A stretch of DNA of 64,000 bases, taken from Escherichia phage Lw1. Positions within the stretch are counted from its first letter, which is position 1. The number at the start of each line of letters is the position of its first letter. A model generated the notes under the pieces. That model did no database searches. It saw only the letters and a program-made list of their open reading frames with translations, and was not told where the DNA came from. Where the stretch lies: the sequence record KC801932. The stretch is one strand, 5' to 3'. The translations under genes were made by a program, and so were the position numbers. Below, piece after piece: positions 1 to 64,000 of the stretch.

Positions 1-432
1 CGCAAAATGCCTGATGACCTGGGTATTGCAATCATGAACATCGCTCACGGTTTGGCCCGTCGATACAACTTCAACCGTTATTCCGAAGATTGGAAAATGG
101 ATATGATCGATGATGGTATTTCCGCTACGATTTCCGGTTTACACAACTTTGATGAAACCAAATATACAAACGTTTATGGGTATATCAATAAGGCTTGTTG
201 GCAAGCGTTTGTAACCCGCATTCTCTACGAAAAGAAAGAGAACGCGAAGAAATACAAATACTTCCTGGAACACGTTTACGATAGTGACGATGCTGATATG
301 ACTTCGATAGCTGATGAAACTTTCATTCAGGATATTCATGATAAATTAAATCAGTATGAAGAGTCCGCGAAAAAACCGAAGGATAAAATCGAGGTTGTGG
401 ACGAATCGCCAACTTTGGAAATGTTTCTATGA
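1..432 (+). CDS. 55: Late-transcription sigma factor gp55, C-terminal part (gene begins upstream of window)
   Basis: Frame open from nt 1; translation closely matches remembered T4 gp55 (GLAIM.IA.GL, HNFDETKY, DETFIQDI, YEES, VDDSP). Confidence 0.85.
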   Translation, partial: RKMPDDLGIAIMNIAHGLARRYNFNRYSEDWKMDMIDDGISATISGLHNFDETKYTNVYGYINKACWQAFVTRILYEKKENAKKYKYFLEHVYDSDDADMTSIADETFIQDIHDKLNQYEESAKKPKDKIEVVDESPTLEMFL

Positions 433-656
433 AAATTAAAATTGACCTGAACAAAATTTTAGCAGACGCTGAAAACGAAATTGATCTGCTTCCGTACCTC
501 GTGAAATTAGAGTTGCAGAACGTAGGGGTTCCGGTTATTATCGACCCTACTGATGTACGAGATCCAGACTTTGCTATAGAAAGCGGACGACTGGACTATG
601 TAATAAATGCCGAAACAATGATCATGGAGATCACTTACTATGACCGAGCAGCATGA
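429..656 (+). CDS. Hypothetical protein (75 aa)
   Basis: ORF with ATGA overlap to gp55 stop; no recognised motif. Confidence 0.35.
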   Translation: MKIKIDLNKILADAENEIDLLPYLVKLELQNVGVPVIIDPTDVRDPDFAIESGRLDYVINAETMIMEITYYDRAA

Positions 657-987
657 AGTAATCGACGAAGTAGTACACGACAAAACAGCCACAGAACTTC
701 GTGAAGAAGAACTGGAATCCCTGAAAGGTACGCGTGTTGAACAGGAAGCGCTAAGCAAAGCACAGAAGTATATGCGAAAGAACCGCGCTGAATGGAAACG
801 ACTTCACAAACACGCAGAAAATGCCCTGTTCGATGGTAACAAAGCACAGTATGTGTACGCTATCAAAAAGATGCGTGATATGCTTAAACAGCCATACAAC
901 GATGAACTGATTGAAACGATGTGGATCACTTCAAATCAACAGCTTAAAGATCTATTCGTAATGGCTTCCGAAAAATACGGCAAATAA
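640..987 (+). CDS. Hypothetical protein (115 aa), charged/coiled
   Basis: ATG-initiated ORF between 55 and 47; position where T4 carries a-gt, but no glycosyltransferase features. Confidence 0.4.
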   Translation: MTEQHEVIDEVVHDKTATELREEELESLKGTRVEQEALSKAQKYMRKNRAEWKRLHKHAENALFDGNKAQYVYAIKKMRDMLKQPYNDELIETMWITSNQQLKDLFVMASEKYGK

Positions 988-1004
988 ACCCCTTCGGGGG
1001 TTTT
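987..1004 (+). terminator. GC hairpin plus T-run (aaccccTTCGggggtttt)
   Basis: Perfect short stem followed by TTTT immediately upstream of gp47 RBS. Confidence 0.45.
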
Positions 1005-1013
1005 GAGGTATAT

Positions 1014-2033
1014 ATGAATTATGTGTTAATTGGCGATACACATGCAGGACTTCGCCAGGATAACCCCTGGAACGAAGATAACCTGTATGAAGTATTCAAA
1101 CAGATAGTAGCGTATTGCAAAGAACATGGGATCACTCGCGGTTTCCATGCGGGTGATTTCTTTGATGTTCGAAAAGCAACCACACAGACAACGATGAATT
1201 TCGTTCGTGAAAAGCTGGTTCCTCTTCTGACTGAGGCTGGGATCGTTATCGATACTTTGGTTGGCAACCACGATTGCCAATTTAAAGACAAAATCCGGCC
1301 CAACGCGCCGCGCGAGATACTCAGTCAGTATGAATGCTTTAATGTCATCGACGAACCGACCACAGTCGATTTAGGCGGTGGAAAATCGATTGACCTGATC
1401 CCGTGGATTTGTCAGGAAAACAGTCATAGGATTTTCGAGTTTATCAAACAGTCAAAATCAAATTTCTGTCTGGGACACTTCGAACTTTCTGGTTACTATT
1501 TCTACAAAAACAGTAAAGCGGATCACGGGCTTGAACCGGACTTCTTGAAAAAGTATGAACGCGTTTACTCTGGACACTATCACCATGCAAACGAAGGTGA
1601 TAACGTGTTTTACATCGGTACACCGCTTACTATGAGCGCCAACGATGAAGACGAAACACGCGGGTTTTATGTGTTCACTGGTAAACCTGAACTCACTTTC
1701 ATTGCAAACCCAGTGTGCCACCATCGCCGGATTATGTACCCGTCACAGAAAGATGTTGATCTGGAAGAGTACCGCAATTGTTCTGTGCGTCTGATCGTGA
1801 GTGAAGTTGACAACGGCCTTGCGAAGTTCCAGACGAAGATCGAAGAAATCGCATACGAAATCAGCATCATAGATAAAATTCAGACTGATGCAACCGTAGA
1901 TACTGACTTTGAGATCAAAACCGTCCGTGGGCTAATCAGCGAATATGTTGCTAATATGCAAATAAGCGACGACGAAAAAGAAGATGTTAACAAGCTGATA
2001 AGTGAACTTTACGCGGAGGTGTCAAGTGCATAA
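1014..2033 (+). CDS. 47: Recombination endonuclease subunit gp47 (Mre11/SbcD-like)
   Basis: 339 aa like T4 gp47; phosphoesterase motifs (IGDTHAG, GDFFD, GNHD, GHFELSG, SGHYH). Confidence 0.9.
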   Translation: MNYVLIGDTHAGLRQDNPWNEDNLYEVFKQIVAYCKEHGITRGFHAGDFFDVRKATTQTTMNFVREKLVPLLTEAGIVIDTLVGNHDCQFKDKIRPNAPREILSQYECFNVIDEPTTVDLGGGKSIDLIPWICQENSHRIFEFIKQSKSNFCLGHFELSGYYFYKNSKADHGLEPDFLKKYERVYSGHYHHANEGDNVFYIGTPLTMSANDEDETRGFYVFTGKPELTFIANPVCHHRRIMYPSQKDVDLEEYRNCSVRLIVSEVDNGLAKFQTKIEEIAYEISIIDKIQTDATVDTDFEIKTVRGLISEYVANMQISDDEKEDVNKLISELYAEVSSA

Positions 2034-2301
2034 ACGATATGAAAAATATTTTGGGGAAACCCCATTGTATTTGCCACTGCTTACGATGTTCGGTATTGAC
2101 CATATTGTAAGCGAAAGCGATGATAGTGTATGTTTGACGTTCGTTAAAGGGAACTGGCATTCTTCAAGAACGTTTTCTATCCTGATGCTTGATGCGTTAG
2201 ACGATGATACATTGTCATATGCTCTTGAGGTCGAACTCGTTAATATGGTTGCAGAACTTAGTGAAGGTATTTTAAGTGAAACTAAACTTCAAAAAAATTA
2301 A
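2026..2301 (+). CDS. Hypothetical small protein (approx 91 aa) between 47 and 46
   Basis: ORF bridging 47 stop and 46 start; likely GTG start at 2026 preceded by GGAGG; start uncertain. Confidence 0.3.
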   Translation: MHKRYEKYFGETPLYLPLLTMFGIDHIVSESDDSVCLTFVKGNWHSSRTFSILMLDALDDDTLSYALEVELVNMVAELSEGILSETKLQKN

Positions 2302-3967
2302 GTATCAGAATATTCTGTCGGTAGGGAATACCCCGATCGAACTTGAATTCGATACTGCAAAGAAAACCCTGATCACGGGTAAAAATGGTGGTGGTAAATC
2401 CACACTGATCGAAGCGTTGACGTATGCTCTTTTTGGTAAGTCATTTCGTGATTTAAAAGTCGGGCAACTGGTAAACAGTGTCAACAAAAAGAAATGTCTG
2501 GTTGAACTGGATATTGAATACGGGAAAGATTCGTACAAAGTCGTTCGCGGACAAAAGCCGAAAGTATTCGAGATCTGGAAAAACGGTGATAAGTTAGCAG
2601 AAGATTCAGCAGCGGGTGATTATCAATCTCAGCTTGAATCCATGCTCAATATTAACCTGGTTGGATTCAAACAGGTAATCGTTTTGGGTACTGCTGGCTA
2701 TACTCCATTCATGGAACTGAAAACACCGGATCGCCGTAAACTGGTTGAAGACCTGTTGTCGCTATCGGTTATCAGTGAAATGGATAAGCTGAACAAATCA
2801 TATGTCCGTGGTGTTAATCAGCAGTTGGATACCCTGTCAATGCAGGTTAACCACATCCAGCAGCAGATCGCTACACACCAGCGCTTCATTGATGAACAGC
2901 GAGCTAAAGCGAACCAGAACAACGCACGATACAAAGAGATCTACGATAGCCACGTTGAAACCGCTAAGAATATCAAAGCACAGCTTATGCAGTTGCAAGC
3001 GGAGATCGCAGAAACGGTGATCACTGGCGCAGACCGAACGGAAGATATAAACAAACTCCGTGATGGATATACGCGCCTCTCTATGACTGTAGAACAGTTT
3101 AAAAAGCTGGAAGTGATGTATCAGAAAGGTGGTGAGTGTCCGGCCTGTAAACAGGCGATTACGCCCACTCCTGAACGCATGGAAGAGATCGCAAACAACA
3201 TCAAAGCGGGTACGCAACGATTAACGCTGATCAAAACCAAACAGGACGAGTTGCAAGGCATTATGAACGAGTTGCTTCAACAGCAACGCGCACTGAATGC
3301 TATGAAAACGAAATACGAAGCCCTGAAAGGTACGCTGCAAAATGAAGTTGCCAACGCTAAACGCGCACAAGCGATCATGGAACAGGCAAGCGCGGAAGTT
3401 GTTATTGATGAAGAACCTGTTAAGCAGTTGCAACAACAGGAAGCAGATCTGAACGATAAACGTCAAGGATATGTGAAAGAAAAATATATCCGTGGTATCG
3501 TTACAGATATGTTAAAAGATTCGGGTGTAAAAGCCAGCATCGTAAAACGTTATATCCCGTACTTCAACAAGCAGATCGCATACTATCTGGATCTGTTGGG
3601 CGCTGACTACCAGTTCACGTTAGATGATGAATTCAACGAATCAATCAAATCACTGGGGCGCGATGATTTTAGTTACGCATCATTTAGCCAGGGTGAACGC
3701 GCACGAATCAACTTATCGATTCTGTTTACATGGCGCGACGTAACAAGCAAAGTTTCCGGCGTGGACCTGTCTCTTCTGATTATGGACGAAGTTTTCGATA
3801 ACGCTCTTGATAAAGAAGGTGCGTTTGCTGTAGGGGCTGTTCTGAATGGTATTGATGGTAATATCATGGTGATTAGCCACAACGATTTAGACCCTGGTGA
3901 TTTCGATCGTCATATCGTCATGGCTAAATTGGGGCGCTTCTCGAAGATGGAAATCAAGAAGTCTTAA
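2276..3967 (+). CDS. 46: Recombination endonuclease subunit gp46 (Rad50/SbcC-like ATPase)
   Basis: 563 aa; Walker A GKNGGGKST; coiled-coil middle with CPACK zinc hook; N-terminus matches remembered T4 gp46; GTG start. Confidence 0.9.
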   Translation: MKLNFKKIKYQNILSVGNTPIELEFDTAKKTLITGKNGGGKSTLIEALTYALFGKSFRDLKVGQLVNSVNKKKCLVELDIEYGKDSYKVVRGQKPKVFEIWKNGDKLAEDSAAGDYQSQLESMLNINLVGFKQVIVLGTAGYTPFMELKTPDRRKLVEDLLSLSVISEMDKLNKSYVRGVNQQLDTLSMQVNHIQQQIATHQRFIDEQRAKANQNNARYKEIYDSHVETAKNIKAQLMQLQAEIAETVITGADRTEDINKLRDGYTRLSMTVEQFKKLEVMYQKGGECPACKQAITPTPERMEEIANNIKAGTQRLTLIKTKQDELQGIMNELLQQQRALNAMKTKYEALKGTLQNEVANAKRAQAIMEQASAEVVIDEEPVKQLQQQEADLNDKRQGYVKEKYIRGIVTDMLKDSGVKASIVKRYIPYFNKQIAYYLDLLGADYQFTLDDEFNESIKSLGRDDFSYASFSQGERARINLSILFTWRDVTSKVSGVDLSLLIMDEVFDNALDKEGAFAVGAVLNGIDGNIMVISHNDLDPGDFDRHIVMAKLGRFSKMEIKKS

Positions 3968-4664
3968 ACTTACAGTTGTCAAAATGCCATCGTTTCATAT
4001 TGGTGGCATCACCAACTTTAGCGCAATGGGGGCAAGTTAATTGCTCCCTTTTCTTTTGTATTTTTCTGTCTGGGTTCTTGGTACAATATGGAATATGACT
4101 GTTCAAGTAATGCACTGTCGATTCTGTACCACAATGAGGACAAGAACCGCGCTCCGATACTACGTTTCTGTTTTTATGTGCTCGCATGACTCCTGCAAAT
4201 GCATTCACTTTCCCTTCATTGCCTGGCTTGTTCTTGCAGTTGTCGAAGTGCCAGCGGTTCATATTACCTACTAAGCCGGACGTATTGCAATGAGGACACG
4301 TAACCCTGTTCTGTTGAAGTTTGGCCTGTCTCATGCGTAAGCGTGTCTCTTCGCTGAACTCTTTTTGTTTCTGGGCTTCAAGTGCTTTTTCTTTTAACCA
4401 TCCATAGCGGCGGTTTGCTGTACGCGCAGACGATCGAGAAGTGCCGACTGTAAGCATGTTAGCAGCATAAATTAGTTTATGGTTGCCTGGATACATCTTA
4501 ACCAATAGCAGATGTGCTATGAAATGTTGACGTGCTGACAGTTCAACCAGATTTTCGGGATCGTCCGATCCTCCCATACATTTTGGAACGATGTGGTGTT
4601 TCTCTTTGTACTCTGCATCCGTTCCGGCAGTCATGAGTTGTTCGTAAATCTTATGATAATTCAT
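3954..4664 (-). CDS. Free-standing HNH homing endonuclease (Mob-like)
   Basis: HHIVPKCMGGSDDPENLVELSARQHFIAH HNH motif; C-terminal repeated CPHC/HFDNC zinc-binding modules; overlaps gp46 3' end on opposite strand. Confidence 0.8.
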   Translation of the reverse strand: MNYHKIYEQLMTAGTDAEYKEKHHIVPKCMGGSDDPENLVELSARQHFIAHLLLVKMYPGNHKLIYAANMLTVGTSRSSARTANRRYGWLKEKALEAQKQKEFSEETRLRMRQAKLQQNRVTCPHCNTSGLVGNMNRWHFDNCKNKPGNEGKVNAFAGVMRAHKNRNVVSERGSCPHCGTESTVHYLNSHIPYCTKNPDRKIQKKREQLTCPHCAKVGDATNMKRWHFDNCKFKTS

Positions 4665-4712
4665 GATGATAAACCCTGTTTGATAGTCCGTTAGATACCC
4701 CTATTTAGGAAC

Positions 4713-4910
4713 ATGATTATGTTAGAACGAGAATTTGAATTGATGACCTCTCCAGAAGCGGAGAGGTTTTATCTTCATAACGAACTGTTGGAAGAAAAAC
4801 ACGTTGTCACTATGGAAGATGTCAAAGAAGCCTTTAAAGACAATCAGTTAGAGCTAACGCGAATACTGAATAATAAATCGTCTATGTGGTTTCTCGAAAA
4901 AATCTATTGA
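4713..4910 (+). CDS. Hypothetical protein (65 aa)
   Basis: Small acidic ORF; followed by hairpin at 4937. Confidence 0.3.
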   Translation: MIMLEREFELMTSPEAERFYLHNELLEEKHVVTMEDVKEAFKDNQLELTRILNNKSSMWFLEKIY

Positions 4911-4936
4911 CATCAGAACATAAATACCTTAAAGTT

Positions 4937-4969
4937 GCCCGTGTACTGAGTTGCACGGGCTTTTATTTT
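4937..4969 (+). terminator. Hairpin plus T-run (gcccgtgtactgagttgcacgggc ttttatttt)
   Basis: Inverted repeat followed by T-rich tract, immediately upstream of RBS GAGGAA and ATG 4982. Confidence 0.45.
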
Positions 4970-4981
4970 GAGGAACGGAAA

Positions 4982-6679
4982 ATGATTAACGAAAAAATGA
5001 CACACCGCGAAGCGTTGGAAATCTTAGGGGCCACGGGTACTGAATCCAAAGCTGAAATGTCCAAACTCTTCAAACGTGCTTCTCTGCGTAATCACCCCGA
5101 TCGTGGTGGTAGCACAGAACTCATGCAAAAAATTAACCAGGCATATGACGTAGTAACGAGAACAAACAGTTCTGGTGAAACTATGATGGATATGCGAGCG
5201 CGTCACGCAGCGAATAAAAAAGCGTGGGAAGAAAAACTGGATGCGTATTTTGTTGTTGCTAAGAACTATTTCAGCACGAAATTTAACGCACAGGAATTCG
5301 CTGAATACTTCACCAAATACACCGGACAGCCGACGACCTTCACACAGGAAGTCAAGAAAGATACAATTTCCGTATCTGCTGTGTTCCGTTTCACTTCTGG
5401 TGATGCTCACTTTGATTTCGCTTTCTACTGCAAGCCAGAAGAAGGTAAAGGTTTGATGTCTCCTGATGCAAGCGCATTGGGTAGTGTTTCTGTCAATACT
5501 CTGGTACTGGTTGGAACCAAAAAACATAAAATGGCAAGCCGTGAATATCAATGGGGCAAAAACCCAGATAAGATCACACCGGAAAGCCTGTTCCCGTCCA
5601 AGAAACTTGCATCAATTTTCAGCCCGACACAAAAGAACCTCAAGTTCAAACGTGCTGACTATATGACTTCTTTCCGCAAGCACTTAGACGCAGAAATCAG
5701 CGGCAATGATATCTATGTTCCTGTAGGCGACCTGAAAGTTCGTTTCTATCGTCATGTAATGATGCGTAAAGGTGCGTATGTGTTTAGTGCGGTATACGAC
5801 CCAGCGGTAAGTAAATTCCGTTCTGCTGCAAACCTTCGCGGAACTATGTTCGAAGACGAAGACGGCGCATGTTTGGATATGATTATCGACACTTTCAAAG
5901 AAATGCAGAAAGCAAAACCGAACGTTAACGGTATTGTCAGTATCATTGACAAGATGAACGCAGAATTCGCAGCGGGACACCGTTCAGCATCTTTCGTCAA
6001 ACGTATGGCACAGCAAGCAGCAGCACCGAAGCCGGAAGAAAAGCCGAAACGCACTGTTAACCGTATCAGCAAAGATGATTATTTCAACGCATTGAAACAA
6101 GCGGGTGCAACATTCCGTAGCAACTACGGTGAGTTTGATAACGGCGCTGGATTGACTTTCCACTTCAAGCGCGAGATCAGCAACCGTAAAGGCTTCTGGA
6201 GTTTCAGCAGTTTTAATTTCATGCACTCCGGTCAACGTCATGTTGAATGGTTGAAAGATATCGACATTGACGAAGACAGCAAAGGTGCAAGTATCGGTCT
6301 GATGGTTGATACTCTGAAACAGTTGCGTGGTGTTGCTGATTGGTATACTGCAAGAAAGATCCTGGAAGCGATGCGCGATAACTTCAAAGCTGGTAAGTTC
6401 TCCGCACCACACGTTAAGAAAGAAGCCGAACAGAAACGCACTGAGGCGCAAGCTAAGGACGAGTTAGGCGCACAGCCTACCAAACCCCATGAAGCGAAGA
6501 AAGAAGCCCCAGCAGTTGATAAGGCTCACGAGGCGCAAATGGCGAAAGAGAAAGCACAGATGAATGCAACTATTCGTTCTATGCTCTCCGCTCTGGTTAA
6601 AGCTGGACGCAAAGACACGCCGGAAGAAATTAAAAAAGCAGTTGATGAAGCAATCGCTCTTTGGCGCTTGAAACACTAA
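4982..6679 (+). CDS. J-domain (DnaJ-like) protein, 565 aa, with Lys/Glu/Ala-rich C-terminal tail
   Basis: N-terminal J domain with HPD motif (LRNHPDRGGS...INQAYDVV); start placed at ATG 4982 with GAGGAA RBS rather than the upstream GTG of the ORF track. Confidence 0.7.
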   Translation: MINEKMTHREALEILGATGTESKAEMSKLFKRASLRNHPDRGGSTELMQKINQAYDVVTRTNSSGETMMDMRARHAANKKAWEEKLDAYFVVAKNYFSTKFNAQEFAEYFTKYTGQPTTFTQEVKKDTISVSAVFRFTSGDAHFDFAFYCKPEEGKGLMSPDASALGSVSVNTLVLVGTKKHKMASREYQWGKNPDKITPESLFPSKKLASIFSPTQKNLKFKRADYMTSFRKHLDAEISGNDIYVPVGDLKVRFYRHVMMRKGAYVFSAVYDPAVSKFRSAANLRGTMFEDEDGACLDMIIDTFKEMQKAKPNVNGIVSIIDKMNAEFAAGHRSASFVKRMAQQAAAPKPEEKPKRTVNRISKDDYFNALKQAGATFRSNYGEFDNGAGLTFHFKREISNRKGFWSFSSFNFMHSGQRHVEWLKDIDIDEDSKGASIGLMVDTLKQLRGVADWYTARKILEAMRDNFKAGKFSAPHVKKEAEQKRTEAQAKDELGAQPTKPHEAKKEAPAVDKAHEAQMAKEKAQMNATIRSMLSALVKAGRKDTPEEIKKAVDEAIALWRLKH

Positions 6680-6739
6680 CTGATTGTGTTATACTGGGAA
6701 CTGTTGAAAAGCAGTTCCCTTTTTTATGAGGAAAATACT

Positions 6740-7066
6740 ATGAGTTGTCCAACATGGGCGCATTTTGAAAATTTGAAAGAAGGTACGCAGAAACGCGTGT
6801 ATATCAATTTGGGTTGGATTCCACCAACTGATTTTGAATTAGCCGTAATAATGGTTAATGCCAGCAAAGAGATCAGCGAAACTTTCGAATGGGAAAGACT
6901 TACTTTGCCTGTTCATCCAGGGTTCTTTATGGCCCGTGAAAAGTTCGAAGAAATGAAACGAGCGGTAGAATGTATCAATGGGTTGACTACGCCATCTTTA
7001 CGTATGCACTACCGGAACCTATTCACCCTGAAAAAAGCATGGGAAATCGCGGAGGTTGAATTATGA
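6740..7066 (+). CDS. Hypothetical protein
   Basis: ORF with GAGGAA RBS before ATG 6740; no recognised motif. Confidence 0.35.
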   Translation: MSCPTWAHFENLKEGTQKRVYINLGWIPPTDFELAVIMVNASKEISETFEWERLTLPVHPGFFMAREKFEEMKRAVECINGLTTPSLRMHYRNLFTLKKAWEIAEVEL

Positions 7067-7344
7067 TTATTCAGGTATCCGTACAGGGTAATACTCTGAC
7101 CGTAACCTATTCAATTATGACCGCTATGGCTGCATGTCGTGATCATGTGTTGACAAAGCCGCCTGTGACTGAAATTCTGGAAATTGATATATGGAACGGT
7201 GGTGTAATTTGTGGATCTTATGGATTTACACCACTGGAAGAAAATTTAAACACAATGGAAGAATGGTTATATGGGAAATTGTACACCAATGAAACTACCA
7301 AAGCATACGACGCTGTTAACTCGCGAAAAACTACATTCTGTTGA
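7063..7344 (+). CDS. Hypothetical protein (93 aa)
   Basis: ATGA-coupled ORF upstream of frd. Confidence 0.3.
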   Translation: MIIQVSVQGNTLTVTYSIMTAMAACRDHVLTKPPVTEILEIDIWNGGVICGSYGFTPLEENLNTMEEWLYGKLYTNETTKAYDAVNSRKTTFC

Positions 7345-7546
7345 ATGGAGTCCGTTAGACGTGATGATCTTTGATATCGAATCACGGATCATTAATGCTC
7401 GTATGAACGGATTAGGAATCTTTTCTGTTGAATTCGAAAAGATTCGCGGTTATAATGCTGACTGTAAAAACAAGTTGCGCGTCATGGTGGAAGCAATGGG
7501 CTACATCGTGGATATTGAAGACAATAAAATGTGGATCGGATTATGA
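7271..7546 (+). CDS. Hypothetical protein, start uncertain
   Basis: ORF overlapping previous one in another frame; ends with ATGA overlap into frd. Confidence 0.25.
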   Translation: MGNCTPMKLPKHTTLLTREKLHSVEWSPLDVMIFDIESRIINARMNGLGIFSVEFEKIRGYNADCKNKLRVMVEAMGYIVDIEDNKMWIGL

Positions 7547-8124
7547 GCAAAGTAAAAGCAGTTTTCGCAGTCGGTAATGACGCATACGAAGAAGATTTTG
7601 CGTTTGGCTACCAGCAGGGTTTACCGTGGGGGCATTGCAAAGAAGATTTGCAGAAATTCAAAGCAGAAACTGCAAATAGCGTCCTGATCATGGGTGCGAA
7701 CACTTTTACTTCTCTGCCTGGTAAATTGTCAGGGCGAGTACATTGCGTTATGTCTGCATCCGGTCAACGTCTGGTAACGAAGAACGGAAATACCGCTGAT
7801 TACATCATCCACTGTGGCGGGTTGTCTGCTGCAATCGACGTGATGAAAGCAACGCATCCAGATAGTGATGTGTGTATCATTGGTGGTAAGGGGTTGCTTC
7901 TGGAAGCAATCAATAATACACTGGTTGATGAATTAGTCATAACTCACGTTTATGGACATCGTGTGTATAATGCACCAGCGTTTAAACGTGATGTCTCGTT
8001 TAGCGTCAAAGAATTCTATGATGCAGTCTTGAAGTATGGATATTGTGATTTTGAAACTATCCATATTCACGACAACGAACGCGTTGCAAAACTTGTGATC
8101 GACCGACATACGAAAAAGGCATGA
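7543..8124 (+). CDS. frd: Dihydrofolate reductase
   Basis: 193 aa; DHFR-like motifs (VFAVG, LPW, IMGANTF, IIGG); gene order frd-td as in T4. Confidence 0.88.
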   Translation: MSKVKAVFAVGNDAYEEDFAFGYQQGLPWGHCKEDLQKFKAETANSVLIMGANTFTSLPGKLSGRVHCVMSASGQRLVTKNGNTADYIIHCGGLSAAIDVMKATHPDSDVCIIGGKGLLLEAINNTLVDELVITHVYGHRVYNAPAFKRDVSFSVKEFYDAVLKYGYCDFETIHIHDNERVAKLVIDRHTKKA

Positions 8125-8125
8125 A

Positions 8126-8992
8126 ATGAAACAGTATCTTGATATTATAAACACAGTTCTAACACACGGTGTAGAATCAACGGATCGTACTGGTGTTGGT
8201 ACACTTCGCATCTTCGGAATGCAAACCCGTTGGAACCTCGCAGAAGGTTTCCCAGCAACAACCAGCAAACAACTATTCTTCAAACCGTGTAAGCATGAAT
8301 TGCAATGGTTCCTGTCCGGTTCTACTAACGTTGATGAACTACGTGAAATGACCTGGGGAATAGGAAGCGATAAACGCACTATTTGGGACGATAACTACGA
8401 AAATCAGGCTAAAGCACTGGGATACTCTCATGGTTATCTGGGGCCAATCTACGGCTACCAGTGGCGTTCGTTTGGTGGCAATGGTGAATTCGATGGTAAT
8501 TTCCCTGGTGTTGACCAGATCGCTCGAATCATCAAAGAACTGAAAGAGAAACCAGACGATCGCGGGATCATCGTTTCCGCATGGAATCCGGTTGATCTTG
8601 ATGCAATGGCTTTGCGTCCGTGTCACTGTTTCTTCCAGTTCGTCGTAATCAACGGTAAACTGTCTCTACAGTGGTATCAGCGTTCGGTTGATGTCTTCTT
8701 AGGGTTGCCGTTCAATATAGCCTCATACGCTCTCCTGACGCATATTATCGCTGATATTTGCGGGTATGAAGTAGGCGATCTGGTTTGGACTGGTGGTGAT
8801 GTTCATATCTACAAAAATGCAATTGAACAAGCGAAAGAACTATTGAAGCCGGAACGCACACCGTTACCGCTTCCGACTCTGGTAATGCCGAAGGTAAATA
8901 GCTTACTTGATTTGGATCAAGAATTCTTTGACTCCATCCATTTGAAAGACTATAATCACCACGGCTCGCTAAAAGCAGCTATGGCAGTATAA
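8126..8992 (+). CDS. td: Thymidylate synthase, uninterrupted
   Basis: 288 aa; conserved ThyA blocks (DRTGVGT, IVSAWNP, LRPCHCFFQF, QRSVDVFLGLPFNIASYALLTHI); single continuous ORF. Confidence 0.93.
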   Translation: MKQYLDIINTVLTHGVESTDRTGVGTLRIFGMQTRWNLAEGFPATTSKQLFFKPCKHELQWFLSGSTNVDELREMTWGIGSDKRTIWDDNYENQAKALGYSHGYLGPIYGYQWRSFGGNGEFDGNFPGVDQIARIIKELKEKPDDRGIIVSAWNPVDLDAMALRPCHCFFQFVVINGKLSLQWYQRSVDVFLGLPFNIASYALLTHIIADICGYEVGDLVWTGGDVHIYKNAIEQAKELLKPERTPLPLPTLVMPKVNSLLDLDQEFFDSIHLKDYNHHGSLKAAMAV

Positions 8993-8997
8993 ACAAA

Positions 8998-9018
8998 AGG
9001 GGCTACGGCCCCTTTCTT
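8998..9018 (+). terminator. GC hairpin after td (aggggc tac ggcccct)
   Basis: Perfect stem-loop followed by T-rich sequence. Confidence 0.45.
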
Positions 9019-9032
9019 AACAAGGTAAGATA

Positions 9033-11282
9033 ATGAGTGATATTAAAACAGTAGTAAAATCCTCTGGTGTAAGTCAACCATTCGACAAAGAAAAACTGTT
9101 TAAAGTCCTGAACTGGGCCAGTGTTGGAAAGAATATTGATGTTAACGCATTCCTTGAAAGTGTCGTTGACCTGCTTCGTGACGGTATGACTACCAAACAG
9201 ATCCAGGGCGTAGCTATCAAGTATGCAGCGGATCGCATTTCAGTAAAAGAACCTGACTGGCAGTATGTAGCGGCTAACCTCGAAATGTTCGCCCTTCGTA
9301 AAACCGTTTACGGGCAATTTGACCCGATCCCATTCTACGAACACATCACTAAGCTGGTTGAGGCTGGAAAATACGACAAAGAGATCCTAACCAAATGGAC
9401 TAAATCTGATATCGAATATTTCGAAGAGAACATTAAGCACGATAAAGATTTCGAGTTCTCTTACGCTGGTGTTCAGCAGTTGATCGGGAAATATCTGTTG
9501 CAGGATCGCACAAACGGTGACATCTACGAAACCCCGCAATACGCTTTCATGCTGATTGCTATGTGTCTGCATCAGGACGAACCGCGAACCCTGAGCGCAT
9601 TTAATCATGTGGTTGATTTCTACAACGCAATTTCGGATCGTAAGCTGTCGTTACCTACGCCTATTATGGCTGGTGTGCGTACTCCTACGCGTCAGTTTTC
9701 CAGTTGCGTAGTGATTGAATCAGGTGATTCACTGGGTTCTCTGAATGCTGTAACCTCTGCGATCGTGAAGTATATTTCACAACGTGCTGGTATCGGTGTA
9801 AACGCCGGACATATTCGCGCGATGGGTTCTAAAATCCGTGGTGGTGAAGCAGTTCATACAGGCGTGATCCCGTTCTGGAAACATATTCAGACAGCGGTTA
9901 AATCCTGTTCACAAGGTGGTGTTCGTGGTGGTGCTGCAACGTTGTATTATCCGATCTGGCATTTGGAAGTTGAAAACCTGCTGGTTCTGAAAAACAACAA
10001 AGGTGTTGAAAACAACCGTATCCGTCACCTGGATTATGGCGTACAGCTTAACGATTTGATGTATAAACGTTTGATGAATAACGATTACATCACTCTGTTC
10101 AGCCCTGATGTTGCTAACGATCGTCTGTATGATGCGTTCTATCAAGCGGATCAGACTGAATTCGAAGAACTGTATACCAGCCTTGAAAAAGACCCGACTG
10201 TACGCAAGAAACGTATTAAAGCGGTAGATCTGTTCCAGTTGCTTGCACAGGAACGCGCACAGACTGGACGCAAATATATTTTCAACAGTCATCACGTCAA
10301 TCAGCAGGGTAGTTTCTCTGTTCCGGTTCGTATGTCGAACCTTTGCTGTGAAATTGCGATCCCTACAAGTCCTCTGGATGACGATGATAAACTGGCTGGC
10401 GAAATTGGACTGTGTACGCTTATGGCTATCGTTCTCGATAATGCCGATATAAGCGAATTTCCGGCCCTTACGCGCATTGCAGTACGCGCACTGGATAACT
10501 TGCTGGATTACCAGAATTATCCTGTTGCAGCGGCACTGAAAGCTAAACAGCGTCGTTCTCTGGGTGTTGGTATCACCAACTATGCTTCGTGGCTGGCAAG
10601 TAACTATTGCGACTACTCAGAAGCATACGCCGGAAACGTTCATGAACTGATGGAAGCGTTTCAATATAACTTGTTGGTTGCCTCTATGGAACTGGCAAAA
10701 GAACGCGGCGCGTGTGGACTGTTCCACGAAACAAAATATTCACAGGGACTGTTACCGATCGATTGGTACTGCAAGAACGTTGATGAACTCGCATCACCTG
10801 TGTATAACTGCGACTGGGAATGGTTGCGTGGTGAAATCAAAAAATACGGCTTGCGTAACTCAACGCTTTCTGCTTTAATGCCATGTGAGAGTAGTTCTCA
10901 AGTAAGTAACTCCACAAACGGTATTGAACCGCCTCGCGGCCCTGTGAGTGTGAAATCTTCGAAGGAAGGTTCATTTAACCAGGTAGTTCCGAACCATAAT
11001 GACCAGATTGATTTCTATGATTATCTCTGGACAATGGCTAAACGCGGTAACAAAGGTTATCTGTCTCATGTTGCTGTTATGCAGAAGTTTGTTGACCAGG
11101 CTATCTCTGCAAACACCGACTATGATCCGGCTAACTATGCTGATGGTAAAGTTCCGACTGAGGAAATCTTAGATGACCTCCTGTACGCGAACTATTTCGG
11201 TGTTAAAACACTGTATTACCACAACACCCGCGATGGTGCTGGTGAAGATGAAGCGGAAGATTGCGAAGGTTGCAAGATTTGA
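9033..11282 (+). CDS. nrdA: Ribonucleotide reductase class Ia large subunit
   Basis: 749 aa; ATP-cone N-terminus; catalytic-site blocks (SSCVVIESGDS, NLCCEI, C-terminal redox cysteines). Confidence 0.93.
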   Translation: MSDIKTVVKSSGVSQPFDKEKLFKVLNWASVGKNIDVNAFLESVVDLLRDGMTTKQIQGVAIKYAADRISVKEPDWQYVAANLEMFALRKTVYGQFDPIPFYEHITKLVEAGKYDKEILTKWTKSDIEYFEENIKHDKDFEFSYAGVQQLIGKYLLQDRTNGDIYETPQYAFMLIAMCLHQDEPRTLSAFNHVVDFYNAISDRKLSLPTPIMAGVRTPTRQFSSCVVIESGDSLGSLNAVTSAIVKYISQRAGIGVNAGHIRAMGSKIRGGEAVHTGVIPFWKHIQTAVKSCSQGGVRGGAATLYYPIWHLEVENLLVLKNNKGVENNRIRHLDYGVQLNDLMYKRLMNNDYITLFSPDVANDRLYDAFYQADQTEFEELYTSLEKDPTVRKKRIKAVDLFQLLAQERAQTGRKYIFNSHHVNQQGSFSVPVRMSNLCCEIAIPTSPLDDDDKLAGEIGLCTLMAIVLDNADISEFPALTRIAVRALDNLLDYQNYPVAAALKAKQRRSLGVGITNYASWLASNYCDYSEAYAGNVHELMEAFQYNLLVASMELAKERGACGLFHETKYSQGLLPIDWYCKNVDELASPVYNCDWEWLRGEIKKYGLRNSTLSALMPCESSSQVSNSTNGIEPPRGPVSVKSSKEGSFNQVVPNHNDQIDFYDYLWTMAKRGNKGYLSHVAVMQKFVDQAISANTDYDPANYADGKVPTEEILDDLLYANYFGVKTLYYHNTRDGAGEDEAEDCEGCKI

Positions 11283-11287
11283 TTAAT

Positions 11288-11306
11288 GCCCCTTCGGGGG
11301 CTTTTA
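11288..11306 (+). terminator. GC hairpin after nrdA (gccccTTCGggggc tttt)
   Basis: Same hairpin style as at 987. Confidence 0.45.
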
Positions 11307-11318
11307 TAAGGTAAACTC

Positions 11319-12494
11319 ATGTTAACAGTAATGAACACAAACCCCGAACACAAACACTTAGAACAGCCGATGTTCTTCGGTGAGGATACGGGGGTTGCCC
11401 GATATGAAGAACAAAAACACAGTGTATTTGAAAAGCTGACTGAAAAACAACTGTCATTCTTCTGGCGACCGGAAGAAGTGGATCTGTCGATTGACCGTAT
11501 GCAGTATGCGAAAATGCCGGAACATGAAAAAATCATTTTCGATTCTAACCTGCAATATCAAACCCTACTGGATACCATTCAGGGACGCGGCCCTAACCTT
11601 GCATTTCTCCCGATTGCCTCTGATGTATCAATGGAAACGTGGATCGAAACATGGGCGTTCAGTGAAACAATTCACAGTCGCAGTTATACGCACATTCAGC
11701 GCAACCTGCATATCGATCCGGCTAAAGAGTTCGACAAAATCCTTCGTAACGAAGCGATCATGAAACGTTCTGCATCAATGACCAGTTATTACGATAACTT
11801 GATCAGCGAATGTCATGAACTGAAAAACATCGTTCTCAAGATCGAAATGATGACATCCCACGGATACCCAGACGAATCGATCGCTGAATACGAACAGAAA
11901 CGCAAAGAGCAAATGCGCAAATGTAAGGTTGCTCTTTATCTGTGTATGCACGCTGTCAACGCTCTGGAAGCGATTCGTTTCTATGTCTCGTTTACCTTTA
12001 CGTTCAACTTTGCCGAACAGGGCAAGATGGAAGGTAACGCAAAGATCATGCGTCTGATTGCCCGTGATGAAGCACTTCATCAGAAAGGTACTCAAAGCAA
12101 GATCCGACTCTGGCAGATGGGTAAAGATGACCCAGAAATGGCAGAAATCGCGTATCAGTACGAAGAAGAAGCAACACAGATTTTCCTCGAAGTTTACGAG
12201 CAGGAAAAAGAATGGGCTGAACACTTATTCAGTATTGGTGATGTTGACGGCGTGACACTGAAAAGTACAATCGCCTATATCGAACACTTAACCGACCAAC
12301 GTATGCGAGCGGTTGGGTTACAGTCTCCGTTTAAACCGAGTCCTAACCCGTATCCGTGGATGAACAAATGGTTGAAGTCTGACAACGTTCAGGTAGCCCC
12401 GCAAGAGGTTGAAGTAAGTTCTTACCTGGTTGGCAACCTCAACACTGAGATCAGCGACGAAGCCTATGCAAAATGGCGACAAAAATACGCTTGA
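11319..12494 (+). CDS. nrdB: Ribonucleotide reductase class Ia small subunit, uninterrupted
   Basis: 391 aa; di-iron/tyrosyl radical ferritin-like blocks (ETIHSRSYTHI, ARDEALH); continuous ORF. Confidence 0.93.
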   Translation: MLTVMNTNPEHKHLEQPMFFGEDTGVARYEEQKHSVFEKLTEKQLSFFWRPEEVDLSIDRMQYAKMPEHEKIIFDSNLQYQTLLDTIQGRGPNLAFLPIASDVSMETWIETWAFSETIHSRSYTHIQRNLHIDPAKEFDKILRNEAIMKRSASMTSYYDNLISECHELKNIVLKIEMMTSHGYPDESIAEYEQKRKEQMRKCKVALYLCMHAVNALEAIRFYVSFTFTFNFAEQGKMEGNAKIMRLIARDEALHQKGTQSKIRLWQMGKDDPEMAEIAYQYEEEATQIFLEVYEQEKEWAEHLFSIGDVDGVTLKSTIAYIEHLTDQRMRAVGLQSPFKPSPNPYPWMNKWLKSDNVQVAPQEVEVSSYLVGNLNTEISDEAYAKWRQKYA

Positions 12495-12777
12495 TTGTCG
12501 CGTCGTAAACAAGTATAAAGGTAACTGGGATGTCGATATTCAAAGAGGTACGAAGTTCGGCAATCCCTTTTACAAGGGAACACGGGGTGAAAACATTCTT
12601 AACTTCATCCCGTATTTCCAAAACTTGATTCGAACTGGCGTGATCACAATCGACGAACTGAAAGAACTGGACGGGAAGCGGTTAGGCTGTAGTTGCAAAC
12701 CCTTACCGTGTCACGGTGATTATATTGCTCACTGCGTCAATGTGTTGACCGGAAAGGTGAATAAGTTGGATATATAA
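12466..12777 (+). CDS. DUF4326-family protein (approx 103 aa)
   Basis: GNPF and C.CKPLPCHGD signature typical of DUF4326; ATG 12466 overlaps nrdB 3' end. Confidence 0.6.
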   Translation: MQNGDKNTLDCRVVNKYKGNWDVDIQRGTKFGNPFYKGTRGENILNFIPYFQNLIRTGVITIDELKELDGKRLGCSCKPLPCHGDYIAHCVNVLTGKVNKLDI

Positions 12778-13175
12778 TGGACGATGTAACGTTTGGTGTA
12801 ATATTTCCTTTGCGTCTGGGTTCAGACAAAAGGATAGATCGGAGTTTTGTTAAATGTGGTGAATTCCGGCATTGTGTATATTTTATTGAAATCGACGGTC
12901 GGATAGTGTATGTTGGCAAGTGTCGTGATTTGTGGAAGCGGTTAGACACATACCGCAATTCGAAATACTGGCGGGAAGCAAACCCCAGTAACATTTTGAA
13001 AACCGCACGTCTGGAAATGGCAATCAAAAAAGGTAAACGTGTAAATCTTATCGTGACAACACACGACGAAAGCACGTATCACGATTTTGAAATCAACATG
13101 ATCCGAAAAATTAATCCTGAATGGAACAAACAGCACTATGACAAATCTAACCAAAAATCAGAAAACCCTCTTTGA
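12777..13175 (+). CDS. denA: GIY-YIG-like endonuclease II (DenA-like)
   Basis: 132 aa; VYFIEIDGRIVYVGK ... NPEWN resembles T4 DenA layout; position nrdB-denA-rnlA as in T4. Confidence 0.5.
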   Translation: MDDVTFGVIFPLRLGSDKRIDRSFVKCGEFRHCVYFIEIDGRIVYVGKCRDLWKRLDTYRNSKYWREANPSNILKTARLEMAIKKGKRVNLIVTTHDESTYHDFEINMIRKINPEWNKQHYDKSNQKSENPL

Positions 13176-14295
13176 CCAGTTGATGAAACTGTGTAACGAA
13201 AGCGAATGCTTCTATTTCATTGATCAAAAAACCGTGATGCAAACCCATGTTCGCATCTTTAACTATCGCATGGCGAGCTATTCCGACTGGTTAAAACCTG
13301 GTGCGCTGGAATGTCGCGGTATCATGTTTGTGATGGATGGGGATACCCCCGTAAAACTCGTCAGTCGCCCGATGGAGAAGTTTTTCAACTATGCCGAAGT
13401 AAAGGCATGGGAAGCACTTAAAGCCGCTCCTGTAACGATTGGTGAAACCGTAGTTGATGTGATGATTAAGGAAGATGGTTCCCTTATTTCCACCTTCTGT
13501 GATTCCGGCTATCTGGGCGTTAAGTCTAAAGCATCAGTTCAATCTGAACAGGCTATGGACGCTATGAGCGTGATTCAGAGAAACCGCGCACTGTTCGATC
13601 GTCTGACCGAACTGGTTAATGATGGTTTCACAGTCAATATGGAATACGTCGCACCAACAAACCGTATCGTAATTGGTTATCAGGAACCAGCAGTGGTGAT
13701 CCTGAACATCCGTAATAACGACACGGGCGAATACGTCGATTATCAGGACATCTTCGCAGATAGTGTATTACGTCCGTTCCTGGTTGAGCGTGAGAAAATC
13801 GAAGTCACCGATCTGGATGCATTCATTACCGAAGCCTACACGAAAGAAGGTTTTGAGGGTTACGTAATCAAAACTGATAAAGGGTTCGTGAAAGCGAAAA
13901 CTAACTGGTACGTAAACCTACACCGCACGAAAGATAGCATCAACAATAATAAGGATCTGTTCTTAAATATTGTTGAAAATACCGTAGATGACCTGAAACA
14001 AATGTTCCTCGATGATATGTACGCACTCAAGAAAATTGACGCATTCGAAACGTTATTCCTTGATAGTCTGAATCGTCTGACTGCAAAAGCATTCCAGGCA
14101 ATCGAAGACACGAAAGGCAAATCACACAAAGATTACGCGATCGCCCTGAGTTCTGACTTAACCCCTGACGGTCGTATCATCTTCGGGCCTATGATGCGTT
14201 ATTTTGATGATACCGATAAGCAAAAGCTGGTCGATAACATCGTTGCATTAATGGCGAAGAACTACGAACAGTTTATACCGGAAGAATATAAATGA
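13138..14295 (+). CDS. rnlA: RNA ligase 1
   Basis: 385 aa; N-terminus matches remembered T4 Rnl1 (IFNYRMASYSDWL, ALECRGIMF, SRPMEKFFN); KEDGSL nucleotidyl-transfer motif. Confidence 0.85.
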   Translation: MTNLTKNQKTLFDQLMKLCNESECFYFIDQKTVMQTHVRIFNYRMASYSDWLKPGALECRGIMFVMDGDTPVKLVSRPMEKFFNYAEVKAWEALKAAPVTIGETVVDVMIKEDGSLISTFCDSGYLGVKSKASVQSEQAMDAMSVIQRNRALFDRLTELVNDGFTVNMEYVAPTNRIVIGYQEPAVVILNIRNNDTGEYVDYQDIFADSVLRPFLVEREKIEVTDLDAFITEAYTKEGFEGYVIKTDKGFVKAKTNWYVNLHRTKDSINNNKDLFLNIVENTVDDLKQMFLDDMYALKKIDAFETLFLDSLNRLTAKAFQAIEDTKGKSHKDYAIALSSDLTPDGRIIFGPMMRYFDDTDKQKLVDNIVALMAKNYEQFIPEEYK

Positions 14296-14618
14296 CATTA
14301 CCCGCCTTTCCAAAGTTAACTTCTTTGGTGTGGCCTGTACTTGTTGCCCTGTCTCTGGCAGGGCTTTTGTACATGACAATCACGCTGAAAAGTGAAAACG
14401 ATCAATTGGCTAAAGATATCAAAGAGTTACGCGATGATGTCAAAAAAGTCAAAGAGACAAACAACACCAATACGGTGATCTACGTCGAACAAAAAGCGAA
14501 GGATCAGCAGTTGGTCAAGGATGCCGGACGTAAAGACCTGTTGTTCAAGAAACCAGGACTGATCGAAATCAAGATCAATAAATCCTTCGAAGAGTATATG
14601 AGAGATTTCGAAAAATGA
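14292..14618 (+). CDS. Putative i-spanin (pseT.3-like)
   Basis: N-terminal TM helix then charged coiled-coil; directly precedes lipoprotein ORF and pseT. Confidence 0.55.
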   Translation: MTLPAFPKLTSLVWPVLVALSLAGLLYMTITLKSENDQLAKDIKELRDDVKKVKETNNTNTVIYVEQKAKDQQLVKDAGRKDLLFKKPGLIEIKINKSFEEYMRDFEK

Positions 14619-14941
14619 AAATAACGACATTAGCCCTTGTTCTGGGCGTTCTGTTGGTCGGGTGTGCTGAGAAGCCCCCTGAAAAGATTTTGCCGACTTT
14701 ACCCGCTAAGGTAAACCCTGTTGATGTGAAATGGAAAGTAATGGCGGAAGTAAGGGAAATCGACGGGAAGAAATATCTCGTTATGCCGTTTGACGGCAAC
14801 CCATACGTTGCGCTATCATATCCAGACTCATTGATTTTTCGTAGCTGGATGAATGACGTTAAGCGACAGAAAGATCAAACCGATAATATCCTATGTACCG
14901 TGGGATATTCCGAAAAATGCAAATTGAGAGATTCTAAATGA
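14615..14941 (+). CDS. Putative o-spanin lipoprotein (pseT.2-like)
   Basis: Signal peptide with lipobox LLVGC; ATGA-coupled to neighbours. Confidence 0.6.
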   Translation: MKITTLALVLGVLLVGCAEKPPEKILPTLPAKVNPVDVKWKVMAEVREIDGKKYLVMPFDGNPYVALSYPDSLIFRSWMNDVKRQKDQTDNILCTVGYSEKCKLRDSK

Positions 14942-15825
14942 ACCTGTTTATTACTGTAGGCGTACCAGGTAGCGGGAAAACTACATGGGCGAAAGAAAAA
15001 GCGCGTCAACTGGGGAACACTCTGACTGTTTCCCGTGACGATATCCGTCGAACCCTTTATTGTGCTGGCGGTGATCTAACTGGCTACCGCTTCACCGAAG
15101 AGAAAGAAAAACTGGTAACTCAGATGCAAACCAATATTGTTCTTAGTGCTCTGGGGCATGGAAAGAACGTTATTGTACACAATACGCATCTTAAACCAGG
15201 CGACCATATCTTCTGGAAAGAACTCGCGAAAGGAACAGGCGCGGAGTTGCATTTCGAATACTTTGATGTTGATATCGTCGAACTGCTGAAGCGCAACCAT
15301 AAACGCGGTGTAAATGCTTTGCCTGTCTCCCGTGTATGGGAAATGTTTACACAGTATCGTAAATTGCGTGGTTGGGTTCCGGCTATGCAGTACGCAGATC
15401 CAAACAAACCAAAATGCGTTATCTTCGACGTTGACGGAACGTTAACCAAAGTTGGACAGCGTAGCCCGTATGACTTTACGAAGGTAATCAACGATCCGGC
15501 TAACCCTCCGGTTCAGGAACTGTTCAGAATGTATAAAGCCTCTGGCTATGCCTGTGTTGTTGTATCGGGGCGTGAGGGTACTGTACAGTGCGCACATGAT
15601 ACCGCTGCAAGCCTGATCGGGTATGGTGTTGACCTGAGCGATGGTATTTTCATGCGCGAAGAAGGGGATCATCGTCACGATTTTCACGTAAAAGAGCAAA
15701 TACTTGTTGAAAAGATTCTCGATAAGTATTATCCTGTTCTTGCAGTGGACGACCGAGATACCCCTACCGGAATGTGGCGAATGAACGGTATCCCATGTTT
15801 CCAGGTTGATTACGGCGACTTCTAA
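14938..15825 (+). CDS. pseT: Polynucleotide 5'-kinase/3'-phosphatase
   Basis: P-loop GVPGSGKTT at N-terminus; HAD phosphatase motif VIFDVDGTLT in C-terminal half. Confidence 0.88.
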   Translation: MNLFITVGVPGSGKTTWAKEKARQLGNTLTVSRDDIRRTLYCAGGDLTGYRFTEEKEKLVTQMQTNIVLSALGHGKNVIVHNTHLKPGDHIFWKELAKGTGAELHFEYFDVDIVELLKRNHKRGVNALPVSRVWEMFTQYRKLRGWVPAMQYADPNKPKCVIFDVDGTLTKVGQRSPYDFTKVINDPANPPVQELFRMYKASGYACVVVSGREGTVQCAHDTAASLIGYGVDLSDGIFMREEGDHRHDFHVKEQILVEKILDKYYPVLAVDDRDTPTGMWRMNGIPCFQVDYGDF

Positions 15826-15831
15826 AAACAG

Positions 15832-15866
15832 TTGACAGTGATTGCGGGTATGATAAGATACCCGCA
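15832..15866 (+). promoter_or_regulatory. Sigma70-like promoter TTGACA-16-TAAGAT with hairpin in spacer
   Basis: -35 at 15832-15837, -10 at 15854-15859; inverted repeat gcgggtat/atacccgc spans spacer and -10; followed by AGGAG RBS and ATG 15885. Confidence 0.4.
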
Positions 15867-15884
15867 CACAAAAGGAGATATATT

Positions 15885-16151
15885 ATGATCGAACGTGAAA
15901 ATGTAAATGTAATAGTTGAACTGGGTGATCGTGTTAATGTTGATAATCCGGTTGATTTACAACTGAAACTGAACCAGTTAGGCCAGCGTCTTGTTGATCG
16001 GCTTCCTGCTGGTTACAACGTGAAACTTGTCCGTGACGGTCAGTTCTCCTTCCTGCTGGGGATTATTAGTCAACGTGGTATCGTTGAACAACAGTTCGGA
16101 ATCCAATGGAATCCGGTTTCTAAATTCGTAACGTGGGCTGGTGTATTATGA
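15885..16151 (+). CDS. Hypothetical protein (88 aa)
   Basis: ORF with strong RBS downstream of promoter. Confidence 0.4.
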   Translation: MIERENVNVIVELGDRVNVDNPVDLQLKLNQLGQRLVDRLPAGYNVKLVRDGQFSFLLGIISQRGIVEQQFGIQWNPVSKFVTWAGVL

Positions 16152-16399
16152 ACGAAGCTAAAAAGATCCATCAAGCATGGTTGTTGATGGATACCCGAAT
16201 GGTTCGATATGGTTGTGTTTTTGGTTTGGTTGACAACGATCCGACATTGGATATTGTAACAAGTCCGGTTGTTGAATACGAAATTCCTAGCGATAATTCG
16301 TATGTGATCGTGAAAACTCGTTCTGGTAGTACATATCATATTGTCGAACCAGACAACAATTTTCTGAAAGACCTTCTGAAATACATGGGCGACCGATGA
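16133..16399 (+). CDS. Hypothetical protein (88 aa)
   Basis: Overlapping-coupled ORF upstream of cd. Confidence 0.35.
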   Translation: MGWCIMNEAKKIHQAWLLMDTRMVRYGCVFGLVDNDPTLDIVTSPVVEYEIPSDNSYVIVKTRSGSTYHIVEPDNNFLKDLLKYMGDR

Positions 16400-16920
16400 A
16401 ATTACTTCATATGATCCGCGCCATAAAACACAGTCAGGGTTCTCGATGTGTATCGACCCGTGTAGGTGCGGTTATTGTAATGAATGGGCGCGTGGTGTCC
16501 CAGGGTTCGAATAATACGGTTGATTCCGATTGTCGTTGTGCTGATCATAACGAGCACATGCTGAATGATGAAGGTAAGCTGAAAGCTGTTCACCGTCCAG
16601 AACATTCAGCATGGTCGAACGACAACGAGATCCACGCCGAAATGAAAGCGTTGCTAAGTGCTCATACTAATGGTATCATGCTTAACAACGCAGAGTTGTA
16701 CACAACCACTTCACCGTGTCCGAACTGTGCAAAACACATCGAATGGTATGTTGCGATTGGTGCAATAACTGCTGTATACTACCTCGATAAATACGATCGT
16801 GGTAATGACGAATGGATTTCACGTTTGCAAAAATATGGTTGCAGAGTGGAACAAATTAAACGGGAAGAGTTGGAACCTCATATCAACTTTTCTAATTTAG
16901 TGTTTAACAACAATGAGTAA
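16396..16920 (+). CDS. cd: dCMP deaminase
   Basis: Zinc-binding deaminase motifs HAEMKAL and SPCPNCAK. Confidence 0.85.
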   Translation: MKLLHMIRAIKHSQGSRCVSTRVGAVIVMNGRVVSQGSNNTVDSDCRCADHNEHMLNDEGKLKAVHRPEHSAWSNDNEIHAEMKALLSAHTNGIMLNNAELYTTTSPCPNCAKHIEWYVAIGAITAVYYLDKYDRGNDEWISRLQKYGCRVEQIKREELEPHINFSNLVFNNNE

Positions 16921-16924
16921 CAAA

Positions 16925-17269
16925 ATGTCTGAATTGAAAGTAAAAGCATCTTTTGAATACGTGATTATCGAAGCAACTGCTCGACCGCAGGGTTCCGAAA
17001 TCGTATCATCAACTGGCATTGTAGTAGGTGTGCGTCAACAAGGGGAACAACCGTATTTTGGTAAAGTTGTTTCTGTAGGGCCGGAAGTACCGGAAGAAAA
17101 CGCAAAAGCCCTGTTGGGTAAAATGGTTCCGCTTCCACATGCTCAAATGGCGAATGTTCCAGATCCAGACCTGGTTGCTGGCTACATTTCCGAAAAAGAA
17201 GCAAAAGAGAAAGAAACGAAATACGTTTCTGCACATTACAAAGCTGTTCAGGCAATTTACGAGATCTAA
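16925..17269 (+). CDS. 31: Co-chaperonin gp31 (GroES-like capsid folding cofactor)
   Basis: approx 114 aa; matches remembered T4 gp31 pattern (GIVVG.R.QGE, SVGPEVPE, HYKAV); order cd-31-rIII as in T4. Confidence 0.7.
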   Translation: MSELKVKASFEYVIIEATARPQGSEIVSSTGIVVGVRQQGEQPYFGKVVSVGPEVPEENAKALLGKMVPLPHAQMANVPDPDLVAGYISEKEAKEKETKYVSAHYKAVQAIYEI

Positions 17270-17271
17270 TC

Positions 17272-17523
17272 ATGGCTAAATCAATTCAAAGCATTATCGC
17301 TGATACCGTCAGCAAGTCCAAAAAACTGTTCGACAAAGGCGATATCCTGGAAGCTCCGGCACGTATCGACGTGATGGCAGCAATGATCATCGATGCGCAT
17401 CAGGGTAAACTGAAATCTCGTGCCGATGAAGTCATGGCATATGTTGTCCAGTTTGAAGACGTATGCAAATACGCGAAGGGTGTAGACCCGCTGGTACAAG
17501 AGATCTACCGTAAGCAATTCTAA
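17272..17523 (+). CDS. rIII: rIII-like lysis inhibition accessory protein
   Basis: 83 aa ORF immediately downstream of gp31, the T4 rIII position; sequence identity not verified. Confidence 0.45.
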   Translation: MAKSIQSIIADTVSKSKKLFDKGDILEAPARIDVMAAMIIDAHQGKLKSRADEVMAYVVQFEDVCKYAKGVDPLVQEIYRKQF

Positions 17524-17529
17524 AAATTT

Positions 17530-17607
17530 GGCCCCTTAGCTCAATTGGTTAGAGCGAACCCCTCATAAGGGTGTGGTTTCCGGTTCAAGTCACGGAAGGG
17601 GCCACCA
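17530..17607 (+). tRNA. tRNA with anticodon CAU (Met or Ile2 type)
   Basis: Hand-folded cloverleaf: 7-bp acceptor stem GGCCCCT/AGGGGCC, D-arm GCTC/GAGC, anticodon loop CTCATAA, T-loop TTCAAGT, encoded CCA; A-G mismatch in anticodon stem and a bulged A in T-stem. Confidence 0.65.
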
Positions 17608-17760
17608 AATCAGGGTGCTGGCGCAATGCCGTTAAATGGTTCCGAATATGCAACCTTATCCATTGGATAGGCTCTGTTGGTATCGGGTAATAGGTTCCCC
17701 GGAATGCGGGGTGAAGTAAAGAAACTTCCAGCCCATCAAATTAACTTAAAGAGAAATGAA

Positions 17761-18192
17761 ATGAATACATCTGGTCTGATTACCCTGTTTAAACTGGCTC
17801 CGAAAATCCGTGCTGTTATTGCCTCGCGTTCAGAAGATCATCTCAACGCAGGGATCATGCAAGTATTTCAAGAAGAAATTCCTGATTTTGAACGTGTGTT
17901 CGGTGATGCGCTTACCGCATATTCTACACAGGGTTATCTCGCTGCACCGTTAGTGAACGACCCCAACGCATATCGACGGACATATTTCAACTGGCAGATC
18001 ATTACGCTGGTTAAGCGTAGCGGTATTACTCCGACAAACTACCAGCTTTTAACAGTTGACGCGTCGAAGTTTTTAATCCAATATCTGATGACAGGTGGAT
18101 TCAAAAACGAACTCGTACCTGTGGATAACGATGCGTTAATCAGAGAATTCGACGACGCAAAAAATCTAATCGAATCATTGAAATCTATGTGA
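17761..18192 (+). CDS. Hypothetical protein (approx 143 aa)
   Basis: ORF; start placed at ATG 17761 (MNTSGL) rather than the upstream extension across the tRNA-flanking region. Confidence 0.4.
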   Translation: MNTSGLITLFKLAPKIRAVIASRSEDHLNAGIMQVFQEEIPDFERVFGDALTAYSTQGYLAAPLVNDPNAYRRTYFNWQIITLVKRSGITPTNYQLLTVDASKFLIQYLMTGGFKNELVPVDNDALIREFDDAKNLIESLKSM

Positions 18193-18199
18193 GGTTTAT

Positions 18200-18481
18200 A
18201 TGAAGTTCCGTAAATATGATAGTCGCAATCATAACAGGTATGACGAAAGCTGTTTTATACCAATGAGCGCAAAAACATTTAAAGAGCGGTATGGGTATAG
18301 CTTTACTGAATGGAAATCTGAGTTAGATAAAGACGATTATCGTCGTAACTTTAAATTCAGTGAATGTTATTGTGACGATGATCCATATGATCAAGATATA
18401 TACGGGACAACAACACCTATCATTGAACGAACGATTGACGAACTTTATGATTCTGTTTGTTTGTCAGCAGACGAAATTTAA
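18200..18481 (+). CDS. Hypothetical protein (93 aa)
   Basis: ORF with RBS; no recognised motif. Confidence 0.4.
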   Translation: MKFRKYDSRNHNRYDESCFIPMSAKTFKERYGYSFTEWKSELDKDDYRRNFKFSECYCDDDPYDQDIYGTTTPIIERTIDELYDSVCLSADEI

Positions 18482-18522
18482 TCAACAGGCTATCTTCGGA
18501 TAGCCTTTTTTCTGGAGAAACT

Positions 18523-19092
18523 ATGCGCTATTTAAAATACGCAAGCTGGATCTTACTGGTTCCGGTAGACATTATCACAGGTATCCTGGCTATCTTGCTG
18601 GCCCCCTTCGTGGTTCCGTTCTATGACGAAAAAGTAGGACATTTGCCTAAAGGGTTCCGATGGATGGAAACCTACGACAACCCGATCGATGGTGACGGTG
18701 GACACATCGAACGCTGGAAAGATATTCGAAAATGGGGCGCTGTCGGTGTCTATGCTCAACGTGTAGCATGGCTATGGCGTAACAAGGCGTATAACTTCGC
18801 GTATCACGTGCTGGGACGTGAGTCTATATCACACACCTACTGGAAAGGAAACAAACTGGTAGACAGCAGTTCAAGCGATCCTAAACATCACGGCTTCCTG
18901 GTGATGTGGAACGAATCTGCATGGGGTGTGTTCGGCTTCGTGCCGTGGCTACGGGTGCATAACATTCAATTCTGTCTGCGTGTCTATTGCGGGTGGAAAC
19001 TGAAATCAGAAGTAAACAACCCAGACAACAAAGACCGTGTGATGCTGGCATTCCACATCAACCCGTTCCGGTTCTATAAGGTAAACACATGA
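18523..19092 (+). CDS. Hypothetical membrane-associated protein
   Basis: GGAG RBS before ATG 18523; N-terminal hydrophobic helix. Confidence 0.4.
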   Translation: MRYLKYASWILLVPVDIITGILAILLAPFVVPFYDEKVGHLPKGFRWMETYDNPIDGDGGHIERWKDIRKWGAVGVYAQRVAWLWRNKAYNFAYHVLGRESISHTYWKGNKLVDSSSSDPKHHGFLVMWNESAWGVFGFVPWLRVHNIQFCLRVYCGWKLKSEVNNPDNKDRVMLAFHINPFRFYKVNT

Positions 19093-19367
19093 TCGAAGAT
19101 ATCAAGGGGTATAAACCCCATACCGAAGAAAAGATTACGATTGTAAATCGTATCAAAGCAGTTGAAAATGAAATGGGTGCAATCCTCGATGATCTGGATA
19201 AACGATATTCAGGAGACTATGCGTGTTCAGATCTGGAATCACACACAGAAAAAGAACTTGATGAAATGCTCGAACGCACACATCAAATTCAACTGGCAAA
19301 AGACCGACTGAAAGAAGCCTCTATGTGGGCGTGTCGTGCGGTATTCCAGCCAGAAGAAAAGTATTAA
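19089..19367 (+). CDS. Hypothetical protein (92 aa)
   Basis: ATGA-coupled ORF; followed by weak hairpin and T-run. Confidence 0.4.
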   Translation: MIEDIKGYKPHTEEKITIVNRIKAVENEMGAILDDLDKRYSGDYACSDLESHTEKELDEMLERTHQIQLAKDRLKEASMWACRAVFQPEEKY

Positions 19368-19422
19368 AACCAAGCCGTTGCCGAAAGGTAGCGGCTTTTT
19401 TCGTTTTTATGAAAAATAATGC

Positions 19423-19451
19423 TTGCATCAAATACGGCTTTCTTGTATCTT
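19423..19451 (+). promoter_or_regulatory. Sigma70-like promoter TTGCAT-17-TATCTT
   Basis: Hexamers at 19423-19428 and 19446-19451, 17-nt spacer; upstream of GAGGA RBS and ATG 19493. Confidence 0.4.
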
Positions 19452-19492
19452 TAACCACGTAGGCAAGACAACTTAACTTTGAGGATGACATT

Positions 19493-19783
19493 ATGAAAAC
19501 TTACAACATGAAAGACCTGGTTTGCTTCAAAACTCGCCGTGAAGCCCGTGCGTATGTTTTGGCGGCTGGTAAGAATACCTCTGCTGTAATCGACCTGGGT
19601 ACTGATAAAGAGGTTGGTGCTCGTTGGGCCGCTGTTGTGGTTATCGCTGTCCCTGTTACCCCTGCTAAAACTCTGGTTCTGGGTGCTCGCAACAGCGAAA
19701 CTCTGAACACCAGCACTTGCAATAACAGAGGCGTTCATAGTGTCAAAGTGTTCAAACGTCGCAGCATTGGCGCGAGGGTTTAA
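19493..19783 (+). CDS. Hypothetical protein (96 aa) with MKTY N-terminus
   Basis: Strong RBS; locally GC-rich, Ala/Val-rich; N-terminus MKTYNMKDL loosely resembles T4 internal-protein capsid-targeting leader. Confidence 0.45.
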   Translation: MKTYNMKDLVCFKTRREARAYVLAAGKNTSAVIDLGTDKEVGARWAAVVVIAVPVTPAKTLVLGARNSETLNTSTCNNRGVHSVKVFKRRSIGARV

Positions 19784-19786
19784 ACA

Positions 19787-20014
19787 ATGAGTTCTATTAA
19801 CACAGAAAAAGATTTTGTGATGTTTGTCGGGGTACAGACTGTAAAGAAAGATATCTTCGGTAAACTGTACCTGTCAAACGACGATCGCAACCCTGCATCA
19901 TTCGAAACCGATGAAGATGCATATATCGCGAAGAACATCAGCGATAATGAAGACATTCGCCAATATGCGCGGATCTATAACCGTGAAGTAACAACCCGTC
20001 TGGAGAGAGCGTGA
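19787..20014 (+). CDS. Hypothetical protein (75 aa)
   Basis: ORF in operon context. Confidence 0.35.
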   Translation: MSSINTEKDFVMFVGVQTVKKDIFGKLYLSNDDRNPASFETDEDAYIAKNISDNEDIRQYARIYNREVTTRLERA

Positions 20015-20244
20015 TGAAATACATTCTCGAATATCATGAGCATCAAATAACAGAACCAATGATCGATAAGATGCGGTGTTATAACCAAAACATCATCAGC
20101 ATCAAACCGCTGTCAGTATATCGTGAATTTGTGGGATACTCCTTCGCGATGTACACAAATTCCGAAGATGACGCAACCGCTTATCTGAAAAGTATCGGTG
20201 CAATCTTCGACAAATTCGACAAAGTATGGAAGGTAGGTTTCTAA
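20011..20244 (+). CDS. Hypothetical protein (77 aa)
   Basis: ATGA-coupled ORF. Confidence 0.35.
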   Translation: MMKYILEYHEHQITEPMIDKMRCYNQNIISIKPLSVYREFVGYSFAMYTNSEDDATAYLKSIGAIFDKFDKVWKVGF

Positions 20245-20706
20245 TGAAACAATATTTTATTGAAGCGGCAGATCGTATCGTTCTGGCTATGCTGAACTGG
20301 AACCGTCGTCAGGATGTTTCTATCATGGCATCAACCAACGGGACAACATACGACCGTTATGATCCGGCGCGTGGACTCCATGAACCCTATGAGGTGAAAG
20401 AGTGAATGTCGAAACGATGGATGTAATGTTGGTCATTGTATCTTTTATTTTGGGTTATTGGGCGGCATCATGAAATACTATGGATTCAAAACGAGTCATT
20501 TCGGTAAAGCATACCGCACTGACAACATCGATCGCAAACGTCCGTACTATGATTCCCTTGTACGTGCAGGGCGCAAACGTGCTCGCCAGGAAGGGAAGAA
20601 GCAAGGAGAATCCGAGCTATGAACTGGAAACAAATAGTCGGAATTATTGCAGGTGTTATCATCGGACGCGGTTTGTATGATCTAATCTTTTCGGCGGGGG
20701 TTCATT

Positions 20707-21147
20707 GTGGACATTGGTTCGGGTAGTCAATATCCATCATGTGCATTGAGCAACTTCGCCCCGCATCCGTTCACTTTTGACGGGGTAGAATGTGCATCAA
20801 TGGAGGGTTTTTTACAAAGCCTGAAATACAGCAACCCAGATATGCAAGCGCATGTGTGTACTCTGGTAGGTAAAGCCGCCAAGTTCAAAGGCAAGAAAAA
20901 GAAATGGTATCGCGATCAGACCCTATACTGGAAAGGTACACCGATTCACCGTGAGTCCGAAGCGTATCAGATTCTTATCGAAAACGCGTACAATGCTCTT
21001 TTCCTGAATGACGGGTTTCGCCGTGCGTTGAAAGCAACCGGAAAAAGCACCTTGACTCATTCAATGGGAAAGAATAAGATGAATGAAACAGTGCTCACCG
21101 AACGTGAGTTTGTTCGAAATTTAACCCGACTAAGGGATCTGCTATGA
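20707..21147 (+). CDS. NADAR-domain protein (YbiA-like, ADP-ribose/N-glycosidase family)
   Basis: LSNF.PHPF..DG....S.EGFLQSLK signature of NADAR/DUF1768; probable GTG start at 20707 preceded by GGGGG. Confidence 0.6.
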   Translation: MDIGSGSQYPSCALSNFAPHPFTFDGVECASMEGFLQSLKYSNPDMQAHVCTLVGKAAKFKGKKKKWYRDQTLYWKGTPIHRESEAYQILIENAYNALFLNDGFRRALKATGKSTLTHSMGKNKMNETVLTEREFVRNLTRLRDLL

Positions 21148-21353
21148 TTGATTATTCAGTCATTCAAATGTATACCGGGAACTGGCGACTGTTTTATTAT
21201 TTTCGTTGGTTTCCGTGGTATAAATGGACCCCGACCTTCGGTGACGGTTGCGGAAATGATACTGGTATTCCGGTTGAATACAACCAAAAGAATGATGTTA
21301 TTGATTGGCATCGTAAGAACGAACAACTAAAAGAAAGGTTGAAATTATTATGA
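21144..21353 (+). CDS. Hypothetical protein (69 aa), Trp/aromatic-rich
   Basis: ATGA-coupled ORF. Confidence 0.3.
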   Translation: MIDYSVIQMYTGNWRLFYYFRWFPWYKWTPTFGDGCGNDTGIPVEYNQKNDVIDWHRKNEQLKERLKLL

Positions 21354-21556
21354 TCTATTTCGCAATCGTGGTTGGTGTCTTGATATACCTTGCTATTGGT
21401 GTATACTGTGCAGCACGGTTTACCTGGTGTTTTGGTGTAAGTCATAACGGCTACCATACATTCTGGGGTACTGTGTTACAATATACCATTTTCCCGTTGA
21501 TTGTGCTGTTTTGGCCTTTCTTCGCGTTGTGGTTCATTTTTGCATTATTTGTTTGA
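21350..21556 (+). CDS. Hypothetical small membrane protein
   Basis: Two predicted hydrophobic helices. Confidence 0.35.
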   Translation: MIYFAIVVGVLIYLAIGVYCAARFTWCFGVSHNGYHTFWGTVLQYTIFPLIVLFWPFFALWFIFALFV

Positions 21557-21563
21557 GGTTATT

Positions 21564-21827
21564 ATGAGTGATGAAAGAGTAACATGTGCGTTCTTGTTCA
21601 AAGGCGCGATTAACCCGCTGGCATTACTCCATGCACAGGGTGCTTTGAGTTCTACCCTGATTATGGGTGTTGTCTATAAAGCGGGTGTGTATTACGTCAC
21701 AATTGGCGCAAACAACATGAACGTAATCAACAGCTATGTTGAAAAGTGTAATGTTAAAGGCATTGTGTTTAACAAAGTTGAAATGGATGTTCCTGGTTTC
21801 GACGCTGTTTATATGTACAGGGGTTGA
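21564..21827 (+). CDS. Hypothetical protein
   Basis: GAGG RBS before ATG 21564. Confidence 0.35.
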   Translation: MSDERVTCAFLFKGAINPLALLHAQGALSSTLIMGVVYKAGVYYVTIGANNMNVINSYVEKCNVKGIVFNKVEMDVPGFDAVYMYRG

Positions 21828-21829
21828 TA

Positions 21830-22050
21830 TGAGTTATGTAGTGTATTTTGACTGTTCGGATCTCGACCCGTTTGTTCTGCAACAGGCGAAGAAATACCAT
21901 CAGGATATCGTTGGCATCAGTGTAACAAATGATGATATGCTGTGCATTGAATTTGATTATTATCGTACATTCGAACGTGATTATTTCATGGGTGAACTGA
22001 ACGCGTTCAAAAGTACCCTTTTCTTTGATCGTTATGAGGTTAAATCTTGA
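21830..22050 (+). CDS. Hypothetical protein
   Basis: AGGGG RBS before ATG 21830. Confidence 0.35.
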
Positions 22051-22664
22051 AACCAGTTATTCTTACCGATATTGACGGGATCGCCGTAAAATGGCAAAGC
22101 GGCCTCCCGTTCTTTTTGTCTAAACACAATATGCCTACTGATATTGCTCTGGACATGGTCACCGATGAAAGATTTCGTGATATGACCGAAATATTCGGGT
22201 GTGATCACCAACTGGCTAAAATCCTGATGGAAGAATATAACAACAGTTCGTTTATTCGCTATCTAAGCGCGTATGACGATGCGTTAGTTGTGATCAACCG
22301 TCTGAAAGCCAAATATGATTTCGTCGCTGTCACGGCGCTGGGAACCACTCCTACGGCAAGTCTGAACCGTATTGCAAACCTGAACACATTGTTCCCGTCT
22401 GCATTCAAAGAAGTGATGGTCGTCGGACATGGTGAAACAAAAACACATCGTTACCTGGAAGCAAAAGCCAAATACGGATCGCGGTTGGTTTGCTTTGTTG
22501 ATGACCTTGCGGTAAACTTAAACGAGTGTCATAACGTCATCAGTCAGTTGCCGTTATTTCACATGTTGCGTGGTGAACGTGAACAACCAAATGTTCCGCA
22601 CAGTATCGTAAAATCATGGTTTGAAATTGAAGAGAAATTAGATGATCTTATCAATATTGAATGA
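22047..22664 (+). CDS. HAD-superfamily hydrolase (possible 5'(3')-deoxyribonucleotidase)
   Basis: N-terminal DxDG motif (ILTDIDGIA) and later FVDD; TTG start with AGGT RBS. Confidence 0.45.
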   Translation: MKPVILTDIDGIAVKWQSGLPFFLSKHNMPTDIALDMVTDERFRDMTEIFGCDHQLAKILMEEYNNSSFIRYLSAYDDALVVINRLKAKYDFVAVTALGTTPTASLNRIANLNTLFPSAFKEVMVVGHGETKTHRYLEAKAKYGSRLVCFVDDLAVNLNECHNVISQLPLFHMLRGEREQPNVPHSIVKSWFEIEEKLDDLINIE

Positions 22665-24165
22665 ACTTGCATCGACTCTGAAAACCTCAGAGAAGGAAGC
22701 AATTTTAAAACGTAATGCAAACAACCTATTGTTGAAAGAGATTTTCCGAATTACGTACACAAAACAGATTATGTTCTATGTGCGTAAGTTTCCCCAGGTG
22801 GACGGCAAACCAGGAACAACCCCGCTATCAAATGCAATCGCGGACCTGATGTCCGATTTAGCATCGCGGAAGTATACAGGTAATGCAGCCCGCGATCGCC
22901 TGATGGATATTGTGTCATCAGTAAACGAGAACGATCGCGAAGTGTTGCGCCGTATCATTAACCGCGATCTTGAATGTGGTGCGGGTACAACTCTGCCAAA
23001 CCGCGTATGGAAGAAACTTATTCCAGAACAGCCTCAATGCCTCGCTACGCCGTTTAGTGAAAAAGCCTTAAAACGTATTCGCTTCCCTGCTTACTCTCAG
23101 CTTAAAGCCGATGGTGCGCGTTGTATGTCGGATCTGTTAGAAGACCAGATTCGCAAAGCAACCCGCGCGGGAAATGAGTATACAGGTTTGGTTGATCTGG
23201 ATAAGGATTTGAAAAAGATCCGCGAATATCTGGGTTATGATGTTGTGCTGGATGGAGAATTGATTTATGTCCCTGGTGGAAAATCCGTTGAAGTTCCTGT
23301 GTCTCCTGTTACGTTTAGCCTTGCTGGGTTTATGGGCGATGACGATGATTCTGTTACTGACTTTGTGGCTGATGTTAGGCGGGAAGCCACCGAGGGAGAA
23401 AAACAGGAAGAGGCGAAACGCGAAGAAGGAAACGGAATCGTAAACAAATCCCTGAAAGGCACTATCAGCGACGAAGAACAACAGAACATCGTTTATGTTG
23501 TCTGGGACATCATACCGTATGAAGTTTATTATGGTGATGCTCCGAGTGTTCAGCCTTACAAAGATCGCTTGTCTATCCTTGATGGTGTTATCGCTGGCAC
23601 TGGTGTAACATCGGTTCAGTTGATTCCTTCTATCCTGGTGCAAACCATCGCGGAAGCAAAACAGGATTACAACAATTACCGCAATGACGGTAAAGAGGGT
23701 TCAATCCTGAAAAACGTTGATTTCGTCTGGAAGGATTCACGCGTTGCGGATCAGGTTAAGTTGAAGAACAAAACCCCGATCGAACTACGAATCATCGACG
23801 TATACGCGCACACCAAAGAACCTCATAAGGTCGGCGGGTTTGTTGTTGAGGACTTATCAGGAGAAGCCAGGACGAACACAGGTTCCGGTTTAACTGATAC
23901 AGACTACCGTTACGATGAAGACGGTGTTACCCGCGTGTATATCCCGTTAGACGAACGTGGAGAACTGGATCGCGAGTATATCATGACGAACAAAGATGAC
24001 TATATTGGCGCTATCGTCGAAATGGAAGTTGACGGACTCCAGAAGTCTAAAACGCGTAAGAAGGGCGAACCTGAATACAGTTTCTTCTTGCCAATCATCA
24101 AGAAGATTCGACGCGATAAGACGGAACCTGATGATATTCATGTGGTTTTTGCCGATCTGTTTTAA
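22642..24165 (+). CDS. 30: ATP-dependent DNA ligase
   Basis: 507 aa; N-terminus matches remembered T4 gp30 (MIL.ILNE.AS, LTY, LECGA, IPEQPQ); KADGAR adenylation motif. Confidence 0.9.
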   Translation: MILSILNELASTLKTSEKEAILKRNANNLLLKEIFRITYTKQIMFYVRKFPQVDGKPGTTPLSNAIADLMSDLASRKYTGNAARDRLMDIVSSVNENDREVLRRIINRDLECGAGTTLPNRVWKKLIPEQPQCLATPFSEKALKRIRFPAYSQLKADGARCMSDLLEDQIRKATRAGNEYTGLVDLDKDLKKIREYLGYDVVLDGELIYVPGGKSVEVPVSPVTFSLAGFMGDDDDSVTDFVADVRREATEGEKQEEAKREEGNGIVNKSLKGTISDEEQQNIVYVVWDIIPYEVYYGDAPSVQPYKDRLSILDGVIAGTGVTSVQLIPSILVQTIAEAKQDYNNYRNDGKEGSILKNVDFVWKDSRVADQVKLKNKTPIELRIIDVYAHTKEPHKVGGFVVEDLSGEARTNTGSGLTDTDYRYDEDGVTRVYIPLDERGELDREYIMTNKDDYIGAIVEMEVDGLQKSKTRKKGEPEYSFFLPIIKKIRRDKTEPDDIHVVFADLF

Positions 24166-24183
24166 ATAGCACTTTTTGTTTAA

Positions 24184-24239
24184 AAAGCCCTTGCATACGT
24201 GCGAGGGCTTTGTTATATTACACACATCGAAACGAAACA
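24184..24239 (+). promoter_or_regulatory. PeSL-like promoter cassette, copy 1: TTGCAT-17-TATATT with spacer hairpin and conserved leader
   Basis: -35 24191-24196, -10 24214-24219 (TGT extended -10), hairpin aaagccc/gggcttt; leader ACACACATCGAAACGAAACAG. Confidence 0.55.
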
Positions 24240-24256
24240 GACAAAAGGAACATCCC

Positions 24257-24529
24257 ATGCAAATCACTAAAGAACTCGAAGGCAAAGTAATCAACCTGAC
24301 ATACCGTGCGCGTTTTGAAAAACTGGCTAATGGTGGCGAATCTTTGGGTGAAGCGGTAGCGTTATTCGAAAGACTTCGGGTTAAACGTGTTGTTGATGGT
24401 TGGGTTATTGCTCTCCCTGTTGCAGATGAAGATAAAGCAGTATATGACCCAGTTGCCGATTCATGGGATATTGAAATCTGTTTAGTTAACGTTGAAGTAG
24501 AACTTTGCTTCGAAGAAGAAAATAATTGA
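24257..24529 (+). CDS. Hypothetical protein (90 aa)
   Basis: First ATG after cassette 1 with AAAGGAA RBS. Confidence 0.45.
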   Translation: MQITKELEGKVINLTYRARFEKLANGGESLGEAVALFERLRVKRVVDGWVIALPVADEDKAVYDPVADSWDIEICLVNVEVELCFEEENN

Positions 24530-24537
24530 AATAGTTC

Positions 24538-24590
24538 TTGTATTGTGTGTAGGGTAGTGTGGTATCTTACACACATCGGAACAAAGGAGA
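24538..24590 (+). promoter_or_regulatory. PeSL-like promoter cassette, copy 2 (divergent: TTGTAT-19-TATCTT, related leader)
   Basis: Leader ACACACATCGGAACAAAGGAGAG followed by ATG 24597. Confidence 0.45.
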
Positions 24591-24596
24591 GACACC

Positions 24597-24887
24597 ATGA
24601 AAAATAAAGAATACGACCCAGCAGAAATTAAAGAACGGTTATCAGTAGCAAGGAGATTCCTTGAATCTATCGATCCAGATAAACTTGGAAAACTCCCAGA
24701 CACGATTTGTTTAAATTGTGGTCGCTGTGTGTTGGTTGGTAAATGTTGCGACAACCCAAACATTGTCGTCATGGAACGGAAAGAAGTTTCGCCGGAAGTG
24801 TGGGATAAGATTCAGGAAATCATCAAAAACCCTCCAGAACCAACGAAACGTTTACGAGAACTTATGAGCAAGGAATACACGTTATGA
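24597..24887 (+). CDS. Hypothetical Cys-containing small protein (96 aa)
   Basis: AAGGAGAG RBS; CLNCGRC..GKCC cysteine cluster. Confidence 0.45.
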   Translation: MKNKEYDPAEIKERLSVARRFLESIDPDKLGKLPDTICLNCGRCVLVGKCCDNPNIVVMERKEVSPEVWDKIQEIIKNPPEPTKRLRELMSKEYTL

Positions 24888-25264
24888 AAAATGAACCAAG
24901 CAAGACTGTACGCCTTATCCGTTGGGAAGGCAACGAACTCCGTTATGAAGACGGCGACCGCGAATTCGTTCATGAAATGCTGGCGCATAATCTGGGATTG
25001 AAAAACGCTAACCTGGTGCAGATGCAGCAGACAGCAGATCCTGACACATGGCAATGTGTTATTGTTGAACTGAATCCTAACAAGGAATACACGGAAGATG
25101 AACTCTTTGTGCTTGTCCAGGACGTTCCAGCGCGTCAGAAATGTTTTATGATAGACATGCCACGGGAAAACTACGAGAACATCAAAAAAGCCCGTCAGAA
25201 GCCCAAAAACAACGTATTCGATCTGTTTATGGGCTATCATGAAGAACCACAAACAACGGCCTAA
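24884..25264 (+). CDS. Hypothetical protein (126 aa)
   Basis: ATGA-coupled to previous ORF; convergent with following minus-strand gene. Confidence 0.4.
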   Translation: MKNEPSKTVRLIRWEGNELRYEDGDREFVHEMLAHNLGLKNANLVQMQQTADPDTWQCVIVELNPNKEYTEDELFVLVQDVPARQKCFMIDMPRENYENIKKARQKPKNNVFDLFMGYHEEPQTTA

Positions 25265-26364
25265 GCCTCGCTTGTTTTGCTGTTATCGTTAGTCGCAGCA
25301 GCCACCTGTACACATTCCAATGTTTGCAGGTGGAAATCTTTTGATACGTCACGGATACATTCAACGATCAAATACTTACCCGCGTATTCATCCCCCAACA
25401 CTTCAATCATCCCCCCTACTTTAACATCCATTCGACCCTGATTAATATCAAACTTAATCCGTTTTTCATAACCGGACAGTAACTGACATTTAACCGCCTG
25501 GAATGGCTGGCCTTGTTTGTCGGGGTTCTGGAAGTTGGTATTGTATACCGCGTTCCGGTTCATTGTGATCCACGCGTTTTCAACGTCTGTACTTGCGAGT
25601 ATATCGCTGTATAACTTCTTGTCAGTCATCGAGAAACTAAAGAAACTTGCATCCCCTAACAGGGTAGTGTTATCCTTATACGTAATGTATTCAGCTTTCG
25701 TGAATACCAAAGAATCACCTAAAAACGGATTGCTTACGTTATACTTGTAAGCCTTTAACGGGGTTTGTGCTAGGATCTCCGTATTGCTTCGCATAAAGAT
25801 ACCGGAACCATCTTCCCACAAATAACAGAAGTCTGACGAATCAACGCTCTGACCGTTATCCCTTATGTAATCAAACACGGTTTCATACGTCCCGCTTAAA
25901 CATGCCGGAGGTATACGCACGTTTGAAGCATCAATGGTCGGGGTAATCAGCTTCATATCGTTGTATAGTGCCGTCATACACTCTGTAATCGTCTGTACGG
26001 CGTTATTACTGAATGAACGGGAGAACTTACGACGAAATACCGTATGCACCGGAGAAAGGTTTAGGCGCAATATAGAACGGTTCATATCATCGGTTTCGAC
26101 GTTCGAATACAGAACACCATAGTAATGCTGTTCCAACGTCTGATTATACTTGAAAGATACCTGAATAATTGGTTTCTCTGTCAACTGATAGATTAACTGG
26201 TTATCGTAGATCTGCATCAATGTTTCAGAAGTACCGTTGATAATAGTTTTCTCACTCATTGAGACAAGGGCAGGTAGCAATTCAAGATAGACGTTATCCG
26301 CAAACTTTTCATATGTTGGATATAATTTAACCGATACAATACGGTTTATAACTTTATTGGACAT
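25261..26364 (-). CDS. Putative baseplate hub subunit (possibly gp27-like)
   Basis: 367 aa; AGGGAGGA RBS; divergent from gp28-like gene; assignment by context and size only. Confidence 0.3.
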   Translation of the reverse strand: MSNKVINRIVSVKLYPTYEKFADNVYLELLPALVSMSEKTIINGTSETLMQIYDNQLIYQLTEKPIIQVSFKYNQTLEQHYYGVLYSNVETDDMNRSILRLNLSPVHTVFRRKFSRSFSNNAVQTITECMTALYNDMKLITPTIDASNVRIPPACLSGTYETVFDYIRDNGQSVDSSDFCYLWEDGSGIFMRSNTEILAQTPLKAYKYNVSNPFLGDSLVFTKAEYITYKDNTTLLGDASFFSFSMTDKKLYSDILASTDVENAWITMNRNAVYNTNFQNPDKQGQPFQAVKCQLLSGYEKRIKFDINQGRMDVKVGGMIEVLGDEYAGKYLIVECIRDVSKDFHLQTLECVQVAAATNDNSKTSEA

Positions 26365-26424
26365 TAGACATCCTCCCTTTATTCTATTTACTAAATAGTA
26401 AATATCGGGATACTTGAGGCGATT

Positions 26425-27000
26425 ATGAACAAAAAGAACACACTTGATAAATTTATGGTTACTCGTTTAAACATCAAGAACAGCAAAAGCAAAATAGTTA
26501 CCTTGCCTACTGGTGAGAAAGTCACGATCCCGCGTCTGGGTTATCGTCATTTCACCCAGATTAAAGCAATGAAAGACCCTATGCAGTTGCTTGAATATAT
26601 CATCAACGAGATCAAACCGCGTGAGTTAACCGCAGCAGAAACTGAATTCCTTCTGATCCATTTGCATTACCATAATGATGATAAAGCAATGGAAGCATTA
26701 AAAGAGATCGGAATCAATCTGGATGATATGAAAATCAGCGAGGCTAAGTATGAATACACTTTCGATAACATTCGATTGGTATTCAATAAACCGACCTTGA
26801 TGCTGGATGATTTGGCTTTACTGATTAAAGAAGCATACGACAACGGGGAACCGATCGAACTTACGGACGATAACCGAATTCAATTAATTAACAGCCTGTA
26901 TCGTTATGAATATGACGATGTAAAACGTGGTGTACTCCAGGAAGTTTATATTGTGCATGAGGGGAAAACCATCAAAGGGCTTAACATCATCGGTGAATGA
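26425..27000 (+). CDS. 28: Putative baseplate distal hub subunit (gp28-like)
   Basis: 191 aa, first gene of colinear block ending in gp54/gp25; by position and size. Confidence 0.45.
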   Translation: MNKKNTLDKFMVTRLNIKNSKSKIVTLPTGEKVTIPRLGYRHFTQIKAMKDPMQLLEYIINEIKPRELTAAETEFLLIHLHYHNDDKAMEALKEIGINLDDMKISEAKYEYTFDNIRLVFNKPTLMLDDLALLIKEAYDNGEPIELTDDNRIQLINSLYRYEYDDVKRGVLQEVYIVHEGKTIKGLNIIGE

Positions 27001-28748
27001 TAATGGCTAACAATCCATATTACAGCGACGAACAACGCCGCAGGATGCAAAATCCAAAACCACAGCCACAACCCACCGTTCGTAAGATTAACGCAACGTT
27101 GGATAAGGCTTCGATGCAGGAATTGAAGGACATCAACGACAACACTCTCGAAACCGCGTTGAATACGCTGGATATCAAAGACAGTGTGAAGTCCTTCGAA
27201 GACCGTTTTAAAGAGAAATTTGCAGGGTTCCAGGAACAGTACGAACAGGATCAACAACCGTTAGCCGACCAGTTACCGGATTTTGTTGGTCCTTCTCGTC
27301 CTTCTGTTCTGACTGATAACAGCACGAATAGTGTTGATAATTCTGTTAGCGTATCAAATCAGAACAATCCGTTTAGTAAGCTGGAAGCACACACCAGCAC
27401 TATCGCAGACGCTATCACGAAGTTTATTGAACTGGCAAGCAAAAAGCCCGAACCAGCGCCGGAACCTGAACCCGTACCGGAAGAAGAACCAGAAGTTGAT
27501 AAGAAGAAAAAGAAAATACGCGATAAAGACAAAGACGAAAAGAAATTCAGTAAGAAAGTTCTGTTTCTTCTGGATGCGATCAAAAGCAATACGTCAGCTC
27601 TGTTGTCTCGTTTCATTGGTTATTCTCTGGAAACGATAGCGAAGTTTGCGAAGTGGACGTTGATTATCGGCAGTATCGTATTCGCGATCGAGGTGTTGGG
27701 TAAAGTTATTGCCTCGTGGTTTAATGATTTACTTAATGATGGGGAAGCATCCAAACAACTTTTTGGATCATATTTCAACAATATAAAGGCGTTGGCAAAA
27801 AGTATAGATGAAGGATTAGATAAATTAGGTGATAAAGATGCAACATTAGCAGAAAAATTAAAAGCTCTGTTAGTAGAACCATTTAAGATTCTGGGTAATA
27901 CCATTAAAACCGCAATCACGGAAGGTATCGGTAATCTGATTTACGCTCTGGGTGAATATACCGGATCTGAAACGATTACCAACGCCGGACGCGGAATGAA
28001 AGTATCAGCACTGCGCGACAAACAAAAATACGGTCTTGAAATTGATCCCGATGACCTGATTATGCTGAAAGAGCAAGAGATTCAGGATCAGAAAGATAAA
28101 ATCACACAGGCCCGTGAAAAGGTTGTTGAGCAAGTCAAAGCAACACAAGGCATGTTTAGCTATGGTTTCGGGCAACAGACAGAAGCACAACAGGTTCAGT
28201 CTAAGCACCTTGAAGAACTCCGTAACCAGGTTGATCTTGAAGAACAGATCACGAAGGAGAAAGAGAAAGAACTCCAGATGCTGAAAGATAACCCTAACCT
28301 GCTTAAAAAGCAAGTGTTGAAGGAAAACACCGCGAACGCTAAACGTGTTGATGATGCTAAACAGGTGGAAGCAGCGCAAAAGGCTACCAAACCAAAAGCA
28401 GAAAGTGAATTCGATCGGGGTGATGCTATTCTGGATAAAGACGAGATCACTGGCAAAGACAAAGAGTTAATGGAAAAGATCCTTGAATCTCTGGAAGAGA
28501 AGAACAATTCCAAAAAGCTCGATGAAGATGACAGCGAACGATATCGTTCTATGCTCGACCAATGGCAGAACAAAATTGCTGTTGTACCGGAAAGCAGCGC
28601 ATCAATCGACAAACAACCGGAACCTGTACGCGCACCTGTTGAAGCAACCGCATCAAACAATGTTCAGGTAAACAACAAAACAGTAAATAACACGGTTCAA
28701 CATTCTGTTCAACGAACCGAACGTAAACCGTTGATTGCATTAGCATAA
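26997..28748 (+). CDS. 29: Putative baseplate hub / tail length determinator (gp29-like)
   Basis: 583 aa (T4 gp29 approx 590), highly charged coiled-coil-rich, ATGA-coupled. Confidence 0.5.
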   Translation: MIMANNPYYSDEQRRRMQNPKPQPQPTVRKINATLDKASMQELKDINDNTLETALNTLDIKDSVKSFEDRFKEKFAGFQEQYEQDQQPLADQLPDFVGPSRPSVLTDNSTNSVDNSVSVSNQNNPFSKLEAHTSTIADAITKFIELASKKPEPAPEPEPVPEEEPEVDKKKKKIRDKDKDEKKFSKKVLFLLDAIKSNTSALLSRFIGYSLETIAKFAKWTLIIGSIVFAIEVLGKVIASWFNDLLNDGEASKQLFGSYFNNIKALAKSIDEGLDKLGDKDATLAEKLKALLVEPFKILGNTIKTAITEGIGNLIYALGEYTGSETITNAGRGMKVSALRDKQKYGLEIDPDDLIMLKEQEIQDQKDKITQAREKVVEQVKATQGMFSYGFGQQTEAQQVQSKHLEELRNQVDLEEQITKEKEKELQMLKDNPNLLKKQVLKENTANAKRVDDAKQVEAAQKATKPKAESEFDRGDAILDKDEITGKDKELMEKILESLEEKNNSKKLDEDDSERYRSMLDQWQNKIAVVPESSASIDKQPEPVRAPVEATASNNVQVNNKTVNNTVQHSVQRTERKPLIALA

Positions 28749-28759
28749 GGGAAATTTAC

Positions 28760-29854
28760 ATGAAAATCAAAGTTTTACAAGATACTGTGCAATCATTTGC
28801 AAAAATCAAAAATGCTGGCATCCCCTCTGGGGGTGCTACAACAACTAAAAACGCGTTGACACAACCAATCGTAACAGCGGAATTTCCTTCCCAACGTGCA
28901 GCAGGTATTGATAACGCTTATAACGCATCAAGCCTGTATAATAACGGCTTGCTGTTCACTGCATATGAATTCACTGGTGGATTTGCACCAGGCAGTAAAG
29001 ATAACTACCGTTCACTACGTCAAGCAGCACAGAACGCACAACAGATCCTGAGCGCGAATACAGGCAACGTTCGATATAAACAAGTTTTGAATACCCGTAC
29101 TATGGGTACGCTCAACCCCATTTGTCAAATACTTTTACCGCGAAGCCTGAACGATAACGAGGTTAACAGCCACCGTTACCAGGATGCAACCGATAGTATC
29201 GTTGCTAAAGGACCGTCAAGAGTTGTGTCTAACGTTATCTGGGGCGTTATTGAGTCTGCTAGTGGTGGTATTTTGGCAGACCGTAGAGAAGCAGTTGATG
29301 TTGGTACGAAAGCAGCGTTTCAAGGTTCTGATAAGCGCACAAAGATGTATTACAATACATTCGTTATCGAAAGTCGTTATGACCTGCTGGAACTTATTAA
29401 AATCTATTATCTGTTCACGGTGCTGGGATATGGTACGACATCAGGAGGAACTGCCGCTGAAATAGCAGAATTAGCTAAACAAACAATTAATAAAGCATCA
29501 ACAACAGGGGCAAAACTTATTAATAATGCAGCCGCTGGAAATGGCCCTACACCTACTGTATCTAATGGTTCGATTATAAGCGATCAGATGGTTGATTTTG
29601 TAACTAACATTGAAGTTATTAAATCACCTCCTGTATGGTTTATACGTGATTTCCAGACGGGCGACAGTTTACGGTTCCCTCATTCTACATTTGGGCCAGC
29701 AGGGATCACCAGCGTTCGTTTCGGGCGCACGATGGACAATATCGTAAATACGTTAAGAGAATCACCCAACACGCCAATATCCGTTGAAATCGAAATACAG
29801 TTCATGGAACTAATCGATATGCGTCAAGATTCGATTTTCGATGTTCAATACTAG
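28760..29854 (+). CDS. 48: Putative baseplate tail-tube cap (gp48-like)
   Basis: 364 aa, same length as T4 gp48; immediately upstream of gp54. Confidence 0.5.
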   Translation: MKIKVLQDTVQSFAKIKNAGIPSGGATTTKNALTQPIVTAEFPSQRAAGIDNAYNASSLYNNGLLFTAYEFTGGFAPGSKDNYRSLRQAAQNAQQILSANTGNVRYKQVLNTRTMGTLNPICQILLPRSLNDNEVNSHRYQDATDSIVAKGPSRVVSNVIWGVIESASGGILADRREAVDVGTKAAFQGSDKRTKMYYNTFVIESRYDLLELIKIYYLFTVLGYGTTSGGTAAEIAELAKQTINKASTTGAKLINNAAAGNGPTPTVSNGSIISDQMVDFVTNIEVIKSPPVWFIRDFQTGDSLRFPHSTFGPAGITSVRFGRTMDNIVNTLRESPNTPISVEIEIQFMELIDMRQDSIFDVQY

Positions 29855-29862
29855 GGGGAATA

Positions 29863-30726
29863 ATGTTCTATAGCGTAGATGAATTTTTGTCAGGAATGGC
29901 AAACCGTGACTTTCAGCGAAGCAACCTGTTTAGTGTTGTGTTTGCAACCAGTCCAGCATCACGCATTCTGGATAGTACGATCGGGAGTATCCGCGACACG
30001 TTAATTGATGGCACAATGAGTTCCATTAACGCGAACAACCCGAACGAGTTCATGAACGCTATCACAGGGGGTGTAAGAAAGCTATTCAGCTACACAGTTG
30101 ATAAGGCTATTATGTCCCTGAACAAAACCGGGTTTAGTAAGATTATGGGGGCGTTAAGCCCTCGTCTGATTACTTCCCTGTTTGGTGACAGCGTTTACGG
30201 GCAACTCTTAACAGAATTCCGTGATAAAATGATGTACAATATGGGTTTGAGTATCGTCGGTGTTCAGTTGCCTGGTAAAACATTAGGCTATGAATACGTG
30301 TACAACGGCGGTGTTCCTCAGATCCGATTTACCCGACCGGAGAACGGCGAATTGTCGTTAACGTTCCGTGTTGACTCAGAAGCACGTAACCTGAAAGTAT
30401 TCAATGAGTGGATGTCTGCTATTCGTGATGATATCACCGGACAGTTTGCATTCATTGATGAAGTATCAAGCGCGATCCAGGTTAACTTACATAACCGTGA
30501 CGGTGTTCCGCACAGCACATATGTATTCCAGAAATGTCTACCTGTCAAGGTAAGCAGTCCTGAATTAAGCTATGAGAACAACAACGAAATCTGGACATTC
30601 ACCGTTGACTTTGCGTATAAAACAGGTTGGCTTGTTGAAGCAGATAAAGAAGGTTGGGACGGGTTCAAACAATCCATCATCGAAGGTGCAGCAATTGCCG
30701 TTCGTGGTGTGGTATCAGGACAATAA
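29863..30726 (+). CDS. 54: Baseplate tail-tube initiator (gp54-like)
   Basis: Conserved blocks recalled from T4 gp54 (DFQR.N.FS.VFAT.P; IQVNLH.R.G.PH; SPELSY; FTVDFAYK). Confidence 0.7.
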   Translation: MFYSVDEFLSGMANRDFQRSNLFSVVFATSPASRILDSTIGSIRDTLIDGTMSSINANNPNEFMNAITGGVRKLFSYTVDKAIMSLNKTGFSKIMGALSPRLITSLFGDSVYGQLLTEFRDKMMYNMGLSIVGVQLPGKTLGYEYVYNGGVPQIRFTRPENGELSLTFRVDSEARNLKVFNEWMSAIRDDITGQFAFIDEVSSAIQVNLHNRDGVPHSTYVFQKCLPVKVSSPELSYENNNEIWTFTVDFAYKTGWLVEADKEGWDGFKQSIIEGAAIAVRGVVSGQ

Positions 30727-30753
30727 GGGGCTTTATGCCCCTTTGAGGTTAGC

Positions 30754-31497
30754 ATGATTGATATAATTCGCGTCAAACTACCCACAGGGGTAAAGCGTTT
30801 CCCTATGTTCACTGTTCGTGACCAGTTGAGTTTCTTGCTCACCAGTGCAGATATGGAAGGGAAAACGCTAACAGAACAACAACAGATGCTGGATGAAATT
30901 CTGGATATTCTTTATCCGGGTTACTCCCGTACAGAGCAAGAGAATATATTCACGCGGGTATATTGTGTATCATTCGGTAAGAGTGTAATCAAAATCCGTA
31001 TGAAAAATAAAGACAGTTACACAGAAGCATTCATGCAGGTTCATGATTATGTTTTGAATAATGAATATGCGCTTGATGATTCTATTACCCTGGGATTCAC
31101 ATTTCCTAAGAATCGAGACAACAGCGAACATCTATTCATTGAGTGTATCCAGTATGTGAAACAGGACGGTGAACGCTACGAATGGAAAGCGTTAGACGAT
31201 GACACGAAGAATGCTATTTTGGATCTGGTGTCTATCGAGGACATGGAGAACATCATTAAGCTGTTGCGCAAGTCGTGCCATGTTACTGTTCGTGATATCG
31301 AGTTTAGTGATTTGCTCACGTTGTACAAGATCCTGTTTAATAAAGCAGAATTGAATGAGTTCTTCAAAACCAACTATTTGTTAAATAAGAATGCAGTACA
31401 CATTGAACCTATAATGAATGCAAGCCCGATGGAACGTTCAATATACGTTGCATTACTGGCAGAAGATTTGAAACGAAAAGAGAATCCAAATGCGTAA
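30754..31497 (+). CDS. 51: Putative baseplate hub assembly catalyst (gp51-like)
   Basis: 247 aa (T4 gp51 approx 249); position before gp26/gp25. Confidence 0.4.
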   Translation: MIDIIRVKLPTGVKRFPMFTVRDQLSFLLTSADMEGKTLTEQQQMLDEILDILYPGYSRTEQENIFTRVYCVSFGKSVIKIRMKNKDSYTEAFMQVHDYVLNNEYALDDSITLGFTFPKNRDNSEHLFIECIQYVKQDGERYEWKALDDDTKNAILDLVSIEDMENIIKLLRKSCHVTVRDIEFSDLLTLYKILFNKAELNEFFKTNYLLNKNAVHIEPIMNASPMERSIYVALLAEDLKRKENPNA

Positions 31498-32047
31498 ACA
31501 TACTCCCAGACATATCCAAAAATATAATGTAACATATCGCCCTTTGACTGTTGGTGATGTCGGTGACACGGATAACTTCATTTTAGAAGGGAAGGTGTTC
31601 AAGCATCAACGCGATTATGTTTATCTTATGGCCCTGTTTGATACAATCAATAAGGATACTGTAGATCTGCAAATCAAATGTCCTGAATGTGGGGAACTGA
31701 TTAAGTTCACTCTGAATCGTCATCATATCCTGGTGGATGAATTCGAAGAAAAACTGTTTGGTAATGAAATTAAGATTTCGGTCGAACCACATACAACCGG
31801 AAAAGAAGAGTTACCCGAACTGATTAAGTTTGTTGTGATCGACGGGGAACAAATCTTATGGGACGATTGTAAGGAGTCCGAGAAAGAGGCTGTACTTGAT
31901 AGCATTGACTATCAGGTGTTTAAATCGATAAATACCGCTCTGGATAAGCCAGCAATGGTCGCAAACATTCCGGTTGGGTGTTCGTGTGGCTACAAACACA
32001 TAGTCTCTCTACGTGGCTTAGAGGCGTTTTTAAAGGTGGTTGGATAA
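31490..32047 (+). CDS. 26: Putative baseplate hub subunit (gp26-like)
   Basis: 185 aa with CPECG and CSCG cysteine pairs; position before gp25. Confidence 0.4.
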   Translation: MRKHTPRHIQKYNVTYRPLTVGDVGDTDNFILEGKVFKHQRDYVYLMALFDTINKDTVDLQIKCPECGELIKFTLNRHHILVDEFEEKLFGNEIKISVEPHTTGKEELPELIKFVVIDGEQILWDDCKESEKEAVLDSIDYQVFKSINTALDKPAMVANIPVGCSCGYKHIVSLRGLEAFLKVVG

Positions 32048-32440
32048 ATGGCTGTTAACCTTCGCTTACTATACAGCGATATCGACCCGAACTTAACGAA
32101 AGACTGGAACAAAGACGTTACCTCCTCGAAAGGGGCGGCAGCAGTAAAGAACAGTCTAATCGGTATCGTAACGACACAAAAAGGCACACGTCCTTTCGAT
32201 AGCAACTTTGGTTGTGAGATAGGAGAGCAGATTTTCGAGAACATGAACCCGTTAACAGCGGAATCAGTAAGAACCTCGATTGTATCCGCGATCCGCGCAT
32301 ACGAACCCCGTGTTTACAATCTGAATGTTGAAGTGATCCCACAGTATGACGAAAACGCGATCACCGTAACCGTTTACTACAGTATCATTGATGAACCGGA
32401 AGAGATTGAAAAAATCAAACTCCAGCTATCATCCTCATAA
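32048..32440 (+). CDS. 25: Baseplate wedge subunit gp25
   Basis: 130 aa; strong match to remembered T4 gp25 (LYSDIDP, DWNKDV, KNSL.GI.TT.KG.RPFD..FGC, FENM.PLTA, IKLQL.SS). Confidence 0.8.
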   Translation: MAVNLRLLYSDIDPNLTKDWNKDVTSSKGAAAVKNSLIGIVTTQKGTRPFDSNFGCEIGEQIFENMNPLTAESVRTSIVSAIRAYEPRVYNLNVEVIPQYDENAITVTVYYSIIDEPEEIEKIKLQLSSS

Positions 32441-32442
32441 CA

Positions 32443-32476
32443 AAAAGCCCCTTCCTTTCGGTTGGGGCTTTTTTAT
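32443..32476. terminator. Bidirectional hairpin terminator (aaaagcccc ttcctttcggtt ggggctttttt)
   Basis: Stem with A-run on one side and T-run on the other, between convergent gp25 and minus-strand ORF. Confidence 0.5.
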
Positions 32477-32477
32477 G

Positions 32478-32711
32478 TTAACGGGTTTTGAGATTAACCA
32501 GCCATGAAGTTTGTGTTTCTAAGCTAATCGCTTTCCAGTCATACGCGACACTATATCCAGAATAAGTTTGACACACAACAGCATTTTCATTCAGAAACTT
32601 AACTTTGTGCTTCGCTTCCTCTTCGTTCAAAGCAGCGCACACGAAGTTCTTTTCATACACGCCACCGTTAGGCTGGATAATGGTTTCTTCAATCAGATAT
32701 ACACTGTTCAT
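32478..32711 (-). CDS. Hypothetical protein (77 aa)
   Basis: ORF ATGA-coupled to upstream ORF. Confidence 0.4.
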   Translation of the reverse strand: MNSVYLIEETIIQPNGGVYEKNFVCAALNEEEAKHKVKFLNENAVVCQTYSGYSVAYDWKAISLETQTSWLVNLKTR

Positions 32712-32923
32712 GCTAATTCCTTCTCGATTGCTTCGATGATGTGGAGAACGTAACCGTTCAATTCTTTTGCTTTGTTGGCGGCTTCAACCATACCGTAACG
32801 AGGAACTTCTAAAACGTTCGCACCTTCGAGCAGGTTGCTTTCGATGTCTACGATTACGTAGCTTTCACCGATTACCGCGCCTTTTCTCCAGTCTTTTACG
32901 AATTTCATCATTTTAGCTTTCAT
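32708..32923 (-). CDS. Hypothetical protein (71 aa)
   Basis: First ATG (32923) after PeSL cassette, AAGGAA RBS. Confidence 0.45.
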   Translation of the reverse strand: MKAKMMKFVKDWRKGAVIGESYVIVDIESNLLEGANVLEVPRYGMVEAANKAKELNGYVLHIIEAIEKELA

Positions 32924-32940
32924 TTTCTCGTTCCTTTTGG

Positions 32941-32998
32941 CTGTTCCGTTTCGATATGTGTAATATAGCAAAGCCCTCACCATTAGGCAAGGGCTTTT
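32941..32998 (-). promoter_or_regulatory. PeSL-like promoter cassette, copy 3 (TTGCCT-17-TATATT, hairpin, conserved leader)
   Basis: On minus strand: -35 at 32985-32990, -10 at 32962-32967, leader CACATATCGAAACGGAACAG. Confidence 0.55.
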
Positions 32999-33005
32999 TG
33001 TATTT

Positions 33006-33650
33006 TTAGAACTTATTATACAGGATGAAGTTTATTCCTATAGAATTCAATGCTTTACATGCAGCATCGAGGTCTTTAGGTTCTATTTCGATGCTATACT
33101 TAATGCTCTTGAGTACAGGAACTGTTTCGGATTCAAAAGAATCAAGAGTAGGAGTTTCCTGAACTGGTTCTGATGATTTCGTAATCACAATTGATTCCAG
33201 TTCGGATTGAAAGCGCGAAATCGCTTTCTTGTTTGCATACTTGAATTCTTTTGCGTATGCAAACAGCGCACGAATTTTCGAACGGGTTGTGACTACCGTA
33301 CTTTCCTTGTACTCAGCACTACGCAGAAACGATTTGTTGTTGATAAACATTTCTGCTGCAACCAGATTGTTTTTGTTGAAGTATGCTATCATTTCGCTCC
33401 GAGAATGAGTATATACAAATACATACACTTCACGATCTACTGTATACAGACGAGTATATACATGGGCTAAAAATAGATTTTCGCATACCTTATTAAAACG
33501 GTCTTCATTACTGATTGTTGAATTTCGTCTTTCTTTTGTATACGCGGAAAATGCAGAGGATTTGAAGTTCTTAGAGAGTTCTTCTATTTCCTCAATCGTT
33601 TTACCGACCATTAACCTCAACAGTTTTTCATTTTTTGATACATAAGCCAT
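33006..33650 (-). CDS. Hypothetical protein (214 aa)
   Basis: Long ORF, Lys-rich; no confident motif. Confidence 0.45.
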   Translation of the reverse strand: MAYVSKNEKLLRLMVGKTIEEIEELSKNFKSSAFSAYTKERRNSTISNEDRFNKVCENLFLAHVYTRLYTVDREVYVFVYTHSRSEMIAYFNKNNLVAAEMFINNKSFLRSAEYKESTVVTTRSKIRALFAYAKEFKYANKKAISRFQSELESIVITKSSEPVQETPTLDSFESETVPVLKSIKYSIEIEPKDLDAACKALNSIGINFILYNKF

Positions 33651-33666
33651 ATTTCAATTTCTCTTT

Positions 33667-33957
33667 TTAGTGCATAAAAGATTTGATGTAGGTCACAATA
33701 TGTTCCCGACACGAGTCTACTGAGGTGTTTTCAGCAATAGCTGCATTGCAGAAGATTTCACCATCAAGCCAAAACGACAGCAGATATTGAATATCCCTTC
33801 CTTCGTTTTCCTCCTGGTGTTTCTTGATCCGTTCAAAGGCATCTTCGACGCTTTCGGTAGCGGTCAACAGTTCAGAATCACCATCAACCCCAGCCATTTC
33901 CCCAGCTTCTTCGCTGAATTCGCTTTCCAGTTCTTCCCAGTATACGATCGTTATCAT
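33667..33957 (-). CDS. Hypothetical acidic protein (96 aa)
   Basis: ORF; Glu/Asp-rich. Confidence 0.4.
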   Translation of the reverse strand: MITIVYWEELESEFSEEAGEMAGVDGDSELLTATESVEDAFERIKKHQEENEGRDIQYLLSFWLDGEIFCNAAIAENTSVDSCREHIVTYIKSFMH

Positions 33958-34090
33958 TGATTACCCCAAACAGATTTTACATTTACAGAGAGGACATTCT
34001 GCCTCTTTAACGCGTAGGCGTTTCGTTGTTGTCTTCTTTGCCGTATTGTGATCATATACATGAAGACAACGGAAGCAGATCACCAAACGT

Positions 34091-34558
34091 TTAGCCGTCA
34101 TAACCGCCACCGCATTTAACATCACCTTCAATGAACAGTTCGCGGTTGTCTCTCAAAAGATTGTATTTCTTTTCGAGTTCCGGCCCGAATGCGTCAGCGT
34201 CTTCATAATAGCTATAATTATAACAACCGCATTCATCATCCCATTCAGGATCATCACCGCATTCGTTGAAATGTACCACTTTGATATCATCAACGCCCAG
34301 TTCTTTCATTTTATTCCAGATATACCGGATGTCAACGCTATGATAACTGAATGCTTCAAGGGTGATACTATCACCATCAATTTGAGGAATACCCCATTTA
34401 GAACGTTGGTCATCGGTAATGATATCCAGTAAAGATTCTACGTTTTCATGTCCGTAAATCTTCGCGACCTCTTCCTCTTTACCAGGACGAACAAGCCCGA
34501 TCCCGATAATAAAGCTACTGCTTGAACTGTTACTTACAAAACCAGAACGGATCTTCAT
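34091..34558 (-). CDS. Hypothetical protein, MKIRSGFVSNSSSSSF family member A (155 aa)
   Basis: N-terminal 17 aa identical to ORF 37968-38480; C-terminus Cys/acidic (ECGDDPEWDDECGC). Confidence 0.5.
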   Translation of the reverse strand: MKIRSGFVSNSSSSSFIIGIGLVRPGKEEEVAKIYGHENVESLLDIITDDQRSKWGIPQIDGDSITLEAFSYHSVDIRYIWNKMKELGVDDIKVVHFNECGDDPEWDDECGCYNYSYYEDADAFGPELEKKYNLLRDNRELFIEGDVKCGGGYDG

Positions 34559-34746
34559 CGTCTTACCTCGTATTTCGCGTTCTCAGCGATTTTTTCTTGA
34601 TAGATGTTATATGACATTACCAGAGGCGCAATCGCCACGATAAGCCCTATAAAGCACACAGAGAACTCACGTTTATTGAAAGCCAGGAACGCAATTGCGC
34701 TCCCGACTACAAACACACCTAATGCCAGTAAGAAGAATAGCGTCAT
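34555..34746 (-). CDS. Hypothetical small membrane protein (63 aa)
   Basis: Two hydrophobic helices; ATGA-coupled on both sides. Confidence 0.4.
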   Translation of the reverse strand: MTLFFLLALGVFVVGSAIAFLAFNKREFSVCFIGLIVAIAPLVMSYNIYQEKIAENAKYEVRR

Positions 34747-35360
34747 TTCGGCAACGTGTCCATTTTGCGTGATTTTTCCAACAGGGTTTTGATTACCGTA
34801 TCCATCGCCTGTTCTGTATCACCATCATGATAGATGATCGCGGTTTGATGCAAACCTTTCACCAAACGATTAATAATGTACGCCATTTCGGTCGGTAACA
34901 GTTTACCCGTTTCGTTGAATTTTTCAAACAGTTTGAACAGTTCTTCGTTATTCCCTTTCTTACTGAAATTGAAATTGTGCATACCAGACAGAAGACCATC
35001 CAGATACAGAACTGTTTTGTTATCAGAGCGGAGGTGTCCACCGATTTTGTAGTAGTTGCTGAAAACGTATGGCGCTTCACGAACATCATTGATTTCTAAA
35101 CCAGCATCATCGATATTGCCTACGTGGGAGAAGAAATCCGCATCGTTATCGAACAGGTTGATCGCGCCTTTCTTGTACGGGAAGCCAGCCAGATTAATGA
35201 CCCCCTTTTCATACGCATTATCGTTATCAACGACAACGTATTCAGGAAGCATAGGGGCATACGGTTTGTTTTTGTCGTGGTTTTCGCGATACGCTAAAGG
35301 TTCAGCCAGATAGAGGATATCGCCTTGTTTGACTTCATCCCAAAAGATATTACGTGACAT
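34743..35360 (-). CDS. Hypothetical protein (approx 205 aa)
   Basis: Start placed at ATG 35360 (MSRNIF) with GAGGAA RBS downstream of hairpin. Confidence 0.45.
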   Translation of the reverse strand: MSRNIFWDEVKQGDILYLAEPLAYRENHDKNKPYAPMLPEYVVVDNDNAYEKGVINLAGFPYKKGAINLFDNDADFFSHVGNIDDAGLEINDVREAPYVFSNYYKIGGHLRSDNKTVLYLDGLLSGMHNFNFSKKGNNEELFKLFEKFNETGKLLPTEMAYIINRLVKGLHQTAIIYHDGDTEQAMDTVIKTLLEKSRKMDTLPK

Positions 35361-35400
35361 ATTAAATTCCTCAATATGCCCCCTTTCGGGGGCTATTTCA

Positions 35401-37620
35401 TTACAGTTTAACTTCTTTTTCTTCCAGAACGATTTCGCAATCGAATGTTGCATCTTTCCAGAACTCATGCGGGATGATTTTGTCTGCTTTAACCGATACT
35501 TTGGTTTCTTCAAAATCCAGATCCGCAAACCAGGCGTGGCCTACAACGATACCGTACATTACACGGCTCAGGCGCTTGTTCAGTGCGCGTACTTCGTTGA
35601 TGGTTGCCTTTGTTTCTTTATCAAGGTACTCGATTACCTTATCCTTGTCAAGCGCTGCGAGTTCAGCTTTAACAGCATCGTAAGCCCACAGGATGATCAG
35701 GTCGCCGTTGTTCAGTTTCTTCTTACCTTCGGCACGTTTCGCAACAGTTGCCGCTACAGCAGGAAGGGAGGAAACACCCTTGATTTTCAGATTCAGTTCT
35801 TTCGACATATAAACATCAGTCGAATCGGTACGGGTTACTTTCGGGGAGAATCCATAATCACGAATACCCTGTTCAGATAACCATTCACCAGCGGCTTCAC
35901 CGTATTTCTGTTTCAGACCTTCGGCATTACGTAAACCGATCGCGTCGTCACGGAAGAACTTCATCACCTTCTGACGACCTTTCAGGATTTCCAGACGGAT
36001 AGAGTCGTTTACATACTCTTTACCGGAGATCCCGCGAGTCATCGCACGGTTAACCAGAGGCAGACTTGTAAAGTCAACCAGTACCGACATGCGGTCTTCA
36101 CCGATTTTTGCCAGCGGCTTGATAGTCAAACCAGAAGCGCGAAGGTTTTTCAGTGTCGGAATATCGGTTTCCAGTGGCAGAACCTTAACGTTTACGATCC
36201 CATCTTTAACGATGGTGAAGTTACGCACCTGCTTAGTTTCGATTTTTTCCGGCAGTCCCAGTTCTTTCTGTTTGCTTTCTGGGATAGTTACGTAACCTTG
36301 CAGATCCGTGTTAATGGAAATGTTAGGACGTGAACTGTTGCCGACCAGATGTTTAACCGATACTTTGGTTGTTGTCTGGGTAAATTTCGGTGTCCATATT
36401 TCGTGCGTTACCATTTGTGCGGCTAATGCTTTGCGTTCTTCCGGTGTTTTCGCATTTGCGATCTGTTCTGACAGTTGATCCAGAGTATCATCTTCTTTCT
36501 GTACTGTCTGACGGCCTGTACGGTTGTACGCCCAGTGTTCAGAAGACAGGTCGATCACTGTGTCAGTTTCTGCCAGCAGTTCGAGAGCATCAACCAGAGT
36601 GAATGCGTTTTCGTCTGGAACCATGTTGTAATCAACACCTTCAATCAGACGTTTACCCGCATCAACTACCGCTTCCGCGATCAGGTCTTTGGCGTTGGAA
36701 TAATCCTGCTTAGTAAAGCAGTTATCGTAAGCCTTAATCAGACGAACGTCACCGACTTTTTTCAGCACTTTCCATGCCAGATCAGGGTTCATGGTATGAA
36801 GTGCATGATACAGAACCACGTACAGAACCTGTTCACCTTCCATCGTAGCCGGATCAAATCCGTCGATATCGTTGATTGCGTTTTCACCCAGCGCCCAGAT
36901 GTTTTTGATGTGTTCTGGAACCAGTACAACACCATTTGCAGCGTTCAGGACATACACGCGCCCTTCGTCCAGATAGATCGCATGGGTAGCGTCACCGACC
37001 TTGACTTCAACACGCGGTGATGTTTGCGCGGTGATGATTTCAGCAAATGCTGGCTCGTATGCGTCGAAACCTTCAACGAATTTATGCAATGCGTTGGTTG
37101 CTTCTGCCATTTTTTCCAGCAGCGGACGGTTTACATAATAACCGTATTCCAAGAACGCGATGCTGTTAAAAGTCAGCGGGAGAACCGCACACGCTTTCAG
37201 GATGTCATCGGTACGCCAGCAGTTATCATAACCATCCGTAAGGAAGATCAGGCTGTTCAGATTGCCGTTTTCGGATTGCAGATCAGTTGCGATTTCCGCA
37301 GCCAGGTTCAGAGGTTCAACGAAACCAGTACAACCAGTGGGTTTCAGATAGCGGTCGATCGCGGTGCAGATGTTAGTCAGATCGGATACGTTGCTAACCT
37401 TCTCACCACGGAACACAGTACCGTAATCGCCTTTGCTGGAGAAGTACAGAATCGAAACTGTATCATCCTGTTTAACCAGACTCGCCAGGTTTGCTTTCAG
37501 ATGTTTACGGATTTTCGGGAGTTCGTTATACATAGAACCGGAAACGTCACACACGAAAACGTGGTTGGTCGGAGTCGGCTTCGATACTGCGTTTTTGAAT
37601 TCGATATTTGTAATTGACAT
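35401..37620 (-). CDS. von Willebrand factor A (vWA) domain protein, 739 aa
   Basis: N-terminal vWA fold with MIDAS-like DVSGS and later LTDGYD; large uncharacterised C-terminal region. Confidence 0.65.
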   Translation of the reverse strand: MSITNIEFKNAVSKPTPTNHVFVCDVSGSMYNELPKIRKHLKANLASLVKQDDTVSILYFSSKGDYGTVFRGEKVSNVSDLTNICTAIDRYLKPTGCTGFVEPLNLAAEIATDLQSENGNLNSLIFLTDGYDNCWRTDDILKACAVLPLTFNSIAFLEYGYYVNRPLLEKMAEATNALHKFVEGFDAYEPAFAEIITAQTSPRVEVKVGDATHAIYLDEGRVYVLNAANGVVLVPEHIKNIWALGENAINDIDGFDPATMEGEQVLYVVLYHALHTMNPDLAWKVLKKVGDVRLIKAYDNCFTKQDYSNAKDLIAEAVVDAGKRLIEGVDYNMVPDENAFTLVDALELLAETDTVIDLSSEHWAYNRTGRQTVQKEDDTLDQLSEQIANAKTPEERKALAAQMVTHEIWTPKFTQTTTKVSVKHLVGNSSRPNISINTDLQGYVTIPESKQKELGLPEKIETKQVRNFTIVKDGIVNVKVLPLETDIPTLKNLRASGLTIKPLAKIGEDRMSVLVDFTSLPLVNRAMTRGISGKEYVNDSIRLEILKGRQKVMKFFRDDAIGLRNAEGLKQKYGEAAGEWLSEQGIRDYGFSPKVTRTDSTDVYMSKELNLKIKGVSSLPAVAATVAKRAEGKKKLNNGDLIILWAYDAVKAELAALDKDKVIEYLDKETKATINEVRALNKRLSRVMYGIVVGHAWFADLDFEETKVSVKADKIIPHEFWKDATFDCEIVLEEKEVKL

Positions 37621-37629
37621 TTAAATTTC

Positions 37630-37968
37630 TCAGTATTTGGTTGTTTTATGTGCGTTTAAAATGCTTTGGATTTTTTCGGAAATCGTTTGCTGGTCTGGTT
37701 CACATCCCAACTTACCGCCAATCACCTTATAAAAATCTTCAACAGAGCTTACGTTAAAATCCGACATATCGAAACCTAAAGAATACATATGTGGATTTGT
37801 AAATTTGTAAACACCTACATCATACTCGTTAAGGTCGAAACGTTCAAGATATTTCTTCAAAGAGAATAAATCGAACGGTAGCGGAAGATGTTGTTCAATC
37901 GATACAGGTTCCCCCAGCTTATGCGCTTTTAGCGTTGCCGCTTTCGTGTACGTCATTTCTTCTTTCAT
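37630..37968 (-). CDS. Hypothetical protein (112 aa)
   Basis: ORF immediately upstream of vWA gene. Confidence 0.4.
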   Translation of the reverse strand: MKEEMTYTKAATLKAHKLGEPVSIEQHLPLPFDLFSLKKYLERFDLNEYDVGVYKFTNPHMYSLGFDMSDFNVSSVEDFYKVIGGKLGCEPDQQTISEKIQSILNAHKTTKY

Positions 37969-38480
37969 CAGTGGTGACTCTTTGATGTATGTTCAAGGTT
38001 ACGGAAGATGTCGCCGTGTTCCATTTGTGTTCCAACAGGTCCGCATTCATCCGAGTAAGTAAACTCGTAGATAAACACACCGTTCTGATTACCGTACTTC
38101 ATGTTGTACTCTTCATACAACCACATCTTGATCAGAGCGTCTTTCTCTTCGGTTTCTAAATCGTACCAATCCCGACCATCATATGCAAGCGCAATTTGAG
38201 GATTTGAACGATAACGGGTTTCCGCGCTATCTTCGGTTTCCCAATCATAACGCTTATCGTCATAAAACGATTCAAAGCTGTTACCCATATGACCGCCCAA
38301 ATCACGGTGTACATGGTTGATCACTTCTTCGGATGTCAGCGACGGGGTATAGTAACCGCACGTAGGATGACAGTCACCCATCATTTCGCGCAGGTTGTCG
38401 ATATTAGTCGGATCTTTCGGGAACCGGACAATGAAACTACTTGATGAGCTATTGCTCACAAAACCAGAACGGATTTTCAT
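37968..38480 (-). CDS. Hypothetical protein, MKIRSGFVSNSSSSSF family member B (170 aa)
   Basis: Same N-terminus as ORF 34091-34558 with divergent C-terminus. Confidence 0.5.
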   Translation of the reverse strand: MKIRSGFVSNSSSSSFIVRFPKDPTNIDNLREMMGDCHPTCGYYTPSLTSEEVINHVHRDLGGHMGNSFESFYDDKRYDWETEDSAETRYRSNPQIALAYDGRDWYDLETEEKDALIKMWLYEEYNMKYGNQNGVFIYEFTYSDECGPVGTQMEHGDIFRNLEHTSKSHH

Positions 38481-38728
38481 TGTGCATCCTCAAAATTAAT
38501 TAAATCTTTTGTAATCGTAGGTATGTCTTTTTTCGAAACGGTCGCGTTACACAACAGTTTCCCCGTGAAACCATCGTATATACTGACGCTATAATAGGCA
38601 CACGTACATTTGACTTTCTCTAGTCTTTTCATTTCGTCAATGATTACATGGATGGAAACGGATGTCGCCTTTAAATCAACTAATTCATAATAATCATGCG
38701 ATACAGTTTCAAGAGTATAGATATTCAT
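38477..38728 (-). CDS. Hypothetical protein (83 aa)
   Basis: ATGA-coupled ORF. Confidence 0.35.
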   Translation of the reverse strand: MNIYTLETVSHDYYELVDLKATSVSIHVIIDEMKRLEKVKCTCAYYSVSIYDGFTGKLLCNATVSKKDIPTITKDLINFEDAQ

Positions 38729-38934
38729 GGTTTGCCTTTTGTTTCGGATTTCAGGACGATGTTACTGTAAGGATCTTTTGCTACCAGTTCCCACAGGTCG
38801 CCAGGGTGTTCACCGCTACGGTAAACCGACGAACATATAATCTCATTAAATTTGCTTACGGCTTCGTCGATGTCGTCATACCCGTGTTTGAGGGGCTTAC
38901 GATTACACCGGATGAAAAACATTTCTTTATTCAT
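38725..38934 (-). CDS. Hypothetical protein (69 aa)
   Basis: ATGA-coupled ORF. Confidence 0.35.
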   Translation of the reverse strand: MNKEMFFIRCNRKPLKHGYDDIDEAVSKFNEIICSSVYRSGEHPGDLWELVAKDPYSNIVLKSETKGKP

Positions 38935-39205
38935 TGACTTTCACCATATTAGACATTATTTCTTCAAATGTCACGGGAATTTCTTTAGGATCGCGATCAC
39001 CATCGTCCCATTCCTCTCGATGTCCTTTAATTTTGCTAACTGCGATCTTTTTGTCGTTTTCCCACACGGTTACTTCAATGCGGTCGCCAACGTAAGGAAA
39101 GCTGGGGTGTTTGTTGATTGCATCAACACAGGTTTGGAGGGATTCAGAGACTTGAATGACTTCACCGAAATCATAATCTCCATGACGGGCCAGAACATAG
39201 ATCAT
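38927..39205 (-). CDS. Hypothetical protein (92 aa)
   Basis: Overlap-coupled ORF. Confidence 0.35.
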   Translation of the reverse strand: MIYVLARHGDYDFGEVIQVSESLQTCVDAINKHPSFPYVGDRIEVTVWENDKKIAVSKIKGHREEWDDGDRDPKEIPVTFEEIMSNMVKVNE

Positions 39206-39375
39206 AGAACCCCCAGGGTGCGCCCCATTTTACTCATGATATCAGCAAATATCATGAAGTTGACAATAAACACAACGACAATACAAATATTAGATGTTAT
39301 GCGATGCCCTCGTTCGGCACATGCCATAGAAAGATATAACAACACATAAAGGAAAACAATTATTAGCCATAGCAT
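39202..39375 (-). CDS. Hypothetical small membrane protein
   Basis: Start placed at internal ATG 39375 (MLWLIIVF) to avoid overlap with upstream ORF; two hydrophobic helices. Confidence 0.3.
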   Translation of the reverse strand: MLWLIIVFLYVLLYLSMACAERGHRITSNICIVVVFIVNFMIFADIMSKMGRTLGVL

Positions 39376-39385
39376 AATATAATCC

Positions 39386-39589
39386 TCACTGGATATAGCG
39401 GTTGTAGTTGACGTGCCACATGAGACTTGACACAACATCATAAGCAAGCAAAGAGAACAAGACAAAAGTCACTATCAAAAGGATAGCTAACCAAGTAGTT
39501 CCGATCTGGTGTTTTGAAGATAACAACAAACACACGATACTGACAAAAGAAAGTACAGTGATAACAAGCATCACGATTGAAGGGGCCAT
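39386..39589 (-). CDS. Hypothetical small membrane protein (67 aa)
   Basis: Two hydrophobic helices; preceded by hairpin terminator at approx 39606-39625. Confidence 0.35.
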   Translation of the reverse strand: MAPSIVMLVITVLSFVSIVCLLLSSKHQIGTTWLAILLIVTFVLFSLLAYDVVSSLMWHVNYNRYIQ

Positions 39590-39630
39590 AATACAATCCT
39601 CACAAAAGCCCCTTTCGGGGCTTGATTTAA

Positions 39631-39909
39631 TCAGTGTCCGAACACACCACGAATTGATTCAGCGAAAGCGTAGAACGCGGGGTTGTTTTCTTTCAACATT
39701 GCTTCTGATTTCAAAAGATACTCACCTTTAAACTTAGTACCAAACAGACAGTAAGAGAAAGAGCGATCCCACATGAAGCAGTTGTAATACTCACCACAAC
39801 GAACTTCAACCATCACGTAACCAGGATTAGAACCTTCGGCATACTCTTTCAGGAGGTTGTATTTCGCATCAGCACCAGGAAAACCAGCCAGCAAATCGTT
39901 GTAAGTCAT
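39631..39909 (-). CDS. Hypothetical protein (92 aa)
   Basis: ORF preceded by degenerate PeSL-like leader (GAAACGAAACCGAAAAAGGAATACATC). Confidence 0.4.
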   Translation of the reverse strand: MTYNDLLAGFPGADAKYNLLKEYAEGSNPGYVMVEVRCGEYYNCFMWDRSFSYCLFGTKFKGEYLLKSEAMLKENNPAFYAFAESIRGVFGH

Positions 39910-39981
39910 GATGTATTCCTTTTTCGGTTTCGTTTCAACAAGGACACTGTATTATAATTCAATCATCATTGCAAGCACTTT

Positions 39982-40236
39982 TTAAAAAAGATGCGTTAAA
40001 TGTCCTGCATTGCTGGGGTATTCGACGTAATCACCACGGAAGATGTTCAAATCTTTATCAAATTTAAACCCATGTCCTTGAACATCTTCATGACGAGATA
40101 CATAAGATACTCCATACTTTTCAAGGTCTTCCATATACATTTCGGTGATTCTCTTCGCTTTATCCAATCCGCGTCCCTCAAATCGAGAACGTCGATAATT
40201 CGCAAGAAGAAACGCATATAATTCTTCGTATGTCAT
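39982..40236 (-). CDS. Hypothetical protein (84 aa)
   Basis: ORF ATGA-coupled into methyltransferase gene. Confidence 0.4.
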   Translation of the reverse strand: MTYEELYAFLLANYRRSRFEGRGLDKAKRITEMYMEDLEKYGVSYVSRHEDVQGHGFKFDKDLNIFRGDYVEYPSNAGHLTHLF

Positions 40237-41144
40237 TTCAATACCTTTCTGATTTGTTTCGCTATGGCTTCGATCACGGGTATTGAAACTGAATTTCCCG
40301 CTTGACGATATGCCTGTTTTTTACTATCCGGTATGATAAATGAATCAGGGAATCCCTGCAAACGAAAACACTCACGGGGAGTAAGTCTTCTGGGGTTCTT
40401 TCCTTCCTGCAACACCAGACATTGAACGCCGTCCTTGTAATACTGCTGGGTTATCGTCCCAGTGTGCGTAGAATCGCTTGTGACGGCCTGATAACCAAAC
40501 CCCTTACCATTCGCCTTGTTTCGTTCCTTACGCTCTCTAAAGCCTTTCCACGCGTTATCTGATAGGGTGTATGAATCATCAGCATCTTCGAGGATATCGC
40601 CCACTCTCGTAGGGGTACGCGGAGGAACAGGAAACGAAAAGAATACATCATCCAGGAAGCAAACAATAAACACACGTTCACGTCTTTGTGGTAGTCCGAA
40701 ATCTTTTGTATTCAGTCGTTGATAGAATACGTTATATCCTTCGGCCTCCAGAAGCCCGTAAATCGTTTTAAACGTCTTCCCCTTGTCATGGGTTAGTAGT
40801 TCAGGCACGTTCTCAAAGAACAGCACACGGGGCTTTTTAGCGCGTATGATGCGGAGTATTTCAAAGAACACAGTACCGCGAACATCATCGAACCCCAGTT
40901 TTAATCCTGCTTTACTGAATGCCTGACACGGGAACCCAGCCAACAGGATATCGTGATCAGGTACTTCGGTTTCTTTTATCTGGAACAGATCTCCCTGTAG
41001 GTTATCATTGCCCCAGTTTTCGATATATGTTTGCTGTGCGAACTTGTCGATTTCAGACGTTAAAAGGCATTCGACACCGCCGAACGCCTTATCAAATCCT
41101 AATCGAACCCCGCCCACACCAGCACAGAGGTCAATTATTTTCAT
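40233..41144 (-). CDS. DNA (cytosine-5)-methyltransferase
   Basis: Canonical C5-MTase motifs: I DLCAGVGG, IV GFPCQAFS, VI ENV, VIII QRRERVF, C-terminal X. Confidence 0.85.
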   Translation of the reverse strand: MKIIDLCAGVGGVRLGFDKAFGGVECLLTSEIDKFAQQTYIENWGNDNLQGDLFQIKETEVPDHDILLAGFPCQAFSKAGLKLGFDDVRGTVFFEILRIIRAKKPRVLFFENVPELLTHDKGKTFKTIYGLLEAEGYNVFYQRLNTKDFGLPQRRERVFIVCFLDDVFFSFPVPPRTPTRVGDILEDADDSYTLSDNAWKGFRERKERNKANGKGFGYQAVTSDSTHTGTITQQYYKDGVQCLVLQEGKNPRRLTPRECFRLQGFPDSFIIPDSKKQAYRQAGNSVSIPVIEAIAKQIRKVLK

Positions 41145-41401
41145 ACGTCAAAATCAATCTCGTCAATTTTGTATGAGTTTTCGTCAATGTCCGCCCATAG
41201 GGTTACATTGACGTGTTTACTATCTTCGTACAGATTACGCCCGTTCATCCCGCCCGTGTAATTGCTTTCGGTACGTTCAGTAACTTCCAGTCGGAGGCTA
41301 TCGCGCATGATCTGAACAACAGCCTGTTCCAGCGTAACCGCGTCTGGGTTTTTGGTATCGCCCAGTACAACGTCTTTAACGTTCAAAATAACATCAGTCA
41401 T
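41141..41401 (-). CDS. Hypothetical protein (86 aa)
   Basis: ATGA-coupled ORF. Confidence 0.35.
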   Translation of the reverse strand: MTDVILNVKDVVLGDTKNPDAVTLEQAVVQIMRDSLRLEVTERTESNYTGGMNGRNLYEDSKHVNVTLWADIDENSYKIDEIDFDV

Positions 41402-41685
41402 TAGTAAAATTTCCCATAGGTGTTGAAATTTACGTGCGTCGGGCTTGCTTCTTCAACACGAATTTCATAATCATAATCCTCATTTGTTACGGAACGATCA
41501 TGTTTGATGACATCAACGATATATACCCGGAAGAATGCATGATACAGCGCATCGCGGATCTTTTCAGCAAGTACCGGAGGCTCACTATACAGGTTAATCA
41601 TATCGGAAACAATATCCTCTACGCGAGGAATATCGCGTTTATCAATATAACCAGTATATAAATTTACTTCTTTCATTAATGCCAC
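41401..41685 (-). CDS. Hypothetical protein (94 aa)
   Basis: Coupled ORF. Confidence 0.35.
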   Translation of the reverse strand: MALMKEVNLYTGYIDKRDIPRVEDIVSDMINLYSEPPVLAEKIRDALYHAFFRVYIVDVIKHDRSVTNEDYDYEIRVEEASPTHVNFNTYGKFY

Positions 41686-41921
41686 TCCGTTTCGATACCG
41701 TATTTGTATGCGTCAATCCCCAGAGGGGTGATCAACAGACACATATCAGTATTTTCGTTTGGCGACTTAAACGCCGCAGTTGCGTAACCTTTTTCAATCA
41801 GGGCATTACGCCCTGATTTACTGGGTACGTCATCGAAATCCAATGTTAACACCTGTGATGCATATCTGTAAAGTTTATACAGCACGTCAATTTCAGCACC
41901 GGATAATTTCGGGAATGTCAT
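41676..41921 (-). CDS. Hypothetical protein (81 aa)
   Basis: Coupled ORF. Confidence 0.35.
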   Translation of the reverse strand: MTFPKLSGAEIDVLYKLYRYASQVLTLDFDDVPSKSGRNALIEKGYATAAFKSPNENTDMCLLITPLGIDAYKYGIETEWH

Positions 41922-42916
41922 TTGTAGTACCCCACAACGTGATCGCGATAAACGCGTTCGATAAAGTCGTTCCAGAACTCGCGATCAACCTCTTTCGGAT
42001 AATTAGAGACTGCTGCAAGGCGTTCGACTTCACCCATGATTTCTTCCAGCTTTTCCTGGACAAAAGTGAAAGGTTTCGTTCCGGCTTTAACTTCTTTTAA
42101 AAGCTGGCTCTCTTCCAGAGGATATACGATATCACCATGTTTGTAAATGCTGATAAGCTGTAAGCCTCCGCGCAATGCGTGAGAAAGTGCTTTCCAGTCG
42201 ATCCCGTTGTTGGCTTCTGCCTGTCTTGCTCGTTCACCATATTCGTCCCAGAGTTTATACACTGACTTTTTCATTTCAGCTACGGTGATCGTAGACTGGA
42301 ATTTGCGCCCCAGCACTTCATAGAAGTCCTGACAACCGGATTTCAGGGTTTTGTCTGTAGTGAATCGACAGAACTCATTGGTCGGGAATGTGTGAGAGAC
42401 TTCACCAACTTTGATGTGATGTGTTGCGTCACCCAGATTAGACGGCATACGAACAATGCGGCTATTTGGTGTATCCTGCAACACATCGTATACTTCACGC
42501 AGTGCAGCCAGGCGAGAACCTTTAACGCCATACTTCGCCGCTTGCTTACGAACATAACCAAACAGGCCAGTTAGTTCCGTAGTGTAGAAACGTGAACGGT
42601 TAGCGCGGATATACTGCCAGATTTCGGAGTTAGCGATCATCTTACTATCATCAGCATGAAGCATATCGAGCGCTACGGTATCACCATCACACGCAAGGCT
42701 AATGAACTTAGGCAGACTATACAACTGACGGTCGATGTCGTCTACGGTGTTCTTAGAGCTTTTATCGCCCGTGCTCGTGTCGATAGTCTTCGGGGCTTTA
42801 CCCAGTAAGATATCGCGTGGATGCGGGAGAAAGATCCCTTTATAATCTTTGTCGCTTGTCGGGGTGTTCAGTCCATACAGGTGAGAACCGAACACAGTTT
42901 CCATTACAATTTTCAT
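41918..42916 (-). CDS. Nucleotidyltransferase-fold protein (Pol-beta superfamily), 332 aa
   Basis: N-terminal GS...SDxD signature (FGSHLYGLNTPTSDKDYKGIF). Confidence 0.5.
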   Translation of the reverse strand: MKIVMETVFGSHLYGLNTPTSDKDYKGIFLPHPRDILLGKAPKTIDTSTGDKSSKNTVDDIDRQLYSLPKFISLACDGDTVALDMLHADDSKMIANSEIWQYIRANRSRFYTTELTGLFGYVRKQAAKYGVKGSRLAALREVYDVLQDTPNSRIVRMPSNLGDATHHIKVGEVSHTFPTNEFCRFTTDKTLKSGCQDFYEVLGRKFQSTITVAEMKKSVYKLWDEYGERARQAEANNGIDWKALSHALRGGLQLISIYKHGDIVYPLEESQLLKEVKAGTKPFTFVQEKLEEIMGEVERLAAVSNYPKEVDREFWNDFIERVYRDHVVGYYK

Positions 42917-43311
42917 AGTTCAATACCTAATGTTTTTGCGATATCTTTCAGTTGAAATGTAGCGATTTCGGGAACAACAACATAATGAGTACCGAACTCT
43001 TTTCGTATTTTTTCGCACAGTTCAGTACGATACTGAATTTCATTGTATACAGTTTCGCTGCGATACATATAAAATCCACCCCATCCACCACCAGAACCCG
43101 AAGTCAACCCGCACTTACGATCGACTTTCTCAACGTTCCAGTCTTTCGCGTCAGCATCTTTGTTGGTGGATGCGTACAAGTATTGACGAGCAACCTTGAT
43201 TACGTGAAACACGCGAGGATTTTCGACTCTGCGATTATTGTAATTTCTTGTACCCGGATCGTAAATGGTATCACCCACTTTCACATCAGTTAAATCTTTC
43301 AAATTATTCAT
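42913..43311 (-). CDS. Hypothetical protein (132 aa)
   Basis: ATGA-coupled ORF; Gly-rich loop GSGGGWGG. Confidence 0.4.
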   Translation of the reverse strand: MNNLKDLTDVKVGDTIYDPGTRNYNNRRVENPRVFHVIKVARQYLYASTNKDADAKDWNVEKVDRKCGLTSGSGGGWGGFYMYRSETVYNEIQYRTELCEKIRKEFGTHYVVVPEIATFQLKDIAKTLGIEL

Positions 43312-43559
43312 TTCATTTTCCAGCAGTTTTTCTTTTCACAGTAGAATAACGGGAGTTTAGACAGCACCGGAGTAACCACATCTTCGCCCGTTTTCGTATT
43401 ATGTGTCAGTTCAACAGTCAACGACTGACCAGAAGCAGATTTCACAATATCCAGTTCTAGGATCTCACGATTACCCTTTGTATTGATTTCCGCAACATAG
43501 TAATCATGCCCGTTGATATCGACAACATCGCCCATCAGAATGCTTCTGGTATGTTTCAT
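43308..43559 (-). CDS. Hypothetical protein (83 aa)
   Basis: ATGA-coupled ORF. Confidence 0.35.
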   Translation of the reverse strand: MKHTRSILMGDVVDINGHDYYVAEINTKGNREILELDIVKSASGQSLTVELTHNTKTGEDVVTPVLSKLPLFYCEKKNCWKMK

Positions 43560-44131
43560 TTGAATGTCACCTTCGTATACAGCGAGGACATCAAAGAACG
43601 GTCAACACCGTCAATAACAATCATACCCTGGTACGCGTCTTTGTCTTTGCGGGAGTACATACGGCACAGCAGCGAACCATCTTTTGCGATGTATTCAACC
43701 TGGTATGTGCGACGTTCTGTTTTCAGAATATCACCAATAGCAACCGGACGTTCTACCTTTTCACGAGTATTGAGCGCGAACGATAATACATTGTCACCAT
43801 CACAAACGACCGCTGTATCTTTCGCGGATACATCGCGACTGTCAATGCTATGGATGCTCACGGAATAAACACTATCGGAAATCAACATATGTGCATCACC
43901 GGAACCTACTTTAGCGATGATAGTTGATGCGGTCTTAGTACGCGTATCGGAAGCAAACACATACACAGTAATCGGTACACCACTTTGAGTGTCTTTCGCA
44001 ACAGATTGAACAGTGAACGATTCTTTTAACCCACGAGATCGTGAGTGATTGATATAAACACTATCACCAGGGATCAGAGCGCGACGGACAACTTTGGTTT
44101 CTTCGGTTTTAATAAATGCAGTTTTGTTCAT
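43556..44131 (-). CDS. Hypothetical protein (191 aa)
   Basis: ATGA-coupled ORF. Confidence 0.4.
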   Translation of the reverse strand: MNKTAFIKTEETKVVRRALIPGDSVYINHSRSRGLKESFTVQSVAKDTQSGVPITVYVFASDTRTKTASTIIAKVGSGDAHMLISDSVYSVSIHSIDSRDVSAKDTAVVCDGDNVLSFALNTREKVERPVAIGDILKTERRTYQVEYIAKDGSLLCRMYSRKDKDAYQGMIVIDGVDRSLMSSLYTKVTFK

Positions 44132-44397
44132 AATGATTTCCTCTCAAATTCTTCATCAGATTTCCAGTACACGTTAAAGTTACGGCAATCATGATCAGAA
44201 GTCAACGTATATTTTTCACTTGTTTTTTCATCGGTGATAACCATCGTTTCATTTTCGATAGAGTCAACACCATACACAAACACTTTATCACCGCGCGTAT
44301 TCAGGAACGCGTCACCTTCTTCAATCAACTGCCAACAGTTCACTGGTAAACCGCCCGTGCTTATCGGACGGCTAACAAGACAGTAAGGACGTTTCAT
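44128..44397 (-). CDS. Hypothetical protein (89 aa)
   Basis: ATGA-coupled ORF. Confidence 0.35.
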   Translation of the reverse strand: MKRPYCLVSRPISTGGLPVNCWQLIEEGDAFLNTRGDKVFVYGVDSIENETMVITDEKTSEKYTLTSDHDCRNFNVYWKSDEEFERKSL

Positions 44398-44582
44398 TAA
44401 TCAGCAAGCCTTATGTTATTTGGATCTGGAACGAAAGTATCTTTCTGGGTAATCATGAACACCAGGAAAGCGGCGATTTCAGGATCATCAATAACGTTGA
44501 ACTTGCGTTTGCCTTTCCAGCGTACCGCGATTTTACCATCATCGAGTTTTCTGATTGCTGCAACTTCTGCTTTCTGAGTCAT
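44397..44582 (-). CDS. Hypothetical protein (61 aa)
   Basis: First ATG (44582) after PeSL cassette, AGGAGG RBS. Confidence 0.4.
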   Translation of the reverse strand: MTQKAEVAAIRKLDDGKIAVRWKGKRKFNVIDDPEIAAFLVFMITQKDTFVPDPNNIRLAD

Positions 44583-44589
44583 AATTACC

Positions 44590-44648
44590 TCCTTCGTTTC
44601 GATGCCCCTAATATAACAAAAGCCCTCACGCGAACGCAAGGGCTTTTT
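44590..44648 (-). promoter_or_regulatory. PeSL-like promoter cassette, copy 4 (TTGCGT-18-TATATT, hairpin, related leader)
   Basis: On minus strand: -35 at 44634-44639, -10 at 44610-44615; leader GGGGCATCGAAACGAAGGAGG. Confidence 0.5.
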
Positions 44649-44750
44649 TAATCTTTTTATCGACAGAAAGGACAACTAAACTTATCGCCGCTTCCACCAT
44701 GACGAGGACAGCAAATTTTTTCGATTGGTGTCATTGTTAAAATTTTCATT

Positions 44751-45809
44751 TTAAAGTCCAGTAAACGCAACGATAATCTGATAGTGGTCATCGAAGAACT
44801 CACCACGTTTCTGTTTGACTTCGTGCATAGGCATCCAGAACGCCTCTGCTGCATCGTCAGCGCCTCCCATAATACGGGGCAGACTTCCATCATTGTTAGG
44901 CTCTAACTTGATGTATTGCGCTACAGTCGGTTTTGAGAAGTGTACGGAACGCTTCGGATGGTCGAACAGCATAGAATTGCGGATTGAACCACGGATAACC
45001 TTTTCAGGAACCTTGATCCGAACTTCTTCGAGCAATTCGCGGATCGCACAATCCAGGAACGTTTCATTCGCGTTTTTGTGTCCACCTGGCAGGGCTAATG
45101 CGCCTTTACCTGGTGCAAACTTACGACGAATCACTAACACATGGTTATTACAAACAACCACGCTATCACCAGTACAACAGTTTAACGCGTCGGGGTATGG
45201 GTACGCTTTGAACTTCTCCAGTTCATCTTCCCATTTCTCGAACTCGTAGTACAAGCGCCAGAACGTATCGGTCATCATCCATCCGTTAAGAGAACCCACG
45301 ACAGCAGCAGGAACATAACGGGCGATCTTCTCGTCCCATCCATTTTTATGTAAAAAGATGGTTGGACGCAGGTCGGTAGCAGATAAATCTTTGCCGTCAA
45401 CCTTAACCGGATCAACCGGAACATGAGTCCATCCGAACGCTTTAAGCCAGTACGAATCAGCATCTTTTTCGTAACCGTAGATCGCGATGTTATCGCCTTT
45501 GGTTTCGTCGATTGCTGTACGAACAGAGGTTTTCCATTTTTCTTCATTGTAAAGGTAATCTGGAATCGGCTTGAATTGCACACGGGCTACATCTTCGTAT
45601 TTGAACTCAGACAGTAACCAGCTTGTAATCATACGTTCCCGTTCGGTTGCCGTCAGCGGGTTTAAAACGTTAGGGTAAGCATAAGCTGAACCCAGGAGGA
45701 TATAAACGGTCTTCGACTCTTCCAGTGCTTTACGCACCATTGCCGCGTGACCATTATGGAAGGGTTGGAATCTGCCAATTACGACAGCTTTATCAAATTT
45801 GTATTTCAT
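44751..45809 (-). CDS. natV: Bifunctional NMN adenylyltransferase / Nudix hydrolase (NadM-Nudix, NatV-like)
   Basis: N-terminal GRFQPFHNGH nucleotidyltransferase motif; C-terminal Nudix box GGHKNANETFLDCAIRELLEEV; start at ATG 45809 with GGAG RBS. Confidence 0.8.
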   Translation of the reverse strand: MKYKFDKAVVIGRFQPFHNGHAAMVRKALEESKTVYILLGSAYAYPNVLNPLTATERERMITSWLLSEFKYEDVARVQFKPIPDYLYNEEKWKTSVRTAIDETKGDNIAIYGYEKDADSYWLKAFGWTHVPVDPVKVDGKDLSATDLRPTIFLHKNGWDEKIARYVPAAVVGSLNGWMMTDTFWRLYYEFEKWEDELEKFKAYPYPDALNCCTGDSVVVCNNHVLVIRRKFAPGKGALALPGGHKNANETFLDCAIRELLEEVRIKVPEKVIRGSIRNSMLFDHPKRSVHFSKPTVAQYIKLEPNNDGSLPRIMGGADDAAEAFWMPMHEVKQKRGEFFDDHYQIIVAFTGL

Positions 45810-45956
45810 AACGTGCTCCACGTTTAAAGGGTAATCATAAAACAGACGCAATAATCAATACACCAAGCAAACCGCCAATAAAGCCGAAGAATAGCGAAAT
45901 GAAGATAGATAAGATGATCTGTTTTATGTTCATTATAGTATTCTCGTTCTAAGAAT

Positions 45957-45982
45957 CAAGCCCCCAGTGCGGGGGCTTTAAA
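45957..45982 (-). terminator. Hairpin terminator after SPFH gene
   Basis: Minus-strand aaagcccccgcactgggggctt stem-loop. Confidence 0.45.
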
Positions 45983-45985
45983 ATC

Positions 45986-46912
45986 TTATTTACGGGAATC
46001 GAAAATCACTTTACCAGCGTAATCCGAACCCATGACAGTCTGAGGTACACCACCTTTATAACGGGTAGAGTAGTTCATCTGTACATCCAGTTCTTTCCAG
46101 CGGATCATTTCTGGGGTAATTGTGCGTTGCAGTACGGCGTTAGCCTCCGCTTCTTTCTTCGCTGCGTACAGTTTAGCATCAGCATCACGTTCGTTGGCAA
46201 TCGCATCGTTTTCACGCGCCTGACGATTTGCTTCCGCTTGTTTTACCTGTTGCTGTGAAGTCTGTTCGACTTTTGCCAGTTCCGCACGAGCGGCGTTAAC
46301 CTGTTCTTCACGAATTTTCGTGTTAGTTACCTGTTCCATGATAACATCCGGCAGGGTGATATCCTGCAAGAATACCTGTTTCACGGTGTAACCGTAAGGA
46401 CGCGCATACTCTTCGACTTCCTGTTGAATTGCGGTCTGCAACTGGTTCTGGATCTTAGCATCAAACAGATCCTGTGCTTTTGGAACCGATTTGCCGAACT
46501 CGCGAACGGTTGACAGCAGTTTTTCGGTTACATACTTATCCAGTGCCTGTTCCTGGTCTCCCGCGTTGATGCGGTTGATAGGCGCTTTGTTACCGTCAAA
46601 TTGCAGCATAACGGTCATATCAACAGTGGATTTAAACTTATCCTGTGAAGGAACCTGCAATTTATCGAACTTCTTCGCAATGTCTTTCGTGCTGAAAGTA
46701 TCGAAATCAGCCAGCGGGTTTACGATATGGAAACCAGGCAGTACAGGTTTCGGAGAAACCTTACCCATGAAGGTCTGAGTTTTGACCGTGCCGTCCTGTA
46801 CTACTGTAAAGGAGTTCGGAACCAGCCACAGTGCGGCTACTACGCCCAGAGCGATCAGAGTGGTTTTCTTCGGGTTGTTCAGGATAGTATTCATATTCAT
46901 AGTATGTCTCAT
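45986..46912 (-). CDS. SPFH / band-7 (HflK/C, stomatin-like) membrane protein
   Basis: N-terminal TM helix, SPFH core, long Ala/Glu/Gln coiled-coil C-terminus typical of HflK/C. Confidence 0.65.
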   Translation of the reverse strand: MRHTMNMNTILNNPKKTTLIALGVVAALWLVPNSFTVVQDGTVKTQTFMGKVSPKPVLPGFHIVNPLADFDTFSTKDIAKKFDKLQVPSQDKFKSTVDMTVMLQFDGNKAPINRINAGDQEQALDKYVTEKLLSTVREFGKSVPKAQDLFDAKIQNQLQTAIQQEVEEYARPYGYTVKQVFLQDITLPDVIMEQVTNTKIREEQVNAARAELAKVEQTSQQQVKQAEANRQARENDAIANERDADAKLYAAKKEAEANAVLQRTITPEMIRWKELDVQMNYSTRYKGGVPQTVMGSDYAGKVIFDSRK

Positions 46913-46976
46913 TTAAGTTTATGTTTCAATTCGATAGTTATTCTATCATCACCATTCAGCTTGTCAAATACTTTTT

Positions 46977-47360
46977 TTAAGAAAGTTTTGTCAGCTTGTA
47001 AATCGTTTGATAGCACAAGCCTTTTATCTCGTCCAGGATGTTCTTCAATGAACTATCAACTGCGTCGTAGATTTCTTCGGCTTCGGCGGCTATTTTACGG
47101 AGATACGCTACCGTGTCAAGCACATTTTCAACTTTTAATACGGGTTTGTACCTTCCGGTAATGCCTATATGGATTTCGGTGAACTTATCGACCAGATCCT
47201 GCATATCTTCGTAAAACCCTTCATATGCTTTATGCTGTGAGTATGAACCAGTCGCAAAGTGTGCGCTGTGCATATACGTAACAGACATTAGGCATGTGCC
47301 GATAAAGGCATCGATCTTACTTGTGGTATCGCGTTCTGTAATTTCGTTAAACGTCTGCAT
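46977..47360 (-). CDS. Hypothetical protein (127 aa)
   Basis: ORF; helical. Confidence 0.4.
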   Translation of the reverse strand: MQTFNEITERDTTSKIDAFIGTCLMSVTYMHSAHFATGSYSQHKAYEGFYEDMQDLVDKFTEIHIGITGRYKPVLKVENVLDTVAYLRKIAAEAEEIYDAVDSSLKNILDEIKGLCYQTIYKLTKLS

Positions 47361-47370
47361 CTTTCATCCC

Positions 47371-47685
47371 TTATGAACGATGAATAGAAGCGAATTCAGT
47401 TGCTACCCTAAGCCCTAAGCGTTTGCATTCAGGTTCAGATTTACACTGTTTCTGCTGCCATTTTCGTTCCATATAATTATAGAAAAGTTCACTTGTATTT
47501 ACGCTGGGAGGGATGGTGTCTAGATACACCTGTAGCGCTGCATTGATGTAGTAGTCGAATTCTTTCGGTACGACTGAATCATCTGCGTGTGATGCTGGAG
47601 ACAAGATTAACAAACCAAACATCAGCGCTTTGGATATGCGTTTAATGTTCATAAGCAATTTCTCTACGTGCTTACGGATCACCAA
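47371..47685 (-). CDS. Hypothetical secreted protein (104 aa)
   Basis: N-terminal signal peptide (LLILSPASHA). Confidence 0.4.
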   Translation of the reverse strand: MVIRKHVEKLLMNIKRISKALMFGLLILSPASHADDSVVPKEFDYYINAALQVYLDTIPPSVNTSELFYNYMERKWQQKQCKSEPECKRLGLRVATEFASIHRS

Positions 47686-47712
47686 TAGACCCGTTCCTGT
47701 ATATATTTATAG

Positions 47713-47737
47713 CAAAAAAGGGGCAATAAGCCCCCTT
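47713..47737 (-). terminator. Rho-independent terminator (aagggggcttattgcccctttttt on minus strand)
   Basis: GC stem followed by T-run downstream of minus-strand tk operon. Confidence 0.5.
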
Positions 47738-47760
47738 ATGTTAAATCGATATAAAAATAA

Positions 47761-48153
47761 TCAGGTTATGTCATACCAGCATAAGCTACGCTCATATGCG
47801 CGGATCTTGTTGGCGTTTTCGATGTTTTCATCCCACCCAATTACACCAGCTTTCATCCGGCGCAATTCCTGACGCATCTTTTCACGAACTTTTGAATCTA
47901 TGCGCTTCTTTGCAATTTCGAGCATAACGGAAATGTCACCATGTGCTTTGTTACCGTCGCGGTTCACGTTCTTATCAAACCGGATATATGCGCAACCTGA
48001 TTTGTGTTTCCAATTGGTTGTATACCAACGTAAACCATCAGGGCTTTCCCCGTGTTGTGCATAATACTGTGAAAATGCTTTTGTCTCTTCGATCTGTTCG
48101 ATAGAGGACTTATCACGGGCTGGAACATATTTGTTACGGTAAGTACGGCTCAT
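47761..48153 (-). CDS. Hypothetical protein (130 aa)
   Basis: ORF downstream of tk. Confidence 0.4.
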   Translation of the reverse strand: MSRTYRNKYVPARDKSSIEQIEETKAFSQYYAQHGESPDGLRWYTTNWKHKSGCAYIRFDKNVNRDGNKAHGDISVMLEIAKKRIDSKVREKMRQELRRMKAGVIGWDENIENANKIRAYERSLCWYDIT

Positions 48154-48183
48154 AATGACTCTCCTTTGTTGTCTGATTACACC

Positions 48184-48768
48184 TTAACAGTTCACACCGA
48201 CTTTATCAAGCACCTTTTCATGATAATGCTTGCGACACAACGAAACGTATTTGTCTTCGGCTCCGATTTCGACTTGCGCCCCTTCTGTTACGAAGTTGCC
48301 TTGTGCGTCGATACGGGCGACCGTAGTTGCTTTACGTCCACAGTGACACATTCCCCTCAGTTCGCGGATCTCGTCAGCCCAGGCAAGCAACCAGTAAGAA
48401 CCCTCGAACAGATTCAACTGAAAGTCGGTACGCAACCCGTAGCACATCACAGGAATTTCGAGTTCATCGACAATACGACACAGATCGAAAACGTTTTTCT
48501 TCGAGAGGAATTGCGCTTCATCAACGAAGATACAAGAGATATTATTCCGGCGCAGGATATCCCAGAACAGATCCATTCTGGGTGCAATCAGTTCACAATT
48601 TGCACTTAGCCCAACACGAGAAGCAACAGTGTGTGATGTGCGAGTATCAAGCATAGGCTTGTAGATCACAACGTTCATACCGCGTTCTTTGTAGTTGTAT
48701 GCGTCTGTTAACAGACGCGCACTTTTGCCAGCGTTCATTGATGCGTAGTGATAATACAGTTTAGCCAT
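48184..48768 (-). CDS. tk: Thymidine kinase
   Basis: 194 aa; P-loop MNAGKSA, FVDEAQF, C-terminal zinc ribbon CHCG ... SLCRKH; close to remembered T4 Tk. Confidence 0.9.
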   Translation of the reverse strand: MAKLYYHYASMNAGKSARLLTDAYNYKERGMNVVIYKPMLDTRTSHTVASRVGLSANCELIAPRMDLFWDILRRNNISCIFVDEAQFLSKKNVFDLCRIVDELEIPVMCYGLRTDFQLNLFEGSYWLLAWADEIRELRGMCHCGRKATTVARIDAQGNFVTEGAQVEIGAEDKYVSLCRKHYHEKVLDKVGVNC

Positions 48769-48973
48769 GTTTAGCCCGTTCCTCTGCTACTGCATCAAAC
48801 ACCGCGTCTTCAACTTCTTTTTCGACGAATGAAATGATTTCATCAACCATGCGATCGATGTATAATTGGTTGACATTGCGCGAATCTGGATCATCTTCTG
48901 CTGCATAATCCTGGTAAAGTTCTCCCAGTTCTTTCAGCTTGTGTTTTAACACTTTTTCTTCTTGAACTCTCAT
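48761..48973 (-). CDS. Hypothetical acidic protein (70 aa)
   Basis: Coupled ORF upstream of tk. Confidence 0.35.
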   Translation of the reverse strand: MRVQEEKVLKHKLKELGELYQDYAAEDDPDSRNVNQLYIDRMVDEIISFVEKEVEDAVFDAVAEERAKHG

Positions 48974-49142
48974 TCTCTCGCCTCTTTACGTTCTTTATCG
49001 ATTAAGTCATCAACGAAACTGACAATATCATCCCACCAGTCCAATGCTTCCTGTGATGCTTTCGCGTCACCTTCGAGGAAACGATCGCGGGACTTTACGA
49101 AGTTCTCTACTTTCTTATAGAGTTTTTCTTTATCTGCGTTGA

Positions 49143-49619
49143 TCATAATTCCACCTTACGCATATCAATAGACGGATCGAAGTGTACCACGATGGTCGGA
49201 TAGTCGCCAGTAGAATCGTTTATAATGTCTTTAATGCGTTCCCAGTCGCCTCCAGCAAGCCCCGCACCAATAAGAGGGTAACGTTCAGGACACGCCCTGG
49301 CGCTTTCCACGGCGCTTTCAAAGCATGAACGGATTGCGTCGTAATCCACTTGTGGGCCAGCACCCCAGAACTTAAACTGGGTATAGGCGTTGAACACCAT
49401 ACGACCATCCTCTTGAACATAAACAGAGTTACGGCCCAGTTTTTTCTGGTTGCCTTTAAGCGTCATTGCATCCATTCGAAACGCGCCAGGGATTTTCTTC
49501 TTTACTTCTTTTGCAATCCCCGCACCCATATTACAGAAGCAGTTACACCCATGAATCAGGTGTACGTCACGACGAAGGAACAACTCAACAGCGTTCCCTT
49601 TAATCTCTTTGATAATCAT
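49143..49619 (-). CDS. Macro domain protein (ADP-ribose binding / hydrolase)
   Basis: Macro-like glycine-rich motifs (GCNCFCNMGAGIA, IGAGLAGGDW). Confidence 0.7.
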   Translation of the reverse strand: MIIKEIKGNAVELFLRRDVHLIHGCNCFCNMGAGIAKEVKKKIPGAFRMDAMTLKGNQKKLGRNSVYVQEDGRMVFNAYTQFKFWGAGPQVDYDAIRSCFESAVESARACPERYPLIGAGLAGGDWERIKDIINDSTGDYPTIVVHFDPSIDMRKVEL

Positions 49620-49850
49620 TCTTTATTACCCATTTTATAGCCGATCCCAATGACCAGCCCCATCAAAATAACCGCGCTTATCAAAAGCGCGAATTGTAGA
49701 CCTATGCTCATTTAAATTGATCGTCCCATAGTTGCCACGCTTCCAGTTCATCATTGTATTCAGGGAGTGAACGTTCCCCTGGTTTCTTGACGTAATACCA
49801 GATAATGATAGCAACGGCGATAACAGTACCGTAAAAGATAATTAATCCCA

Positions 49851-50177
49851 TTAGTATAATCCTATTCCGGCGTTATATTCATCCACCAGATAGGTACGCA
49901 GTTTTTCGCAGCGTTCCTTATTCGGTGCGCGGGTACAGAGTTTCATCATTGGTTCAGACTGCAAGAACTCGCGTTGTTTAGCCAGCTTTTGACGTTTGTA
50001 CAAGTGCGCGTTTTCTTCGCCCCACACATAAGCCGCGTCCAGTTGTTCCGCGATCACCTGGTAACATACCACAGTATCTTTAATGTCTCGATGGTCGCAG
50101 AGTTCAGACAGACGGTTGTCATCAACAGCGAACACGGAACCAGAAACCAAAGTCAGCAACAGCGCAAGTTTTTTCAT
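49851..50177 (-). CDS. Hypothetical periplasmic protein (108 aa)
   Basis: Signal peptide MKKLALLLTLVSGSVFA. Confidence 0.4.
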   Translation of the reverse strand: MKKLALLLTLVSGSVFAVDDNRLSELCDHRDIKDTVVCYQVIAEQLDAAYVWGEENAHLYKRQKLAKQREFLQSEPMMKLCTRAPNKERCEKLRTYLVDEYNAGIGLY

Positions 50178-50179
50178 TA

Positions 50180-50581
50180 TTACTCTCCAAGTACGTAAAC
50201 AAAGCGGTCTTCGATTGAATCGTTAACACATTCGTAAATTCCCCCAGCGCGTACAGCTTTACGAATGCCGGATTTTACGATTTCCATGATCTCTTTGTTG
50301 CTTCCCCATACATTCAAATTGAAGTATAGCGCACATTCGATTGGATAGTCTTCTACGTTGCGATACACATCATCACTTTCACATACAAACAGTATGCGCT
50401 TTTCTTCTCCATATTCGAAGTAAATGCTAAACGCGTTCATACTGTTTTTATCAACAGTGATTTGAGTGATTTTAACGTTCGGTTTGCTTTTGAGTTCAGC
50501 AAGAACACTCTGAATAATAGATAACGCATTCAGTTTAATAAGTCCGCATTTTCCTACAATAACACGATGTGATGTACTCAT
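50180..50581 (-). CDS. Hypothetical protein (133 aa)
   Basis: ORF downstream of hairpin-promoter at 50610. Confidence 0.4.
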   Translation of the reverse strand: MSTSHRVIVGKCGLIKLNALSIIQSVLAELKSKPNVKITQITVDKNSMNAFSIYFEYGEEKRILFVCESDDVYRNVEDYPIECALYFNLNVWGSNKEIMEIVKSGIRKAVRAGGIYECVNDSIEDRFVYVLGE

Positions 50582-50609
50582 AATTCAACCCTCAATAGTT
50601 GGTACACAC

Positions 50610-50640
50610 ATAATAAAAAAGCCCCTGCAAAAATGCAAGG
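50610..50640 (-). promoter_or_regulatory. Terminator hairpin doubling as promoter spacer (TTGCAT-17-TATTAT)
   Basis: Minus strand: -35 50633-50638, -10 50610-50615; spacer forms hairpin gcccttgca/tgcaggggc followed by T-run. Confidence 0.4.
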
Positions 50641-50648
50641 GCTTTCGA

Positions 50649-51296
50649 TTAAATAATTTGCTTTTCTTCTAACAGTTTCGCGGTATGGTTAACCATGCGA
50701 GCATAATCACGGGCTTCTTTCTTCGTATACTTGAAGCCAGCGTTATAGCTTGCCAGCGCCTTTTTCAAGTCGCCTTTGTGGTAATCAAGCCAGTATTCCA
50801 GTTCATGAATGGCAAACTTAGAACCTCCCCGAAGGGATTCGAGCTTATTGATTACTACGCGTTTGGAATATGATTTATCCATCCGTGCGGAAGCACTGTT
50901 TACAGTGACTTGCCAACAGCCATAAGCATGATGACCTTTTTTGCCCTTTCCGGTGTTCTCACATGCGCGAGATTCGATCCAGGCAATAGCCGCTAAATGA
51001 TATCCCAAACGTTTCGATTTTTCTTTTTCAGCAGGTTTTGCAGTCGTTAGATCATAGTCGTTGCCAACTCTGAAAGCATACTCCAAAACCTTTTTCTGCT
51101 TTGGTGTAATTTCGTCCAATTCCTTGACATATGCAGGGGCATTGGCTGGTGCTTTCTTGATCACTGTTGCCTGTTGAAGCGGAAGTGTTGACTGAACAGC
51201 AGGAAGTTTTTCGATGAATTCTCCTAGCGGATCTGTCTTTGCGTGACCAGAAAAAGAGCATAAGAAAATGCTGGTCGCTAAAATAATTTTCTTCAT
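50649..51296 (-). CDS. Lytic transglycosylase-like protein with signal peptide
   Basis: Signal peptide; SLT-like catalytic region (AIAWIESR) and YNAG motif. Confidence 0.5.
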   Translation of the reverse strand: MKKIILATSIFLCSFSGHAKTDPLGEFIEKLPAVQSTLPLQQATVIKKAPANAPAYVKELDEITPKQKKVLEYAFRVGNDYDLTTAKPAEKEKSKRLGYHLAAIAWIESRACENTGKGKKGHHAYGCWQVTVNSASARMDKSYSKRVVINKLESLRGGSKFAIHELEYWLDYHKGDLKKALASYNAGFKYTKKEARDYARMVNHTAKLLEEKQII

Positions 51297-51356
51297 TGAT
51301 TAGTACCTTTTGTAACAAGAGAGGGCAATGATACCCTCACCTTATTATTTACGCAA

Positions 51357-51917
51357 CTAAAATTCTGGTTCTTCCGACTCACCCAGTTTATTGATGATGA
51401 ATTCAGCAACGTTATAGTTTGAAATCGACTTATTGGGATCGTACAGGGAAACGAGTTTTTCGAAAGATACTTGTACGACTTTCTTAAAGTGGACACCCCA
51501 GTTAGTAAAAAAGATCTCACTATTATCGAAACCACAATCAGGACTGAATAAAGCGCGATACTTATATCCGCTATAACCTTCCAGTCGGCTACTATGGTGT
51601 GCGTTACTGGTGATAAGGAAACGCCCCTGATGTGTTTCAACAACATAAAAGAAACCCAGACGTTCTTTATCATCAAATATACTGACAAATTTACGATGTG
51701 ATTCCTCGCGTTCAACACGGGTTTCAATGGCTTTCCATGTTGGTTCGTATTCAGGCCAGTCGTGTTCAACAACAACAGCCTTTAACGGTTCTTTACCATC
51801 ACGGGAACGCTGGCGTTCAACCCGTCGCGCAATAAAACGCAACTTTAGTTGGTCTTCGTATGACATTTTATCTACATCAGACAGTTTGATCACGATATAC
51901 TTTTGTTCGCGTTCCAT
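51357..51917 (-). CDS. Hypothetical protein (186 aa)
   Basis: ORF; TAATG-coupled to upstream Zn-ribbon ORF. Confidence 0.4.
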   Translation of the reverse strand: MEREQKYIVIKLSDVDKMSYEDQLKLRFIARRVERQRSRDGKEPLKAVVVEHDWPEYEPTWKAIETRVEREESHRKFVSIFDDKERLGFFYVVETHQGRFLITSNAHHSSRLEGYSGYKYRALFSPDCGFDNSEIFFTNWGVHFKKVVQVSFEKLVSLYDPNKSISNYNVAEFIINKLGESEEPEF

Positions 51918-52093
51918 TATTTCACCACGATTTTATTATGACAGATAGGACAGGTGATCATTCTGTAGGTATCACGACCACCAGTGTAATCAGTATGCGT
52001 TTCTTCACGCACGTCTGTAGCATCATAGGAAAGAAGTGTTTCACATTTCCGACAGATCACTTCTTTTGGTTGCATCTTAACGACTTGTACCAT
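51917..52093 (-). CDS. Small zinc-ribbon protein (approx 58 aa), paralog 1
   Basis: Hand-translated ORF below ORF-track size cutoff: CRKC ... ITCPIC; similar to next ORF. Confidence 0.35.
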   Translation of the reverse strand: MVQVVKMQPKEVICRKCETLLSYDATDVREETHTDYTGGRDTYRMITCPICHNKIVVK

Positions 52094-52100
52094 AATAACC

Positions 52101-52298
52101 TCAGTTCAGATTTAAGTTGACTTTACTACCGCACTTAGGGCAGGTAATGAACTTCTTCACGATGTAGTCAGCAGGACTATAAAACCCGTTGTAAATGGTT
52201 ACTGTCTTGCTTTGAATGTCTTCCAGTTCGTATTCTAACCCAGTACGACAGGATTCACAAACAGTAATTAATTTTGGCGAAACGATAATTTTGATCAT
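52101..52298 (-). CDS. Small zinc-ribbon protein (approx 65 aa), paralog 2
   Basis: CESC ... ITCPKC; start placed at ATG 52298 (MIKIIV). Confidence 0.4.
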   Translation of the reverse strand: MIKIIVSPKLITVCESCRTGLEYELEDIQSKTVTIYNGFYSPADYIVKKFITCPKCGSKVNLNLN

Positions 52299-52335
52299 GT
52301 ATACCTCACGAAAAAAGGGGCCGAAGCCCCTTTGA

Positions 52336-53679
52336 TTAAAAGTTGTCTTCGACGAATGCTGCCAGGCGTCCACGATACACAGTATTCAGGATTATGTGAC
52401 TAGCATGGTCATATTCTTTAAGTTTTTCAACAGCATAGACAAAACCGTTGTTTACAGCAGTGTTTCGCGGGTTGTCAATCTGCTTAATATTCCCGCATAG
52501 TATCAGAAGTGTATTCTCTCCGCAACGGGAAATAATGGATTTTATTTCATGGTTGCTCAAGTTTTGACATTCGTCAACAATCAGCACTGAACCTTTACCA
52601 GGATCTGGGTGTCCGATAGAACGCCCACGGAAGTAATACAGGCTAGGGAACTGCACCACGCCTTTTTCCAGAAGTCCTTCAACGTACTTGTCAACTTCCG
52701 GTTGATCCTTAAACAGAATATTCAGGCTCGTGATACACGGTTCAACCGATGGTCGGAGTTTTTCACCCAGAGTACCAGGCAAGAACCCTATTTCACCAGA
52801 CAGCGGACTATCTGCCTTGACATACATCAGGTTTGCGAAGTGTCCCGCGTTAACCATGTGCATTGCGCCAGCAACCGCCAGCATTGTTTTACCCGAACCC
52901 GCCGCACCCATGATGGTCACAACGTCATTGTTCTTGTCCAGGATCGCATCAACGAATGACGCTTGCAGAGCATCGCGGGGCTGAATTGTTTTCATCAGCT
53001 TACGCTTTAACGCTTGTTCGTGCTTAATAGGCAACACTTCAAGCTGAAACTCTCCAGCAGCCACCACACGCCCTACAATCTCACCATCCGATAGAATGTA
53101 TTGGTTAGGGTAGAAATCCGCGTCAGGAAGCGATGAATACGTTATAACGGCAACAGGCCCGACATACTCCATGACTTCGACAGTTTCCCAGAACAGCGGC
53201 AGGTCGATATAACCTGAATACAACACATCACTATCTTTCAGCGAGTCATCGCCAGTGTATTGAAGAACCGGACAACCTTTAGACATCGCGATCAACAGCA
53301 TGTTAATGTCACGAGTCACCAGCGTTGCGCCCTGTTGAATACAGGTTGCAATGATCCGCGCATCCTGTTTATCGAGAGGGAACTCTTCGGGGCCGACATA
53401 ATCGACAATTTTGAGTGTTACACTTTCCGGTACTGCTGGGTTTGTTAAGTTTAACGAAACCCCTGTTTGGGTAATTGCTTCATAATTTTGTCCCAGGATT
53501 GCTTTGGACAATAGCCGGATCGCCAGTCGTGCTTCATGAGCGGTTCGCTCTTTGCTTTTCAGGTGATCCAGTTCTTCCATCGTTGCAGCAGTGATAATAA
53601 TTTCAGTATCAGGTTCGATGAAAGAGTAAACTGAATAGGGGTTCGAGATCAAAACGTTTGTATCGAGAACATATTTCAT
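52336..53679 (-). CDS. phoH: PIN-PhoH fusion protein (PhoH2/YlaK-like ATPase)
   Basis: N-terminal PIN (MKYVLDTNVLIS), C-terminal PhoH P-loop GAAGSGKT and DEAQN-like box (VDECQN). Confidence 0.8.
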   Translation of the reverse strand: MKYVLDTNVLISNPYSVYSFIEPDTEIIITAATMEELDHLKSKERTAHEARLAIRLLSKAILGQNYEAITQTGVSLNLTNPAVPESVTLKIVDYVGPEEFPLDKQDARIIATCIQQGATLVTRDINMLLIAMSKGCPVLQYTGDDSLKDSDVLYSGYIDLPLFWETVEVMEYVGPVAVITYSSLPDADFYPNQYILSDGEIVGRVVAAGEFQLEVLPIKHEQALKRKLMKTIQPRDALQASFVDAILDKNNDVVTIMGAAGSGKTMLAVAGAMHMVNAGHFANLMYVKADSPLSGEIGFLPGTLGEKLRPSVEPCITSLNILFKDQPEVDKYVEGLLEKGVVQFPSLYYFRGRSIGHPDPGKGSVLIVDECQNLSNHEIKSIISRCGENTLLILCGNIKQIDNPRNTAVNNGFVYAVEKLKEYDHASHIILNTVYRGRLAAFVEDNF

Positions 53680-53727
53680 AGAAATTTCCTGTTAATTGCG
53701 GGAACGAGGATTCGCCCCGCACTGCAA

Positions 53728-54195
53728 TTACATACCCAAACGGATGATATGGATATATGGGAACGGGTGTAAATGGCTACGCATACAATAAGTGAGTGTG
53801 CGCACCAGTTCGTAACGTTCGTCCCTTGTTGTGTCGCATTCATCGAAAATCAGGTTGATCGCCTGATGTTCAATTCTACGACCGCGAAATATCGAATCCA
53901 GATCCTGTTTAACTGATAACAGAACTGTATTGTCGCAGTTTTTATCAAGTTCGTATCGAGTAGCACTGTCGATCGCCATATGCTTAGTCGGCGCAACGTA
54001 GATATTCAACACACCTTTTGATTGTTTGATGATATCAAACGCCGCTTTGGTTTTGCCACTCATACGCCCCATATCCAGAGCGGTTTCAAATACTGATACT
54101 TCCCCGATCTGTTCGCCCCATCGACCTTCAATGATACGGGACAGGTGCATATTTCTCGACTGCCTTACAGCGTCAACATAAAATTGTGAAATCAT
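53728..54195 (-). CDS. Hypothetical protein (155 aa)
   Basis: ORF. Confidence 0.4.
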   Translation of the reverse strand: MISQFYVDAVRQSRNMHLSRIIEGRWGEQIGEVSVFETALDMGRMSGKTKAAFDIIKQSKGVLNIYVAPTKHMAIDSATRYELDKNCDNTVLLSVKQDLDSIFRGRRIEHQAINLIFDECDTTRDERYELVRTLTYCMRSHLHPFPYIHIIRLGM

Positions 54196-54204
54196 GTTAT
54201 CGCC

Positions 54205-54600
54205 TTACGCAAGTTCAATATGCGGCGCGTCGATGAACTTAGTTTCAATAGGAAGACGCGGATCATTCTTCCAGTTGATACCGAAACGCAGTTTCACGCC
54301 CAGTTCATCACCAGCTTTTTTCATTGCGTCCAGGACAGGCAACCACACTTTCGGGTTTTTCTGCCAACCTTCCGGCAGTACACTAGGATACAGATCCACA
54401 GCATCGCCAGTGATGTGCTTTGATGCCATTGTCTGAGATACACCCTGGCGCACGTATTCGCGCTGTTGCTCTACGGTACGCAGACCTTCACGTACACCGA
54501 AATCAACGGTTGAGAGTTCAAGAGCACGGTTTACAACCTTAACCAGTTCAGGCTTAACACCTTTCAGGTTGTTCAGGCTTTTCTGACTAAATTTAAACAT
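54205..54600 (-). CDS. Peptidase M15-family cell wall hydrolase (endolysin candidate)
   Basis: Zn-peptidase signature SKHITGDAVDL and C-terminal H (PHIEL), as in L-Ala-D-Glu peptidase endolysins. Confidence 0.55.
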   Translation of the reverse strand: MFKFSQKSLNNLKGVKPELVKVVNRALELSTVDFGVREGLRTVEQQREYVRQGVSQTMASKHITGDAVDLYPSVLPEGWQKNPKVWLPVLDAMKKAGDELGVKLRFGINWKNDPRLPIETKFIDAPHIELA

Positions 54601-54666
54601 ACATACCTCTTTATGAAAATACCCTATGGGCTACACAGGGTATTTACGGTTTAAGAGGCGCAACAG

Positions 54667-55089
54667 TTACATTTCCCAGAGAGCATCATCCGCTCTACGG
54701 ATGGTCCATTCTCTGTGCATTTTACGACTTTCTTCTCTGATTTCGAGAGGCAGATTATCGTTGTTGATTTGGTCAACATATTCCCGTGCATCTTTTTCGC
54801 TAAGGAAAAAAGCATGGAAATTATAATGATTGCGCCCCAATACATTTCGATCCATCAATGAACATCGACTATGATTTTCCCAGTCATTGTAAATGGTAAT
54901 ACACTTAACAAATAACCCGATTCCACGATGATTATACGGGAATCCAGTGATGATATGTTTACGACCCATTTCTGCTTTAACACCAGTGATGCTAAACACT
55001 TCATACAGAATAGCACCAGGTTTAATGTCTTTCAGTTGAGCACGTTTTTCAAAAGCATTCATAATATACACCTCACAATTAGTTTTCAT
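54667..55089 (-). CDS. Hypothetical protein (start uncertain)
   Basis: ORF; alternative start at MNAFEK. Confidence 0.35.
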   Translation of the reverse strand: MKTNCEVYIMNAFEKRAQLKDIKPGAILYEVFSITGVKAEMGRKHIITGFPYNHRGIGLFVKCITIYNDWENHSRCSLMDRNVLGRNHYNFHAFFLSEKDAREYVDQINNDNLPLEIREESRKMHREWTIRRADDALWEM

Positions 55090-55117
55090 ATACAGATTAC
55101 CATAGTCAGGTTATCTG

Positions 55118-55438
55118 TCAACAGGGATTATCGTTTTTTGATGGAAAAGTTAACTGGAACAAACGGTCATGCAACGCGTCGATACGTTCACACGCTTGCT
55201 TGAGTATCACTTTATCCCCCGCGCTGGTTGTCTCAATGCAGCCCAGTTCGTCCGCATCAATCGCGATCACATCATCCATCAGTGAAGCGAATATGTTCAC
55301 GTCAGGGTGAGTCAGTTCCTGTATTTCCAATATCATCCCGTCATGCTGGGATAACAGTTCGATGATATCTCTTTGCAGATCTCCCTGGTACGGGAAACCT
55401 GTTTGAAGATGGTTGATTATTCTTTCTGCTTTGGTCAT
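55118..55438 (-). CDS. Hypothetical acidic protein (106 aa)
   Basis: ORF downstream of terminator hairpin. Confidence 0.35.
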   Translation of the reverse strand: MTKAERIINHLQTGFPYQGDLQRDIIELLSQHDGMILEIQELTHPDVNIFASLMDDVIAIDADELGCIETTSAGDKVILKQACERIDALHDRLFQLTFPSKNDNPC

Positions 55439-55447
55439 ATTTCACCT

Positions 55448-55470
55448 ACAAAAAAGCCCCTTTCGGGGCT
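55448..55470 (-). terminator. Rho-independent terminator (agccccgaaaggggcttttt on minus strand)
   Basis: Perfect GC stem with tetraloop and T-run. Confidence 0.5.
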
Positions 55471-55476
55471 TCTGGA

Positions 55477-55740
55477 TTAAAGTTCACAGCAACGGCACAC
55501 ACCGTAATTGCTGAAAGGTTCTTCGCCGCTCAAATAAGCCCAGAAGTCGCAAGCCTGTTCAGCGGTTTCGAAGATTGCAGCCTCGTAGAAACCACGTTCT
55601 TCATTACCTGCTTCGTTGATATAAACCGGAGTCCAGAGGCTCGGTTTGAAGCAGTCAGAAACAACTACCCAACCATCTTTCGCTTTCATTGCTTCTTTAT
55701 TCGCTTCAACCATTTCCAGAATTTCGTTCAGTAAGCTCAT
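55477..55740 (-). CDS. Hypothetical protein (87 aa)
   Basis: ORF. Confidence 0.35.
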   Translation of the reverse strand: MSLLNEILEMVEANKEAMKAKDGWVVVSDCFKPSLWTPVYINEAGNEERGFYEAAIFETAEQACDFWAYLSGEEPFSNYGVCRCCEL

Positions 55741-55811
55741 TTTGAATCCCCTTTAATCCGTTTCGTTGTCTACGAGAGAGATATTATCATACTGGGGATT
55801 CATGTCAACAC

Positions 55812-56075
55812 TTATTCGAAACGAATCGTGCTATTTTTGAAAAACATTCCAGAGCACACAGCACCAGCGATCGGTTTACCGTTTACGCCCGTAGCCGTAA
55901 ATCCGGTTGCGTATGTATCCTTTTCAGAACAGGAAAACCAGCTATATCCTGTGAACTGAATATTCGAATACCCTTGCGCTTCCAGGATACGCTGTGCTTC
56001 TCGTTCGTCGGTACAGCTTGATTGCAATAGAACGAGAACCACAACCAGTAAGACACATCCAATAACTTTAAACAT
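55812..56075 (-). CDS. Hypothetical lipoprotein-like small protein
   Basis: Signal peptide ending LLQSSC (lipobox-like). Confidence 0.35.
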   Translation of the reverse strand: MFKVIGCVLLVVVLVLLQSSCTDEREAQRILEAQGYSNIQFTGYSWFSCSEKDTYATGFTATGVNGKPIAGAVCSGMFFKNSTIRFE

Positions 56076-56077
56076 AA

Positions 56078-56554
56078 TTACACTCTTTTTAAGTTGGTTT
56101 TACCTGCTTGAACCCAGCTAACACCTAAAGAACCACAACGGAAACCGCTGATAGCACCGAGACATACAGTTGTATGACTGAAAGTGTTAGGTAAATCGAC
56201 CTGGTTATCAGGAGAGATACCCAAATCATGTACGCTTACATCAGTTGCATACAGATAACCACCAGACACATACAGGGAATTGATCGAACCGAACGCGTCA
56301 TTAGGCCATTTAAAACGGTATTTGTCGCCCCATAGCTCAACTTCATACACCTGATATTCATCGAACAGAGGATCGTTACCCTTCGTTGCTGTATAAAGAG
56401 CACTACGCCATTCATACAGCTTTGCTTCAATGTCACTGACATTGATTTCTTTGCCAGCGCTTAAATCATCAAGCACTTGCTCAAGTTCGCGGATTGCTCC
56501 GCTTAATTCACAAGAAAGATTCATACAATACCCTCTTCTTTGAGCACTTCCCAA
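56078..56554 (-). CDS. Hypothetical protein (158 aa)
   Basis: ORF. Confidence 0.35.
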   Translation of the reverse strand: MGSAQRRGYCMNLSCELSGAIRELEQVLDDLSAGKEINVSDIEAKLYEWRSALYTATKGNDPLFDEYQVYEVELWGDKYRFKWPNDAFGSINSLYVSGGYLYATDVSVHDLGISPDNQVDLPNTFSHTTVCLGAISGFRCGSLGVSWVQAGKTNLKRV

Positions 56555-56880
56555 ATAAGTTTATCCAGGTGCATTAGGTTCCACATAACAGAGTCATACG
56601 AACCCAGCGAGCGGGAGTAAATTACACCCCATGAACGATATGCTTTTTGAAACTCTTCCGCGCTGTTTGTATCGCACGGCATATCATCACCAGAAGCGAT
56701 CAGCAGTTTAAACACCATCAGGCTGTTGAGCAGTTTTGAACTTGCGTCCTGTTCTCTCAGCTTAGACCAATACCGTTCGATAATCGCTTTTGCTTTCGGT
56801 TCAGTAATACGCCCATTACTACAACGTTCACGATACACATACATCAGTTCATCGAGTATTTCTGTCATAACACACCCCAT
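56521..56880 (-). CDS. Hypothetical protein (119 aa)
   Basis: ORF. Confidence 0.35.
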   Translation of the reverse strand: MGCVMTEILDELMYVYRERCSNGRITEPKAKAIIERYWSKLREQDASSKLLNSLMVFKLLIASGDDMPCDTNSAEEFQKAYRSWGVIYSRSLGSYDSVMWNLMHLDKLIWEVLKEEGIV

Positions 56881-57191
56881 TTACTTTTGATTCTGTTGCA
56901 TTCTTCCGCACACTCTTTTTCCGCAAGGATTTTGCGAACAACCGCGTTTCTGATTTTCCAGAGATAATCGATCATCTGCATATCTTCGGGAGTGTGATAA
57001 CCTTTCATATCGCATTCAAATACGATAGCATCGCGTTCTGACATTGCCATTATCGCGGTAGCCGAACAAATGGTCATCCCACTATATTTTTCAATCAACG
57101 ATTCCAGTGTACGCTTTTCTGCCGGAATGTCAACAGTTATCGGAACAGGACGGATTCTTGTAGTCGAATCGTCGAAGGATTGATAAATCAT
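56865..57191 (-). CDS. Hypothetical protein (108 aa)
   Basis: ORF directly downstream of radical-SAM-like gene. Confidence 0.35.
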   Translation of the reverse strand: MIYQSFDDSTTRIRPVPITVDIPAEKRTLESLIEKYSGMTICSATAIMAMSERDAIVFECDMKGYHTPEDMQMIDYLWKIRNAVVRKILAEKECAEECNRIKSKWGVL

Positions 57192-58342
57192 TTTAACTCC
57201 ACTGCATAAACATCGGTTTCGGGGGCTTTGTGTACGCGCATATCTTTACCACATACCGCATAAGCCGGACAGTTGCGACAACCGTTATGATCCGTGTTGC
57301 CTGTCAGTTCTTTACGGAACTGTTTTGTTTTCGGGTGTTCCCAGATATCTTTGATAAAATCATCGGCTTCAAGGACATTCAAACCTTCACCCCAGCCACC
57401 TTCAACCCAACGTTCGGTAAACGAGCAAGGGAAGAATTCGCCTTTTTCGTTGATGTAAGAGCTAAACATCGTCGCTTCACAATCTTCCGCATACTGCTTG
57501 TATTGTTCGAAGTTCGGGTGTCCCTCCATCGCTTCAACGAAAGCTGGGGCTGAACAGCTATCGAATCCAAATCCTACACCAGAATCAAGGCAGTATTCAA
57601 CAAGTTTTTTGTATTGTTCGCGGGTGACTGTATCCCAGTTCTTACCACGTCCCTTTTGTTTCAGACCCAGGAACACGATCGCGTTGACTTGTTTCAGGCG
57701 CGGATCATTACGCACAGCATCAACAACGGTAAACGCATCATCATAGGTCTTTGAGCTAACCATGAAATGTAGGTTGATTTGCTGTTGTCCTGCTTCTGCC
57801 AGGTTTGCGACGGAATCGAAAGCAACATCGAAGCCAGCATGTTTATAAACCGATACTGCAACAGCCCCAGCAACCGCCGCTAAACGCGCTGCAACGTCTT
57901 TTGATACATCAGCAATGGTAAGGTTCGGTACAATGCCTTTAGAACGCGCATAGGCCATCATATCGAACATATCAGGGTTTGTTTGTCCCTGTGCATCAGC
58001 ACCGAGTGCGCATTGGGTTAACCAGGGCATTTTATCAATGATGGATTTGAAAGAAGCAAGATCCATATTGTAGCCGTTCGGGTTATTGGACTTGTAACAG
58101 AAACCACACAGCTTACCAGCGGGGCCATTACATTTAGTTGTGATCTCGATATCGAGGATAAAAGGAAAATGACTATAAATAGGATCGTCAGCAGGAGTTT
58201 TGCCCCAAGTCATCATATGACCTGTTTTCATATCAAAATTAAAATTAACCTCTTCGGAACGATAGATTTTCTTTCCTTTCGCTTCCAGTAGAAGTCCAAC
58301 AGGCGTTTTGATATGTTTGGCGTTTACTTTAACGTGTCTCAT
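57188..58342 (-). CDS. Radical-SAM-like Fe-S enzyme (approx 384 aa), non-canonical Cys spacing
   Basis: TTKCNGPAGKLCGFCY (Cx7Cx2C) near N-terminus, further Cys cluster CRNCPAYAVC near C-terminus; start at ATG 58342 with AGGT RBS. Confidence 0.45.
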   Translation of the reverse strand: MRHVKVNAKHIKTPVGLLLEAKGKKIYRSEEVNFNFDMKTGHMMTWGKTPADDPIYSHFPFILDIEITTKCNGPAGKLCGFCYKSNNPNGYNMDLASFKSIIDKMPWLTQCALGADAQGQTNPDMFDMMAYARSKGIVPNLTIADVSKDVAARLAAVAGAVAVSVYKHAGFDVAFDSVANLAEAGQQQINLHFMVSSKTYDDAFTVVDAVRNDPRLKQVNAIVFLGLKQKGRGKNWDTVTREQYKKLVEYCLDSGVGFGFDSCSAPAFVEAMEGHPNFEQYKQYAEDCEATMFSSYINEKGEFFPCSFTERWVEGGWGEGLNVLEADDFIKDIWEHPKTKQFRKELTGNTDHNGCRNCPAYAVCGKDMRVHKAPETDVYAVELK

Positions 58343-58354
58343 AGGAACCTCATA

Positions 58355-59083
58355 ATGTATTACGTTTACAGAATCACAAATGTTATAGAGAACAAGCACT
58401 ATTATGGATCAAGAAAACCTAAAAAGTCAATGCTTGCTTCCGACGATTTAGGGAAACACTATTTCAGTAGTTCCCGTGATAGTCATTTCATCCAAGATCA
58501 GAAGGAAAATCCAGGACACTACAAATATAAAGTAATCGTATCGGGGTTGTCAAGGGAAAAGGCGATGAAACTTGAGAAAAGGTTACACGAAATCTACAAG
58601 GTGGACACGAACCCACATTTTTATAACAAACACATACACAACAGCGTTGATTTTTCATGTACACCAGAAACAGGAAAGAAGATTTCACAAACACACCAGA
58701 AATATGCAGCAAAGAAAATTTCAGAATCACATAAAAGGCGATTCAAGGAAGGTATAGCATCACATAAAGGAGAGAACAACCCACGATACAACGATCATCG
58801 GTCTTATGAAGAGATACACGGAGAAGAAAAAGCGGAGACTATACGCAAAGCACAATCTGAATCAAGAAGAGGAAAAGGCAATTCCCGCGCGGTTACGTGG
58901 AAATTTACTTCCCCTAATGGAGAAGAATTTTTAGTTGAAGGAGAATGTAAAAAGTTTTGCAAAGACAGAAATATTTCCATGCGTAAACTGAAAACCTATC
59001 TGGGTGAAGTCATCACAACATGCGATAAACCCTACTATATCTCTAAGAATACCGTAGGATGGAAATTAGAAAAGATTATTTGA
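58355..59083 (+). CDS. Free-standing GIY-YIG homing endonuclease (Seg-like)
   Basis: N-terminal YYVYRITNVIENKHYYGSRK GIY-YIG motif from ATG 58355 (AGGAA RBS); basic C-terminal DNA-binding region; sole plus-strand gene in minus-strand island. Confidence 0.7.
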   Translation: MYYVYRITNVIENKHYYGSRKPKKSMLASDDLGKHYFSSSRDSHFIQDQKENPGHYKYKVIVSGLSREKAMKLEKRLHEIYKVDTNPHFYNKHIHNSVDFSCTPETGKKISQTHQKYAAKKISESHKRRFKEGIASHKGENNPRYNDHRSYEEIHGEEKAETIRKAQSESRRGKGNSRAVTWKFTSPNGEEFLVEGECKKFCKDRNISMRKLKTYLGEVITTCDKPYYISKNTVGWKLEKII

Positions 59084-59330
59084 ATCTTCTTTTACGTTCG
59101 TCAGCCAATTCTTGTTTGTACGTTTTAATGTACTTCCCGTTAAGAATTCGAAGTTGCTGGAAAACTTTGTTGCACAAAGCACGTTTCGCTTTGTATTCTG
59201 GTGTATTGCGGATTGATTCGATCGTCATACCCATTTCGTTTTTAGGGTAAGCGCTCAACTCCCTGCCGATCTCTCTGTACCAGTTGCTTAACTGGTCACG
59301 CTTTGCTTTGTACTCTTCAAAAGTTAACAT
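59076..59330 (-). CDS. Hypothetical protein (84 aa)
   Basis: ORF convergent with GIY-YIG gene. Confidence 0.35.
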   Translation of the reverse strand: MLTFEEYKAKRDQLSNWYREIGRELSAYPKNEMGMTIESIRNTPEYKAKRALCNKVFQQLRILNGKYIKTYKQELADERKRRFK

Positions 59331-59644
59331 AACAATCTCCGGTTTAGTTTCTATGTGTGTAAGGTATCATTACCATACACACAAAGCAAGCTATATTTTC
59401 AAAATTAATCGGAATAATACAAAACAGAACACAGCAGAAAACACCCAACATACAACGAAGAACAACGCGATTCTTTTCAAATCATTCAAGGAATCTTCCA
59501 AAATCGGTTGCAACATCTTTCGGATCTGCTTCAAGTTCATACAGTTCACGAGCTAACGAACTTGGTTTGATATCACGCCCTAAATGGGCACTAACGGCAC
59601 TTAACCACTTAATGTAAGGATCGAACTTGCTCATGGTATGCCTT

Positions 59645-59896
59645 TTATTTGATGCGTACTGCGTTGAAAGCCTGGTTACGAAGTTCGAAAGCCTGTTCAA
59701 GCTGTTCCGTGGTGAACAGAGGGCTGTCAGTGTTCGTAGTGAAACTGCAAATCGTTTTGCTGTCTGCGTTGACTTCTTCAACAACGATATCATAACCCCA
59801 GATCCCGCTAAGTTCGCACTTCACATTCCGGTACTTGATGTATACCGCAACAACATCTTCTTTCTTATAATTCCGGCTTTTGTAGATGATTTCCAT
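59645..59896 (-). CDS. Hypothetical protein (83 aa)
   Basis: ATG 59896 with AGGAGG RBS just downstream of conserved leader. Confidence 0.45.
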   Translation of the reverse strand: MEIIYKSRNYKKEDVVAVYIKYRNVKCELSGIWGYDIVVEEVNADSKTICSFTTNTDSPLFTTEQLEQAFELRNQAFNAVRIK

Positions 59897-59899
59897 GAT

Positions 59900-59932
59900 A
59901 TCCTCCTTCGTTTCGATGTGTGTAATATAACA
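59900..59932 (-). promoter_or_regulatory. PeSL-like cassette, copy 5 (extended -10 TGTTATATT plus conserved leader; no -35 or hairpin)
   Basis: Minus strand TGTTATATTACACACATCGAAACGAAGGAGG; upstream half of cassette absent. Confidence 0.4.
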
Positions 59933-59967
59933 GATCAGGGTTATCGAGTTTTAGCAATTCGTGCTAA

Positions 59968-60246
59968 TTATGCCATTTTCTTAGCGATTTTCCAGGCGGC
60001 TTTGAACGCTGGAACGTCTTCAATCTCAACCCAGAAACCAGATCCGAAACCATCATTGTAGCAAGGACAACCGTCGCAGTAGTTTTCCCAGGTCATCACT
60101 TCACCACCAACAGAAGCACCAGTTTCCATAGCGCGTAACGCATCTTCAACTTTTTCCAGTTTTTCGGCGTTGTCGTCGTAAATGGTGAAGTACCATTTGC
60201 CGTTGTATTCGTTACCCAGTTTGATTGCTTCGCGAACAAGTTTCAT
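59968..60246 (-). CDS. Hypothetical protein (92 aa)
   Basis: Start at ATG 60246 (MKLVRE) downstream of cassette 6; CDGCPC motif. Confidence 0.45.
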   Translation of the reverse strand: MKLVREAIKLGNEYNGKWYFTIYDDNAEKLEKVEDALRAMETGASVGGEVMTWENYCDGCPCYNDGFGSGFWVEIEDVPAFKAAWKIAKKMA

Positions 60247-60261
60247 GATGATTTCCTTTTT

Positions 60262-60320
60262 GTCTGTTTCGTTTCGATGTGTGTAATATAACAAAACCCC
60301 TCACCATAGGCAAGGGGTTT
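60262..60320 (-). promoter_or_regulatory. PeSL-like promoter cassette, copy 6 (TTGCCT-17-TATATT, hairpin, full conserved leader)
   Basis: Minus strand: -35 60308-60313, -10 60285-60290; leader ACACACATCGAAACGAAACAGACAAAAAGGAAA nearly identical to copy 1. Confidence 0.55.
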
Positions 60321-60335
60321 CTTTAACAAAACGTG

Positions 60336-60584
60336 CTATTTTGTTTCTTCGAGGATTCGAAGGATTTCGGCGCGGGGGATCGGATGTTTTGCCAGCTCAC
60401 GGATCGCATGATCAAGATGCGTTTTACACATCAAGAATTCTTTCCCGCATTTGTGGCATGTCGCATACATATCACCATGTATACGGTCGATTCCATCCAT
60501 CACATAATACTTCATAAAGACGTAAGGTGTTCCACCATTCCAGCCCCGCGCAACGTGATTACACTCTCGATTGAACCATGACAT
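60336..60584 (-). CDS. Hypothetical protein (82 aa)
   Basis: ORF; CHKCGKEF zinc-ribbon-like motif. Confidence 0.35.
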   Translation of the reverse strand: MSWFNRECNHVARGWNGGTPYVFMKYYVMDGIDRIHGDMYATCHKCGKEFLMCKTHLDHAIRELAKHPIPRAEILRILEETK

Positions 60585-61186
60585 CAGTAATACCCTGGAT
60601 CTTTGAAGTGTGCTTTCATGTATCGCAGAATTTCATGAAGCATCTGGATTTGCTCATGTCCACGTTGTGAAGACATATCGATCATGACGCGAGTCATTTC
60701 GACGTTCTCCAGGCTTGATATACGCTGTTTTAAGGCGTTGTTTTCCTCTTCCAACTCAACCATACGGTCATATGCTTTGATACGCTCCAGAGGCATATCA
60801 GGGCGCTGTTTGAGGACACGGGCGCGGGACACTTCGCATTCGTGATTTGCTTTCCAGTGATCACGTTCACTAGCAATTTTATCGTTCTCCTGGTGTAGAC
60901 GTACAATCTCTTTAAGGAGGCGTTCAGTGGTATCGGGATCAAACGAAACCATGTATTGCATCAGGGATTGCAACCACAGATCCTCTAGCACCGACTGTAA
61001 CGCTTTAGGCCCAATAATGGTAAACGCGCGTTTCTTCATGTTGCTACCGAAACCGTAGTTAACGTTACCCGTAATCGAACCTGGTTGATTCGTACCATCC
61101 CACTTGTCACCGATAACAGGTTTTACTTGCTGAATAGCACGATTCAGTATTTCTAATTCTTCATCTAAAATCATTTCATATCCCAT
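60584..61186 (-). CDS. Hypothetical protein (200 aa)
   Basis: ORF with coiled-coil C-terminal half. Confidence 0.4.
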   Translation of the reverse strand: MGYEMILDEELEILNRAIQQVKPVIGDKWDGTNQPGSITGNVNYGFGSNMKKRAFTIIGPKALQSVLEDLWLQSLMQYMVSFDPDTTERLLKEIVRLHQENDKIASERDHWKANHECEVSRARVLKQRPDMPLERIKAYDRMVELEEENNALKQRISSLENVEMTRVMIDMSSQRGHEQIQMLHEILRYMKAHFKDPGYY

Positions 61187-61575
61187 AATTCATATTGTGA
61201 GCGAAGGATAGCGTAAAGGCTACCGATATGGATCGTGTCTACCGGACACTGGAACAGATCCCCGCGCATCATGTTAAACTCGATATCGTTACGTTCAACA
61301 TAGTTGCCGATCATTGATGTCCAGCCCATCACCAGGTTGTAACCATCTTCCGATAACCCATAAGCCAACTTAACCAAGATGCATCGCTTATCAGCCAGTT
61401 CTACGCGCATATGGGTACTGGTATGGGTGACCTTGTTCGGGAATCTGCGAAACATTTTAGTAAGGAGTTTTGCGGTTTCAATATTGAACGCCAGTTCTTG
61501 ATCCTTACTGGTCTGGTTATCATGACGACGATCCAGATATTTCTTCATTTTCGGATTCAGATTCACATGTTGCAT
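61171..61575 (-). CDS. Hypothetical protein (134 aa)
   Basis: ORF. Confidence 0.35.
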   Translation of the reverse strand: MQHVNLNPKMKKYLDRRHDNQTSKDQELAFNIETAKLLTKMFRRFPNKVTHTSTHMRVELADKRCILVKLAYGLSEDGYNLVMGWTSMIGNYVERNDIEFNMMRGDLFQCPVDTIHIGSLYAILRSQYELWDMK

Positions 61576-61784
61576 AATATATCCCTCACAGGTTTATAAC
61601 GTTCTTTTCCAGTGCCGTTGCATGAACTGCATTTTGGCGATCCGTGGTTATCATATCGCCCCGAACCATTACATGCAACACATTTCCGTAATTTCCAGCC
61701 ATACACGAACCGCATGTAATAATCGGTTCGTGCTGCCTTGCGCTCATGGAAGTTCATACTTTGTTGTAAACCTGAACAACCCAC
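61563..61784 (-). CDS. Small DnaJ-type zinc finger protein
   Basis: Two CxxCxGxG repeats (CVACNGSG, CSSCNGTG). Confidence 0.4.
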   Translation of the reverse strand: MGCSGLQQSMNFHERKAARTDYYMRFVYGWKLRKCVACNGSGRYDNHGSPKCSSCNGTGKERYKPVRDILCNM

Positions 61785-61957
61785 ATTTCGATGTTCGGCG
61801 CGTAAGTAACGTTTACCATCGGCATAGTGCGGTATTTGTAAGCGGCTTTGTACGCATCGAGTTCAGTTGGAACACAGAAAGAGAAACCGTTGTCATAACG
61901 TTCTGCGTTAGAAACTTCATAACCAACTACAGCAGCAATATTTTTGTTCATGTTCAT
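61754..61957 (-). CDS. Hypothetical protein (approx 67 aa)
   Basis: Start at ATG 61957 with AAAGGAAAA RBS downstream of cassette 7. Confidence 0.4.
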   Translation of the reverse strand: MNMNKNIAAVVGYEVSNAERYDNGFSFCVPTELDAYKAAYKYRTMPMVNVTYAPNIEMWVVQVYNKV

Positions 61958-61969
61958 GATGTTTTCCTT

Positions 61970-62030
61970 TCTGTGTTTCGTTTCGATGTGTGTAATATAC
62001 AAAAAAGCCCCTGCATTGCAAGAGGCTTTT
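61970..62030 (-). promoter_or_regulatory. PeSL-like promoter cassette, copy 7 (TTGCAA-16-TATATT, hairpin, conserved leader)
   Basis: Minus strand: -35 62016-62021, -10 61994-61999; leader ACACACATCGAAACGAAACACAGAAAGGAAAA. Confidence 0.5.
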
Positions 62031-62033
62031 GAA

Positions 62034-62993
62034 TTATTTTGGCAATTTTTTGATTAATGCTTGTAAGTCGTTGATTTTAGAAAACAGTTCATCGCTATAT
62101 CGCATCAATTCCTGTCTGCGTTTCGCAGCCCATGAAACCAATGTTTTTGCATCATCAACACCATAAGTGTATCCATCAGCGGATAGACGAATGATCGCAC
62201 GAGAACCGTAGTCAGCATTTGCATGTTCGATTAAAAACTTCACCGCTTCGAGAAGTTCGGAATCTTCCTTACTGACTAGAACACCGTTATCATCAGGAAA
62301 TTCGTTTTCATCATGAACACTTGCAAAATCAAGGTCGATATAATCATCCTGATTCACCTGGCGGCGCGTGTTGTCTTCGAGACTTTCAATCTGTGAAACC
62401 ATAGTTTCGACCGGATCTCTTTCAATTGGTTCTCTGTCGGTTCCTACTTCTTCCAGGAACATCAACAACCAACCAGGGATCAACGAATCAAAAGAACGCT
62501 GAATATGGCTTGCATGGTCACTACCCAGTATTTTCAACGCACAACCGTCTTTAGTAGCGGTATGGATATAGATAACATTACGGTCACGCATACGGCGGCT
62601 ACCATGAGAAAGATAGCGACGTAGCGAAGTGTTATGTCCATAGCGTCCCAGATCCAGGTTACACAGGGAATCAATAGCCCCACGGTTAGCAATCCGGTAG
62701 CGCGTACCAGTTTCAAATCGCAACTTTTCGGTAGTCACTGGTGTGAATTCTTCGTAAAGAATGTAATATTCTTTCGGGATCTCGCGATCAAGAACTCTCA
62801 ATACACCATTCTCCGAAGGAGTGAGCACAGAACGAACATTACCGTTCGCATCGCAATGTACCTGCATGACTTGAGGATAATAGAACCCTTTAGCCTTTAG
62901 GGTGTATTCATGCAAACGACTCAAGCGCTTTCTGTAGTACCATTTACCAGTAACAAACGGGGTTGCAGATCCTGCTAAACTAATTGGTTTCAT
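62034..62993 (-). CDS. Hypothetical protein (319 aa)
   Basis: Long ORF ATGA-coupled to DUF262-like gene. Confidence 0.4.
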   Translation of the reverse strand: MKPISLAGSATPFVTGKWYYRKRLSRLHEYTLKAKGFYYPQVMQVHCDANGNVRSVLTPSENGVLRVLDREIPKEYYILYEEFTPVTTEKLRFETGTRYRIANRGAIDSLCNLDLGRYGHNTSLRRYLSHGSRRMRDRNVIYIHTATKDGCALKILGSDHASHIQRSFDSLIPGWLLMFLEEVGTDREPIERDPVETMVSQIESLEDNTRRQVNQDDYIDLDFASVHDENEFPDDNGVLVSKEDSELLEAVKFLIEHANADYGSRAIIRLSADGYTYGVDDAKTLVSWAAKRRQELMRYSDELFSKINDLQALIKKLPK

Positions 62994-63523
62994 TTTGTGG
63001 CCTTATACATTTCAATTACGCGTTTCATGTGCTCTTGTGATTGAGGCACACCAGCGAAGTTCAATTTAATGAAGAATTCAAGACGATCCTTTTTGGTGCA
63101 TTCATCCAGCCCCAGGGCAGGTAATGACAAGTTTTCAAAGGCTCGTTGTTCATGTCGTTGCATATCATCCCAGAACAGACGGGAACCATCCGGCATAGGA
63201 ATCCCAATCTCACCCTCATAGACTTTGATGATAGTCGTCAGGCGTTGTTTCCCGTCGATTACTTCTACCCAATGGGATTCATTGAATTCACTATCAACGG
63301 CAATCGCGATAATACCACATGGGAAACCAGTGATCAACGTAGTCAGGAATTCATCTTGTTCTTTCTGCGTCCACACGTAGGGGCGCTGATACGATGGATT
63401 CAGATCCAGATCCTTATTTTTCCACCAGTGAATATAACTTCCAACCATGATCGCATGTTCACGACTTTTGAAAGTTATCCGTTCACGAATTCGGTTACGG
63501 GCTGGGATATCATCTTTAGACAT
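62990..63523 (-). CDS. DUF262 / ParB-like nuclease domain protein (177 aa)
   Basis: VIDGKQRLTTI (DGQQR-type motif) and upstream QRPYVW block. Confidence 0.5.
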   Translation of the reverse strand: MSKDDIPARNRIRERITFKSREHAIMVGSYIHWWKNKDLDLNPSYQRPYVWTQKEQDEFLTTLITGFPCGIIAIAVDSEFNESHWVEVIDGKQRLTTIIKVYEGEIGIPMPDGSRLFWDDMQRHEQRAFENLSLPALGLDECTKKDRLEFFIKLNFAGVPQSQEHMKRVIEMYKATK

Positions 63524-63845
63524 TATGGATCACCCACAGCAATAAACAAGAATTGATAACCGCGAAAGTGGTACAAATTGCAGCAAAAACACGCGCATTA
63601 TGAACATCAGTTTTCAGTTCTGCGATCTCTTGATCCTTTTCGCTTTCGAATTCGTCGCGGGTTCCATAGTAACCAGGATCAGCAGGGGTAGCAATACGCA
63701 CAGCATCTTTTTCTACAATAGTCGCATAACCATTGTTTACATTTGTTGCACCGTACCAATCACCACGGTCATTGTTAATGATCAGGTGTTGTCCCTTTTC
63801 ATTGTGCTTTGCTTCACCAGTGACAACTACACGTTTACCGTTCAT
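63516..63845 (-). CDS. Hypothetical protein with C-terminal TM anchor (109 aa)
   Basis: ORF; C-terminal hydrophobic helix. Confidence 0.35.
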   Translation of the reverse strand: MNGKRVVVTGEAKHNEKGQHLIINNDRGDWYGATNVNNGYATIVEKDAVRIATPADPGYYGTRDEFESEKDQEIAELKTDVHNARVFAAICTTFAVINSCLLLWVIHNV

Positions 63846-63848
63846 AAT

Positions 63849-64000
63849 TTATTCCTTCACATGTTGTAACAGGAAGTCTAACAGCTTTCCTTCCTCTTGC
63901 ATAGCATAAACTTTATTAAGTTTTGCGATGTTTTGAAAATCAGTGGTGTCGGCATATTCCCAGACACCATCATCAGAAACAATAGCACCCACTGATAAAC
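63849..64000 (-). CDS. Hypothetical protein, C-terminal fragment (gene starts beyond window end)
   Basis: Open minus-strand frame running into window end, stop at 63849-63851. Confidence 0.3.
   Translation of the reverse strand, partial: LSVGAIVSDDGVWEYADTTDFQNIAKLNKVYAMQEEGKLLDFLLQHVKE

Follow-up and report, generated by a model that had tools for sequence, protein, structure and literature searches.

The window analysed here, a 64-kb stretch of DNA from Escherichia phage Lw1, contains on its minus strand a gene for a predicted radical SAM (rSAM) enzyme of the SPASM-twitch type (57188..58342; ATG start, 384 aa; a mechanical version of the reading frame begins at a GTG at 58399 and gives 403 aa). 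Divergent from it, on the plus strand, is a free-standing gene for a putative Seg-like GIY-YIG homing endonuclease (HEG; 58355..59083; ATG start, 242 aa, phrog_314). As the preliminary description of this DNA had it, the two start codons are only 12 nt apart on opposite strands, and the spacer between them (58343..58354, AGGAACCTCATA) carries the Shine-Dalgarno-like sequences of both genes. Downstream of the rSAM gene lie three overlapping, co-directional reading frames (56078..57191, minus strand), the small products of which correspond to phrog_7705 (108 aa), DUF7238 (119 aa) and phrog_7538 (158 aa). Two further minus-strand genes, 19–23 kb from the rSAM gene, encode proteins that begin with MKIRSGFVSNSSSSSF, a peptide we refer to as the tag: tag protein 1 (37968..38480; 170 aa, phrog_7397), with the C-terminal motif EHGDIFRN...SHH, and tag protein 2 (34091..34558; 155 aa), the body of which is unrelated to that of tag protein 1 and ends in GGGYDG. 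These are the two copies of the tag in the window, and both proteins are predicted substrates of the enzyme.

An rSAM gene had been thought unusual for this phage group; it turns out to be present in ~171 phage genomes of the RB43/Slopekvirus type and has long been annotated as 'putative radical SAM protein' in databases (RB16, RB43 and Slopekvirus genomes). Over aa 62–384 the window and RB16 copies share 92% nucleotide and ~98% protein identity, indicating strong purifying selection. The protein has cysteines at positions 71, 79, 82, 111, 251, 263, 288, 306, 355, 358 and 364 (384-aa numbering), among them both the Cx7Cx2C cluster and the second, C-terminal set that had been noted at the outset. 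The cluster reads C71-x7-C79-x2-C82 (more fully, C71-x7-C79-G-F-C82-Y), and the auxiliary-cluster cysteines are C263, C288, C306 and C358, joined by C355 and C364 in the RB43/Slopekvirus-type clade. Across 193 non-identical orthologs, C71, C79, C82, C263, C288, C306 and C358 are each retained in 190–193 (190–192 for the first three), and this pattern is thus not due to chance; C355 and C364 are not conserved across the same set. From the first cluster cysteine to the second, the spacing varies from x3 (20 orthologs) through x7 (136 orthologs) up to x15, whereas the aromatic residue before the third cysteine and the Y-K that follows it are invariant. Also invariant are S164, N190 and H192, as well as a basic motif after strand 6, L225-K228-x-K230-x-R232-G233, which could bind a phosphorylated small molecule. 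G114-A-D116 aligns with the GGG of a bacterial ortholog, and we infer from this alignment that G-A-D replaces the GGE SAM-binding motif in the window protein.

The predicted fold and the SPASM match agree with the assignment to the rSAM enzymes. The AlphaFold2 (AF2) model (pLDDT 92.7, pTM 0.90) has an alternating beta/alpha core, so that the partial (beta/alpha)6 TIM barrel, on whose presence the preliminary description had made the assignment depend, is there. Its top structural matches are rSAM-SPASM/twitch structures only, the best of them peptide- or protein-modifying SPASM enzymes, and a search of viral folds (BFVD) returned 'radical SAM'-type annotations only. The SPASM domain (PF13186) is matched by the window protein at aa 288–359 with 26.3 bits (gathering score 21.5) and by 39 of 41 orthologs. 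The rSAM domain itself (PF04055) has no match in the window protein at E<=1; it is matched by 22 of the 41 orthologs (best E 1.3e-4) and by bacterial orthologs at 1e-14 to 1e-15. A PDB search with the single sequence gave nothing useful, and one with the family profile gave the twitch domain of BtrN only. Full SPASM domains follow the motif Cx9-15Gx4C ... Cx2Cx5Cx3C ... C, with seven cysteines for two auxiliary clusters, whereas the window protein has C288-x12-G301-x4-C306 and C355-x2-C358-x5-C364 and lacks the last two cysteines. Since, in addition, only C263, C288, C306 and C358 are invariant among the auxiliary cysteines, one twitch-like auxiliary cluster is likelier than two. The N-terminal domain is predicted to be an all-beta hairpin (strands within aa ~9–46) without helices; a winged-helix leader-binding (RRE) domain is not recognisable in the enzyme.

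The odd cysteine spacing had also invited the reading that this is a different kind of Fe-S protein, perhaps a non-catalytic or degenerate one. Besides the Cx7Cx2C in place of Cx3Cx2C, the missing direct match to PF04055 and the G-A-D in the GGE position would fit such a protein. Yet one and the same ortholog family spans the canonical Cx3Cx2C to Cx15Cx2C, so Cx7Cx2C is no sign of a different Fe-S protein, and the invariant aromatic and Y-K, together with the strong purifying selection described above, speak against decay. Loop expansions are moreover known in active rSAM enzymes, for example QueE (Cx14Cx2C), in which, as here, the insertion separates the first cluster cysteine from a CxxC that keeps its aromatic. 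We therefore regard a degenerate Fe-S protein as very improbable. Judged by its aligned sequences and predicted fold, the ORF is a genuine radical SAM/SPASM enzyme, the odd spacing of which is a loop expansion only, and the case cautions that unusual cysteine spacing inside an ortholog family can be mere variation in loop length.

The HEG product matches phrog_314, 'homing endonuclease' (E 2.4e-24), and displays the motif YVYRITN-x7-HYYGS, with E74 and N86 invariant in a five-member alignment. The window protein reaches no Pfam or NCBIfam threshold and found nothing in the PDB by single-sequence or profile searches; its five aligned homologs have matches to GIY-YIG (two, 3.3e-8), SegE_GIY-YIG (three), NUMOD3 (two) and the I-TevI DNA-binding domain (one). 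The gene occurs in ~18 of ~172 related genomes, and in every genome that lacks it similarity breaks at 58159/58160 and at 59091; the copy in L010 is internally deleted, and a 32-aa remnant persists in KLB21. In Vibrio phage D479 a 45%-identical relative flanks a 57%-identical rSAM ortholog, at the opposite end of that gene. The sporadic presence, the sharp breaks and the D479 relative bear out the suggestion that the HEG is a mobile element associated with the rSAM gene. Its upstream break falls inside that gene: the first 61 codons (183 nt; 58160..58342, minus strand) form a divergent, HEG-linked 5' allele with ~30% amino acid identity to RB16, as against ~98% for aa 62–384. The HEG cassette thus appears to include these 183 nt as a diverged allele, presumably one resistant to cleavage, and sporadic presence, sharp breaks and a diverged flanking allele together are, at the level of sequence, the behaviour of a homing element. 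Like the Seg-type and I-TevI endonucleases of T4, the HEG is free-standing between conserved genes and sporadically distributed, has a diverged flank on the side of its target, and has homologs that carry GIY-YIG, NUMOD3 and I-TevI DNA-binding domains; unlike them, it falls below every Pfam, NCBIfam and PDB threshold.

The three small ORFs that follow the rSAM gene had been put forward as its partners or substrates. In a clustering of the genes at 90 rSAM loci, each groups with the 11 T4-like loci only, a distribution confined to the RB43/Slopekvirus clade, and we therefore reject them as partners; they are co-transcribed neighbours rather than conserved associates. A weak PFL-like match in the DUF7238 protein (E 0.0018) covers 38 residues from the central part of the profile, misses its glycyl-radical end, and was discarded as a glycyl-radical link. 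The genes that lie between those of tag proteins 1 and 2, one of them for a vWA protein, were likewise dismissed as members of the system, being found at T4-like loci only. No recurrent Pfam-domain neighbours of the rSAM gene were seen in four distant phage contigs, and neither the individual loci nor the 90-locus clustering revealed conserved genes of nucleotide or cofactor pathways near it. The sole gene family conserved next to the enzyme in that clustering is that of the tag proteins.

These proteins share an N-terminal tag of 16 residues, M-K-(I/V/T)-R-x-G-F-V-S-N-S-S-S-S-S-F, and little else. The family comprises at least 6,504 protein clusters, has members of 90–390 aa, and the bodies behind the tag fall into 132 unrelated clusters. 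There is no Pfam family for them: among 150 diverse tag proteins, a Pfam scan gave one marginal zinc-ribbon match, and a PHROGs scan gave phrog_7397 and two partial phrog_132 matches only. Foldseek found nothing in the PDB for tag protein 1 (best E 0.77). Across 366 instances the tag is encoded by 351 distinct 48-mers, with both serine codon families in use at every serine position, from which it follows that the tag is selected at the protein level; the same codon variability rules it out as a conserved DNA or RNA element. In the predicted model its first 10 residues are a low-confidence tail ahead of a strand at residues 13–20. As a synthetic peptide the tag is written MKIRSGFVSNSSSSSFII or MKIRSGFVSNSSSSSFIVRF.

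Genomic linkage of enzyme and tag was evident from both directions. Starting from the enzyme, 258 tag ORFs were found in 68 of the 90 rSAM loci, all on the rSAM strand (230 downstream, 28 upstream). Among 65 non-redundant, non-T4-like phage loci carrying the rSAM gene, 53 have tag genes, the first at a median of 505 nt past the rSAM stop and with up to 13 per locus, while at 12 no tag gene lies within 7 kb. Starting from the tag pattern alone, the rSAM gene was recovered on 44 of 119 stretches (<= 8 kb) in IMG/VR and on 49 of 93 (<= 8 kb) in GTDB. Of 50,697 phage records, 171 have the rSAM gene and 173 have tag protein 1, and the genera are the same; because these form a single clade, this co-occurrence among isolates is not independent evidence. 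A single genome, that of phage KLB1, combines an rSAM gene cut down to 76 aa with a tag-protein-1 gene that has lost its tag; tag protein 2 is intact there. Tag variants were seen with x3-spacing enzymes only, a co-variation that is real but confounded by phylogeny and so gives a weak hint at most. Co-localisation as such could also come from shared regulation or a shared pathway, and not from an enzyme–substrate relation.

The pairing of rSAM enzyme and tag recurs in phages, in bacteria and on plasmids. In bacteria the operon order is small partner, tag protein (MKIRNGFVTNSSSTSF), rSAM, with the tag and rSAM genes overlapping; the rSAM protein has the canonical Cx3Cx2C and shares 30% identity with the window enzyme (E 7e-30). 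These enzyme–tag genes adjoin those of Avs2-like protease-NACHT, MBL, SIR2-HerA or SMEK proteins, and rSAM orthologs stand directly after Avs2-like protease-NACHT genes; the STAND proteins concerned have a trypsin-like N-domain, and their operons encode two small proteins. Neither small protein matches PF19902/DUF6375, and PADLOC has no match for either tag protein of the window, for the one bacterial tag protein scanned or for two partner proteins from bacteria.

We consider it reasonably probable that the enzyme is a protein-tag maturase used in phage–host conflict, and this is our best reading of the data. In this active-type enzyme, C71, C79 and C82 would bind the SAM-cleaving [4Fe-4S] cluster, the loop between the first two being merely expanded, and C263, C288, C306 and C358 would hold one auxiliary cluster. 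With the family-specific N-terminal beta-hairpin domain presumably docking the tag, the enzyme would post-translationally modify this invariant N-terminus of small, otherwise hypervariable phage proteins. Because its relatives adjoin arrays of otherwise unrelated proteins that have only the tag in common, the enzyme probably modifies the tag, which we infer to be its substrate. By analogy with the closest structures, candidate chemistries are a cross-link inside the tag through a C–C or an ether bond (Phe7–Ser9 or Lys2/Arg4–Phe7, for instance) or the oxidation of a tag serine to formylglycine. The phage module probably acts in phage–host or phage–phage conflict, since the bacterial enzyme–tag orthologs are built into Avs2-like STAND and SIR2-HerA operons.

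A role in nucleic-acid or small-molecule chemistry, as the preliminary description proposed, found nothing in its support. On that account the target would be a small molecule, a nucleotide or a nucleic acid (modification of DNA or tRNA, say, or a nucleotide analogue directed against viruses or against defences), and the tag proteins would merely be neighbouring early genes. We judge this unlikely: the best structural matches are enzymes that modify peptides or proteins; the genes conserved nearby encode the tag proteins and not steps of a nucleotide or cofactor pathway, and their linkage to the enzyme gene holds from either starting point, with both kinds of gene sharing a strand throughout; and in bacteria the tag and rSAM genes overlap in one operon. 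In addition, for the Avs2-associated Avap1, likened to this enzyme by operon context, its authors found neither pVip-type nucleotides nor an NTP pocket (PMC11564622).

It also seems rather unlikely that the tag serves only to dock or target varied cargo, with the catalytic target of the enzyme elsewhere; the common partner could then be a hub formed by the rSAM protein, a pathway into the virion or for injection, or a STAND sensor. One invariant N-terminal peptide on many unrelated bodies is what such a signal would look like, and similar targeting peptides are known at other N-termini, for example the capsid-targeting sequence of T4 internal proteins, yet the tag contains no cleavage motif of the T4 prohead-protease type. 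Tag protein 2, moreover, partly matches phrog_132, 'head-tail adaptor'. The physical binding of Avap2 to KpAvs2 reported in PMC11564622 would fit as well. A pure docking role, however, leaves unexplained why a seemingly catalytically intact rSAM-SPASM enzyme, all its cluster cysteines invariant, should be the single gene that accompanies the tag across phages, bacteria and plasmids.

In the literature searched we found neither the tag motif nor a role for this rSAM gene, and searches with the motif string, for phage rSAM/SPASM enzymes and for follow-ups on Avap1/2 returned no description of the enzyme–tag pairing. We tentatively suggest, as a possibility rather than an expectation, that a single rSAM/SPASM enzyme covalently modifies the tag of thousands of unrelated small proteins, which would make this an undescribed and widespread phage system. 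If so, tag chemistry would serve a hypervariable effector arsenal as its shared 'activation' or 'addressing' step, and the phage system would mirror, and may counter or mimic, the tag-protein/rSAM module of bacterial immune operons. Such shared chemistry on both sides of the phage–bacterium conflict would account for a large share of viral 'dark matter' genes, and a protein modification not seen before could come to light. With a defined candidate substrate, the role of the enzyme is directly testable using two small proteins of a cultivable E. coli/Klebsiella phage.

Among the closest known systems are the rSAM-SPASM peptide maturases SuiB/StrB (the streptide Lys-Trp cyclase), SkfB, PqqE and CteB. 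Unlike these, the window enzyme has a family-specific beta-hairpin N-domain instead of an RRE/winged-helix domain, its invariant auxiliary cysteines form a single set of four, and where SuiB/StrB acts on one short precursor, the putative substrates here are folded proteins of 90–390 aa, in up to 13 copies and with unrelated bodies. The RRE and adjacent short precursor peptide of a classical RiPP system are thus both lacking, and the enzyme may work like a maturase without belonging to such a system. The radical SAM dehydrogenases anSME/AtsB (SPASM) and BtrN (twitch) are also close. Compared with anSME, however, no sulfatase gene occurs at the rSAM loci, the tag has no (C/S)xPxR sulfatase motif, and four invariant auxiliary cysteines stand in place of two auxiliary clusters. 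A precedent in phage–bacterium conflict is the HXS anti-phage system, in which the rSAM enzymes HxsB and HxsC mature HxsA, an effector that is a protein and not a short peptide and that carries a short serine-containing motif (PMC13128918); going by its description, HXS differs in having His-Xaa-Ser repeats, in being bacterial and periplasmic, and in using two rSAM enzymes on one substrate. The experimentally studied operon of KpAvs2 encodes the accessory radical SAM protein Avap1 and the small protein Avap2 (PMC11564622). Likened by operon description, it and the bacterial orthologs reported here both place an rSAM enzyme and a small protein beside an Avs2-type STAND sensor, although KpAvs2 has an Mrr N-domain, whereas the operons described here have a trypsin-like N-domain and two small proteins.

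The DNA comes from a T4-like phage of the Straboviridae, in the RB16/RB43/Slopekvirus group; over the studied region it shares ~95% identity with RB16 and RB43 and 94% with Klebsiella phage Miro. According to ARAGORN, the 64-kb window holds a single tRNA, a tRNA-Met (CAT) at 17530-17607 (+).

The ORF at 57188-58342 (-), 384 aa counted from its ATG, contains cysteines at positions 71, 79, 82, 111, 251, 263, 288, 306, 355, 358 and 364, among which the Cx7Cx2C cluster reported in the preliminary description is readily located (C71-x7-C79-x2-C82). Pfam recognized SPASM alone in this protein (26.3 bits against a gathering score of 21.5) and NCBIfam gave weak matches to radical SAM, SPASM and twitch models, while among 41 diverse orthologues SPASM was matched by 39 and the radical SAM family PF04055 by 22. 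An AlphaFold2 model built on the 41 orthologues (pLDDT 92.7, pTM 0.90) comprises an all-beta N-terminal domain with strands between residues 9 and 46, a core of alternating beta and alpha elements (62-260) and a C-terminal domain. The preliminary description had staked its radical SAM interpretation on a partial TIM barrel, and given this core the interpretation stands; we are nearly certain that the window encodes a true radical SAM enzyme, a member of an intact radical SAM-SPASM/twitch family. In the original RB43 record (L002, AY967407) the gene is split into two ORFs, although later RB43 records (HE981739) have it intact, and Cronobacter phage leB (NC_048645) has a two-part match, 1,328 bp in extent, whose parts are annotated as separate radical SAM proteins; such splits could stem from a frameshift, from an insertion or from an error in sequencing.

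The unusual cysteine spacing had raised the alternative of a different Fe-S protein. C71, C79 and C82 are kept in 190-192 of 193 non-identical orthologues and are followed by an invariant Y-K, yet the distance between the first two varies: x7 is commonest (136 orthologues), and there are also x5 (two), x6 (four), x8 (three), x9 to x15 (24) and the canonical x3 (20; e.g. TTICNNGCPFCYK). Because the spacing ranges from x3 to x15, and because bacterial orthologues too have the canonical Cx3Cx2C, Cx7Cx2C reads as the ordinary motif with its loop expanded in certain lineages, and with canonical members in the family the spacing is no sign of another kind of Fe-S protein. Four cysteines nearer the C-terminus (C263, C288, C306 and C358) are invariant, with C355 present in 136 and C364 in 65 of the 193. 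The pattern C288-x12-G-x4-C306...C355-x2-C358-x5-C364 is what we take to be a truncated SPASM motif. The sole PDB match to the family profile was the BtrN twitch domain, and one auxiliary cluster is most likely.

Candidate partners had been seen in the three small co-directional ORFs at 56078-57191 (-), which overlap one another and the stop codon of the enzyme gene and so are probably co-translated. Each proved confined to 11 T4-like loci, which argues against that role. The 119-aa ORF at 56521-56880 (-) is a clear member of DUF7238/phrog_1451 (E 1.5e-50), a larger PHROG than its neighbours', lacking linkage to the enzyme outside the RB43/Slopekvirus-type clade.

A different family emerged when all ORFs were clustered from 80 IMG/VR loci encoding orthologues (38-96% identity to the query; most of the contigs measure 100-550 kb). 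Beyond the enzyme and antisense artefacts within it, only one family was prominent: small proteins that share an N-terminal tag, M-K-(I/V/T)-R-x-G-F-V-S-N-S-S-S-S-S-F-(I/V)-(I/V), and are wholly divergent beyond it. All 258 tag ORFs, found in 68 of 90 loci, lie on the strand of the enzyme gene, 230 downstream and 28 upstream. At least one occurs in 53 of 65 non-redundant non-T4-like loci (median two, maximum 13), where the first downstream copy begins a median of 505 nt past the stop codon of the enzyme gene. The linkage also holds in reverse. A degenerate DNA pattern of the tag alone matched at least 120 IMG/VR stretches; among the matches listed, the enzyme was also present in 44 of 119, merely 1-15 kb long, and in 37 of the 77 having at least 1.5 kb of upstream sequence. 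Across 185,579 GTDB species genomes the same pattern found 93 stretches, 49 with the enzyme within 8 kb. The association is two-way and strand-consistent in phages, bacteria and plasmids. Tag variants (T9, T13, T14 or C14) adjoin only enzymes with canonical x3 spacing (37 of 92 tags), and expanded-loop enzymes go with the strict GFVSNSSSSSF tag in 95 of 97 cases, a pattern confounded by phylogeny.

Tandem arrays of up to seven tag genes in 8 kb, often with the enzyme gene, occur on many GTDB contigs (L214-L306) from metagenome-assembled genomes whose bins were assigned to Nanoarchaeota, Patescibacteria, Omnitrophota, Asgard archaea and other groups; these contigs appear to come from large phages and to have been mis-binned. 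A 178,077-bp contig assigned to Flagellimonas marina CGMCC 1.15774 (L223) has homologues of the tag genes, their neighbours and the vWA protein described below; being as long as an RB43-like phage genome, it probably represents phage DNA that contaminated the assembly.

In the window itself two tag genes lie 19-23 kb from the enzyme gene, on its strand: tag protein 1 (37968-38480 (-); 170 aa, phrog_7397, 100% identity with gp116 of phage Lw1), which has the motif EHGDIFRN...SHH towards its C-terminus, and tag protein 2 (34091-34558 (-); 155 aa), whose body is unrelated. Between them, 35401-37620 (-) encodes a protein of 739 aa whose N-terminal part is a vWA domain (MIDAS-like DVSGS; phrog_2426) and which is conserved in the T4-like clade only. 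Of 50,697 phage records, 171 have the enzyme and 173 have tag protein 1, and the genera are the same; this co-occurrence within one clade is therefore not independent evidence. Klebsiella phage vB_KM5a1-KLB1 (PP444686; loci L209/L210) is a natural partial double loss, its enzyme gene cut to the last 76 codons and its tag protein 1 gene missing roughly the first 70, tag included, with tag protein 2 intact.

The tag is under strong selection at the level of the peptide, judging from its codons: 366 instances comprise 351 distinct 48-mers, and every conserved serine position draws on both TCN and AGY codons, as every conserved arginine position does on both arginine families. The 348 unique local tag proteins (19-390 aa, median 131) form 132 clusters when grouped by the sequence after the tag. 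Scans of 150 representatives returned a single marginal zinc ribbon from Pfam and, from PHROGs, phrog_7397 and two partial phrog_132 matches only. A profile run against 1.84 billion representative proteins returned 6,504 clusters with E<=0.001, of which 1,886 reached E<=1e-10. In the AlphaFold2 model of tag protein 1 (pLDDT 81.9), residues 1-10 fall below pLDDT 50 and precede a strand at 13-20, with further strands at 135-143 and 163-169; the fold had no match in the PDB, and the motif string appeared in no paper of the literature searched.

On balance we favour the tag proteins as substrates of the enzyme. Its family-specific N-terminal hairpin domain would bind the tag, and the 5'-deoxyadenosyl radical would take hydrogen from one of the tag's residues. 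Either a cross-link might result (Phe7 to Ser9/Thr9 on the three-residue cyclophane pattern, or Lys2/Arg4 to Phe7 as in SuiB-type enzymes) or a serine might be oxidized to formylglycine; confidence in any specific chemistry is low. A phosphorylated small molecule is a less likely but possible substrate, compatible with the invariant LKxKGRG motif of the enzyme, with the 12 loci that have no tag gene close by and with the 19-23 kb between the genes in the window.

The neighbouring 242-aa ORF (58355-59083 (+)) starts 12 nt from the divergent start of the enzyme gene, as first described, and this spacer holds both Shine-Dalgarno-like sequences. The best sigma-70-like matches on the enzyme strand (58401-58553 (-); TTGACA-18-TATATT, 11/12, and TTGACT-18-CATAAT) lie inside the ORF, and weaker ones on the opposite strand (58217-58356 (+)) inside the 5' end of the enzyme gene; overall match totals were not above shuffled expectation. 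Alone, the protein fell below every Pfam, NCBIfam and PDB threshold. It matches phrog_314 'homing endonuclease' (E 2.4e-24) and carries YVY...YYG, with E74 and N86 invariant; its homologues, located in other phages between conserved structural genes, match GIY-YIG (3.3e-8), SegE_GIY-YIG, NUMOD3 and the I-TevI DNA-binding domain.

Comparison with RB16 and Slopekvirus Miro shows 55500-59400 to be a mosaic: 55500-57191 is 99.5% and 57186-58159 92% identical to RB16, and 57188-59398 is contiguously 94% identical to Miro. A ~99-aa ORF (RB16p155) directly 3' of the enzyme in RB16, RB43 and Miro is absent from the window, with the junction precisely at the enzyme's stop codon. The endonuclease gene is present in ~18 of ~172 related genomes. 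All genomes lacking it lose similarity to the window precisely from 58159/58160 (codon 61 of the enzyme) to 59091, and RB16 has a 68-aa ORF in its place. The linked codons 1-61 share ~30% protein identity with RB16, against ~98% for the rest; this N-terminus occurs in 17 genomes, largely the endonuclease-bearing genomes listed. It is kept beside two decaying copies, one with an internal deletion of ~450 bp (L010, IMGVR_UViG_3300045988_041714) and one reduced to its first 32 codons (phage KLB21, PP597383). In Vibrio phage D479 a 45%-identical endonuclease lies at the 3' end of a 57%-identical enzyme orthologue. The sporadic presence, exact homology breaks and linked diverged allele fit the proposed homing beside a conserved gene, within which the endonuclease probably cleaves.

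The starting observation is thus ordinary, a previously annotated radical SAM enzyme with a loop-expanded motif and an adjoining Seg-like homing endonuclease gene; the pairing of this family with a very large family of tagged proteins is apparently undescribed. Following it up also led to a bacterial counterpart within immune operons. Seventeen GTDB loci, including Veillonella parvula, Acetatifactor muris DSM 23669, Lachnobacterium bovis DSM 14045, Sulfuricurvum and Verrucomicrobia, have overlapping genes for a ~135-aa partner (absent among the phage loci), a 137-aa tag protein (MKIRNGFVTNSSSTSF) and a radical SAM-SPASM enzyme with canonical Cx3Cx2C, which aligns with the window enzyme over 344 aa at 30% identity (E 7e-30), the N-terminal FDxKTG hairpin included. 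An Avs2-like trypsin-protease/NACHT STAND gene lies directly upstream in at least 12 of the 17, often with an Avs1a/LmuA-like MBL-fold gene ahead of it, and the Sulfuricurvum locus has a SIR2-HerA pair downstream. On Agrobacterium pAt plasmids a SMEK-domain protein precedes the triad (tag MKLKMDFVSNSSSTSF). PADLOC v2 contains none of the three proteins.

A possible parallel is the Avs2 operon of K. pneumoniae, where Avap1 is a radical SAM protein of unknown role needed against T2, with no pVip-type nucleotides or NTP pocket found, and Avap2, a small DUF6375-like protein, binds Avs2 (Béchon et al., 2024, PMC11564622). The small proteins of our operons gave no matches to PF19902 (DUF6375). Radical SAM enzymes able to mature a protein effector in phage defence are known from the HXS system (PMC13128918), and radical SAM-SPASM modification of peptides has been predicted in STAND/vWA conflict systems (Kaur et al., 2020, PMC7159879), of which vWA proteins are a feature.

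Follow-up and report, generated by a model that had tools for sequence, protein, structure and literature searches.

Repeated expression elements named PeSLs ('promoter-early stem-loop') were defined in phages RB49 and phi1, where reporter assays were run and evidence of mini-circles was obtained (Arbiol et al. 2010, PMC2839356); further PeSLs, among them degraded 'half' copies, were then described in T4/PST and KVP40/nt-1 (Comeau et al. 2014, PMC4122927). We found no PeSL analysis of the clade made up of the RB16/RB43 Pseudotevenvirus and KP15 Slopekvirus phages in the searchable literature, only a passing mention near RB43 gene 43. For RB43, a phage with no MotA homologue, early promoters have been predicted that carry a G at position -33 and either G or C at -36 (Nolan et al. 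2006, PMC1524935). These promoters are sigma-70-like, have an A-rich upstream tract and precede novel ORFs, and no middle-promoter class was found alongside them; they were, however, given as a logo only, and a fused terminator, a conserved leader and a role in recombination were not covered (PMC1524935). One mapped RB43 early promoter, rki, has TTGACA/TAAAGT boxes (PMC3486835).

The window that we analyzed is a 64,000-nucleotide stretch of Escherichia phage Lw1 (KC801932), and its best matches are Pseudotevenvirus phages at ~94% identity (the RB16/RB43 group, T4-like). Three sites on the minus strand, at 59907-59929, 60268-60290 and 61977-61999, are exact copies of one 23-mer, TATATTACACACATCGAAACGAA, and this places the three minus-strand promoter cassettes of the first-pass annotation, here P5, P6 and P7, where that annotation had drawn them, although it had overlooked a fourth member of the cluster at 59331-59400 (P4'). 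We estimate a probability of about three in four that these repeats are PeSL-type expression cassettes of an RB16/RB43-group T4-like phage, and that the units they head are shuffled by recombination between copies. A fourth exact 23-mer lies at 24214 on the plus strand, and diverged copies are found at 24563(+), 32945(-), 44611(-) and 59347-59362(-); by chance no copies are expected (0 matches in 100 shuffles). An independent repeat finder recovered a family of four copies at 59335, 59898, 60259 and 61968. Four of the eight cassette copies in the window fall inside 2.7 kb (Poisson P ~4e-4 for one such interval; ~0.01 allowing for all intervals). Neighboring copies are direct repeats, with 26 nt perfectly identical and 76% identity over 62 nt, and related genome-length sequences (~144-180 kb) in the viral collection have 3-4 exact copies of the 23-mer apiece. 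Like PeSLs, the repeats are concentrated among small ORFs of a variable region and include a degraded half copy.

P7 (61958..62033) and P6 (60247..60335), both on the minus strand, are built of the same elements: a hairpin, a -35 box, a -10 box, a start region and a leader with a ribosome binding site (RBS). In P7, a terminator-like hairpin (62030-62003, -13.9 kcal/mol) is followed by a U-tract; the -35 box TTGCAA (62021-62016) lies inside it, the -10 box TATATT is at 61999-61994, and an A/C-rich leader with the RBS AAGGA extends to the ATG at 61957. In P6, the hairpin (60321-60293, -19.3 kcal/mol) likewise has a U-tract, the -35 box is TTGCCT (60313-60308), and the -10 box TATATT (60290-60285) is of the extended form TGtTATATT. 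Both copies have the -35 box within the 5' arm of the hairpin and share the invariant start region TTACACACATCGAAAC, and as sequence matches their promoter elements show sigma-70-like spacing (TTGCAA-16-TATATT in P7 and TTGCCT-17-TATATT in P6), in line with the ~17 nt of PeSLs. The start region is invariant over 16-23 nt and runs on into a near-identical leader; the leaders of P7 and P6 each fold at 0 kcal/mol and are thus unstructured. There is an A-run upstream of each hairpin, and AAGGA or GGAGG stands 6-9 nt ahead of the ATG. An intergenic stem-loop terminator combined with a sigma-70-like early promoter, an A-rich upstream tract, an RBS and a start codon is also the composition of a PeSL. 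The consensus here is its own, with TTGCnn in the hairpin 5' arm, TATATT, the invariant TTACACACATCGAAAC and the near-identical leader, and it occurs in a different clade from the PeSLs described. As the boxes of rki differ from these, the cassette family is a subset of the early promoters.

The hairpins are a stable feature of these class-1 cassettes. Folded sequence by sequence and not from an alignment consensus, all 26 distinct class-1 hairpins in the window and 13 relatives gave energies of -11.5 to -22.9 kcal/mol, and in our reading of the folds the stems stay paired though the inner-stem and loop sequences vary between copies. Stem-loop z-scores for P7, P6 and P4' ranged from -2.9 to -4.4. 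When 20 class-1 cassettes were aligned and folded as a consensus, no more than 4 pairs emerged, since loops of differing length threw the 3' arms out of register. A scan of 58900-62300 against Rfam found no known RNA family; the only hit, at the P7 terminator hairpin, was a sub-threshold Leu-leader (20 bits vs a gathering score of 50). A scan of the window for terminators with perfect stems picked up plain promoterless ones, for example at 55471 and 52332, but the cassette hairpins, which contain G-U pairs and mismatches, escaped it, so it was not used for counts.

P5 (59897..59967, minus strand) is a degraded copy. What remains of it is the upstream motif TAGCAC..TTGnTAAA, the -10 box in its extended form TGtTATATT (59932-59924), the invariant start region and, as leader, a short stretch with GGAGG. 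That this copy lacks a -35 box and a hairpin had been recognized from the outset and is confirmed here: the 3' arm of the hairpin is gone and no -35 box stands at a workable distance, so that P5, failing the stem-loop feature, counts as degraded. From its extended -10 box, P5 probably still acts as a promoter. The truncation had also been read as a recombination scar, and aligned with P6, P5 does show matches flanking an internal gap of ~17 nt. However, the truncated form is found in every P5-bearing relative, both Pseudotevenvirus and Slopekvirus, and its conservation across two genera indicates that it is old and not a recent scar.

P4' (59331..59400, minus strand), which heads the ORF 59330-59076, represents a second structural class in which the promoter itself is spanned by the stem-loop. 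Its -35-like TTGCTT (59389-59384) is separated by a 17-nt spacer from a -10-like TACCTT (59366-59361), and both hexamers are weak, each with 3/6 matches to the E. coli consensus. A stem-loop of the TGTGTGTAGGGTA/TACCTTACACACA type (-17 kcal/mol) reaches over the promoter as far as the start site, and the leader reads TTACACACATAGAAAC and then GGAG. The stem is 13 bp in relatives and is interrupted in the window by a single internal mismatch; pairing in this class has been kept through two compensatory double changes (RB16/CfP1). P4' is missing from KPN11i, Rpl1, Maroon and leB. PeSLs similarly come in two classes, with a stem-loop that overlaps the -35 in one and spans -35 to -10 in the other.

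The genes behind the cassettes, all on the minus strand, are small and differ from one cassette to the next. The three cassette-headed ORFs first noted are real and, as had been proposed, unrelated, belonging to PHROG families 7982, 1254 and 7818. The picture of one small ORF per cassette needs amending for P7, which heads a five-gene operon (60336..61957) with overlapping start and stop codons: 61957-61754 (67 aa), 61757-61563 (64 aa), 61575-61171 (134 aa), 61186 or 61174 to 60584 (about 196-200 aa) and 60584-60336 (82 aa). This whole block is absent in leB, and its last gene is absent in CfP1, RB16 and UPEC03. P6 heads a single gene (59968..60246, 92 aa, Pfam DUF5417), annotated as Frd.1 in RB16, with the Cys cluster CDGCPC. 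Two of the three cassette-proximal ORFs had been described as carrying Cys-rich motifs; of the three, this holds only for the P6 gene, and a clear zinc-finger motif, CxxCxGxG, lies in the second gene of the P7 operon. Behind P5 are genes of 83 aa (59896-59645) and 50 aa (59634-59482), the latter followed by a possible small hydrophobic ORF ending at 59391. The best DNA match for the P5 genes (59482..59896) in the phage collection was only 85%, and RB43 has neither P5 nor the 83-aa gene. We searched for an abrupt recombination breakpoint at P5 that would set off the divergent 83-aa gene and found none; identity to relatives drops gradually within the gene, mainly over 59850-59600. The P4' gene (59076..59330, 84 aa, PHROG 7560) is convergent with a homing endonuclease gene, and their ends overlap by 8 nt.

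The sequences show the anatomy, the stable hairpins, the number of copies, the hybrid cassettes and the unit differences among relatives; we infer that the cassettes act as promoters and terminators, that they do so early, and that homologous recombination is the process at work. P7 and P6 would each pack four signals into ~80-90 bp of intergenic DNA. The intrinsic-terminator hairpin with its U-tract would end the transcript arriving from upstream; a sigma-70-type early promoter, with its -35 in the hairpin 5' arm and its -10 TATATT, would then start a new one ahead of the invariant start region; and the unstructured A/C-rich leader with its RBS would complete the cassette. With four signals per full copy, the downstream gene block may be an insulated, independently expressible unit, which host RNA polymerase would express soon after infection. 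The highly active homologous recombination of T4-like phages would cross over between direct-repeat copies and so delete, insert or replace the intervening units, possibly via excised circles.

One feature for which the shuffling model gives no explanation is that the start region and leader are conserved beyond what a promoter would be expected to require. Beginning at the -10 box and taking in roughly the first 12 transcribed bases, the segment TATATTACACACATCGAAAC varies less than the coding DNA that flanks it, in two genera and at several separate loci. It is conceivable, if doubtful, that TATATTACACACATCGAAAC and the leader are more than a promoter kept uniform by recombination and form a recognition element for a phage factor co-regulating accessory genes, or equally for a protein that promotes exchange. 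Such a factor could be, for example, a regulator or RNA-binding protein replacing the MotA/Alt functions absent from RB43-type phages.

The T4 Mot box, (a/t)(a/t)(a/t)TGCTTtA, is centered at -30 and separated from the -10 box by 11-13 nt. In the KP27 record, sites of this sort are annotated as 'putative middle promoter' on the strength of motif finding only. We rejected a middle-promoter reading for that reason, and also because the spacing is wrong for a Mot box and RB43 is without MotA (PMC1524935): the class-1 copies read cCTTGCnn, not TGCTT, and the TGCTT of P4' is 17 nt from its -10.

We compared the locus with 13 relatives, which share neither an identical gene content and order nor an absence of breakpoints at the cassettes. 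Instead, the presence and absence of cassette units differs among them and some breakpoints fall inside cassettes, in support of the shuffling hot-spot that had been proposed for this cluster. UPEC03 has a hybrid cassette in which the upstream half of P6 is joined to the downstream half of P5; the intervening gene is gone, and the crossover falls inside the shared ACACACATCGAAACGAA in the -10/start region. In leB, the P7 context is fused to P6 and its gene at the hairpin 5' arm, with five genes missing, and the sequence 3' of the junction is 99.1% identical to P6 and its gene in other phages; Banach carries the same contiguous P7-P6 junction. Searched as single contiguous matches, one deletion junction was found in 2 phages among 172 records and the other in 1 among 171, and this rarity suggests that both are probably derived events. 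Maroon and BL02 have an additional ORF-plus-promoter unit lying between 24-nt direct leader repeats, and the 110-aa gene of this insert is also found in unrelated phage groups. In GuL6, an unrelated 95-aa ORF replaces the P6 gene while P6 is intact. PeSLs, too, are associated with DNA gained, lost or replaced among close relatives, the crossover falling within the element.

These differences could also arise if the cassettes were conserved expression signals only and surviving recombinants broke between genes, through illegitimate recombination or flanking coding homology during co-infection. The nearest relative differs for each window segment, so general exchange by homology is clearly common when these phages co-infect. 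Moreover, 7/8 cassette-free gene junctions in the interval have a breakpoint class in some relative (e.g. near 62988, 60588, 59647 and 59091), indicating that the cassettes account for only part of the plasticity; indels of an 82-aa gene, a 57-aa ORF and a 68-aa ORF have a cassette at one end or at neither, and clean cassette-to-cassette junctions amount to three or four events only. On the other hand, the UPEC03 and leB junctions are seamless hybrids that switch within a shared repeat, and the Maroon/BL02 insert is bounded by its leader repeats. Breakpoint classes lie within 20 nt of a cassette in 11/23 cases, though cassettes and this margin make up 12% of the interval (P ~2e-5), and by our count there are ~2.25 classes per junction at cassettes vs ~0.9 elsewhere. 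We therefore regard breakage between genes as an unlikely account of the cassette events, while giving it some weight.

Repeated hairpin-bearing elements that bound single-gene units could alternatively be the sites of a dedicated, integron-like site-specific recombinase, or miniature transposable elements, and a protein binding GGGG..CCCC stems has been speculated upon (PMC2839356). The resemblance to integron cassettes (attC) extends to small single-gene units between hairpin-forming repeats and to possible circular intermediates. However, the units here have their own promoters and terminator-like hairpins, no target-site duplications were seen, and the crossover site varies, from the hairpin 5' arm (leB) to the -10/start region (UPEC03) and the leader (Maroon), which fits homology-based exchange and not a fixed site such as that in the integron hairpin, which goes with a tyrosine-recombinase integrase. 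No recombinase or integrase is known in this phage group, and we give such an explanation hardly any credence.

The free-standing gene next to the cluster (58355..59083, plus strand, 242 aa) had been named a GIY-YIG homing endonuclease. The ORF is real, with a hit to PHROG 314 'homing endonuclease' (E = 2.4e-24), but no curated profile recognizes a GIY-YIG domain in it: there was no Pfam (E up to 5), NCBIfam or PDB sequence match, and the GIY-YIG label thus derives solely from a GIY..YIG-like N-terminus, VYRITNVIENKHYYGS. This aligns with I-TevI IYQIKNTLNNKVYVGS at E = 0.006 in a single comparison, and one relative's record names the protein 'GIY-YIG domain-containing'. As with the T4-like GIY-YIG homing endonucleases (Seg, I-TevI), the gene is intergenic and free-standing, is sporadic in close relatives, encodes a GENN repeat as in the I-TevI linker and has been transferred with adjacent sequence; it differs from them in its lack of Pfam, NCBIfam and PDB matches, and it is a neighbor of the cassettes and not part of them. 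It does lie beside the cluster, as had been noted, though what it abuts is the gene of the fourth cassette and not P5.

This endonuclease might be thought to drive the local mosaic, with double-strand-break repair co-converting its flanks and so producing the cassette-unit differences. It is sporadic, being present in ~18 records of the clade, and relatives without it have a 68-aa ORF at that position. With it moves the first 183 nt of a radical-SAM/SPASM gene (58160..58342, minus strand), a tract that is 98-99.5% identical to endonuclease-carrying Slopekvirus phages and has no DNA match in endonuclease-free genomes; such co-travelling at this identity across genera shows real co-conversion at the locus. 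Yet the co-converted tract does not extend beyond the radical-SAM gene in one direction, ending inside it, and in the other it stops close to the 84-aa gene, and the endonuclease is unnecessary for the cassette events, since UPEC03, leB, Maroon and GuL6 are all without it. The endonuclease is a mobile element separate from the cassettes, and that it shaped their differences is very improbable.

The cassettes are thus a real finding, but of a kind already described in other T4-like phages as PeSLs, and the current view of T4-like genome evolution is unchanged. The modular-shuffling model of PeSLs would be extended to the RB16/RB43 and KP15 clade, which comprises >170 sequenced phages, many of them therapy candidates against Klebsiella, Enterobacter, Cronobacter and Citrobacter. 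The natural recombinants resolved here at sequence level, namely the hybrid cassettes and the insert lying between leader repeats, support homologous exchange inside cassettes. As compact, insulated expression units the cassettes may be of use in phage engineering, and in the genomes of these phages they flag likely sites of accessory-gene gain and loss.

The repeated promoter cassettes of this locus match the published promoter-early stem-loop (PeSL) cassettes of T4-like phages in both anatomy and behaviour. An exact 23-mer, TATATTACACACATCGAAACGAA, occurs on the minus strand at 59907, 60268 and 61977 and on the plus strand at 24214, with diverged copies at 24563(+), 32945(-), 44611(-) and 59347-59362(-), and shuffled sequence contained none. 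The three exact minus-strand copies lie in the cassettes that the first-pass annotation had recognized, here designated P5 (59897-59967), P6 (60247-60335) and P7 (61958-62033). A repeat finder independently returned a four-copy group at 59335, 59898, 60259 and 61968, which includes a fourth cassette missed by that annotation, P4' (59331-59400, minus strand). In the repeat-finder alignment P6 and P7 are 76% identical over 62 nt, and neighbouring copies are direct repeats that match perfectly over 26 nt.

On the minus strand P7 and P6, which typify class 1, start with an A-run, a GC-rich hairpin and then a U-tract, and a -35-like box (TTGCAA or TTGCCT) is set in the 5' arm of the hairpin. A 16-17-nt spacer leads to the -10 box TATATT, the invariant TTACACACATCGAAAC, and an A/C-rich leader with AAGGA ahead of the ATG. 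Both promoters and both hairpins were detected by a consensus scan; the hairpins fold at -13.9 (P7) and -19.3 (P6) kcal/mol, and the leaders, at 0 kcal/mol, are unstructured. Every distinct class-1 copy (26/26) folds into a stable hairpin of -11.5 to -22.9 kcal/mol, and as we read these folds the inner-stem and loop sequences vary among copies with pairing intact in each. Conservation of the start region and leader goes well past what a promoter should need, which our model leaves unexplained. P5 had been described as a copy without the -35 box and hairpin, and this was borne out: it retains an extended -10 box (TGtTATATT), has neither a hairpin nor a -35 box at workable spacing, and aligns to P6 and the 24214 copy on either side of a ~17-nt internal gap that takes out the loop, the -35 box and the 3' arm.

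P4' has the start region of the others (TTACACACATAGAAAC) and belongs to a second class, as does its paralogue at 24530-24597 (+). Its stem-loop (-17 kcal/mol) differs from that of class 1, starting just after the -35 box, ending at the start site and having no U-tract. The stem, of the type TGTGTGTAGGGTA/TACCTTACACACA, is 13 bp in relatives, and the window copy has a single internal mismatch. RB16 and CfP1 carry two pairing-preserving double changes in it (T-A to G-C and G-C to A-T), one of which hits the otherwise invariant start region; that pairing is kept through both indicates that the stem structure is under selection. The whole class-2 stem would be present only in read-through transcripts, and it might serve in RNA processing or attenuation, or else as a structure in the DNA. 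The tandem layout of the minus-strand cluster recurs 35 kb away at 24160-24600 (+), where a class-1 cassette and a small ORF are followed by a class-2 cassette and another small ORF with Cys pairs; an upstream TAGCAC..TTTGTTTAAA motif is common to the class-1 copy there, P6 and P5.

A PeSL lies between genes and combines a sigma-70-like early promoter with a stem-loop terminator, an A/T-rich tract upstream and a ribosome-binding site (PMC2839356). In RB49/phi1 PeSLs cluster in variable regions, show promoter and terminator activity in reporter assays, and recombine into mini-circles (PMC2839356); the two stem-loop positions in the window, over the -35 box and from -35 to -10, both appear in the 2010 list of five subclasses. 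Later finds in T4/PST and KVP40/nt-1 include degraded 'half' copies (PMC4122927). Early promoters predicted in RB43 carry G at -33 and either G or C at -36, and RB43 yielded neither a MotA homologue nor a middle-promoter class (PMC1524935). We assign the cassette promoters to the early class. The 'putative middle promoter' labels of the KP27 record, which derive from motif finding alone, were not adopted.

Behind P7 lie five overlapping genes (61957-60336) in a block that ends at the P6 terminator; behind P6, a 92-aa Frd.1-like gene (60246-59968; Pfam DUF5417, E = 1.6e-47; Frd.1 in the RB16 annotation); behind P5, two genes (59896-59645 and 59634-59482); and behind P4', one (59330-59076), all on the minus strand. 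The cassette-headed genes fall in separate PHROG families with no function assigned, in agreement with the earlier view that they are unrelated. Two of them had been called Cys-rich, which holds for the Frd.1-like protein, the only cassette-proximal product with a Cys cluster, but not for the other, as the CxxCxGxG motif sits in the second P7 gene. In the 64-aa product of that gene (61563-61757, minus strand) this CxxCxGxG zinc-finger repeat is of DnaJ type (Pfam PF00684 at E = 3e-4, which misses the curated cutoff), and the protein also matches PHROG 'anti-termination protein Q-like' weakly (E = 4e-6). Separately, the two genes behind P5 (59480-59900, minus strand) reach at most 85% in their best phage-collection match, while the flanks are 94-99% to known phages; the divergence is centred on 59850-59600, within the 83-aa gene and the beginning of the next, and suggests a fast-evolving gene or an allele of an unsampled lineage. 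Ahead of P7, a 319-aa gene (62034-62993, minus strand) is full length in the window, Xman and CfP1 only. Its Slopekvirus counterpart is 304 aa, with 64% DNA identity, and in seven relatives a ~100-aa gene corresponds to the C-terminal 85 residues of the 319-aa protein (PHROG 15764 vs PHROG 10932); the right-hand breakpoint is the 5' edge of P7.

By DNA the region is closest to T4-like phages of the RB16/RB43 group, led by Citrobacter phage Xman (94.6% identity, entire query covered), with RB16, GAP161 and CfP1 at ~93-95% across 74-80% of the query. Coverage among the ~175 matching phage records, from hosts in Klebsiella, Enterobacter, Cronobacter, Citrobacter and Escherichia, runs from 86% down to 1%, so the locus is highly variable in the clade. 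Across 55300-63600 the closest relative switches segment by segment: 57191-55300 is 99.1% to RB16 overall (single genes 98.8-100%), the P7 operon 94-99% to Xman/CfP1, and the endonuclease 98% to a Slopekvirus, making this stretch a mosaic across genus boundaries. A gene of ~97-100 aa between the radical-SAM gene and the next is present in most relatives and missing from the window and Rpl1 (57186-57191), an indel on a cassette-free junction.

We took the locus from 13 Pseudotevenvirus and Slopekvirus phages, placed the cassettes and ORF families on each, and compared each with the window by alignment. Gene content varies one unit at a time, as the shuffling proposed in the first-pass annotation had anticipated. 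In UPEC03 a hybrid cassette has the upstream context, hairpin and TGTTATATT of P6 on its left and the GGAGG leader and 83-aa gene of P5 on its right; the intervening Frd.1-like gene is absent, the switch lies inside the shared ACACACATCGAAACGAA, and the contiguous junction occurs in 1 of 171 matching records. In leB the P7 upstream context is fused to P6 at the hairpin 5' arm, past which the sequence is 99.1% to P6 and its gene in other phages; all five P7 genes are missing, and this contiguous junction is found in leB and Banach only. In Maroon and BL02 the P6 leader contains an additional ORF of 110 aa, equipped with a hairpin-less promoter of its own and flanked on both sides by direct repeats of TTACACACATCGAAACGAAACAGA; this ORF also turns up in unrelated siphophages, Aeromonas phages and a Pectobacterium phage. 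GuL6 has an intact P6 ahead of a 95-aa ORF dissimilar to the Frd.1-like gene and unique in the clade (closest homologues in Klebsiella siphophages, 61% identity). RB43 is without P5 and the first P5 gene, and KPN11i, Rpl1, Maroon and leB without P4' and its preceding ORF.

Within 62990-59076, 11 of 23 breakpoint classes fall within 20 nt of a cassette, and cassettes and margin together occupy 12% of that stretch (P about 2e-5, or 4e-4 when the three P7-edge variants are merged). Breakpoint classes also occur, in some relative, at 7 of the 8 cassette-free gene junctions, so the entire region is mosaic gene by gene, and the cassettes cleanly explain only a subset of events. Were the cassettes passive signals, with selection favouring intergenic breaks, these numerous cassette-free breakpoints would be accounted for, but the seamless hybrids and the leader repeats around the insert would not. 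The cassette cluster described in the first-pass annotation is confirmed and the shuffling reading is supported. Natural recombinants in relatives carry the switch within the repeat. Host RNA polymerase would start ~7 nt past TATATT early in infection, the hairpins would shield units from each other, and phage homologous recombination would act on the repeats by unequal exchange or by circle excision and integration. Site-specific or integron-like exchange is unlikely because crossover positions vary from event to event.

The ORF at 58355-59083(+) had been called a GIY-YIG homing endonuclease; it matches PHROG 314 'homing endonuclease' and has a GIY..YIG-like N-terminus, but no curated profile matched. 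Only ~18 clade records carry it, and non-carriers have a 68-aa ORF at its position. Together with the first 183 nt of the divergent radical-SAM gene it moves as a single block (58160-59083), 98-99.5% to the Slopekvirus carriers Rpl1, CPRSA and BL02. Nothing in endonuclease-free genomes matches the 183-nt stretch at the DNA level, and the remainder of the radical-SAM gene is nearest RB43 and GuL6 (96%); the first ~61 residues of the radical-SAM protein equal those of Rpl1 and are unlike those encoded by endonuclease-free genomes. We infer typical homing with a co-converted tract, which may remove the cleavage site or protect against cleavage. As for an endonuclease-driven mosaic, co-conversion is real at the endonuclease itself, yet cassette events are present in genomes without it. 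A near-consensus sigma-70 promoter is predicted at 58524-58553 (-) (TTGACA-18-TATATT, 11/12 matches), antisense within the endonuclease gene and just upstream of the radical-SAM start, and may restore radical-SAM transcription after the insertion broke the operon.

For the RB16/RB43 or KP15 clade we found no PeSL analysis in the searchable literature; the clade literature has only a remark on PeSL-like sequences near RB43 gene 43. The process described here is of a known kind, PeSL-mediated modular shuffling, in a clade for which the searchable literature has no account of it.

Follow-up and report, generated by a model that had tools for sequence, protein, structure and literature searches.

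The 177-amino-acid (aa) protein described here is a minimal DUF262 domain of the ParB/Srx fold with no detectable nuclease domain. At a little short of even confidence, we read it and the product of the next gene as a nucleotide-triphosphate (NTP)-binding switch joined to a lineage-specific, non-enzymatic adaptor, likely a module of phage-host or phage-phage conflict. Both genes lie in the window, the whole 64,000-nucleotide stretch of Escherichia phage Lw1 (KC801932), a Pseudotevenvirus (RB16/RB43-like) of T4 type. The initial annotation had placed the two open reading frames (ORFs) correctly and had proposed a decoy, a nicking enzyme or part of a two-gene nuclease, an interpretation that is partly supported. 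The genes and their junctions are:

63516..63845, minus strand: upstream 109-aa gene (phrog_7472), overlapping the DUF262 start by 8 bp
62990..63523, minus strand: gene for the 177-aa minimal DUF262 (ParB/Srx-fold) protein (Pfam, PHROG and PADLOC matches)
62990..62993, minus strand: ATGA stop/start overlap of 4 bp where the DUF262 gene meets the partner gene (sequence reading)
62034..62993, minus strand: 319-aa partner gene, long allele (phrog_10932, dN/dS)
62003..62030, minus strand: intrinsic terminator right after the partner stop codon, a 10-bp stem then a T run, ending the transcription unit

The profile matches of the 177-aa protein are far above chance level. PF03235 (GmrSD_N/DUF262, Pfam) aligns with residues 40-157 at 73.4 bits (E = 3.5e-20; gathering cut-off 33.2 bits), phrog_1583 matches at E = 1.6e-59, and the PADLOC matches are NsnA (1.6e-16, the best) and PD-T4-2_A (2.9e-12). 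Consistently, the predicted model confidently adopts the ParB/Srx fold. The domain identity proposed at the outset is thus borne out by the HMM check. All three DUF262 motifs are present:

63371..63388, minus strand: motif I, QRxxxW (Q46-R-P-Y-V-W51; sequence reading and 33 homologues)
63242..63256, minus strand: motif II, DGxQR, here DGKQR (D90-R94), predicted beta/gamma-phosphate binding centre (sequence reading)
63059..63073, minus strand: motif III, FxxxN (F151-I-K-L-N155), then the family-specific FAGVPQSxEH (33-homologue alignment)

Across the 33 homologues, Q46, R47 and the whole of D90-R94 are invariant, conservation reaches 90% or more at W51, F151 and N155, and F151, N155, G158 and H165 show little or no variation. 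QRxxxW, DGxQR and FxxxN are the motif definition of DUF262, and DGxQR contacts the beta and gamma phosphates (PMC12065111). Motif II had been described as DGQQR-type; it does fit the DGxQR consensus (PMC12065111), but the actual letters are DGKQR. That the NTP-binding motifs are invariant speaks for a functional nucleotide-binding domain and against an inert mimic, and from the intact motifs the protein probably binds an NTP.

A canonical ParB of the ParABS partition type was considered and rejected. The 177-aa protein has no ParBc or HTH match in Pfam, the annotated flanks of relatives contain no parA, and the "chromosome partitioning protein" label in Phynn is an annotation carry-over. A closer likeness is to the single-domain phage proteins of the ParB-CTPase fold, which are also stand-alone ParB-fold NTP-binding modules (PMC12704722), NTP binding being predicted from sequence in the window protein. 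About 70% of phage ParB-fold proteins are unfused, several take ATP or GTP instead of CTP, and a part in anti-defence has been proposed for them (PMC12704722). That survey was based on PF02195 (ParBc), and DUF262 and GmrSD are unmentioned in its main text.

The chain ends only 12 residues past H165, in the motif III region, so that the helical DNA-binding middle domain (ParBDB) that normally lies downstream in DUF262 proteins (PMC12065111) is absent. No DUF1524/HNH or other nuclease profile was found in the 177-aa protein or the 319-aa ORF by Pfam, PADLOC and further profile searches. The earlier description of the phage copy as the DUF262 part only therefore holds, and without ParBDB and DUF1524/HNH, DNA cutting by the known GmrSD mechanism is impossible for the 177-aa protein. 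In contrast, the GmrSD-family type IV enzymes (Eco94GmrSD, BrxU) and SspE carry both the helical ParBDB and DUF1524/HNH. These enzymes reside in bacterial defence islands and have DGQQR as motif II, whereas the window protein belongs to a lytic phage and has DGKQR. The nuclease domain that marks a GmrSD-type system, in the same protein or in a partner, is found in neither product, and its similarity to the solved host enzymes is distant (profile match to BrxU at E = 1.3e-7).

It was suggested at first that the pair forms a nicking enzyme or a two-gene nuclease, with either the DUF262 protein cutting or the 319-aa protein acting as a novel nuclease subunit. Names lend this some colour, since the related ParBc family (PF02195) was formerly called "ParB-like nuclease domain" and RB16p168 has been annotated as "similar to DUF262 and HNH endonuclease domain protein". 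We consider it very improbable, because neither protein has a nuclease signature and because characterised relatives cut by means of DUF1524, not DUF262 (PMC12065111). The residues conserved family-wide in the partner are mainly aromatic or hydrophobic and include neither histidine nor lysine, and the partner has no metal-binding cluster, other catalytic signature or nuclease-like structural match.

Nuclease-less DUF262 proteins with separately encoded partners are known as a concept (PMC12065111; PMC12373910), and Menshen NsnABC, PD-T4-2, Dazbog and GmrS1 of GmrS1/GmrSD2 resemble the window pair in this respect. In Menshen, however, NsnA has a ParBDB and works with an ABC ATPase and a toxin-type effector, whereas the window partner is a small orphan with neither domain. 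The NsnA model was matched over its DUF262 part alone (positions 45-205 of 385), and the DUF262 gene is followed by the orphan partner gene and the terminator, with no NsnB or NsnC. Nor does a cognate second gene of PD-T4-2 or Dazbog adjoin the DUF262 gene, the partner having no PADLOC match (0 families at E <= 0.1). Pfam gave no ATPase or effector match in any of the seven ORFs lying between 60584 and 63845.

The 319-aa ORF is a real gene, because it matches phrog_10932 at E = 3.7e-184 and has a dN/dS of 0.15-0.23 against relatives. It is a phage-only orphan: no match was found in Pfam, NCBIfam, PADLOC or the PDB sequences, its homologues make up just 4 clusters among 5.8e9 proteins, and its BFVD structural matches are orthologues and uncharacterised phage proteins only. 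Its product has three parts:

62439..62963, minus strand: N-domain, residues 11-185, beta-rich and basic (pI 9.6)
62271..62438, minus strand: acidic disordered linker, residues 186-241, net charge -13 (pLDDT <50, computed charge)
62037..62270, minus strand: C-domain, residues 242-319, a helix, a beta-hairpin and a terminal helix of ~35 residues (phrog_15764)

The N-domain may be duplicated, as two tandem modules of ~85 aa, and the combination of basic N-domain and acidic linker is present in 13/13 long forms. The C-domain, which matches phrog_15764 at E = 4.3e-11, is the sole part common to long and short partner alleles; its profile search returned 17 proteins among 1.84e9, and its predicted model is of low confidence (pLDDT 39-76). 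In the alignment with RB16p167-type proteins, its invariant residues are D244, L247, A250, V251, K252, G263, G274, Y275, Y277, R292, E295, L296, Y299, L317 and P318.

The proposed translational coupling of the two genes agrees with their arrangement. The 4-bp overlap is identical in eight relatives, comprising six phage genomes and two metagenomic contigs (Xman, Miller, RB16, KP15, GuL6, EC-W1, L018, L019), and the synteny check found the pair co-conserved in related phages. The two are the last genes ahead of the terminator, which is annotated at the corresponding place in KP15 and CfP1; the region has no excess of promoter-like sites over chance (6 found vs 8.4 expected). The upstream 109-aa gene, conserved in RB16 (99%) and KP15 (74%) and absent ahead of the L019 and JC221 DUF262 genes, is regarded as context only, at most a putative member of the module. 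By eye, its product has a hydrophobic C-terminal segment resembling a membrane anchor.

The orthologous pairs RB16p168/RB16p167, KP15_143/KP15_141 and CPTMiller_00178/00177 of Miller, all annotated as hypothetical, have the genes, order and overlap of the window. Across them, the DUF262 protein is 78-98% identical to that of the window, and the partner is 95% identical in the Miller group, 57% in KP15 (against 78% for DUF262) and 36% in RB16 over the C-domain only. The RB16 partner, at 102 aa, corresponds to the C-domain and lacks the ~215-residue N-terminal part (the N-domain and most of the linker), as in most Pseudotevenviruses. Since its DUF262 protein is nearly identical (97.7%), the partner locus behaves as an exchangeable allele. 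Between the window and RB16, dN is 0.01 and dS 0.38 for the DUF262 gene, and dN is 0.59 for the partner C-domain. Both genes are under purifying selection (dN/dS 0.03-0.25), and partner evolution outpaces that of the DUF262 gene two- to many-fold. DUF262 proteins 97-98% identical stand alongside C-domains just 31-38% identical, which is unlike the prediction from a tight, co-evolving interface.

These observations bear on whether the two genes belong together at all. They could be independent, with the mini-DUF262 protein acting alone or with host factors and the 319-aa ORF a chance neighbour in a collinear gene string; we regard this as somewhat unlikely. The partner allele can be swapped with the DUF262 protein almost unchanged, and the Slopekvirus Earwig_ER32 keeps the DUF262 gene with the partner reduced to a 53-aa remnant. 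Elsewhere, most phages and prophages that carry a mini-DUF262 gene show no detectable partner homologue, as in Krischvirus, Mydovirus, POP12, K139, a lambdoid Salmonella phage contig and enterobacterial prophages. The large ORF is therefore not a fixed partner. Overlapping junctions are common in the gene string (at least 12/27 in phage Xman), and because the IMG/VR contig L015 also keeps the genes 3' of the partner in synteny, much of the pair's synteny is general T4-like collinearity. Furthermore, the partner has remote structural relatives in the T4-like phages PG7, Pet-CM3-4 and Acj9, for which no link to DUF262 was seen. Against independence, the partner, present in 168 phage records, is confined to phage groups that also carry mini-DUF262, and its counts per host genus never exceed those of DUF262. 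The pair is always at the operon end. Adjacency also holds in the distant JC221, Phynn and IMG/VR contig, where one membrane-protein gene is inserted between the two, although the partner there is just 21-26% identical to that of the window (DUF262 49-76%).

Three candidate partner relatives were tried and rejected. POP12_099, a 250-aa ORF immediately 5' of the DUF262 gene in POP12, was first picked by eye, and its homology would have meant an association independent of gene order; hhalign gave probabilities of 0.8% and 2.3%, and tblastn found single-module relatives only. The N-terminal extensions of longer DUF262 homologues (P0024-P0037) gave nothing in hhalign as kin of the partner N-domain, a relationship that would have linked the two genes by fusion. 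Mydovirus M5b_200, which has the size of RB16p167 (102 aa) and overlaps the DUF262 gene, is not homologous to the partner by BLASTP.

The DUF262 gene is distributed more widely, in T4-like, Vequintavirinae (Mydovirus), lambdoid and P2-like phages and in prophages; among the Straboviridae matches sampled, it occurs in Pseudotevenvirus, Slopekvirus and Krischvirus. One possible role is a phage-borne exclusion module, in which DUF262 would sense the modified DNA of competitors (hmC, glucosyl-hmC, methylated or phosphorothioate, PT) and block them with the partner or a host effector, in the manner of type IV systems with no nuclease of its own. Some genomic evidence points this way. In K139 the homologue immediately follows rep where the early operon ends, which we take to be the P2-type accessory and defence locus, and one record labels the DUF262 gene a DefenseFinder hit. 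Only 52 Escherichia phage records carry the gene and, sequenced T-even coliphages being numerous, this count suggests that T-evens lack it. The gene-bearing Pseudotevenvirus and Krischvirus are without hmC genes (PMC12115623), and DUF262 is a modification or PT sensor in GmrSD, SspE and probably Dazbog (PMC12065111; bioRxiv 2022.08.27.505566). However, both proteins lack an effector domain and PADLOC detects no complete known system, and we judge exclusion in this form quite unlikely.

Slightly less probable again is an anti-defence decoy, by which the nuclease-less DUF262 protein would poison or titrate host GmrSD/BrxU, SspE, DndB, Menshen NsnA, Dazbog or PD-T4-2, either by entering a heteromer with the host component or by taking up that component's partners or ligands. 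In favour, the protein is homologous to defence sensor domains but lacks the effector, NsnA is its best PADLOC match, and rapid evolution of the partner would be in keeping with an arms race. The gene also lies in accessory regions of lytic phages and, in the temperate-phage contig L021 and the prophage locus L027, close to integrase and Ead/Ea22 genes. Several points argue against it: the distance from solved host enzymes makes specific heteromers unlikely, phages infecting many different genera have almost the same 177-aa protein, and strict conservation of the NTP pocket suggests that its own nucleotide chemistry is needed. Moreover, why a cytosine-DNA phage should have to escape type IV enzymes is not obvious.

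We return to the switch-and-adaptor reading; our literature searches found no experimental study of this phage family. The pair closes a gene string at its 3' side, within the accessory region of the RB16/RB43-like phage. The first product would be a self-contained ParB/Srx-fold NTP switch with its QRxxxW/DGKQR/FxxxN pocket intact, and the second a lineage-specific adaptor without enzymatic activity. The C-domain, with its long terminal helix, would dock on the DUF262 domain or dimerise it, and the basic tandem beta-barrel N-domain would supply nucleic-acid or target binding, which the acidic linker may regulate. Fast evolution and long/short cassette exchange fit a partner that is the specificity-determining part of a conflict module. 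A broader proposal, that mini-DUF262 is a widely mobile phage NTP switch with exchanged adaptors, a captured sensor half of type IV/PT systems with a non-nuclease output and hence a new class of counter-defence or inter-phage exclusion, we consider unlikely.

The papers cited here present DUF262 as the modification-sensing NTPase of the bacterial anti-phage enzymes GmrSD, BrxU, SspE, Menshen and Dazbog. What is delineated here is a compact, strictly conserved, nuclease-less DUF262 in several unrelated phage types, accompanied in one lineage by a fast-evolving, cassette-like partner. Were the pair merely a housekeeping accessory, the finding would be an ordinary one: a pair of conserved hypothetical genes whose domain label is right. 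If a conflict role, in anti-defence or exclusion, is true, phages would be reusing the sensor half of restriction systems, and at 177 aa the protein would offer a small, tractable means of learning how the DUF262 pocket reads nucleotides and DNA.

The window phage is a Pseudotevenvirus, an RB16/RB43-like T4-type myovirus, and across 61500-64000 it shares ~94% identity with Citrobacter phages Xman, Miller, IME-CF2, and CfP1; partial matches to this region occur in 172 phage records. An earlier reading of a DUF262 gene with an adjoining 319-aa ORF is borne out by the coordinates, the Pfam match, and the motifs. The two ORFs share a 4-base overlap (ATGA), and the locus is laid out as follows:

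62990..63523, minus strand: DUF262 ORF, 177 aa
62034..62993, minus strand: partner ORF, 319 aa
62030..62003, minus strand: intrinsic terminator with a 10-bp stem, directly 3' of the partner ORF

This pair, a minimal phage DUF262 gene whose partner is an exchangeable orphan, is clearly real and tractable, and none of its features runs counter to current expectations. An annotated terminator likewise lies 3' of the pair in KP15 and CfP1. Databases already list both genes, either as hypothetical proteins, the sole annotation in all of the matching records above, or as PHROGs without an assigned function; one record labels the DUF262 gene as a DefenseFinder hit. Literature searches found no paper on this phage family. 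A gene for a 109-aa protein (63516-63845, minus strand) overlaps the DUF262 start by 8 bp and, by eye, encodes a hydrophobic C-terminal segment resembling a membrane anchor; it is kept alongside the DUF262 gene in RB16 (99%) and KP15 (74%) and is missing from JC221 and the metagenomic contig L019. The same gene string contains a conserved accessory gene for a 108-aa protein matching Pfam DUF5417 (59968-60294, minus strand; E 2.8e-47). A 73-aa protein (61563-61784, minus strand; phrog_12902) has CxxCxGxG zinc-finger repeats as in the DnaJ central domain, its DnaJ-type Pfam match (E 7e-4) being below threshold. Miller has another annotated DnaJ-cysteine-rich ORF a few kb away, and RB43 reportedly encodes a functional J-domain protein.

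On the opposite strand within the minus-strand gene string, a 256-aa ORF (58313-59083, plus strand) lies in a low-GC patch (0.394) and adjoins a radical-SAM/SPASM gene (57188-58399, minus strand). Its N-terminus is GIY-YIG-like by eye (YVYRITN...KHYYGS), and it has no Pfam match. Xman, RB16, and Miller have no counterpart at that position, and ~96% nucleotide-identical copies occur in 17 of 169 related records; among the matches listed, all eight are Klebsiella phages, two of which annotate the ORF as "homing endonuclease." The ORF appears to be a homing endonuclease gene that has moved recently and is shared between genera.

The 177-aa protein matches Pfam GmrSD_N/DUF262 with 73.4 bits (E 3.5e-20; cut-off 33.2), as well as phrog_1583. 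The defence-system models Menshen NsnA (1.6e-16) and PD-T4-2_A (2.9e-12) are matched through the DUF262 part only. All three DUF262 motifs defined in PMC12065111 are present, namely QRxxxW (Q46-W51), DGxQR as DGKQR (D90-R94), and FxxxN (F151-N155). Across an alignment of 33 homologs, the most distant at 23% identity, Q46, R47, and D90-G-K-Q-R94 do not vary, and W51, F151, N155, G158, and H165 show at least 90% conservation. AlphaFold models the protein with confidence (pLDDT 88.8, pTM 0.83). Given the profile matches, motifs, conservation, and model, the DUF262 assignment is secure. The clade is a distinct minimal DUF262 family, since its members terminate a few residues past the family-specific LNFAGVPQSxEH motif (with one longer exception, homolog P0021); some more distant clade members have an extra N-terminal extension of ~100 residues. 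Whereas a helical ParBDB DNA-binding domain follows DUF262 in GmrSD, SspE, DndB, and NsnA (PMC12065111), the window protein has no ParBDB. It also has no DUF1524/HNH nuclease and, judging from its sequence, cannot act as a GmrSD-type nuclease.

The 319-aa partner has no sequence match in Pfam, NCBIfam, PADLOC, or PDB. It is a member of phrog_10932, with a match to phrog_15764 in the final 85 residues. A search among 5.8e9 proteins placed its relatives in four clusters, and a profile search with the C-domain retrieved 17 proteins from 1.84e9 representatives. The AF2 model (mean pLDDT 62.7) has three parts:

Residues 11-185: N-domain, beta-rich, pLDDT of 10-residue blocks 48 to 90
Residues 186-241: linker, disordered
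Residues 242-316: C-domain, a helix, a hairpin, and a 35-residue terminal helix, of low-to-moderate model confidence

An ~85-residue module may be duplicated in tandem within the N-domain, as is suggested by the same order of secondary structures in both halves and a global hhalign P of 3.4e-4. All 13 long-form members combine a basic N-domain (pI 8.8-9.7) with an acidic linker (net charge -13 in the window). Residues conserved family-wide are mainly aromatic or hydrophobic (Y19, F83, Y99, P173, L247, L254, Y275, Y299), with a few charged ones in helices (D244, R292, E295), and no histidine or lysine is conserved across the family. We thus read the partner as a putative binding or adaptor protein rather than an enzyme. 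The initial annotation described a protein with DUF262 only, coupled to an unknown ORF, and this description holds; its proposal of a nickase or two-gene nuclease is without support. A decoy, also proposed, is possible, but the strict conservation of the nucleotide pocket and the low similarity to host enzymes (E 1.3e-7 to BrxU) weaken this reading.

Whether the two genes form one functional unit was considered from their arrangement. The pair ends an operon, and the window shares the 4-bp overlap with eight relatives, of which six are phage genomes and two are metagenomic contigs. Per host genus, partner counts never exceed DUF262 counts (168 vs. 297 records). Despite large divergence, the genes are still neighbors in JC221, Phynn, and an IMG/VR contig, with one gene for a ~155-aa multi-pass membrane protein between them (L016 2028-2498, L017 1823-2287, and L015 437-895, respectively). 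The inserted protein has a conserved C-terminus (...KARKEK(I/V)CP(I/V)IKFE), and a short ORF with the same C-terminus lies just downstream of the DUF262 gene in POP12 (L004 3295-3483). Counting against coupling, gene junctions in this string typically overlap (at least 12 of the 27 in Xman), and because collinearity extends over the wider region in these phages, synteny is not independent evidence. The reduction of the partner to a remnant in Earwig_ER32 and the occurrences of mini-DUF262 without a partner homolog, both described below, also count against coupling. On balance, we lean slightly toward functional coupling.

The mini-DUF262 gene also occurs without a partner homolog in Krischvirus (after a Dcm-annotated gene and a zinc-ribbon gene), in Mydovirus and POP12, in a lambdoid-type Salmonella phage contig (adjoining Ead/Ea22), in Vibrio phage K139 (directly after rep and before a terminator), and in enterobacterial prophages. 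Because of these many settings, the DUF262 protein is an autonomous, mobile unit, and the 319-aa protein is a lineage-specific accessory to it. In RB49-like Krischvirus loci (L006 1496-3016, L020 996-2516), a 223-aa Dcm-annotated protein without a Pfam match, a 109-aa zinc-ribbon protein, and DUF262 are encoded in that order in a tight string; a DNA methyltransferase lies ~1 kb upstream of mini-DUF262 in Mydovirus M5b and another in the same operon in K139. A link to DNA methylation is possible given these neighbors. An 89% identical DUF262 gene lies on a contig as large as a Pseudotevenvirus genome (NZ_JBHSCL010000010.1, 178,077 bp) in the assembly of Flagellimonas marina, a marine flavobacterium; the contig probably reflects contaminating enterobacterial phage DNA rather than Flagellimonas sequence.

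The partner varies in form among relatives. RB16p168, the RB16 DUF262 protein, is 97.7% identical to that of the window, and the adjacent RB16p167 has only 102 aa, which align to the partner C-domain at 36% identity. This short form is shared by GuL6, EC-W1, and phi1_146002, and tblastn matches of 34% coverage suggest it in other Cronobacter, Enterobacter, and Citrobacter phages. The long form is found in the Miller group (95% identity), Klebsiella Slopekviruses such as KP15 (57% by global alignment, 55-56% by tblastn), and two metagenomic contigs (74% and 61%). Since full-length relatives at 21-27% identity exist in Yersinia phage JC221, Pantoea phage Phynn, and uncultured phages, the long form looks ancestral from its distribution, and the short form looks as if it had lost the N-terminal part by deletion.

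Purifying selection acts on both genes (dN/dS 0.03-0.25), with nonsynonymous change in the partner ~1 to 2.5 times that in the DUF262 gene, the two being equal against Xman, the closest relative. In the comparison of the window with RB16, dN is 0.01 and dS 0.38 in the DUF262 gene, dN is 0.59 in the partner C-domain, and divergence jumps sharply exactly at the gene junction (62990-62993). As the neighboring genes on either side of the partner share 95-99% identity with RB16, this discontinuity indicates a cassette-like replacement of the partner allele, with a recombination breakpoint at the junction. Klebsiella phage Earwig_ER32 (Slopekvirus; L010 1492-1653) retains a 53-aa partner remnant and an intact DUF262 gene, a natural partner knock-out usable for phenotype comparison.

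Only 52 Escherichia phage records carry the DUF262 gene, while T-even coliphage genomes are numerous among sequenced phages, which suggests that T-evens are without it. Among the Straboviridae matches sampled, the gene is present in Pseudotevenvirus, Krischvirus, and Slopekvirus, the first two being cytosine-DNA genera (PMC12115623). From the motifs (PMC12065111) and the versatility of the fold (PMC12704722), the 177-aa protein would bind, and probably hydrolyze, NTP through its DGKQR center. The conserved C-domain of the partner may dock on, or dimerize, the DUF262 domain, and the basic N-domain could supply nucleic-acid or target binding in place of the missing ParBDB. A role in genetic conflict is the most likely, because the characterized relatives of the domain serve defence systems as sensors of modification or phosphorothioate (PMC12065111; bioRxiv 2022.08.27.505566), because the gene lies in accessory regions of both lytic and temperate phages and is found in cytosine-DNA genera and Slopekvirus but apparently not in T-evens, and because the partner is fast-evolving and swappable. 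In such a role, the module may exclude competitors, or it may counter a host system.
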